DNA of 28,077 nt, taken from positions 1 through 28,077 of IMG/VR virus record IMGVR_UViG_3300037067_017524; one strand, written 5' to 3'. This stretch comes from a virus. A program made the position numbers and the translations under genes. Below are positions 1 to 28,077 of the stretch, piece after piece; the first letter of the stretch is position 1, and each line of letters opens with the position of its first letter. The notes beneath the pieces were generated by a model. That model had not been told where the DNA came from. It saw nothing but the letters and a program-made list of their open reading frames with translations, and did not search any database.

Positions 1-1
1 A

Positions 2-205
2 ATAAACAAAGGAGCTGACGTAAACACAGACGAGGGTTATATGTTATCATTACCTGCACAAAAAGGTTATTATGATATTACTAAAATGTTATTAGACAAC
101 GGTATTAAATTGACAAGAAGAACAAAATATGCAATAAAAATGGCTATTGAAAAAGGACATCAAGATATTGCAGATTTAATAAAGAGTTATGAAAAGTCGA
201 ATTAA
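2..205 (+). CDS. Ankyrin-repeat protein, C-terminal fragment (5' end lies outside the window)
   Basis: Translation in frame 2 gives ...NKGADVNTDEGYMLSLPAQKGYYDITKMLLDNGIKL...KMAIEKGHQDIADLIKSYEKSN*. This is the canonical 33-aa ankyrin consensus (G-ADVN...G-TPLH-A---GH-DIV-LLL--GA). Stop codon at 203-205. Confidence 0.7.
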   Translation: MNKGADVNTDEGYMLSLPAQKGYYDITKMLLDNGIKLTRRTKYAIKMAIEKGHQDIADLIKSYEKSN

Positions 206-266
206 ATTCTATATATAAAAACACAACACCTTTATTTTAATATATAATAAAAATAAAGGTAATGTT

Positions 267-1121
267 ATGATACACAAAGAAACAAAATCACAAAGAAGAA
301 AATCAACAAAACTCGACATTTCACTTGATTGTAAAATGTGTGGAGTTATAGTGAAAAGTAATGCTGGCTTAGCAAGTCATTTAAGATGGGAACATGATGA
401 ATCATATGAGTCATATATTTTGAGATGTTATAATATAGATATAATTAAGTTAGAAGAAGAATATCAATCATATCGAATTAATAATAAGGAAAAAATTAAT
501 AAAGAAATAACTAGGGGGTTAAGAAAACATGCTGAATCATTAAAAGGAAAAACTAAAAAAGAAATTTTAGGAGAAGATAGATATCAAAAATTTCGTGAAT
601 CAATGAAGGGTGTTTTTTCATTAGAATGGTTTATAAAAAAATATGGTGAAGAAGAAGGTCGTATAAAATATCAAGAACGAAGTGTTAATGTATCTAAAAA
701 ATCACATTTTAAGATATATAACCAAACAAATAAAAATAATTGGTCAAATATATCCCAAGAATTATTTCAAAAAATTTATGATATAATTGGTAACAAGTTC
801 AATAACATTTATTTTGCTAAATTGAATCATGAATATTCATGTGGCATTCAGAGCCATAATTTTGATTTTGTTGTACTTGATAATAAAAAAGTAATAGAAT
901 TTCACGGAGATAGATTTCATGCAAATCCCGAATTGTATAAAGAAGATGATATTCCACTGAAATTTTTGAATAAAACATCAAAAGAAATATGGAATGAAGA
1001 CAGAGAAAAATACGATAAAATTAAAAATAAAGGATTTGAGTTAAAGGTCGTTTGGGAAAAAGATTATTTAAAAAACAAAAATGAAACCGTTTTAGATTGT
1101 ATTAAATTTTTATTATCTTAA
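267..1121 (+). CDS. Homing-endonuclease-like protein: N-terminal C2H2-type zinc finger, tandem basic repeats, C-terminal PD-(D/E)XK (DUF559/Vsr-like) nuclease domain
   Basis: CKMCGVIVKSNAGLASHLRWEH fits C-x2-C-x12-H-x4-H. Repeated K/R-rich modules follow. The C-terminus FDFVVLDNKKVIEFHGDRFH...ELKVVWEKDY is paralogous to the nuclease core of ORF 11427-13280 (EFNGVYWH...IHIYEDDW). Confidence 0.6.
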   Translation: MIHKETKSQRRKSTKLDISLDCKMCGVIVKSNAGLASHLRWEHDESYESYILRCYNIDIIKLEEEYQSYRINNKEKINKEITRGLRKHAESLKGKTKKEILGEDRYQKFRESMKGVFSLEWFIKKYGEEEGRIKYQERSVNVSKKSHFKIYNQTNKNNWSNISQELFQKIYDIIGNKFNNIYFAKLNHEYSCGIQSHNFDFVVLDNKKVIEFHGDRFHANPELYKEDDIPLKFLNKTSKEIWNEDREKYDKIKNKGFELKVVWEKDYLKNKNETVLDCIKFLLS

Positions 1122-1137
1122 TATAATATATACAAAC

Positions 1138-1914
1138 ATGATTAGAAAGTATAATTTATTTTTAAACGAAAATACTTATAAGGACGAATTTCTTCGTCTT
1201 TATAATCTCGCACCTCAAACACTAAAACAAATAATTGAAGAGACAAAACAAATTCAACAAAGCCTCGACTGGCATATCGAGGGGGTTGTTTATATACATA
1301 TTCGTTTAGTCACGAACAGATTAGCTAATAATTATCACGATAAAAATCTAAATTTAGCCGGATTCTTCCACGACCTTGGAAAGATTTATGTTACAATACC
1401 AAATGGTAGGGGTGGTTGGTCAGCACATGGCCACGAAGAAAAATCTATATTAATTGTGGATGAATACAAAGATTGGATAAAAGAACAAGGCGGAACACTT
1501 GACATAGTTACGTATATTGTTGAAAATCATATGAAATACAAATACATAGATGAAATGAGATTTCAAGAACAAATAAGATTTATGGACGATGTTTATTTTC
1601 CTTATGTTCAAAAGTTTTCTACAGCTGATATAGGTGGAACAGATTTAAATTGTACTCCAATTGATAATCATGAAGATGTAGTACAAAAGATAGAAGATTT
1701 TAAAAATAAAGAAGAAGAAAACAAAATAATTAAAAAGAAATTTAATGCAAATATGATTATGGATAAATATCCAGATTTAAGAGCTGAAAAACTTGGGAAA
1801 GCATTATCTTTATTTAAACAAAATTATGATAATTTTCGAGACTTTATATTAAATAGTACAACAAAAGATATATTAAAGGACTTTGATGAGTTCATGTTAA
1901 CTCATAAAAATTAA
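1138..1914 (+). CDS. HD-domain metal-dependent phosphohydrolase
   Basis: His...HD...H...D pattern: HIRLVTNRL ... GFFHDLGKIYV ... WSAHGHEEKS ... D. Confidence 0.6.
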   Translation: MIRKYNLFLNENTYKDEFLRLYNLAPQTLKQIIEETKQIQQSLDWHIEGVVYIHIRLVTNRLANNYHDKNLNLAGFFHDLGKIYVTIPNGRGGWSAHGHEEKSILIVDEYKDWIKEQGGTLDIVTYIVENHMKYKYIDEMRFQEQIRFMDDVYFPYVQKFSTADIGGTDLNCTPIDNHEDVVQKIEDFKNKEEENKIIKKKFNANMIMDKYPDLRAEKLGKALSLFKQNYDNFRDFILNSTTKDILKDFDEFMLTHKN

Positions 1915-1986
1915 CATTAGAAGATAACTAATCCAAATAAACTTATTTTAAATTTAAGCATATAATTAGAAAACAAATTACTTATA

Positions 1987-2115
1987 ATGTACAAATCTTG
2001 TTCGATTTGCCACGAAGAGATGATCTATATAAAAACATCTGATGGTGGTTATTGGAAATGTAAACATTGTTCAAACATAGAAATAGATGATTCTACCAAT
2101 AGTAACATACGGTAA
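1987..2115 (+). CDS. Possible small zinc-ribbon protein (42 aa), overlapping the 5' end of def in another frame
   Basis: Manual translation gives MYKSCSICHEEMIYIKTSDGGYWKCKHCSNIEIDDSTNSNIR*. It has two C-x2-C pairs about 20 aa apart. It is short and overlaps def by 29 nt, so it is speculative. Confidence 0.25.
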   Translation: MYKSCSICHEEMIYIKTSDGGYWKCKHCSNIEIDDSTNSNIR

Positions 2116-2617
2116 TCCTACTTTAAGGAAACCGGGACATCAAATTAAGGAGAAAAGTGCTGAACTCGATGAACTTATTGATGATATGTTTCAAACTTTA
2201 CATACCGCAGATGGTGTGGGTTTGACTGCTCAACAAGTGGATAAAATACTATCTTTATTTGTAATTGATTATAATAATGAAGGAAATGAAAATCTGAAAG
2301 AAGTTTTTATTAATCCCGAAATTACCGAATACTCACAAGAAGAAGAATATTTTATAGAATCTTGTTTATCCATTCCGAGACTTAAAGAGGAAGTTAAAAG
2401 ACCTAAATGGATAAAAATAAAATATTTGGATAGAGAATTTAACGAAAAAGAACTTGTCTATGAAGGTCTTTTAGCCAGAATAATTCAACACGAATATGAC
2501 CATTCTAAAGGTATTTTGTATATAGATCATTTACCATCATTAAAGAAAAGACTTATATCAAGTAAACTGCAACAGATATTAAAAAAGAAGTTTGCAGTTC
2601 CATATAGAGTAAAATAA
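2087..2617 (+). CDS. def: Peptide deformylase
   Basis: All three PDF motifs are present: GVGLTAQQV (motif I, G-GLAA-Q), ESCLSIP (motif II, EGCLS), QHEYDHSKG (motif III, QHE-DH). The N-terminus MILPIVTYGNPTLRK is typical of Bacteroidota PDFs. Confidence 0.88.
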   Translation: MILPIVTYGNPTLRKPGHQIKEKSAELDELIDDMFQTLHTADGVGLTAQQVDKILSLFVIDYNNEGNENLKEVFINPEITEYSQEEEYFIESCLSIPRLKEEVKRPKWIKIKYLDREFNEKELVYEGLLARIIQHEYDHSKGILYIDHLPSLKKRLISSKLQQILKKKFAVPYRVK

Positions 2618-2649
2618 TTTGTTTATTTCATTTATTATTTGTATTTTTG
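2618..2649 (+). promoter_or_regulatory. Candidate Bacteroidota sigmaA-type promoter (TTTG-N20-TATTTTTG) inside a 33-nt repeated intergenic element
   Basis: TTTG at 2618-2621 and TAnnTTTG at 2642-2649. It lies 22 nt upstream of the ATG at 2671. The same element recurs at 2944-2975. Confidence 0.45.
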
Positions 2650-2670
2650 TAATCTTAAATATTAAGAAAT

Positions 2671-2943
2671 ATGAAAACAATTAGATATTTTATCGACAAA
2701 TTGTTAAAGAGAGATTTAAAAAAACAAAAAGAATTCATCAATGAACGAATGAAAGAATATGCCATGAATATTGATGAATTTTCTATCGGTCAAGTAGTTA
2801 CTCATTCGGATGGTAGAAAGTGTTTGATAACAAACAAAGCCACCAATAGTATTGAGGTAAAATTGACACGAAAAACAAAACAAGGTATTGATTGTAAACA
2901 GTGGTATGACATGAGATTATTTAACAATACTTTTAAGAAATAA
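2671..2943 (+). CDS. Hypothetical protein (90 aa, basic)
   Basis: ORF flanked by two copies of the promoter-like repeat. No recognisable domain. Confidence 0.5.
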   Translation: MKTIRYFIDKLLKRDLKKQKEFINERMKEYAMNIDEFSIGQVVTHSDGRKCLITNKATNSIEVKLTRKTKQGIDCKQWYDMRLFNNTFKK

Positions 2944-2975
2944 TTTGGTTATTTCATTTATTATTTATATCTTTG
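2944..2975 (+). promoter_or_regulatory. Candidate Bacteroidota sigmaA-type promoter (TTTG-N20-TATCTTTG), second copy of the repeated element
   Basis: TTTG at 2944-2947 and TAnnTTTG at 2968-2975. It shares the 18-mer ttatttcatttattattt with 2618-2649. It lies 24 nt upstream of the ATG at 2999. Confidence 0.45.
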
Positions 2976-2998
2976 TGTTCTAATTAAAACAATAAATT

Positions 2999-3811
2999 AT
3001 GATAGAATTCATTCCGACAACTTGTTACGAATGTGGTGAACCTCTCAAAGTAACCACTGGTAAAAACGGCAAATATAAACTGATGTGTGTCAATACAGAT
3101 TGTTCTGGTATCGCAGTCAAAAAATTCCAAAAAGGTATGCTAGCTTTTGAAATTTCAGGAATTGGTCCAGCAACCTTCAAAAGTCTCTACAATGCAGGTA
3201 TTCGTGACATCGTGGGATTACTCACTATTACACCAGAAGAACTTGTTGCAAGTGGTGAGTTCAAGGATGGTAGAACTCTTGAAAAAATTATGGATTCCAT
3301 CTCATCTATTAAAAATATCAGATTGAGTGCTCTCATTGAATCACTCCAATTTGACAATGTAGGAAATACCATCAGCAAAGAACTTGAAAAATATATCTGT
3401 AATCTTCCTTATAATTTTGCAGGTATTGAATATTCTATCAGAGAAAAAATTGAAGATAAAAATTCTGATATGATGCTAAAAATATTTGAAGTAATCGATA
3501 ATCTTCAGACAATACCTAATATACAATTAATAACACCCATATCAAATAATATACAAACTAATACAGAAAATGTTATGAAAACAAGAATCATGGAAATGAC
3601 TGGTTCACCAAAAGAATTTGGTTTTGATACCAAAAAAGATTTTGTTACAGCTGTTGCTCCTTATGGAATAGTTGCAGGAACACTCAACAAAGATTGTTCT
3701 TTCTTAGTTACTGATGATTTATCATCCACAACTTCTAAGATGGAAAAGGCTACTAAACTTGGTGTACAAATTGTCACCTACGGTCAGTTAATTGAAATGT
3801 TAAATAAATAA
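2999..3811 (+). CDS. Stand-alone NAD-dependent DNA ligase C-terminal module (Cys4 Zn finger + HhH array + BRCT). No adenylation or OB domains
   Basis: CYECGEPLKV...YKLMCVNTDCSG matches the LigA Zn finger (CPVCGS...RCTGGLIC). GIGPATFKSLYNAGIRDIVGLLTITPEEL...LEKIMDSI aligns with the LigA HhH region. MTGSPKEFGFDTKKDFVTAVAPYGIVAGTLNKDCSFLVTDD...KLGVQIVTYGQLIEML matches the LigA BRCT domain (LTGSL...[21 protein letters not shown]...ELGIEVIDEAEMLRLL). Confidence 0.75.
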   Translation: MIEFIPTTCYECGEPLKVTTGKNGKYKLMCVNTDCSGIAVKKFQKGMLAFEISGIGPATFKSLYNAGIRDIVGLLTITPEELVASGEFKDGRTLEKIMDSISSIKNIRLSALIESLQFDNVGNTISKELEKYICNLPYNFAGIEYSIREKIEDKNSDMMLKIFEVIDNLQTIPNIQLITPISNNIQTNTENVMKTRIMEMTGSPKEFGFDTKKDFVTAVAPYGIVAGTLNKDCSFLVTDDLSSTTSKMEKATKLGVQIVTYGQLIEMLNK

Positions 3812-3815
3812 GAAT

Positions 3816-4274
3816 ATGAAAAAACTAATTATTTTATTACTTGTTATTATCGGATTGTGGTCATGTAAGAAAGAAACTCCGTGTACTATTACCGATGATA
3901 TCGATCAATTGAAACAGACTAAAAGTGAATATCAGAATGAAATAAGGAATTTTGTTGAAATCAGAGGAAAAATAGTTCATGAAATTGATTCACTCACTGC
4001 CGTTTTAAAAATAATTGATATTTATAAATCTGGCAGAATACCACAATATATTCTTAAAATACATCTAAAACAAAGTCATATAACACTCGATTTAGGCAAA
4101 GTAATAAAAGATCATATGAACACAGTTGATTTTGAACTTCCAGTTGATAAATTATTTTATGACCAAGTTCAAGTTGGTACTTCAATCGTTGATGATTTCA
4201 GAATGGGTTCATTCATACTAAGTGGTAGTATAGGTAGTTGGGATATGACAGTATCGGGAAAAGAAATACGATAA
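3816..4274 (+). CDS. Putative lipoprotein
   Basis: N-terminus MKKLIILLLVIIGLWSC is a signal peptide with a lipobox-like LWSC. Confidence 0.55.
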   Translation: MKKLIILLLVIIGLWSCKKETPCTITDDIDQLKQTKSEYQNEIRNFVEIRGKIVHEIDSLTAVLKIIDIYKSGRIPQYILKIHLKQSHITLDLGKVIKDHMNTVDFELPVDKLFYDQVQVGTSIVDDFRMGSFILSGSIGSWDMTVSGKEIR

Positions 4275-4277
4275 AAC

Positions 4278-4454
4278 ATGAAAATATTAATCATTTATTA
4301 TTTAATCGGAGTAATCGTATCACTATATTTCATATGGTGGTATCGTTTGACTGACAGAACTGCACCCAAAAATACTGATGCATTGGGTGGATTAATTGGA
4401 CCTTGGGTATGGCCTTTTCAGATTATACTTCATTTGAAACGAAATAAAAAATAA
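4278..4454 (+). CDS. Small hydrophobic membrane protein (58 aa)
   Basis: Manual translation gives MKILIIYYLIGVIVSLYFIWWYRLTDRTAPKNTDALGGLIGPWVWPFQIILHLKRNKK*. It has two predicted transmembrane segments and starts 3 nt after the stop of the lipoprotein gene. Confidence 0.4.
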   Translation: MKILIIYYLIGVIVSLYFIWWYRLTDRTAPKNTDALGGLIGPWVWPFQIILHLKRNKK

Positions 4455-4765
4455 AGTGGTTGTTACTTAAAATCTTAAGTAACGTAAAATCAATAAAAGT
4501 AAAATAAATAATTAAACTTTAAAAAAGTTGAATAAATTATTAAAATAGGCTGTCGTACAACCGAATTTACGCTTTTGGAGATGATATAAGACATTAATAA
4601 TTAAATATTTATATTTAGTTTAAAATGCAATTGTCAATGAATTAAGAAGGAAAAATACATATAATTTTTTGTAGATTTTTTCATACGATGCAAATTACAT
4701 CCGGAATTAAGAGAAAAAGAAAGAGAACACACCATTGAATTTTGTAAAAAAAATAATATTAAACT

Positions 4766-4921
4766 ATGAAAGATAAAAAATTTAAAGCAGTAAAAGTAAA
4801 ATGTCACTGTCCTTGTCACACTCACAGTGGGGTCAAACATGTTAGACCGTGTTGTAACGGTGGATACCGAGATACATATGTACCAGATGAAAATAATAAA
4901 AACGACAAAAATAAAAACTAA
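4766..4921 (+). CDS. Possible small Cys/His-rich peptide (51 aa)
   Basis: Manual translation gives MKDKKFKAVKVKCHCPCHTHSGVKHVRPCCNGGYRDTYVPDENNKNDKNKN*. It forms a locally GC-richer island in an otherwise A/T-only 630-nt spacer. The track's overlapping minus-strand ORF 4634-4963 is low-complexity and probably spurious. Confidence 0.3.
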   Translation: MKDKKFKAVKVKCHCPCHTHSGVKHVRPCCNGGYRDTYVPDENNKNDKNKN

Positions 4922-5085
4922 TAAATATGAAAAGATTAATAGAATTTTTATCTTGGACACCAATGGGTTATTATATTGTACCGTTTATTTATAAATTAAA
5001 AAAAAAATAATTTATGGCTGTTTTGCAATGGATTTGTTATAACAACAGAATTATTAATAATTATAATCTTGGTAATATTTAAATT

Positions 5086-5598
5086 ATGATAAATCCCTTT
5101 TATAAACCATCATTGTTAAAATGGATTAAGAAAATGTTTCTTCATGCCGAATCTAAGGAATGGTATGAAACATATTTTTTATTTGATTTACACGGTGTTA
5201 TATCTAGACCAGATTATCGTAAAACTATAAAAGAGATAGATTATTATCCATATGCTAAAGAAACATTACAGTATATTTCAATAAACAGACCAGATGTAAT
5301 TATGATTCTTTTTACTTCATCTTATCCAGATGAAATAAAAAAATATATGGACACATTCGAGAGGGATGGAATAAAATTTAAATATATCAATGAAAATCCA
5401 GAAATTTCTGATGCAACTGGATGTTTTGGATATTATTATCAGAAACCGTATTTCAACGTCCTCTTCGATGACAAAGCGGGTTTCGATTCTTTAAAGGATT
5501 GGAAACCGATATATAACTATTTCCGAAAAACAAAATATAGACCCGACCCAAATTGGACATTTAAGAAGAAAGAATCCTATCATAAAATCCAAAGTTGA
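5086..5598 (+). CDS. HAD-superfamily (NT5C-like 5'-deoxynucleotidase-like) protein with a variant motif I
   Basis: FLFDLHGVI aligns with HAD motif I (DxDGV), but D-L-H replaces D-x-D. NVLFDDKAG resembles NT5C motif IV (LIDDRP). Confidence 0.4.
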   Translation: MINPFYKPSLLKWIKKMFLHAESKEWYETYFLFDLHGVISRPDYRKTIKEIDYYPYAKETLQYISINRPDVIMILFTSSYPDEIKKYMDTFERDGIKFKYINENPEISDATGCFGYYYQKPYFNVLFDDKAGFDSLKDWKPIYNYFRKTKYRPDPNWTFKKKESYHKIQS

Positions 5599-5620
5599 TA
5601 TTACACTTTGGATTTTTTTA
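5587..5620 (+). terminator. Rho-independent terminator overlapping the stop codon
   Basis: atccaaagt (5587-5595) / actttggat (5605-5613) form a 9-bp stem with a 9-nt loop, followed by a run of 7 T. Confidence 0.5.
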
Positions 5621-5660
5621 TTTTAATAATTAAATATATACTAAAAACATAACCCTCACA

Positions 5661-7151
5661 ATGGATATATTAAAAACATTTATCAGCTTGACCGATTATA
5701 CATATGGATTTGGTGAAGAGGCTGAATTGCTACCCAAGCTACCCAAGGACTTAAAAGAAGATTCTCAGGGAAATTATTATATGGAAATCGGTGAAACTGA
5801 ATCAATGTTCTGTTGTCACTTAGATACTGCTGCATGGGAAAAGGAAAAAGTTACTCATGATGTGTTTACAACTAAAAAGGGAGATACTGGTGTTGGTACA
5901 AGTGGTGATACTATCCTAGGTGCAGATGATAAAGCTGGTGTTGTCATTTTAATGAATATGATAGAGCATAATATACCCGGACTTTATTATTTTTTCATCG
6001 GTGAAGAAAGTGGTGGAGTGGGCTCAAAGGGTATCGTAAGAAGAGAACCAAAAAAATTCGAAAAATATAAAAGATGTATTGCATTTGACCGTAGAGATTA
6101 TGGATCTATTATAACAAAACAAATGGGTCGAGCTTGTTGTTCAGAAAAATTTGCTGATGCTTTAATTGCTCAATTTGATGCAGCTAACATGCCACACAAA
6201 CAAGATCCCTTTGGTGTTTATACTGACTCTGCTAATTTTGTTGATATTATATCAGAATGTACTAACCTATCAGTAGGATATTTCAATGAACATAGCATAA
6301 GTGAAGTTATAAATATAACATATTTGGAAGAATTATGTGAAGCAACATTGAAAGTAAAATGGGAAGAATTACCTGCAGTTCGTGAGATAAAATCATTAGA
6401 CTCACCTAACCCAGTGAGAGGACAGAAAAGAGCAGGAGATTTGGATGACGATACTTTAGAAGAAATATTTTTTGATGTCGATGATTTATTAGAAGAAATA
6501 ATTCATATGTATTGTTTTAATTTTGATAATTTCATGCCGGAAAAAGAAATGATTTATTTAGATTATTATAATGATTATAGAAAGTTATCTGTTTATATTC
6601 ATGAAAATGGTTCAATAACAATAGGTAAAAGTAAATTTGAAACTTACGAACATTTAGTTACTGAATTGAAAAAATACCATAATTTTAATTTAGAAAAAAT
6701 ACAATCTAAACGAAAAAAATCAGAAGAAGAGGAAGAAGTGCCTAGTAATGCAGATGAATATCATGATTGGATTACTAAAAGTTCTCAAAAAGATGAAGAA
6801 CCACCTTGGTGGACTCAAGAAAACGATGATGAATTCAATGATGATGACGATATTAATATAGATTATTTTGAAATAACTAATAATGTTCAATATAAAGATT
6901 TAGGTAAGTCCTTTACTAAAGGTATGGACATTCAAGATTTTATTTTTGAAGTACTGAGTGTGGCTTACGAGAAAGGAACTAAATACATACTACCAGAAGA
7001 AATGATTAAAATACTCAATTCCAAAAATAAAACTAAGGAATCATTCATAATGTGGTTAAAAGATAGAGGTAATAATCCAGATAAAACCTATGGGTTATCT
7101 TGGAATCAAGGAAAAAGAGTATTTCAAATAGACGTTGACGATTTACAATGA
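5661..7151 (+). CDS. M20/M42-type metallopeptidase-like protein with an acidic C-terminal extension
   Basis: FCCHLDTAAW (HxD metal ligand), ILGADDKAGVVILM (GADDKAG signature), IGEESGGVGSKG (Glu-Glu catalytic/metal pair). Residues about 250-400 are strongly acidic (DE-rich). Confidence 0.6.
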   Translation: MDILKTFISLTDYTYGFGEEAELLPKLPKDLKEDSQGNYYMEIGETESMFCCHLDTAAWEKEKVTHDVFTTKKGDTGVGTSGDTILGADDKAGVVILMNMIEHNIPGLYYFFIGEESGGVGSKGIVRREPKKFEKYKRCIAFDRRDYGSIITKQMGRACCSEKFADALIAQFDAANMPHKQDPFGVYTDSANFVDIISECTNLSVGYFNEHSISEVINITYLEELCEATLKVKWEELPAVREIKSLDSPNPVRGQKRAGDLDDDTLEEIFFDVDDLLEEIIHMYCFNFDNFMPEKEMIYLDYYNDYRKLSVYIHENGSITIGKSKFETYEHLVTELKKYHNFNLEKIQSKRKKSEEEEEVPSNADEYHDWITKSSQKDEEPPWWTQENDDEFNDDDDINIDYFEITNNVQYKDLGKSFTKGMDIQDFIFEVLSVAYEKGTKYILPEEMIKILNSKNKTKESFIMWLKDRGNNPDKTYGLSWNQGKRVFQIDVDDLQ

Positions 7152-7181
7152 AAAAAGGAAGTTTTTTACTTCCTTTTTTTA
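7151..7181. terminator. Bidirectional rho-independent terminator between convergent genes
   Basis: aaaaaaggaagt-ttttt-acttccttttttt is a perfect 8-bp GC-containing stem (7155-7162 / 7168-7175) flanked by an A-run on one side and a T-run on the other. Confidence 0.7.
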
Positions 7182-7730
7182 TTCTTTTAAAGATTTTATT
7201 TTATCACGAATTTCTGCTGCTTGCATATAATCTTCTTCTTGAACACACTCAATCATTTTATCGTTCAATACTTTTATCTTAATACTATTGTATTCAGTAT
7301 TATGTGAATTATAATTTTTTATCAAATCATAGAATGATTCTCTATACTGATACATTATAGAATTAATATATTCTTTAAAACTATGTTCACTACCTATAAA
7401 TTGTATAAGAGTCTGTTTTATTTCTTCGTTTTGATTTTTATCTATCTCATCTAATTTTTCATAAATATGATAAAATTCTTTTATCATTATATGAAAAAAA
7501 CTTCGTGGAATATTTAATGTTAAATATTGATTTGTGTTTTCTAACGTACCTTCAGCAATAAGTATTCCATTCTGATTGAACACATTGGGATTATTAGCTA
7601 ATATGTTAGTTATGAAATATATAAGTATGGGATTTTGTTTATCTAGTTTTTTTTGATTCCACAAACCCATGATACTCATGTAATTTATTACAATCTTGTT
7701 GATTCTTTTAATGGTAGCTTCTTTCATCAT
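7179..7730 (-). CDS. Hypothetical protein with a C-terminal UVR-like motif
   Basis: The C-terminus ...CVQEEDYMQAAEIRDKIKSLKE resembles the UvrB/UvrC UVR domain consensus (EE-yE-AA-lRD-I--L). Confidence 0.45.
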   Translation of the reverse strand: MMKEATIKRINKIVINYMSIMGLWNQKKLDKQNPILIYFITNILANNPNVFNQNGILIAEGTLENTNQYLTLNIPRSFFHIMIKEFYHIYEKLDEIDKNQNEEIKQTLIQFIGSEHSFKEYINSIMYQYRESFYDLIKNYNSHNTEYNSIKIKVLNDKMIECVQEEDYMQAAEIRDKIKSLKE

Positions 7731-7812
7731 AATCTATATTTTTTACAAAGATAATTATAAATGTTGTAAAATACAATAGTTTTTTAATTATATATATTTA
7801 ATAAATAAATTT

Positions 7813-7842
7813 GTTGAATTAAATAAAAAAGTTGAATTAAAT
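7813..7842 (+). repeat. 12-bp direct repeat gttgaattaaat x2 (18-bp period) in the sheath upstream region
   Basis: Copies at 7813-7824 and 7831-7842. TAaaTTTG sits at 7806-7813 and the 15-mer tttaatatataatgt at 7845-7859. Confidence 0.5.
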
Positions 7843-7895
7843 ATTTAATATATAATGTAAAATATTACGGATATAAAAAATAAACCTTAATAAAA

Positions 7896-10800
7896 ATGCC
7901 AATACAAGAGAAAGATTTAGGAAAATACAAAAGACCAGCAATCTACATCAATGAGATTGATAATTCCATAATAGAACTGCCAGCACAGAACGTACTAATC
8001 AATTTAGTACCTGGATTTTCTAAAAAAGGACCTTATAATAGACCCGTCTATGTAGATAATACTGTGGATTTTGAAAGAATTTATGGTACAATTGATAAAC
8101 AATTGGAAAATAAGGGTTCATTCTTCCAAAGAACGTGTGAGAAGATGTTAGCAACAGGTCCAATATGGGCACTTAACTTGTTATCAACAGTACCTAACAG
8201 GGATGTACTTAATTATGTTGCGGTTTCAACCTCAGCCCTTTATGAAAATTCCGATTTTACTAGCCAATATCAGTCTGATTATGAGAATTTTTTCAATAGA
8301 CAAGATTTCTGGACTAGAGATGAAGATGCATTCCAAGATTTAGTTGATGATAGTGGACTTAATCCAAACGATTTGTTACACTTGACCAATATGGGGGATA
8401 AAACAATAACTACATTTCTATGGAAATCAACCATAACTGGATTTGATGTAACAGCAAGTGAATGGTATGGTGGAGACACAAAAGTTCCTACTTATATTGA
8501 CCCAAAATCACTTATATCTGATTATTTGGTAACGGTATTAATACTTGGTGGTGATTGGACGGACTATAAAACATTAAGTGTTGATTCAACATGGTCACAA
8601 TATTTTGATTTAAATGGTCTTATAATTACTAGTATACAAGATTTTGTAAATGAGACGGGTGTTGTTGTATTGGGTAGCTACGATGTTTCTTTGATTCCTA
8701 ACTTTAAAGACTTAAATAGTCGTGATATGTATATTGAGTCAGTATTAAATAATAATACAGACCAAACAAGTCTATTTTGTACTTATAATCAAGATTTATT
8801 ATTAGATAATGATTATCTTTCAGATTTAGTTGATTTGGTTGGTAATACAATAGTAGGAGTAGATGTTGAAAATATCAGTTTCTTATCATATGAACAAAGC
8901 ATTAAAGAAATGAGGACATATCCTTTGGAATATCTTGATTCAGCAAACAACGTGTTTGGTACTGCTAATTTTAATGCTCAGACACATGAATGGAATAACT
9001 GGACACAATCAGGTATTACATCAGCACTGTTCACATCGGGTGCAACAACTGGTTCAACTAGTACATTATCATTCACATTAGGAACACCAGCACAATATAT
9101 AATAAATGGAGTGGTTTATCCTCTTACCGTCGGTAGTGTGGATATAACTGCTTTAGCAAGTGGTTACAAAAGATTAGATGTTATCTATTTGGATAGTACT
9201 GGTCTTCATGTAATGGACGGTACAACAACTTTAAGTGGTGCAACAACAGTCAGCAAAGAAATAACATTTACTAACACTAATACCATAATTTTAGGTACGT
9301 TGTTAGTAACTAATACTGGAGCAGCATTGACGGGTTCTTATACGATTATAACGGGTGATGTGGATACGGTTTCAATTTTAACATCAACTGGAATAACAGG
9401 AACAGATAGTTGGCTTAAAATTGAATTCCTCGGAACATCGGGTTCAACATTAAAAAATAGTGAATATCTTAGATTAAGAGCCCAAAAAGTTTATACTGAA
9501 GTATCTACAAATTTATCTGCAAATGAAGGTGTAATAATCAAGAATGACGGTAATTTAAAAACCGAAGTTGTTGCAACATCAAATACATTTACAACAACAT
9601 CAAACTCACAGATATTGATTTGGCTTGATTCACCTGCTGACTACAAATCGGGCACAACTAGTGTGTTGTTATATTATGTTGATAAACAATTCAAGTTAGC
9701 AGCTTCAATTACAGCTGGAACAAAAATTATTACAACAAACGATTTAACTCAACCAAATATAGTATCTAAATATTCTAGCTTTTATACTGATTTCTTTGAT
9801 GGTGTAATTAATACAGATGATACAATATCGGGCACAACTGCTAAATTATTGATGTATATTGATACTTTAGGTATATTAACAGTTACATTAGATCAAGATA
9901 TATCTGTTGTAGATAGTATTACAGTATCATCAAATATTGGAAATTGGAGACAAACTGTAGAGATAGACTCATTTGAAGGAAATGATATGACAAATATCGT
10001 AGCTATTCATGTTGATAAAAATAGATATTCAGAATTGATTAGAGGTATGTATCTTGAGTCATATTATGATGCAGCTTATTATACTGCTCCATCTGGTGAA
10101 GGTTATATCAAGGGTGATACAGTACCAAGAAAATTGGTCAGAATCGTAAACATAAAGAATGATACCGTTGATACAACTATGAAAATTCTTTATACGGATG
10201 GTCCAATTAAAATATCGTACGCATCTGGATTAACAGAAATGTACACAACATCTTATCCTGCTGTTTACAACTACGCAACCAATCTTAAAGGTATTGCTCT
10301 CAAACCATTTGTAGTACATACAGACTCAATCCCTGATGGAACTGAAACTAGACAAAATACTATATTAAATGTTTTAGCTAAAAACACAGCTATTTACAAA
10401 GGTTTAATAAACAGAAATAAAATTTCTTGGAGATATTTAGTAGACTCGTTTGGTTTGGGGTTGACAGAAAATTCAAAACAACAATATGTTGATCTTTGTG
10501 GTGACAAGTTGAGTTGTGTTGGATTCATAAATATGCCAAGTGCAAAACAATTTAAAAAATCAACCAATCCAAGTTTCACAAATACTGATGGTTCATTGAG
10601 CACAACATATATGAAAGAAGGTGCTAACCAAGACAAAAACCCAGATTTTCTTTATTCATATGGTACTGGTGTTGGTCGTTCAACAGTTGGTTATTTCTTT
10701 CCATATTGTAAGGTTGCAACCGATGGTATTACAGCTTCTGTTCCACCAGCAGCTTACGCAGCAACAGCTTATATGAGAAAATTCACTACAGCAACCGCAG

Positions 10801-11327
10801 GTGTTCAACCTTGGACAATTGTTGCAGGTGTTAATATGGGTAGAGTTCCTGATATTTCTGGTACAGAAATGGACTTTTCAAACGATGATTTGGACAACTT
10901 CTCAGATATGGGATGTAACCCTATTACATTTATAAGAAATGTTGGTTATATAATTAATGACGAAAACACTGCACAAGTATTTCCAGTATCATCATTGAGT
11001 TATTTACATTCAAGAGAAGTTTTAATTGAACTTGAAAAAGATCTTTATGATATGTTACTTAGATATCAATGGAAATTCAATACTCCGACAATTAGATCAG
11101 AAATTAAATATAGAGCTGATAAAATTTGTCAAGGATATGTAGACTCAGTTGGTTTATATGCTTACAGAAATGTAATGGATGAAACCAACAATACCAATTA
11201 TATCATTGATCTACAAGGTGGTGTGTTAGACACGTATATCGAAATTACACACGGCATGGGATGGATTGTTAATAATATCACAATTGAAAAAACTGGAACT
11301 ATTAATTCAACTGGTTTTCAACAATAA
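7896..11327 (+). CDS. Contractile tail sheath protein (1143 aa, with large inserted domains)
   Basis: The N-terminus KRPAIYINEIDNS matches the myovirus sheath signature (PGVYI-E-D-S). The C-terminal region DMGCNPITFIRNVGYIIN aligns with the T4 gp18 INPVTG...RINVRRLF segment. The central Thr/Ser-rich beta region of about 450 aa is extra relative to T4 gp18 (659 aa). Confidence 0.85.
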   Translation: MPIQEKDLGKYKRPAIYINEIDNSIIELPAQNVLINLVPGFSKKGPYNRPVYVDNTVDFERIYGTIDKQLENKGSFFQRTCEKMLATGPIWALNLLSTVPNRDVLNYVAVSTSALYENSDFTSQYQSDYENFFNRQDFWTRDEDAFQDLVDDSGLNPNDLLHLTNMGDKTITTFLWKSTITGFDVTASEWYGGDTKVPTYIDPKSLISDYLVTVLILGGDWTDYKTLSVDSTWSQYFDLNGLIITSIQDFVNETGVVVLGSYDVSLIPNFKDLNSRDMYIESVLNNNTDQTSLFCTYNQDLLLDNDYLSDLVDLVGNTIVGVDVENISFLSYEQSIKEMRTYPLEYLDSANNVFGTANFNAQTHEWNNWTQSGITSALFTSGATTGSTSTLSFTLGTPAQYIINGVVYPLTVGSVDITALASGYKRLDVIYLDSTGLHVMDGTTTLSGATTVSKEITFTNTNTIILGTLLVTNTGAALTGSYTIITGDVDTVSILTSTGITGTDSWLKIEFLGTSGSTLKNSEYLRLRAQKVYTEVSTNLSANEGVIIKNDGNLKTEVVATSNTFTTTSNSQILIWLDSPADYKSGTTSVLLYYVDKQFKLAASITAGTKIITTNDLTQPNIVSKYSSFYTDFFDGVINTDDTISGTTAKLLMYIDTLGILTVTLDQDISVVDSITVSSNIGNWRQTVEIDSFEGNDMTNIVAIHVDKNRYSELIRGMYLESYYDAAYYTAPSGEGYIKGDTVPRKLVRIVNIKNDTVDTTMKILYTDGPIKISYASGLTEMYTTSYPAVYNYATNLKGIALKPFVVHTDSIPDGTETRQNTILNVLAKNTAIYKGLINRNKISWRYLVDSFGLGLTENSKQQYVDLCGDKLSCVGFINMPSAKQFKKSTNPSFTNTDGSLSTTYMKEGANQDKNPDFLYSYGTGVGRSTVGYFFPYCKVATDGITASVPPAAYAATAYMRKFTTATAGVQPWTIVAGVNMGRVPDISGTEMDFSNDDLDNFSDMGCNPITFIRNVGYIINDENTAQVFPVSSLSYLHSREVLIELEKDLYDMLLRYQWKFNTPTIRSEIKYRADKICQGYVDSVGLYAYRNVMDETNNTNYIIDLQGGVLDTYIEITHGMGWIVNNITIEKTGTINSTGFQQ

Positions 11328-11343
11328 TCAGTTGATTAGATTT

Positions 11344-11376
11344 AAAAAACCACTAAATATTTTTAGTGGTTTTTTT
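11344..11376 (+). terminator. Rho-independent terminator after the sheath gene
   Basis: aaccactaaa (11348-11357) / tttagtggtt (11362-11371), loop tatt, then T-run. The same stem arms are re-used at 13645-13675. Confidence 0.7.
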
Positions 11377-11426
11377 ATTAAACTTCTTCATAATTTTTAA
11401 TATATAAGTATTAAATCATCCTATAT

Positions 11427-13280
11427 ATGAAAGAAATATTATTTGAAACCGATCCATCTGGTAAATATTCGAAATCAGATTATTTAAAAAAGAATCATAT
11501 TGATTTATATAATGATATCATTATATATGCAGAGAAAAATAATATAGCAGATATACTATTCAAAGAAAAAGTTTATTGTTACAAATATAATATACTTCCA
11601 CCAATTTGTAAAAATCCAATATGTAATAATAAAGTTCAATTTAGAAATTCAACAATCGGATATGAAGAATATTGTTCTAATAAATGTATTGGGACAGATC
11701 CAATAATTCAGAAACGAAAAGAGGAGAAATCATTAAAAAAATTTGGAACAAAAACACCTGCTGAATCACAGATTATTAAAGAGAAAATGATTCAAACAAA
11801 TAATAAAAAATATGGAAGTAATTCTCCATTACAGAATAATGAAATACATAAAAAAAGTCAACAAACATTAATGAATAATTATGGTGTTGATAGCCCTCTG
11901 AAATCTAAAGAAATACAATCAAAACGATTAAGTCATTTTGATATTGATAAGTGGAGAATAAAATTTGAAGCAACAATGATGAGTAAGTATGGTGTTAAAA
12001 ATGCTCTACAGAATAAAGAAATAATGAATAAAACTAGAGAGACTAATATTAAAAGATATAATTGTGAATATCCAAGTCAGAATAAAGAAATAATTAAGAA
12101 AATATTAAGTAGTAGAAATGAAAAAGATTGGCAAGACAATTTAGAAAAAAATATGTTAAATTTATATGGTGTTAAAAATTCAATGGGTGTAAAATCTTTT
12201 AGAGATAAAATATCGATAACACAAAGAAATAAAGAAAAAAAGATAAATCCAAATATAATAGATATAGATTTAGAAAATAAACAATATATTATGAGATGTG
12301 ATTGTGGTCAAGATCATGATTTTTCAATATTATTTTCACTATATAAAAGTCGAAAATTTTTTGCCTCAAATTATTGTACTGTTTGCTTTCCACCACATAA
12401 AAACAGCATATCTCAATTGGAAACAGAATTATTTAATTTTATAGAAGATAATTATAAAGATGAAATAATATTAAATAAAAAATCTATTATACCTCCATAT
12501 GAATTAGATATTTATTTACCCGAAATAAAAATAGCTTTTGAATTTAATGGAGTTTATTGGCATAATGAATTAAATAAACCCGAAAATTATCATAAAATGA
12601 AAAGTGATTTGTGTGATAAAAAAAATATTCAACTTATACATATATACGAAGATGATTGGGTTTATAAGAAAGACATAGTTAAATCTATTATCTTAAATAA
12701 AATCGGTAAAACACTAGAAAAAATATATGCCAGAAAAACCACAATTGAAGAAATTGATAATAAACAATTAAGAATTTTCTTAAGCGAGAATCATTTACAG
12801 GGATATGTAAATTCTAAAATTAATATAGGATTATCTTATAATAATGAATTAATATCCGTGATGACGTTTGGTAAAAAAAGAAAAAGCATGAATTCTAATT
12901 CAGCAGAAAATGAATACGAAATGTTAAGATTTTGTAATAAGTTAAATATTAATGTAGTAGGTGGAGCATCCAAATTATTTAATTATTTTATTAAAAAATA
13001 TAATCCTAAAGAGATTATAAGTTATGCCGACAGAAGCCATTCTAATGGAAATTTATATAAACAATTAAAATTTAATTATATAGGCATAACTGAACCCAAT
13101 TATTATTATGTTGTGGATGATATTCGTAAACATCGTTTTGGATTTAGAAAAGACGTATTGATTAAACAAGGTTTTGATAAGGATAAATCAGAACATGATA
13201 TAATGTTAGAAAGAAAAATTTATCGAATTTATAACTCAGGTAATTACAAATTTATATATAATAATAAAAATATTAAATAA
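11427..13280 (+). CDS. Free-standing homing-endonuclease-like protein (Hef/DUF559-type PD-(D/E)XK) with an N-terminal Cys cluster, six tandem ~25-35-aa repeats and a C-terminal extension of unknown function
   Basis: Repeats of the form (K/N)YG-x3-(P/A)-x-Q-x-KEI-x2-K-x3-T appear six times. The nuclease core ELDIYLPEIKIAFEFNGVYWHNE...IQLIHIYEDDW is paralogous to ORF 267-1121. The gene lies between the sheath and tube genes, a classic homing-endonuclease location. Confidence 0.7.
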   Translation: MKEILFETDPSGKYSKSDYLKKNHIDLYNDIIIYAEKNNIADILFKEKVYCYKYNILPPICKNPICNNKVQFRNSTIGYEEYCSNKCIGTDPIIQKRKEEKSLKKFGTKTPAESQIIKEKMIQTNNKKYGSNSPLQNNEIHKKSQQTLMNNYGVDSPLKSKEIQSKRLSHFDIDKWRIKFEATMMSKYGVKNALQNKEIMNKTRETNIKRYNCEYPSQNKEIIKKILSSRNEKDWQDNLEKNMLNLYGVKNSMGVKSFRDKISITQRNKEKKINPNIIDIDLENKQYIMRCDCGQDHDFSILFSLYKSRKFFASNYCTVCFPPHKNSISQLETELFNFIEDNYKDEIILNKKSIIPPYELDIYLPEIKIAFEFNGVYWHNELNKPENYHKMKSDLCDKKNIQLIHIYEDDWVYKKDIVKSIILNKIGKTLEKIYARKTTIEEIDNKQLRIFLSENHLQGYVNSKINIGLSYNNELISVMTFGKKRKSMNSNSAENEYEMLRFCNKLNINVVGGASKLFNYFIKKYNPKEIISYADRSHSNGNLYKQLKFNYIGITEPNYYYVVDDIRKHRFGFRKDVLIKQGFDKDKSEHDIMLERKIYRIYNSGNYKFIYNNKNIK

Positions 13281-13281
13281 A

Positions 13282-13638
13282 ATGATAACGGATTATAATA
13301 ATTTTCAACAATTAAATGAAAACGTTGAATTGACAGATGATGAAAAAGAATATTTATGGACTAAAATAGAATATAAGAAAAAACAAAGAGCTATATCAAC
13401 TGAAAATGAATTATTTAATTTATTGAATAGTAATAAAAATAGTTTTAATAACAATGAATTTAATATCATCTTAAATTCATTAGAATATACATTTAGAAAG
13501 AAATTAAAAGGATTTGATAATCCGATAAGAAATGATATATTTTTGAAAATAAAGGATAAAATTCCAGAAGATTGGATTGGAATTAAATATTCATCTATTG
13601 AATCTAAAAAAAGAAAAGATGAAAAAGATAATCCGTAG
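13282..13638 (+). CDS. Hypothetical protein (118 aa), part of the inserted cassette
   Basis: ORF starts 2 nt after the endonuclease stop. The N-terminus MITDYNNFQQLNE weakly resembles the capsid-targeting-sequence-like motif discussed in the findings. Confidence 0.45.
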   Translation: MITDYNNFQQLNENVELTDDEKEYLWTKIEYKKKQRAISTENELFNLLNSNKNSFNNNEFNIILNSLEYTFRKKLKGFDNPIRNDIFLKIKDKIPEDWIGIKYSSIESKKRKDEKDNP

Positions 13639-13644
13639 ATTATG

Positions 13645-13675
13645 AACCACTAAATATAAATTTAGTGGTTTTTTA
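13645..13675 (+). terminator. Rho-independent terminator, second copy of the sheath terminator stem
   Basis: aaccactaaat (13645-13655) / atttagtggtt (13660-13670), loop ataa, then T-run. Confidence 0.7.
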
Positions 13676-13783
13676 TTAATTAAAAAATGAAAATATACAT
13701 TTAATATATAATGTTATTAAAATAAGATTTCAAAAATAATAATTAGAAATTTTATATATAGTAAAAAAATAATAAATGTAATT

Positions 13784-14347
13784 ATGCCGCTTCCACACTT
13801 TACAAACATAGCAAGTCACCACGAGAATTGGGAACCTGTATTTAAGAATTTATTTGAAGTAGAAATTTTTCTACCAGATGCAATCAGAGATAGACACCCA
13901 AATGCTCCTGAGTTGTTACTAGAGAACACTACTAAAGCTAAGTTACCAGTGTATCCAACTTTAGGTAATGTCGCTCAAAGATACAAATATTCAACTAGAT
14001 TATTTGTTGGATTCCCAGAATCAACATCAATTCCGGATTTAGGTCTTACATTTAACATAAACCAAAATGATAATAAACAAATGTTTACATTTAGAATTAT
14101 CAAAGACTGGTACGACTTACTATGGAATAACGAAGATGGTTCTTCTAACTATAAAAGAAATGTAGTTGGTGAGATTATACTATATCAACATGATAGAGAA
14201 GGTGAAATCATAAGACGTGTTACTTTCCACAACTGTCAGATTACTGGATTCCAAGATGGTGGAGATTTAGTATGGGGTGGTGGACAAGAAATCATGGAAC
14301 TCTCAGCAACATGGACGTGTGATTATTGGGAAGATTATTATTTCTAA
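13784..14347 (+). CDS. Tail tube protein (T4 gp19 family)
   Basis: NLFEVEIFLPD matches T4 gp19 NLFQVEISYLG. The C-terminal ...MELSATWTCDYWEDYYF matches the gp19 C-terminus ...EVTLALDYWE. The length of 187 aa is typical (T4 gp19 is 163 aa). Confidence 0.88.
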   Translation: MPLPHFTNIASHHENWEPVFKNLFEVEIFLPDAIRDRHPNAPELLLENTTKAKLPVYPTLGNVAQRYKYSTRLFVGFPESTSIPDLGLTFNINQNDNKQMFTFRIIKDWYDLLWNNEDGSSNYKRNVVGEIILYQHDREGEIIRRVTFHNCQITGFQDGGDLVWGGGQEIMELSATWTCDYWEDYYF

Positions 14348-14359
14348 TAATGATAATTA

Positions 14360-14387
14360 AAAACTCTCTTTTTGAGAGTTTTTTTTT
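14360..14387 (+). terminator. Strong rho-independent terminator after the tube gene
   Basis: aaaactctc (14360-14368) / gagagtttt (14374-14382), loop ttttt, then T7 run. Confidence 0.75.
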
Positions 14388-14401
14388 ATAAAATAAATTT
14401 G
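14371..14401 (+). promoter_or_regulatory. Candidate Bacteroidota-type promoter for the HNH gene, embedded in the tube terminator
   Basis: TTTG at 14371-14374, a 19-nt spacer, then TAAATTTG at 14394-14401. The ATG is at 14438. Confidence 0.4.
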
Positions 14402-14437
14402 AGAGAACTTTAATGATGAAATGAAATATAATAAAAT

Positions 14438-15112
14438 ATGGAAGAAAGAAAAGTATGTAAAAAATGCAATATCGAGAAAGATATATCTCATTTCTCTAAA
14501 AAGTACAAAACTAATGACAACACTCAAAGATATCAATCTTTTTGTAAAGAGTGTGTTAATAAAGAAGCAACAATAAGACGAAGTACACTCGAATATAAAG
14601 AAAATAGATCTAAATATGATAAATTATATTATGATTTAAATAAAGAAAAAGTGCTCAAAAGAAAAAAGAATTATCATATAAAAAATAAAGAGATTATACT
14701 TCAAAAGAAACAAATATATCGTAGTAAGCCAGAAAATAGGGAGAGAGCTAAGCTCTATATTAAAGATTATATGAAAAATAATAGAGAAAAATATTATGAG
14801 TATAGAAGAAAAAGTCCACATATAATAGCATGGCGACAGCTATTACATAGAACACTCCGTTATTTAGGAACTAAAAAAGAAGAACATACTCAAGAAATAT
14901 TGGGATATTCAGCAGTTCAGTTGAAGCATCACATCGAAAAACAATTCAAAGAAAATATGTCTTGGGAAAATTACGGGGAATGGGAAATAGATCATATCAA
15001 ACCATTGACTTCATTTGACGTGAGTTCAAATCCAAGTGAAGTTAATGCTTTATCTAACTTACAACCATTGTGGAAAGAAGAAAACATTACTAAATATAAT
15101 CATATTTTATAA
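14438..15112 (+). CDS. HNH homing endonuclease with an N-terminal zinc-binding module
   Basis: N-terminus CKKCNIEKDISHFSKK...CKEC. C-terminus EWEIDHIKPLTSF...NALSNLQPLWKEEN is the HNH motif (DH...N...N-LQ-L). It lies immediately downstream of the tube gene. Confidence 0.8.
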   Translation: MEERKVCKKCNIEKDISHFSKKYKTNDNTQRYQSFCKECVNKEATIRRSTLEYKENRSKYDKLYYDLNKEKVLKRKKNYHIKNKEIILQKKQIYRSKPENRERAKLYIKDYMKNNREKYYEYRRKSPHIIAWRQLLHRTLRYLGTKKEEHTQEILGYSAVQLKHHIEKQFKENMSWENYGEWEIDHIKPLTSFDVSSNPSEVNALSNLQPLWKEENITKYNHIL

Positions 15113-15190
15113 TTTTTTATTAAAATAATATTTCATAACTAATTGATAAATATAAAAATATATTAATAATTAAAAAAAAGAATAAAAATA

Positions 15191-15222
15191 TTTGGTGATT
15201 TAAGAAAATATTTTTAATTTTG
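15191..15222 (+). promoter_or_regulatory. Candidate Bacteroidota-type promoter (TTTG-N20-TAATTTTG) carrying a palindromic aaaatatttt core
   Basis: TTTG at 15191-15194 and TAnnTTTG at 15215-15222. The 17-mer atttaagaaaatatttt (15198-15214) is repeated at 16033-16049 upstream of the MVP gene. Confidence 0.4.
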
Positions 15223-15347
15223 TCATCCTAAAATATTTTAATAATATGAATTAAATATAAAAAATTAAACTTTTTCTTAAAAACATACAATAGAGATATA
15301 ATAATATGTAATTAAACACAAAAAATTAATTAATTTAAAACAAGAAA

Positions 15348-15938
15348 ATGATGAAGAAAATTTTATTAGTATTAACAGCCATTTCGATGTCTGTAATTTT
15401 CACAAGTTGTGGTAAAGTACCACAAGCACAAATTGACACTACTAATGCAGCAATCGAAGCTGCAAAAACTGCTGAAGCACCTGTTTATTTACCAGTTGAA
15501 TTTACAGCTCTGCAAGATTCAATGAATGTAATTATGACTGAAGTTGAAGTACAGAATGGGAAACTATTCAAGAAATTCGGTGATATTAAGATTAAATTAG
15601 ATTCTACACTAGCTCTCGCTATCAAGTTAAATGCTGATGTAATTATTAAGAAAGAAGAAGTTAGAAAAGAATCTGAAACATTATTAATATCAACTAAAAC
15701 CATTACCCAAGAAAATTCAAAACTTATACTTAAAGCTCCAAGAGGAAAGGAAGGTGCTATTGTTCTTGTACAAATAAAATCAGATATATCAACAATTGAT
15801 TCAACTATCACTGAAGCTCAAGGTTCTTATGATAAAGGTTTATATATGGAGACATTAAATAAAATAAAAGCTGCAAATGAAAGTGCAACAAAAATAAATA
15901 CCGAACTGAAAGAAGCTATCGCCAAAGTACGAAGATAA
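15348..15938 (+). CDS. Putative lipoprotein, alpha-helical/coiled-coil
   Basis: MMKKILLVLTAISMSVIFTSCGK is a signal peptide with a lipobox (FTSC). The rest is Ala/Lys/Glu-rich with heptad character. Confidence 0.55.
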   Translation: MMKKILLVLTAISMSVIFTSCGKVPQAQIDTTNAAIEAAKTAEAPVYLPVEFTALQDSMNVIMTEVEVQNGKLFKKFGDIKIKLDSTLALAIKLNADVIIKKEEVRKESETLLISTKTITQENSKLILKAPRGKEGAIVLVQIKSDISTIDSTITEAQGSYDKGLYMETLNKIKAANESATKINTELKEAIAKVRR

Positions 15939-15970
15939 AAAACAATTATTTTAATTACATATTGATAATG

Positions 15971-15999
15971 AATCCTAATGAAAAACATTAGGATTTTTT
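15971..15999 (+). terminator. Rho-independent terminator after the lipoprotein gene
   Basis: aatcctaatg (15971-15980) / cattaggatt (15986-15995), loop aaaaa, then T-run. Confidence 0.65.
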
Positions 16000-16032
16000 A
16001 TTGTTAATAAGTTAACAATAATATTTTCAGTT

Positions 16033-16049
16033 ATTTAAGAAAATATTTT
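16033..16049 (+). promoter_or_regulatory. Second copy of atttaagaaaatatttt, upstream of the MVP-like gene
   Basis: Identical 17-mer to 15198-15214. It lies about 88 nt upstream of the ATG at 16137. The downstream TAnnTTTG is degenerate here (tatttttc). Confidence 0.35.
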
Positions 16050-16136
16050 ATTTTTCTAAAAACTTTTATTTATTCTTTTTATATAAAAGATAGATTAATT
16101 AAATTTTTCTATAAAAATAACTAAAACAAAAAAATT

Positions 16137-24586: not shown

Positions 24587-24594
24587 TATAAATA
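24587..24594 (+). promoter_or_regulatory. T4-late-promoter-like TATAAATA box
   Basis: Exact TATAAATA lies 16 nt upstream of the tail-fiber-like gene ATG at 24611. A second exact copy is at 21849-21856. Inexact variants lie upstream of the sheath (TATAAATG, 7756-7763) and tube (AATAAATG) genes. Confidence 0.35.
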
Positions 24595-24610
24595 ATAATA
24601 ATGATACTAA

Positions 24611-25300
24611 ATGCCACAATTTATAAAAAATAAACAGATTTTAATAAGTAGTGATTTTGATATAAATAATCAGAAGTTAATAAATGTATCGAATCCGATA
24701 AATGAACAAGATGCTGCAACTAAAACTTATGTTGTAAGTGGTGATACATCATTAAGTGTTGCATTATCAACAGAAATATCAAGTAGAACAAGTGACGTTT
24801 CATCATTGTCGACCGCTGTTAGTGGTAGTGTAACTTCTTTGTCTAGTTTAACAGATGTTAGTTTAAGTAATTCAATTGATTATGATTTAATTTATAATTC
24901 GGGTGGAACATGGAGGAATACTCCTAATTTATGGACTGAATCTAATAGTGCTGTAACTTTACGAGAATCTGATTATGATTTATCACTAGATAATATTGAA
25001 ATGACAACAAATGGTGGAGTATTGACTTTTGCAGATATGTCGGTTACAAGTAGTGCTACTATCGGAACTGAGGAAAGTTACAGTTTTAATTTAGATGGCA
25101 GTTCAATAATTAGAATATATGGACAAGCATCTGGTACAACTGGTATAACTAATAGTGGTTTAGTATTAGATGGAAATTATTATTACGCAGGTGAACCGAC
25201 AACAGACGGAAGTTGGAGATGGTTTGTTAATATTGACGGTGATTTGGAATTTCAAAAGTTGATAGGTGGAATATGGACATATAAACAAAAATTCACTTAA
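24611..25300 (+). CDS. Tail-fiber-like protein
   Basis: N-terminus ...QKLINVSNPINEQDAATKTYV matches the common phage tail-fiber N-terminal motif (ITNLADPT-DQDAVNKKYV). The remainder is Ser/Thr-rich. Confidence 0.6.
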   Translation: MPQFIKNKQILISSDFDINNQKLINVSNPINEQDAATKTYVVSGDTSLSVALSTEISSRTSDVSSLSTAVSGSVTSLSSLTDVSLSNSIDYDLIYNSGGTWRNTPNLWTESNSAVTLRESDYDLSLDNIEMTTNGGVLTFADMSVTSSATIGTEESYSFNLDGSSIIRIYGQASGTTGITNSGLVLDGNYYYAGEPTTDGSWRWFVNIDGDLEFQKLIGGIWTYKQKFT

Positions 25301-25309
25301 AAGAAATGT

Positions 25310-25672
25310 TTAGAAAGAAATATCGTTGCTAGGACGAGAAGAGTCAAACCCCGGAACCATACCACTTACATCTGGTTGAATTCTTGGGTTTTCTGCCATT
25401 CTATCCGTAGTATTGATTGGATCGCCTACACCCTTATATCTACCTATTATTTGACCTATTTTGACTCCGTGATCGGGTGCATTGTATAAGAAACTATCTT
25501 TAACTTTATGAGAAACAATGAAATAAGTTTTTGTAACCTTTTGTATAATTTCAACGGGACATAAATCACCAGTTAAGTAATATCTAATCATTACGATATC
25601 ACCAACTGCATAATCATTTTCAGTTTTACGTTTTTCATTTAAGAAATCATTATATTTTAGTACATTATCCAT
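25310..25672 (-). CDS. Hypothetical protein with an N-terminal capsid-targeting-like motif
   Basis: N-terminus MDNVLKYNDFLNE-KRK, the same motif as the 18954-19952 and 18662-18943 proteins. Confidence 0.5.
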   Translation of the reverse strand: MDNVLKYNDFLNEKRKTENDYAVGDIVMIRYYLTGDLCPVEIIQKVTKTYFIVSHKVKDSFLYNAPDHGVKIGQIIGRYKGVGDPINTTDRMAENPRIQPDVSGMVPGFDSSRPSNDISF

Positions 25673-25677
25673 TTATA

Positions 25678-25998
25678 TTATTTGGTTTTTATAAGAATGT
25701 CATTTTTATCAGCCCAATCATACAAATCTTCGTATATTGGTACTAAGGTTTCTTCATTCTTACCTTCATTCATTTTATTAATAATGGGAACAACTTCGTT
25801 CCAAACATCAGTACCAAGATTAACAATATCATTTTTATACTTTAATAATCTGTTCTTGTACTCGGTGTTGAACTGTTCTATTGTAATTCCCTTAGATTCA
25901 TATTGATTCCAGATGTCCGTGACATCTATTTGCATTCTCCATTCGTCTGCTCCAAAGAATTCTTCCATTTCAGATAAATAATATATTTTTCCTATCAT
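25678..25998 (-). CDS. Hypothetical acidic protein (106 aa)
   Basis: ORF co-oriented with 25310-25672 and 5 nt upstream of it. Confidence 0.45.
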   Translation of the reverse strand: MIGKIYYLSEMEEFFGADEWRMQIDVTDIWNQYESKGITIEQFNTEYKNRLLKYKNDIVNLGTDVWNEVVPIINKMNEGKNEETLVPIYEDLYDWADKNDILIKTK

Positions 25999-26161
25999 AT
26001 TAAATTATATTTTTCTTAAAATAAAATCTCTATATATTCAGTTTAGTGGATTAATTTTTATTTATATATTAAAACCAAATAGTTGAAAAATTTAATAAAT
26101 TATTTTTCAAAAATAAATCGTTGAATATTTATATATAAGAATAAATTGGACAAGATTAGAT

Positions 26162-27415
26162 ATGGCATCTTTAGAAGATATTTATAAGAAGATAGAAGAG
26201 AAACGTCTAAAAAAATTAGAAGAACAACGGATAGAGGAACAAAGAAGGTTTGAAGAGACTGAAAGGCAAAGACAGTTCATGATAAAAGACCAACTCTTGT
26301 ATGAAAGGTTGCATTCTATAACAGTTTCTACTTCTAATGCTGCTGGTGGAAGACTAACCATTCCAATTCCAACCAACCTAGCAATCACAGAAGACGGTTC
26401 AACTTTAAGTTGGGACTCAAGTTATTCTAACTTTGAAATCTGGGTTTCTATCGATTCTGCTGCTTATTATTTATCGGGAACAACAACACTAAAGACATAT
26501 ATTTTAGATCAACTTATTGAAGGAGATAGTTTTGACTATAAAGTGAGAGCATTTCAAGGATCAAAATATTCTCAATTCACTAGTAGTGTTAATTTTTATT
26601 GGAGTAGTTATTGGGCAAGTCAGACTGAAGTATTGTTCTTTGGTCAGATTTCAAAAATTACTGATGGTAAATTATATAATCAAAAAGTTGGAGCGACTGA
26701 TTATTTAACTGTTACAGGAAGTGCTGGAAGTTATACTTTTCAATGTCCACAAACAAATGACTATAAAAATGCCGACACGGACTATGCTTGGTTTGATAGT
26801 GTTAATCAAAGAACAGTTACTGAATCAGACCTTGTTAGTTATGATTTTACAAGAACTATAGTAAAATATCAAAGTACATATCCGTTCACATTAGAGGCAA
26901 TAATGATTTTATCTGAGGATTATGTTACAGATAAAATGCGTGATGATTTTAAATTATCTATATGGTGGAGTGGAACATTAAGTTTTCACGGGGAAGGCAA
27001 GGATAATAGAACAACTGGACGAAGTGTATATACTGCACTTGGTCCAGAGTTAATGACTAATGGTACATTTGACGGAGATAGTACAACAGGTTGGATAGGT
27101 TTAGGAACGTCATGGAATGTAACAGGCGGAAAGCTTGTCAGATCAGGAGCAACTACTGAATATATTACAGGTGCATGTACGGCATTTTTAAATGGAGATC
27201 ATTTAAGATTTTCATATACTGTTTCTGATGCATCAACCACATCATATAAGGTGTTTTCGAGTCCATTGTCTGTTACTTATAATGAAAACAATGGTGTGAA
27301 AAGTTATGATATTATTGCTACTGTAAATAATAATATCATAAGATTTCGTACATCTGCTTTGGGAGGTAATTTTTCCTTGGATAATATATCATTAAAAAAG
27401 ATTTTAAATTCATGA
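26162..27415 (+). CDS. Fiber/receptor-binding-like protein: N-terminal coiled coil, beta-rich middle, C-terminal CBM4/9-like jelly-roll
   Basis: N-terminus EEKRLKKLEEQRIEEQRRFEETERQRQ (coiled coil). C-terminus LMTNGTFDGDSTTGWIGLGTSWNVTGGKL has the NG-FE/D...TGW signature of carbohydrate-binding jelly-roll modules. Confidence 0.55.
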   Translation: MASLEDIYKKIEEKRLKKLEEQRIEEQRRFEETERQRQFMIKDQLLYERLHSITVSTSNAAGGRLTIPIPTNLAITEDGSTLSWDSSYSNFEIWVSIDSAAYYLSGTTTLKTYILDQLIEGDSFDYKVRAFQGSKYSQFTSSVNFYWSSYWASQTEVLFFGQISKITDGKLYNQKVGATDYLTVTGSAGSYTFQCPQTNDYKNADTDYAWFDSVNQRTVTESDLVSYDFTRTIVKYQSTYPFTLEAIMILSEDYVTDKMRDDFKLSIWWSGTLSFHGEGKDNRTTGRSVYTALGPELMTNGTFDGDSTTGWIGLGTSWNVTGGKLVRSGATTEYITGACTAFLNGDHLRFSYTVSDASTTSYKVFSSPLSVTYNENNGVKSYDIIATVNNNIIRFRTSALGGNFSLDNISLKKILNS

Positions 27416-28077
27416 CAGAGATAATTGAAGGGATAACGCCTGCGGAATTTATTACCGATATGAATGAGAATTTTGCTCTCATTAAATATACTAATACATC
27501 TTTGGCTACAATAGATGCCGACTCTAATATATCCGATTATGCCGGAAATTTCTCAACTATTAAAGATGAAACAACAAATCCGCCAACAACTAACTTATTA
27601 ATCGGTGGTATAAGAGGTGCAGAATTAGCAAGAAGGATAAACGCAAATTTTGCAAACTATACCGGAAGTGGAATGACATTTACCGTTGGTGCAGATAAAA
27701 ATTATACTACGGTTGCAAATGCCATTACAAGAGCTGTTGCTGGAAATACTATTCTTATAGACGAAGATACATATACTGAACAGGTTGTTTTGAAGAATGG
27801 AGTTAACCTAACAGGAATCGGAAGCGTTTTGTTTTCAAGAACAGGCGGTTCTACAAGCTATGATATTGAAGGAAATGCAGTTAATTGTACATTAACAAAT
27901 ATTCAAGTAATTGGCTCCTATGTAGTCAGAATGAAAAATAATTGTAACGTAACATTTGTTAATTCAGAGATAGCTGGGGGTGCATCATGGTATGGCAGAA
28001 TTTTAATAGATGCTTCTAATGTTAATTTTCATAACTGCACATTTAATCAATTGGGTGATGACAATTACCCTGTTACA
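27412..28077 (+). CDS. Right-handed beta-helix (pectate-lyase-like) tailspike/depolymerase, N-terminal part (continues beyond the window)
   Basis: ATG overlaps the upstream stop (ATGA at 27412-27415). Open to the window end. TFTVGADKNYTTVANAITRAVAGNTILIDEDTYTEQVVLKNGVNLTG is the typical beta-helix entry motif. The repeated turns NCTLTNIQV / NCNVTFVNSEI / NVNFHNCTFN follow. Confidence 0.65.
   Translation, partial: MTEIIEGITPAEFITDMNENFALIKYTNTSLATIDADSNISDYAGNFSTIKDETTNPPTTNLLIGGIRGAELARRINANFANYTGSGMTFTVGADKNYTTVANAITRAVAGNTILIDEDTYTEQVVLKNGVNLTGIGSVLFSRTGGSTSYDIEGNAVNCTLTNIQVIGSYVVRMKNNCNVTFVNSEIAGGASWYGRILIDASNVNFHNCTFNQLGDDNYPVT

Follow-up and report, generated by a model that had tools for sequence, protein, structure and literature searches.

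A stand-alone zinc finger–HhH–BRCT module of NAD+-dependent DNA ligase in a huge AT-rich myovirus, a candidate B subunit of a split enzyme

N-terminal fragments of LigA, an NAD+-dependent DNA ligase, self-adenylylate, show poor DNA binding and leave nicks unsealed, and C-terminal fragments comprising the zinc finger (Zn), the helix-hairpin-helix (HhH) array and the BRCT domain bind DNA. In the structure of E. coli LigA with nicked DNA-adenylate (PDB 2OWO), the NTase, OB and HhH domains reportedly encircle the duplex, and the zinc finger is said to bridge OB and HhH. In phage T5, the ligase genes are named ligA and ligB (PMC3632103; PMC4319617), and nick sealing has been attributed to the A and B subunits (PMC4319617). 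In AhSzq-1, a T5-like Aeromonas phage, the adenylation and OB domains are encoded by a gene of 321 aa, and about 180 nt downstream follows a 259-aa gene, annotated as 'NAD-dependent DNA ligase subunit B', that carries the zinc finger and BRCT domain; T5-type genes are adjacent, with a spacing of about 150 nt. The structure entries PDB 9HU3 and 9I5I, 'PR1 phage heterodimeric DNA ligase' on nicked DNA, place the catalytic and DNA-binding functions of the T5-type enzyme on two proteins (PDB 9HU3), and PHROGs holds separate families of A size (phrog_3359) and B size (phrog_3498). Because split NAD+-dependent ligases are thus known from T5-like phages and their structure has been solved, a stand-alone C-terminal module is in itself unsurprising. 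The sequence-only reading of the locus described here overlooked this precedent (T5 ligA/ligB, PHROG 3498, PDB 9HU3). The architecture is already known, and what differs here is the linkage of the two halves.

The DNA analysed (hereafter, the window) is an entire public contig of 28,077 bp. It contains a 270-aa ORF with an ATG start, whose coordinates include the stop codon and whose parts are as follows.

2999..3811, + strand: stand-alone LigA C-terminal module gene (profile, alignment, model, fold-search and dN/dS evidence)
3023..3103, + strand: Cys4 zinc finger, residues 9–35, in which C9, C12, C30 and C35 align to the LigA zinc finger
3107..3508, + strand: HhH array, residues about 37–170, colinear with the LigA HhH positions
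3584..3808, + strand: BRCT domain, residues about 196–270 (Pfam BRCT, invariant motifs, Foldseek BRCT matches)

When compared with TIGR00575, the NCBIfam profile of LigA, ORF residues 5–261 matched profile positions 391–649 of 652 (E 4e-21); the score was 75 bits against a whole-protein cut-off of 444.45, so the ORF holds only the C-terminal part of LigA. It also matched positions 391–654 of the 656 in PHROG 3869, a family of full-length phage LigA (E 2e-34), and positions 5–254 of the 256 in PHROG 3498, a family of subunit-B size (E 2e-21). In a family-profile search, the module was colinear with residues 404–668 of E. coli LigA (2owo_A), and T. filiformis LigA aligned over residues 403–652 with the ORF and 403–660 with the family profile. 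The colinear match to the C-terminal part of LigA, which had been claimed from the sequence and could have failed against the LigA profiles, is thereby borne out for zinc finger, HhH and BRCT alike. Relative to the bacterial enzymes (E. coli, 2OWO; T. filiformis, 1DGS), the module is colinear in the Cys4 zinc finger, HhH and BRCT, whereas domains Ia, NTase and OB, which those enzymes have, are all absent from it. Domain Ia and the NTase domain with its KxDG lysine are missing from an ORF whose profile match begins at position 391, and the OB domain is missing as well, with no match to PF03120 and the zinc finger at the N-terminus of the protein.

Single-domain Pfam profiles gave marginal scores: BRCT reached 21.7 bits at residues 223–267, barely over its cut-off of 21.3, and HHH_5 gave 20.5 bits at residues 51–84, under its cut-off of 27. 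The three domains are nevertheless present in LigA order according to alignments, model and fold search. Across the 23 homologues in alignment A1, the cysteines C9, C12, C30 and C35, the HhH glycines G54 and G56 (GIGP) and G122, and the BRCT motifs E199-T201-G202-P204 and T238-D239...K247-M248-K250 are unchanged. An AlphaFold2 model built on these 23 homologues has a mean pLDDT of 86.9, with beta hairpins at residues 15–20 and 26–30 within the zinc finger and helices throughout the HhH region (pLDDT 88–96); its sole disordered, low-confidence stretch is the linker that precedes the BRCT domain (residues 183–193). The top PDB matches of the model in Foldseek were LigA chains and 9hu3_B, a chain of the heterodimeric phage ligase (E 1e-10). 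On profile, alignment and model grounds, we identify the ORF as the predicted DNA-gripping C-terminal module (Zn-HhH-BRCT) of an NAD+-dependent ligase.

The module gene belongs to a family with a consistent outline. Among 5.8 billion proteins searched, its members make up at least 57 clusters (plus one fragment) of 263–283 aa that are 47–83% identical and each start at the zinc finger, and the clade contigs that carry the module reach 616,614 bp. The zinc-finger start noted for the ORF is thus a boundary that it shares with the 57 clusters. Measured against seven homologues, the dN/dS of the module was 0.09–0.26, values that are rough because synonymous sites are near saturation. The module is under purifying selection and stands alone across a conserved family. 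That it is 'not a simple gene fragment' therefore holds, given the 57 clusters, the conserved synteny and the dN/dS values.

Around the module gene, we annotated the following features.

2612–2655, + strand: sibling promoter copy, 89% identical to the element at 2938–2981
2671..2943, + strand: unrelated 90-aa ORF between the peptide deformylase gene and the module, with no family match
2938..2981, + strand: promoter-like element of the module gene, 44 nt, repeat family D3
3816..4274, + strand: 152-aa ORF that starts 4 nt past the module stop, with no family match

The pattern TTTG-N17-23-TAnnTTTG matched the promoter-like element at 2944–2975, with a −33 TTTG at 2944–2947 and a −7 TATCTTTG at 2968–2975, followed by TTCTAA. 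The element fits the Bacteroidota form TTTG-N19-21-TAnnTTTG, of which the window has 8 matches against 2.9 expected; it does not fit sigma-70, for which no signal stood out. The promoter form suggests a host of Bacteroidota type. The promoter-like repeat assigned to the module gene at the outset is accordingly real as a repeat: a 44-nt element of Bacteroidota form with an 89% identical copy.

Upstream of the 90-aa ORF, which has no homologue in the other clade loci, is a complete peptide deformylase gene. In clade loci with readable context, the conserved order is HD protein, peptide deformylase, small ORF, module, 170-aa protein, peptidase-like protein, UVR-motif protein and tail sheath. The 152-aa ORF downstream, whose N-terminus appears lipoprotein-like as read from MKKLIILLLVIIGLWSC, is probably co-transcribed with the module. 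Its only homologue is in the closest relative, L305 (55% identity), and we therefore rejected it as a partner of the module; the clean stop and the presence of an ORF after it were described correctly by the sequence-only reading, and the downstream ORF is not a conserved partner. Two endonuclease genes are also present in the window (267..1121 and 11427..13280).

Comparison with the T5-type heterodimer places the split at the same OB–zinc-finger boundary, with a B protein of the same size and the same Zn-HhH-BRCT order, and the module matches both 9hu3_B and PHROG 3498 end to end; residues 3–243 of 9hu3_B ('DNA ligase subunit B', 248 aa) align with positions 3–263 of the family profile (E 3e-6). 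However, the module is only about 25% identical to T5-type B subunits. T5-type A and B genes are adjacent, whereas the module has no A gene within 10 kb or on its 28-kb contig, and the host group and phage type also differ, since the module phage is a huge AT-rich myovirus with Bacteroidota-type promoters. A profile search run exhaustively on 1.84 billion cluster representatives returned 7,386 matches. About 40 of the best 150 of these are complete stand-alone proteins of 240–320 aa, and several others among the 150 are 350–420-aa proteins with 'OB + Zn-HhH-BRCT' architecture. The module family has its nearest relatives among the full-length LigAs that other uncultured phages encode, not among T5-type B subunits, which suggests from sequence relationships that the fission arose independently of the T5-type split.

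Related loci in IMG/VR show how such a fission may begin. Most of them encode full-length LigA of 620–715 aa; in a dozen others, the gene is divided at the OB–Zn boundary and its N half lies 0.7–1.1 kb upstream. In these adjacent-split relatives, a GIY-YIG or DUF7487 endonuclease ORF occupies the gap. The endonuclease-interrupted loci (L025, L028, L033, L039, L095, L106, L116, L123 and LR756500.1) belong to the same LigA lineage and, like the window, have stand-alone Zn-HhH-BRCT ORFs (262–282 aa) that run from the zinc finger onward and are 26–33% identical to the window protein. They differ from it in having an A half close upstream and an endonuclease ORF between the halves; in LR756500.1, a DUF7487 ORF instead interrupts the gene inside the NTase domain.

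We searched for a catalytic half at several scales. Three LigA N-half profiles were run against the six frames of the window, divided into all stop-to-stop segments 20 aa or longer, and returned noise only (best E 0.18). This agrees with the initial statement that no adenylation or OB domain is attached to the module, as do the 90-aa ORF and peptide deformylase upstream, and there is no catalytic domain in any frame that a frameshift could have detached. Since the window is the whole contig, this search extends to those 28,077 bp of the genome. In clade loci L005, L007, L010, L012 and L304–L309, no catalytic half lies less than 10 kb from the module, and four peptide patterns found no A half on a 94-kb IMG/VR clade contig, which therefore has none up to 72 kb upstream or up to 22 kb downstream of its module. 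For the clade contigs Ga0675942_0000067 (616 kb, from IMG 3300083231) and ERZ27254749 k141_477750 (156,681 bp), the coverage was 10 kb around the module gene; the 616-kb contig was not among the returns of the metagenome scan, and its sample is probably outside that collection.

IMG/VR scans with four N-half patterns left three clade contigs unmatched, and module-family and N-half-family contigs did not coincide in the homologue tables (cluster representatives) or the member lists. A scan of the genome collection returned two mis-binned phage contigs and nothing else, and for sample 3300020048, which has two window-type modules, none of the 80 loci returned was an orphan A contig. Complete phage genomes gave no nucleotide matches, and their closest protein matches were at most 33% identical. 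A 675-kb IMG/VR relative with a tube protein 58% identical was absent from all ligase scans, so the ligase is not universal in the wider group.

A complementary family of stand-alone N halves was found in a search seeded from L099. Among the 120 matches listed, about 70 clusters are stand-alone N halves of 380–435 aa, and a further 35–40 JGI loci carry orphan N halves. These proteins span TIGR00575 positions 2–387 and E. coli LigA residues 14–394, so that, judged by alignment coverage, the orphan A family is the exact complement of the part of LigA covered by the window protein. K123-x-D-G and the other catalytic motifs are invariant in them, their contigs are AT-rich and reach 614 kb, and no C-module lies within 10 kb of any orphan N half.

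One contig carries both halves. On IMGVR_UViG_3300037067_002793 (43,725 bp), an orphan A half at about 10.8–12.1 kb and a stand-alone 262-aa Zn-HhH module (L321) at 36,060–36,845 are on the same strand, 24 kb apart. The L321 module shares only 28% identity with the window protein, and its BRCT domain is degenerate, with the signature motifs lost; it may not be an orthologue of the window module. Like the split proposed here, this contig is AT-rich, belongs to the same wider group and has unlinked stand-alone halves, but the gene neighbourhood of its module differs from that in the window clade. The A-half phages seen are sister lineages of the same virus group, since the tail-sheath orthologue on N-half contig L146 is 48–51% identical to that of the window, as compared with 62–76% within the module clade. 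With respect to an NTase/OB gene located elsewhere, as the sequence-only reading had proposed looking for, the outcome is divided: none lies in the window, and related phages have an orphan A family and, on this sister-lineage contig, both halves.

Further links come from promoters and samples. A rare promoter variant, TATCTTTGTAYTCTAA (TAnnTTTG-N2-5-TCTAA), occurs about 0.3 times per 10 kb (7 in 182 kb of B loci; 6 in 248 kb of A loci). The B genes of the window, L010, L012 and L305/L306 have it directly 5', as do the A genes of L252, L253 and L260; the single occurrence in the window is the one upstream of the module gene. Two JGI samples, Ga0208375 and Ga0172381, each yielded an A contig as well as a B contig, and the A locus nearest to the Ga0208375 B contig by tetranucleotide distance is the A contig of the same sample. 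The sharing of composition and promoter is circumstantial evidence for pairing. How full-length LigAs score on one orphan profile also correlates with how they score on the other (Spearman 0.90), to which we give little weight because general divergence would produce such a correlation as well.

Three other candidate connections were rejected. In sample 3300025121 (Ga0208375), an exact-end search between the contig with the N half (112.5 kb) and that with the module (25.6 kb) was empty and the tail-tube marker was absent from the 112.5-kb contig, by which the two were rejected as neighbours on the side tested. A 397–399-aa gene that occurs at both N-half and module loci proved to be the mobile gene TnpB and hence is not evidence of synteny. 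Trans-splicing by a split intein was dismissed on reading the sequences, since the zinc finger stands directly at the start of the module and about 25 aa follow OB in the orphan N halves, which leaves no room for intein halves in either.

We consider it fairly probable that the module is the B subunit of a two-gene NAD+-dependent ligase with dispersed halves, encoded by a huge AT-rich myovirus. Of the three roles originally listed for it, among which no choice was made, the third, that of half a split ligase, is the best supported; for the dominant-negative and nick-binding roles, the evidence points neither way. Under this reading, an ancestral LigA gene would have been cut at the OB–zinc-finger domain boundary, a site that holds a homing-endonuclease gene in many related phages, and the halves would subsequently have become unlinked in the window clade. 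The phage genome would encode its own A half, and the A and B proteins would associate into a complex that seals nicks. In such a complex, the B protein would contribute the zinc finger, the HhH array, which is predicted to grip the minor groove of the nicked duplex, and the BRCT domain, and its partner in trans would be an A protein from a gene elsewhere (Ia-NTase-OB, with the KxDG lysine) that takes AMP from NAD+ and seals the nick. Together, the two may close a clamp around the DNA, as intact LigA and the T5-type heterodimer do.

Two readings would make the module a product without a function or without a true boundary, and both are rejected because of the conserved clusters, the synteny and the dN/dS values. 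It is very improbable that the gene is a decaying, functionless 3' remnant of LigA left behind by a homing endonuclease or a rearrangement: endonuclease genes are indeed present in the window and such elements have cut the LigA genes of relatives, but the same start, length and open frame have been kept in 57 clusters, the Cys4 residues, HhH glycines and BRCT motifs are invariant, dN/dS is 0.09–0.26, and the gene has its own conserved promoter and a confidently folded model. An assembly or frameshift artefact that masks an upstream catalytic domain is scarcely credible, given that N-half signal is absent from all frames of the window, that a 90-aa ORF and a complete peptide deformylase gene lie upstream, and that the identical gene boundary recurs in independent JGI, ENA, Logan and NCBI assemblies.

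A more serious alternative, which we nonetheless regard as unlikely, is that the clade has no catalytic half of its own and that the Zn-HhH-BRCT protein acts alone or with host proteins. It might mark or protect nicks or DNA ends, compete with host LigA at nicks or at BRCT contacts, or complement or recruit another catalytic enzyme (host LigA or an ATP-dependent ligase). The absence of a catalytic half within 10 kb in the clade loci and its non-detection on the 94-kb clade contig speak for this view, as does sample 3300020048, which has modules and no detected A half. So do the neighbouring genes, which are of host-takeover and structural kinds (peptide deformylase, HD, ankyrin, sheath) and not of replication, and the BRCT domain, which is strongly conserved here and decayed in the sole module proven to share a contig with an A half. 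Yet related phages have an exactly complementary A family with which samples, composition and a promoter variant are shared, both halves occur on one contig of a sister lineage, all stand-alone modules of this type that are well understood are ligase subunits, and the non-detection of the A half covers the portions of contigs that were read, not whole genomes. More doubtful still is the form of this alternative in which the clade lacks any ligase catalytic domain and the protein is autonomous, as a nick or end sensor, a decoy for host LigA, or a trans clamp that captures the host ligase. Were the module to act without a catalytic half of its own, it would be a phage factor of a new type, one that binds nicks or works against ligase.

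As to the wider bearing of the locus, uncultured large phages show LigA divided again and again at one OB–zinc-finger hinge, often with a homing-endonuclease gene exactly in the gap, and in at least one lineage the halves, which have a promoter each, have moved apart by tens of kilobases. The ligase may thus serve as a natural example of selfish elements turning a multidomain enzyme into a two-component system, and the divergent A/B pairs are offered for the study of clamp assembly in trans.

In the split LigA genes of IMG/VR loci L025, L028, L033, L039, L095, L106, L116, and L123, the gap between the OB domain and the zinc finger is occupied exactly by GIY-YIG or DUF7487 endonuclease ORFs. 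Unlike these loci, L002 (LR756500.1 352254-361024) has its LigA gene split inside the NTase domain, by a DUF7487 ORF. A DUF7487 gene is also present in the window, and TnpB genes lie near the separate ligase halves on other contigs:

Window 11427..13280, + strand: 617-aa protein with DUF7487 (homing-endonuclease-like repeats) and a C-terminal Mom-like domain
L148 (orphan catalytic-half locus) 6697..7893: TnpB (IS605 OrfB) gene near the orphan N half
L012 (module locus of the clade) 13729..14919: TnpB (IS605 OrfB) gene near the module

The two TnpB proteins, which belong to two different phages, are 57% identical, and the position of their genes shows that both ligase-half loci have mobile elements acting around them. 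The 617-aa gene is flanked by tail sheath and tail tube genes, and the JGI assembly of one relative is broken at its counterpart.

The module itself has conserved neighbours, and the orphan catalytic half of L146 (IMGVR_UViG_3300033146_001759) has a cytidylyltransferase-like gene 3.5 kb upstream:

Window 1138..1914, + strand: HD-domain protein
Window 2087..2617, + strand: phage-encoded peptide deformylase (E 1e-49)
Window 5086..5598, + strand: 170-aa protein, whose sole match is a PHROG annotated 'phosphoheptose isomerase'
L146 5950..6531: cytidylyltransferase-like gene, candidate NMN adenylyltransferase

The HD-domain and deformylase pair lies directly upstream of the module in the window and comes before it throughout the clade, and the 170-aa protein is kept beside it across the whole clade (56-88% identity); its N-terminal FDLHGV is similar to a HAD motif. 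The L146 candidate is reminiscent of the genes for NAD synthesis that some T5-like phages carry. A huge relative from IMG/VR, L339 (IMGVR_UViG_3300035208_009193; 675,678 bp), encodes a tail-tube protein 58% identical to that of the window and was absent from the results of every scan run for either ligase half.

Further downstream, the window encodes:

16137..18620, + strand: 827-aa vault-like protein with Major Vault Protein shoulder (E 9e-27), Vault_3 repeat (2e-10), and SPFH/Band_7 (1e-5) domains
18954..20350, - strand: ankyrin-repeat protein plus stand-alone response-regulator receiver domain
21958..23079 and 23086..24183, + strand: tandem pair of paralogous ORFs that resemble each other in sequence

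The vault-like protein has no PHROG family and is an unusual find in the structural region of a phage. In relatives, HisKA/HATPase sensor kinases are encoded in the vicinity. The tandem ORFs are connected by a 133-nt direct repeat; the scan, which covered the first ORF only, matched it to DUF2827 (E 5e-121).

Bacteroidota-type promoters (TTTG-N17-23-TAnnTTTG) are in excess in the window, with 8 observed against 2.9 expected, including:

2944-2975, 2618-2649, and 15191-15222: promoter matches

This excess points to a probable host in Bacteroidota or a related group. The Ignavibacteria bin assigned to one relative is wrong.

Follow-up and report, generated by a model that had tools for sequence, protein, structure and literature searches.

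A Hef-like endonuclease cassette in the sheath-tube gap of an uncultured myophage, and the repeated terminator-like hairpin that borders it

Introduction

What does it mean that two genes which separate the tail sheath gene of a phage from its tail tube gene are bracketed by the same terminator-like hairpin, and is the second hairpin a trace of the event that brought these genes in? The arrangement occurs in the window analyzed here, a viral contig of 28,077 nt (IMGVR_UViG_3300037067_017524:1-28077) whose source, an uncultured myophage with a large and AT-rich genome, is a distant relative of the "huge phages" of 630-735 kb, and it occupies positions 11344-13675 of the + strand. An earlier note on this DNA read it as the footprint of a mobile-gene insertion that had duplicated, or carried along, the terminator of the sheath gene. 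The analysis described below suggests that the region is probably a free-standing, selfish endonuclease cassette placed between conserved late genes and ending with a second copy of a terminator/promoter module, while the origin of that second copy calls for a different explanation from the one first put forward.

The locus and its conserved flanks

All features discussed here lie on the + strand. The left flank is the tail sheath gene (7896-11327; 1143 aa), which matches phrog_34521 (tail sheath, E 3.5e-77) and whose homologues, searched with the last 300 aa, carry Pfam PF04984/PF17482 (Phage_sheath_1); the right flank is the tail tube gene (13784-14347; 187 aa), with matches to phrog_45 (E 1.7e-10) and phrog_32623 (E 2.9e-16). 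Amino acid identity to relatives is 55-76% for the sheath and 68-100% for the tube. Between them lie a gene for a Hef-like endonuclease (11427-13280; 617 aa), which matches phrog_3339 ("homing endonuclease", E 1.3e-129) and phrog_559 (E 5e-77), and an ORF of 118 aa without a family match, orf118 (13282-13638). GC content is 0.21-0.24 in the cassette, 0.24-0.26 in the HNH-type gene that follows the tube gene and 0.30-0.35 in the sheath and tube genes; low values are also found in other non-structural genes, for example at 7000-8000. Short contigs from three further assemblies (one JGI, two ENA) carry the right junction, from the C-terminus of the Hef-like protein through orf118 and the second hairpin to the tube gene, without a single base difference, and the second hairpin is identical in the independent contigs L015-L018 (L numbers denote related contigs); the left junction is seen only in this contig and thus in a single assembly.

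The tube gene is followed by a predicted terminator of its own (AAAAACTCTC/GAGAGTTTTT, 14359-14383; -14.3 kcal/mol, z -5.4), the sequence of which is unrelated to the two hairpins around the insert. Beyond it lies the putative HNH-type endonuclease gene (14438-15112; 224 aa), which matches phrog_1035 ("endonuclease VII", E 1.2e-16) and carries the C-terminal motif EIDHIKPL...N...NLQPLWKEEN; searches of Pfam (at E<=0.1) and of PDB sequences gave no match. This gene is present in L001, L005, L006, L009, L019 and L030; L040 has a frameshifted copy, only a C-terminal stub is left in L008 and L037, and L007, L011-14 and L031 lack it. Since it is itself variable, the tube gene is flanked by two independent, polymorphic, putative endonuclease genes of different type, as had been proposed from the window alone.

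The repeated terminator and promoter-like module

Hairpin 1, the putative sheath terminator (11348-11371), has a 10 bp core stem, AACCACTAAA/TTTAGTGGTT, around the loop TATT, and reaches 14 bp (11344-11375) when the flanking A/T runs are counted. Hairpin 2 (13645-13670) has an 11 bp stem, AACCACTAAAT/ATTTAGTGGTT, around the loop ATAA, and TTTTATT comes directly after it. On the + strand of the window, the pattern AACCACTAAA-N(2-8)-TTTAGTGGTT has exact matches at these two places and nowhere else, and it never occurred in 100 dinucleotide-preserving shuffles, bearing out the observation that one stem occurs twice with different loops. RNA folding gives -15.1 kcal/mol (z -5.6) for hairpin 1 and -13.9 kcal/mol (z -4.9) for hairpin 2, none of 200 shuffles folding as well in either case. 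Both copies thus combine a stable stem-loop with a T6-7 tail 3' of a gene, as in intrinsic (Rho-independent) terminators, and the sequence suggests that both would act as such. The stem is not repeated throughout the genome: just two copies exist in 28 kb, and the other terminator-like hairpins (at 7151, 14359, 15971 and 18629) all have different stems. Across all IMG/VR contigs the pattern occurs only twice, in unrelated contexts, and the hairpin is therefore not a dispersed repeat. An orthologous hairpin lies 3' of the sheath gene in every relative; in the 19 hairpins of relatives that were compared, a perfect stem of 11-19 bp is followed by a T-run, and the sequences differ but the changes are always compensated, which argues for a functional terminator.

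The repeat is longer than was recognized initially. Local alignment joins 11337-11415 to 13636-13721, approximately 80 nt, with a score of 53 against 24 +/- 3.4 (maximum 40) in 2000 shuffles, and no other part of the contig matches the first intergenic region as well as the second segment does. Its elements follow the order TAGATT, hairpin, T-run with ATTAA, variable spacer and TTTAATATATAA(T)G(T)TATTAAA; the first copy (11337-11415) ends in TTTAATATATAAGTATTAAA, and the opening TAG of the second (13636-13721) is the stop codon of orf118. In comparison with relatives, the left side of copy 1 is collinear with the 3' flank of the sheath gene (a GATTAG motif is found in L025, L028 and L040), whereas on the right, TTTTTTATTAAAC...TATATAAGTA is collinear with the left junction in every relative that carries the Hef-like gene. 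Copy 2, from the hairpin onward, is collinear with the entire intergenic region of relatives in which the site is empty, where the order is hairpin, TTTTTTATTAAT, AAAAATGA box, TTTAATATATAAT, ATTTTATATATA and ATG.

Each copy includes a promoter-like box, TTTAATATATAA, one at 11396-11407, 20 nt upstream of the start codon of the Hef-like gene, and one at 13700-13711, upstream of the tube gene, where it is conserved in all relatives regardless of the occupant of the site. The window holds seven exact copies, all upstream of genes, including those for sheath and tube; when one mismatch is allowed the count rises to 13, against 3.9 expected. A TATATAAGTA(T/A)(T/A)AAA box is likewise conserved upstream of the Hef-like genes of L006, L013, L028, L029, L030 and L041. 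Placement and enrichment suggest that these boxes may serve as promoters.

The Hef-like endonuclease and its companion gene

The description of the first gene of the insert as a Hef-like PD-(D/E)XK endonuclease holds. Residues 184-613 align with positions 107-535 of the 536 positions of the phrog_3339 profile, a nearly full-length match, and more than 2224 homologues were found, of which all 49 sampled carry DUF7487. Homologues in cultured phages, where as many as 12 copies occur per genome, are annotated as Hef-like homing endonucleases, and one GenBank record labels a homologue "nuclease/acetyltransferase".

Three regions can be distinguished in the protein. The N-terminal region (11607-12182) contains a Cys4 zinc ribbon, whose cysteines C61, C66, C83 and C87 are invariant or nearly so, and four DUF7487 repeats of about 36 aa, of the form YG-x-x-x-P/A-L-x-x-x-E-I, that start at YG129, 152, 188 and 247 (Pfam DUF7487, E 3.8e-24, residues 70-168); it presumably binds DNA. 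Next, within 12294-12701, come a second cysteine cluster (C291, C317, C320) and a Vsr-like PD-(D/E)XK core; in the 49 homologues these cysteines as well as E359, D361, E372, N374, G375, W378, H379, H389 and K392 of the core are invariant or nearly invariant. This core has the conserved acidic residues and histidine of Vsr-like nucleases; its matches to characterized families are marginal, with the family profile aligning over only about 75 residues with PDB 3r3p (E 0.0017) and the Pfam families MTES_1575 and DUF559 detected at marginal significance in 6 and 2 of the 49 members, respectively. The depositors named 3r3p "Mobile intron protein", and we take it to be I-Bth0305I. Endonuclease activity would be consistent with this domain content.

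The C-terminal region (12741-13259; aa 439-611) is of a different nature. Its AlphaFold2 model (pLDDT 90.5) has a GNAT fold closest to the Mom protein of phage Mu (PDB 8bv8; Foldseek E 2e-9, TM 0.60), GNAT acetyltransferases following at E 5e-6 and weaker. Pfam Mom (PF25680) matches 10 of the 49 homologues at E<0.01, and in the window protein it scores 26.2 bits (E 7e-6), short of the gathering threshold of 27.1. Residues R111, S124, D149, R151 and Y159 are essential in Mu Mom (PMC13219725), and hhalign pairs them with R501, S515, D535, (R536) and Y544, each of them either invariant or in the majority among the homologues; the alignment is weak (E 0.21).

The second gene of the insert, orf118, encodes a small helical protein that travels with the Hef-like gene. 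Its 27 homologues all belong to this phage clade; searches of Pfam and PHROG gave no match, and the predicted structure (pLDDT 81) matched no fold in PDB or BFVD. It lies directly downstream of the Hef-like gene in the window and in L013/14/22, L029, L034, L037/38 and L035/36. In the last of these the pair occupies a different genomic context, adjoining a DNA polymerase B fragment, as expected of a moving unit.

Occupancy of the sheath-tube gap in related phages

Comparison of the site in about 25 related contigs revealed presence/absence polymorphism at one precise position, with five distinct empty sites and at least 10 occupied ones. In the empty sites (L001/LR756501, L005, L009=L010, L023 and L040), no gene separates sheath from tube and a single hairpin is present, which in the four closer relatives is plainly homologous to that of the window (for example AAAAACCCACTAAAAATTTTTAGTGGGTTTTT). 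These are the insert-free, one-hairpin junctions that the earlier note anticipated, and the succession of sheath, one homologous hairpin and tube in all five agrees with the ancestral order that it had proposed. L040, the closest sheath for which the full junction is available (86% aa), is among them. No relative compared has two hairpins without genes between them.

A common left junction (hairpin-TTTTTTATTAAAC) and a common right boundary (the AAAAATGA box) delimit the occupied sites. What lies in the gap varies. A Hef-like gene is found in the window, L002, L006, L028/L007, L030, L031-33 and L041, and a Hef-like gene with an orf118 homologue in L013/14/22, L029, L034 and L037/38. L025 and L019 carry a different nuclease gene, combining a DUF723 zinc finger with a PD-(D/E)XK domain, and this replacement is seen in L025 between flanks very close to those of the window (tube 100% identical over 110 aa; sheath C-terminus 92.5%). 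The two nucleases stand side by side in L037 and form one fused ORF in L013. Different occupants were also found within one metagenome (L018 and L019, both Ga0172381). ORFans other than nucleases occupy the site in L008 and L011/12/21 and occur as extra genes in L006 and L002; insertion here thus needs no homing endonuclease, and the site is a general hyperplastic spot rather than only a homing site. These data support the reading of the insert as a free-standing endonuclease cassette that is polymorphic and lies in a hot spot.

The Hef-like genes at the site are 63-73% identical (aa) in a star-like pattern, about as diverged as the sheath genes (55-75%), and pairwise identities of Hef and sheath at the site give no sign of recent Hef transfer. 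Discordance between the two is mild: L013 and L029 share 73% in Hef and 59.5% in the sheath, and the window and L037 share 74.7% in the sheath and 66.4% in Hef. Even LR756504, a distant huge phage, has a Hef-like gene (39% aa) after its sheath gene.

Relation to known systems

The protein belongs to the family of the Hef-like free-standing homing endonucleases of T4-related, ViI-like, Campylobacter and jumbo phages, and tblastn matches it to genes annotated as Hef-like in RaK2, CP30A, PA5oct-like and other phages. Like them, the window gene is free-standing, intergenic and placed beside conserved genes; in Dickeya phage LIMEstone1, which carries the Hef-like genes F-LimIII, VII, VIII and X, F-LimVIII also adjoins the tail tube gene (PMC3296691). 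The protein of the window differs in its long N-terminal extension of zinc ribbons and four DUF7487 repeats, and its gene, known from sequence, travels with a gene for 118 aa and has a copy of its neighbor's terminator at its end. The nuclease core, ...D-x10-E-x-N-G-x-x-W-H..., aligns with the solved catalytic domain of I-Bth0305I, at the marginal significance and over the short length given above. I-Bth0305I is encoded in an intron or intein, whereas here a free-standing gene encodes the nuclease together with a Mom-like domain. The succession of a restriction-endonuclease-fold domain and a Mom-like GNAT domain recalls the Mom-REase fusions of jumbo phages, which Iyer et al. (2021; PMC7824862) read as restriction combined with self-protective momylation; alternation of occupants at one intergenic site is, in contrast, the behavior of a homing gene. 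The likeness to Mu Mom itself comes from sequence and model, and stops just under the Pfam threshold.

With regard to the hairpins, the closest parallel is offered by the PeSLs (promoter-early stem-loops), which are regulatory cassettes known from T4-type phages (Arbiol et al. 2010, PMC2839356; Comeau et al. 2014, PMC4122927). In both cases a stem-loop terminator and a promoter are repeated on either side of a non-essential gene of a variable region that lies between conserved genes, here as hairpin plus TTTAATATATAA within the 80-nt alignment, and recombination between copies would delete or circularize the intervening genes. However, the box found here is shared with structural, presumably late, genes and is not an early sigma-70 promoter, and dispersed copies of the PeSL type were not found in the 28 kb. 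The swapping and stacking of Hef-like, DUF723/PD-(D/E)XK and HNH genes in the same intergenic gaps next to conserved genes, with presence/absence polymorphism and decay among relatives, resembles the seg/mob hot spots of T4, from which the nuclease families and the phage lineage differ.

Origin of the second hairpin and alternative explanations

The proposal of a mobile-gene insertion is supported by the empty and occupied sites, with the caveat that hairpin 2 is not an obligatory footprint of it, since several relatives (L013/14/22, L030 and L031-33) carry the Hef-like gene with no hairpin after the cassette, others having a diverged copy. A hairpin does follow the cassette in L028/L007, L006, L034 and L037/38; that of L028 (CCTACTA/TAGTAGG) differs by a single compensated pair from hairpin 1 of the same contig, and in L037/38 the outer stem equals that of the hairpin 1 of these contigs, likenesses that point to old paralogy. 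The two copies of the window share a derived stem, CCAC/GTGG where relatives have CCCAC/GTGGG, which amounts to four concordant changes. Because the Hef-like gene is an old resident of the site, the near-identity of the two hairpins must be younger than the insertion and would have arisen by re-duplication or gene conversion. Hairpin 2 would then be paralogous to hairpin 1 and maintained or renewed through duplication or gene conversion, and not an insertion scar; it is best read as part of a paralogous terminator/promoter module, near to the PeSL cassettes, that would insulate tube transcription.

It is scarcely credible that the two hairpins are independent terminators made alike by chance or convergent selection, or that the duplication is an assembly artefact. 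Terminators in this AT-rich genome do share a general design (A-run, GC-poor stem, T-run), and contigs from other samples break inside the Hef-like gene, yet the likeness extends over some 80 nt, far past the stem, its alignment score and the stem pattern itself lie outside everything obtained by shuffling, the other terminators of the contig all differ, and hairpin 2 with its junctions is identical in three independent assemblies. A tenable though rather doubtful alternative makes the modules themselves the agent, recombination between them, in mixed infections or within a genome through excision of a mini-circle, moving the intervening gene in and out with the endonuclease as one of several passengers. 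The composite of terminator and promoter-like box, built as PeSLs are defined, invites this reading, as do the acceptance of unrelated ORFans and the fact that recombination between the copies would restore the exact empty-site arrangement. In L037, moreover, the Hef-orf120 unit is flanked on both sides by terminator-like hairpins with a shared outer stem, and the contig contains a second example, an ORF of 90 aa (2671-2943) that lies between 44-nt direct repeats which are 89% identical and include the promoter pattern TTTG-N20-TAnnTTTG. Against it, the shared stretches are short (a core of roughly 45 nt), the promoter box is common to many genes, and in most relatives with a Hef-like gene no pair of similar hairpins surrounds it; since this hairpin has just two copies and all other terminators of the contig are unique, recombination would lack a dispersed set of homologous modules as partners.

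Two further readings concern the cassette rather than its borders. Its patchy distribution could reflect arms-race turnover instead of homing if the 617-aa protein were a single-chain conflict system, in which the Mom-like domain modifies adenines of the phage's own DNA and the nuclease attacks unmodified DNA of hosts or competitors. Exactly such a function has been given to the jumbo-phage fusions (PMC7824862), and the structural proximity to Mu Mom, the conservation of residues opposite R111, S124, D149 and Y159 in the weak alignment described above, and the "nuclease/acetyltransferase" annotation would fit it. This reading is nevertheless unlikely to account for the site, given that the family is multi-copy and sits in intergenic gaps beside conserved genes, alternating here with another nuclease gene, which is the signature of a homing gene and not of a housekeeping modification system. 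The founding Hef, that of phage U5, is reported to have cleaved DNA close to the gene encoding it and to have acted as a homing element (Sandegren et al. 2005). Homing and a conflict function are compatible and do not exclude each other. That the cassette is ancestral and vertically inherited, with empty or differently filled sites arising by secondary deletion or replacement and nothing mobile at present, appears quite improbable. The age of the Hef-like genes, about as diverged as their flanks, their occurrence after the sheath gene in LR756504 and the decay of the HNH gene, which fits a loss-dominated cycle, are in its favor, but empty sites are scattered over the tree, from the outgroup L001 to the close L040, so that many independent and precise deletions would be needed, each leaving terminator and promoter intact; in addition, Hef and flank similarities are discordant in places, the Hef-orf118 unit also lives at another locus, and a second nuclease family uses the same gap.

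Concluding remarks

A selfish endonuclease cassette, with its own promoter-like box, the Hef-like gene and the small companion gene orf118, would thus occupy the non-coding gap between two conserved and presumably highly expressed late genes. The ancestral order would have been sheath, intrinsic terminator, late promoter and tube, and the cassette sits just 3' of the terminator (at a junction between ATTAA and AC) and 5' of the promoter region of the tube gene, marked by the AAAAATGA box. By analogy with free-standing homing endonucleases, including U5 Hef, the enzyme would be expected to cut cassette-free genomes of co-infecting relatives near the site, and the cassette would then be copied into the cut genome by recombinational repair. 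This is a well documented but ordinary mobile-gene insertion, of a kind already known. In the window the cassette ends with a second copy of the sheath terminator and promoter module, approximately 80 nt long. Several Hef-carrying relatives lack the second hairpin, and any insulating role is therefore dispensable or fulfilled otherwise in these phages. In the window, sheath, cassette and tube would each possess a promoter and a terminator of their own, transcription of the cassette would stop before the tube gene, and the tube gene would keep its normal upstream region.

Gene content of the sheath-tube region

The tail sheath gene (7896-11327; phrog_34521, E 3.5e-77; Pfam Phage_sheath_1 in homologues) and the tail tube gene (13784-14347; phrog_45, E 1.7e-10) are separated by a two-gene cassette, which comprises the gene of a 617-aa Hef-like endonuclease (11427-13280; phrog_3339, E 1.3e-129) and orf118, a 118-aa reading frame without family (13282-13638). 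The tube gene is followed by a second free-standing endonuclease gene (14438-15112), whose 224-aa product matches phrog_1035, 'endonuclease VII' (E 1.2e-16), and carries a C-terminal EIDH...N...N motif; its putative HNH assignment is drawn from this one PHROG and the motif, the protein having no Pfam match and no solved structure matched by sequence. Among GenBank phages the nearest are the unannotated 'huge phage' assemblies LR756501-4 and LR745206 (630-735 kb), whose sheath is ~45% identical (aa); closer still (55-92% aa) are metagenomic contigs of at most 248 kb. A GC trough across the cassette is real, but it is common to other non-structural genes, and a foreign origin deduced from composition was therefore rejected as not diagnostic.

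Several other genes of the window deserve mention. An 827-aa reading frame (16137-18620, + strand) with matches to the Major Vault Protein shoulder (E 9e-27), the Vault_3 repeat (E 2e-10) and SPFH/Band_7 looks like a vault-like protein encoded within the phage structural-gene cluster; it is kept just downstream of the tube/HNH genes in the related contigs L007, L009 and L010 (74-84% aa). Between the HNH-type gene and this frame lies a 196-aa frame (15348-15938, +) with a lipoprotein-like N-terminus (MMKKILLVLTAISMSVIFTSC), present in L040 (78% aa) and absent in L007, L009 and L010, where the vault-like gene directly follows the tube or HNH gene; it is another variable insert. The match of a 270-aa product (2999-3811, +) to NAD-dependent DNA ligase (phrog_3869) is confined to the C-terminal part (positions 391-654 of 656), and the product may be a truncated or split ligase. 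Two adjacent genes of 373 and 365 aa (21958-23079 and 23086-24183, +), which have a 133-nt stretch of 81% identity in common and no family matches, look like tandem paralogues.

Occupancy of the site in related phages

The sheath-tube interval was compared among ~25 related contigs (designated by L numbers), and its content was found to differ widely. The site is empty, with sheath, one hairpin, promoter region and tube in direct succession, in L001 (LR756501), L005, L009 (=L010), L023 and L040, the last having the closest sheath (86% aa) among relatives with a full junction. The insert-free junction that the earlier note took to be ancestral therefore does exist, and in L005, L009, L023 and L040 it carries a single hairpin that is a clear homologue of the window hairpin (AAAACCCACTA...TAGTGGGTTTT). 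The Hef-like gene occurs alone in L028 (=L007/L020), L030, L031-33 and L041, with an extra reverse ORF in L006 and two reverse ORFs in the distant huge phage L002, and together with an orf118 homologue in the window, L034, L013/14/22, L037/38 and L029. A different nuclease gene, encoding DUF723 treble-clef zinc fingers and a PD-(D/E)XK domain, takes the place of Hef in L025 and L019; L025 has a tube 100% identical to that of the window over the first 110 aa and a sheath C-terminus 92.5% identical, and L019 shares its metagenome with an exact copy of the window cassette. Both nucleases stand in tandem in L037 (sheath, hairpin, Hef, orf120, hairpin, DUF723 gene, tube). In L013 (3630-6554; also L014 and L022) a single 974-aa ORF consists of the DUF723 zinc-finger/PD-(D/E)XK nuclease and an entire Hef-like endonuclease fused in frame, joining in one polypeptide two homing-type nucleases that L037 encodes separately and in reversed order. 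Unrelated ORFans occupy the site in L008 and L011/12/21, and no informative family matches were obtained for the non-nuclease occupants of L008, L011, L006 and L002. The sheath-tube site is a general hyperplastic spot.

All Hef-carrying loci have the same left junction (hairpin, TTTTTTATTAAAC, 10-20 nt, TTTTATATATAAGTA(T/A)(T/A)AAA, ~15 nt, ATG), and all loci keep the upstream elements of the tube gene (AAAAATGA box, TTTAATATATAAT, ATTTTATATATA), which places the insertion point in the short interval between sheath terminator and tube promoter region. Phylogenetic discordance was considered as proof of transfer and rejected, since the signal is weak and pairwise identities form star-like matrices. 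In L003/L004 the 315/319-aa gene that follows the sheath was likewise rejected as an insertion, as it is homologous to window gene 20543-21496 and reflects a difference in gene order. In L029 (2551-5849), L003 (9113-10060) and L004 (9132-10091) the sheath or the Hef cassette is followed by a homologue of 20543-21496 (phrog_36717) instead of the tube, and in L004 the tube gene is inverted ~1.4 kb downstream, so that the wider clade has no fixed gene order around the sheath.

The proposal that the tube gene is flanked by two independent endonucleases is correct, and both genes are polymorphic among relatives. The HNH-type gene is present, decayed, replaced or absent depending on the lineage, being replaced by the DUF723 gene in L031-33 and absent in L007 and L011-14. 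It is frameshifted in L040 (1761-2428) and cut to short C-terminal remnants in L008 (5188-5364) and L037 (8911-8970), variants which are stages of endonuclease-gene decay beside the tube gene.

The companion orf118 co-travels with the Hef-like gene. In L035 (1-1898), a 473-aa DNA polymerase B fragment is directly preceded by a Hef-like C-terminus and an orf118 homologue (74% aa), which shows the pair in a second genomic context; genes for a GIY-YIG endonuclease and a tRNA-synthetase-like protein are close by. The orf118 protein is helical in its AlphaFold2 model (pLDDT 81) and has no significant match in Pfam, PHROGs or, by Foldseek, in PDB and BFVD. Its family has strongly conserved motifs (LTDDEKxYLWSKIEY, ILNSLEYTFRKKL, KIPEDWIGIKYSS) and no detectable relatives outside itself; members P0137, P0138 and P0143-P0145 of the family alignment (A3) are longer by a C-terminal tail of 35-60 aa, in which a K-x-E-L/I...L-I motif is conserved.

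The repeated terminator module

The stem AACCACTAAA/TTTAGTGGTT occurs exactly twice in the 28,077-nt window, after the sheath gene (11348-11371) and after orf118 (13645-13670), and its pattern has no match in shuffled sequences, which bears out the description of two same-stem hairpins bracketing the insert. Both fold stably (-15.1 and -13.9 kcal/mol, z ~ -5) and are directly followed by T-runs. The repeat extends beyond the hairpin: a local alignment pairs 11337-11415 with 13636-13721 over TAGATT, the hairpin, a T-run plus ATTAA, a spacer of differing length and a box TTTAATATATAA(T)G(T)TATTAAA, with a score of 53 versus 24 +/- 3.4 (maximum 40) in 2000 shuffles, and 13636-13721 is the top match to the first intergenic region when the whole contig is searched. 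The core that the two copies share as a direct repeat is ~45 nt, and copy 2 begins with TAG, the stop codon of orf118. A many-copy, genome-wide terminator was not seen, the remaining terminator-like hairpins of the window (7151, 14359, 15971, 18629) having unrelated stems; a dispersed repeat was also rejected, as a scan of all IMG/VR contigs gave just 2 occurrences, in unrelated contexts. Neither Rfam gathering thresholds nor a tRNA scan yielded known RNA elements in the whole window.

Copy 1 aligns collinearly with the left junction of Hef-type loci, and the sequence from copy 2 onward with a complete empty site. The formal structure is module-Hef-orf118-module-tube, and recombination between the two modules would restore the empty site.

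Origin of the second hairpin

In relatives, 19 hairpins have stems of 11-19 bp, all perfect or nearly so, followed by T-runs; their position after the sheath is conserved and their sequence is evolving, each change on one arm being matched on the other (CCCACTAAA, CCCACTGAAT, CCCTACTA, CCTTATAA, CCTCATAAATTA and others). Such compensated stems support a putative functional terminator after the sheath gene. The cassette is closed by a hairpin in four other lineages: L028/L007 (CCTACTA/TAGTAGG, differing from its own hairpin 1 by one compensated pair, with the Hef stop codon inside), L006 (CCTTACTA/TAGTAAGG), L034 (TCCCATTAAATA) and L037/38 (AAAAACCCACTATA..., sharing the outer stem of hairpin 1 in the same lineage). 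In L013/14/22, L030 and L031-33 the cassette has no closing hairpin, and insertion alone therefore does not create the duplication. Thus, of the earlier suggestion that the region is the footprint of a mobile-gene insertion, the insertion is supported by the relatives, but the duplicated hairpin is not its obligatory scar; it is probably a paralogous regulatory module. A CC(C/T)ACTA core common to the hairpins suggests an old paralogy between the downstream one and the sheath terminator, with subsequent loss of the downstream hairpin in some lineages.

Both window copies have a derived CCAC/GTGG stem, versus CCCAC/GTGGG in relatives, with four concordant changes. Among relatives, by contrast, the Hef genes have only 63-73% identity. 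The two copies must therefore have become nearly identical long after the cassette arrived, through either recent re-duplication or gene conversion across 2.3 kb. The closest cassette relative, L034, is a 1.8-kb contig that stops inside the Hef gene, short of the left junction; concerted evolution of the two copies would show in that lineage as TCCCATTAAAT stems at either end of the cassette.

Promoter-like boxes and probable expression of the cassette

The box TTTAATATATAA has 7 exact copies in the window (236, 7844, 11396, 13700, 20401 and 21842 on the + strand, 26062 on the - strand), every one of which sits 20-120 nt upstream of a gene start, including those of the sheath, Hef-like and tube genes; allowing one mismatch, 13 copies are found versus 3.9 expected. 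It is probably the phage's own, possibly late, promoter, and since the cassette box matches those upstream of sheath, tube and other genes, late expression of the cassette is implied. The cassette would then be a transcriptionally self-contained selfish unit, with the sheath terminator stopping upstream transcription ahead of it and hairpin 2 presumably halting its own transcription ahead of the tube promoter. By analogy with other free-standing phage endonucleases, it is expected to spread when cassette-free relatives are cleaved during mixed infection and the break is mended by recombinational repair; different alleles together in one metagenome provide the opportunity.

Direct repeats of 44 nt (2612-2655 and 2938-2981, 89% identical) bracket a 90-aa ORF (2671-2943), a second case of a small gene between repeated regulatory modules. 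Both contain TTTG-N20-TAnnTTTG, which we take to be a Bacteroidota-type promoter pattern; it occurs 7 times in the window versus 1.55 expected, and hints at a host in Bacteroidota. One occurrence (14371-14401), located 37 nt ahead of the HNH start, overlaps the tube terminator, and a third copy of the 44-nt repeat (15185-15228) lies upstream of the lipoprotein-like ORF.

The Hef-like enzyme and its Mom-like domain

The domain layout of the enzyme, read from an alignment of 49 homologues, comprises a Cys4 ribbon (C61, C66, C83, C87), four ~36-aa repeats (DUF7487, on which a literature search found nothing), a second Cys cluster (C291, C317, C320) and an invariant core, E359/D361...E372-x-N-G-x-x-W-H379...H389-x-x-K392. 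Over this nuclease core the family profile matches the solved chain 3r3p ('Mobile intron protein', E 0.0017), which we take to be I-Bth0305I, and a few family members match MTES_1575 or DUF559. The last 190 residues score just under the Pfam threshold for the Mom family (26.2 versus 27.1 bits), and the AlphaFold2 model of the C-terminal part (pLDDT 90.5) has phage Mu Mom as its best PDB match (8bv8, E 2e-9), with GNAT acetyltransferases next. In a weak profile alignment (E 0.21), Mom R111, S124, D149 and Y159, which are among the essential residues of Mu Mom (PMC13219725), stand opposite conserved R501, S515, D535 and Y544. In GenBank the same family is annotated as 'Hef-like homing endonuclease', with up to 12 copies per genome, and in Dickeya phage LIMEstone1 one copy likewise adjoins the tail tube gene (PMC3296691).

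A speculative reading, which we consider improbable, would make Hef-like enzymes self-immunising homing elements. Their nuclease could cut at or beside the palindromic sheath terminator of cassette-free genomes, and the fused Mom-like domain, if catalytically competent, could acylate adenines of the same site in its own genome, so that the carrier would survive despite keeping the target sequence, here twice. The ~45-nt repeat could then be the cleavage-to-insertion interval, duplicated in imprecise repair.

Alternative explanations and implications

Chance likeness or an assembly artefact behind the repeated hairpin is excluded by the shuffles, by the score of the 80-nt alignment and by the right junction, which is identical in 3 short contigs of other assemblies and hence no artefact of assembly; the left junction is seen in the window contig alone. 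A purely vertical history with repeated loss of the cassette would require many precise deletions. An attractive alternative is that PeSL-like recombination between terminator/promoter modules drives the rearrangement (PMC2839356, PMC4122927), in keeping with the uptake of ORFans at the site and with the second module pair around the 90-aa ORF; the repeated hairpin, however, has only two copies. Nuclease-Mom fusions have already been noted in jumbo phages, where they were read as restriction plus protective 'momylation' (PMC7824862), and the 617-aa protein could be such a conflict enzyme instead of a homing enzyme. This fits its domain content, but the alternation of occupants at the site less well, and the homing and conflict readings are not exclusive. 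Insertion of a mobile cassette is thus the supported interpretation, with two corrections, namely that the hairpin is not an obligatory scar and that the site is generally hyperplastic. All elements are of known kinds: a Hef-like free-standing endonuclease, a Mom-REase fusion and PeSL-like terminator/promoter repeats.

The region is a clean natural experiment in which selfish nuclease genes colonise a phage genome harmlessly. The cassette fits exactly between one essential late gene's terminator and the following gene's promoter, bringing its own putative promoter, and in several lineages the neighbour's terminator is copied at its end; with this position, promoter-like box and closing terminator, neither the sheath nor the tube gene, both sensitive to stoichiometry, would lose its own transcription signals. 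The allelic series is unusually complete (empty, Hef, Hef with companion gene, other nuclease, both, fused) and offers ready substrates for finding the target of the very large Hef-like family; the same substrates could probe the role of a Mom-like DNA-modification domain in a homing enzyme.
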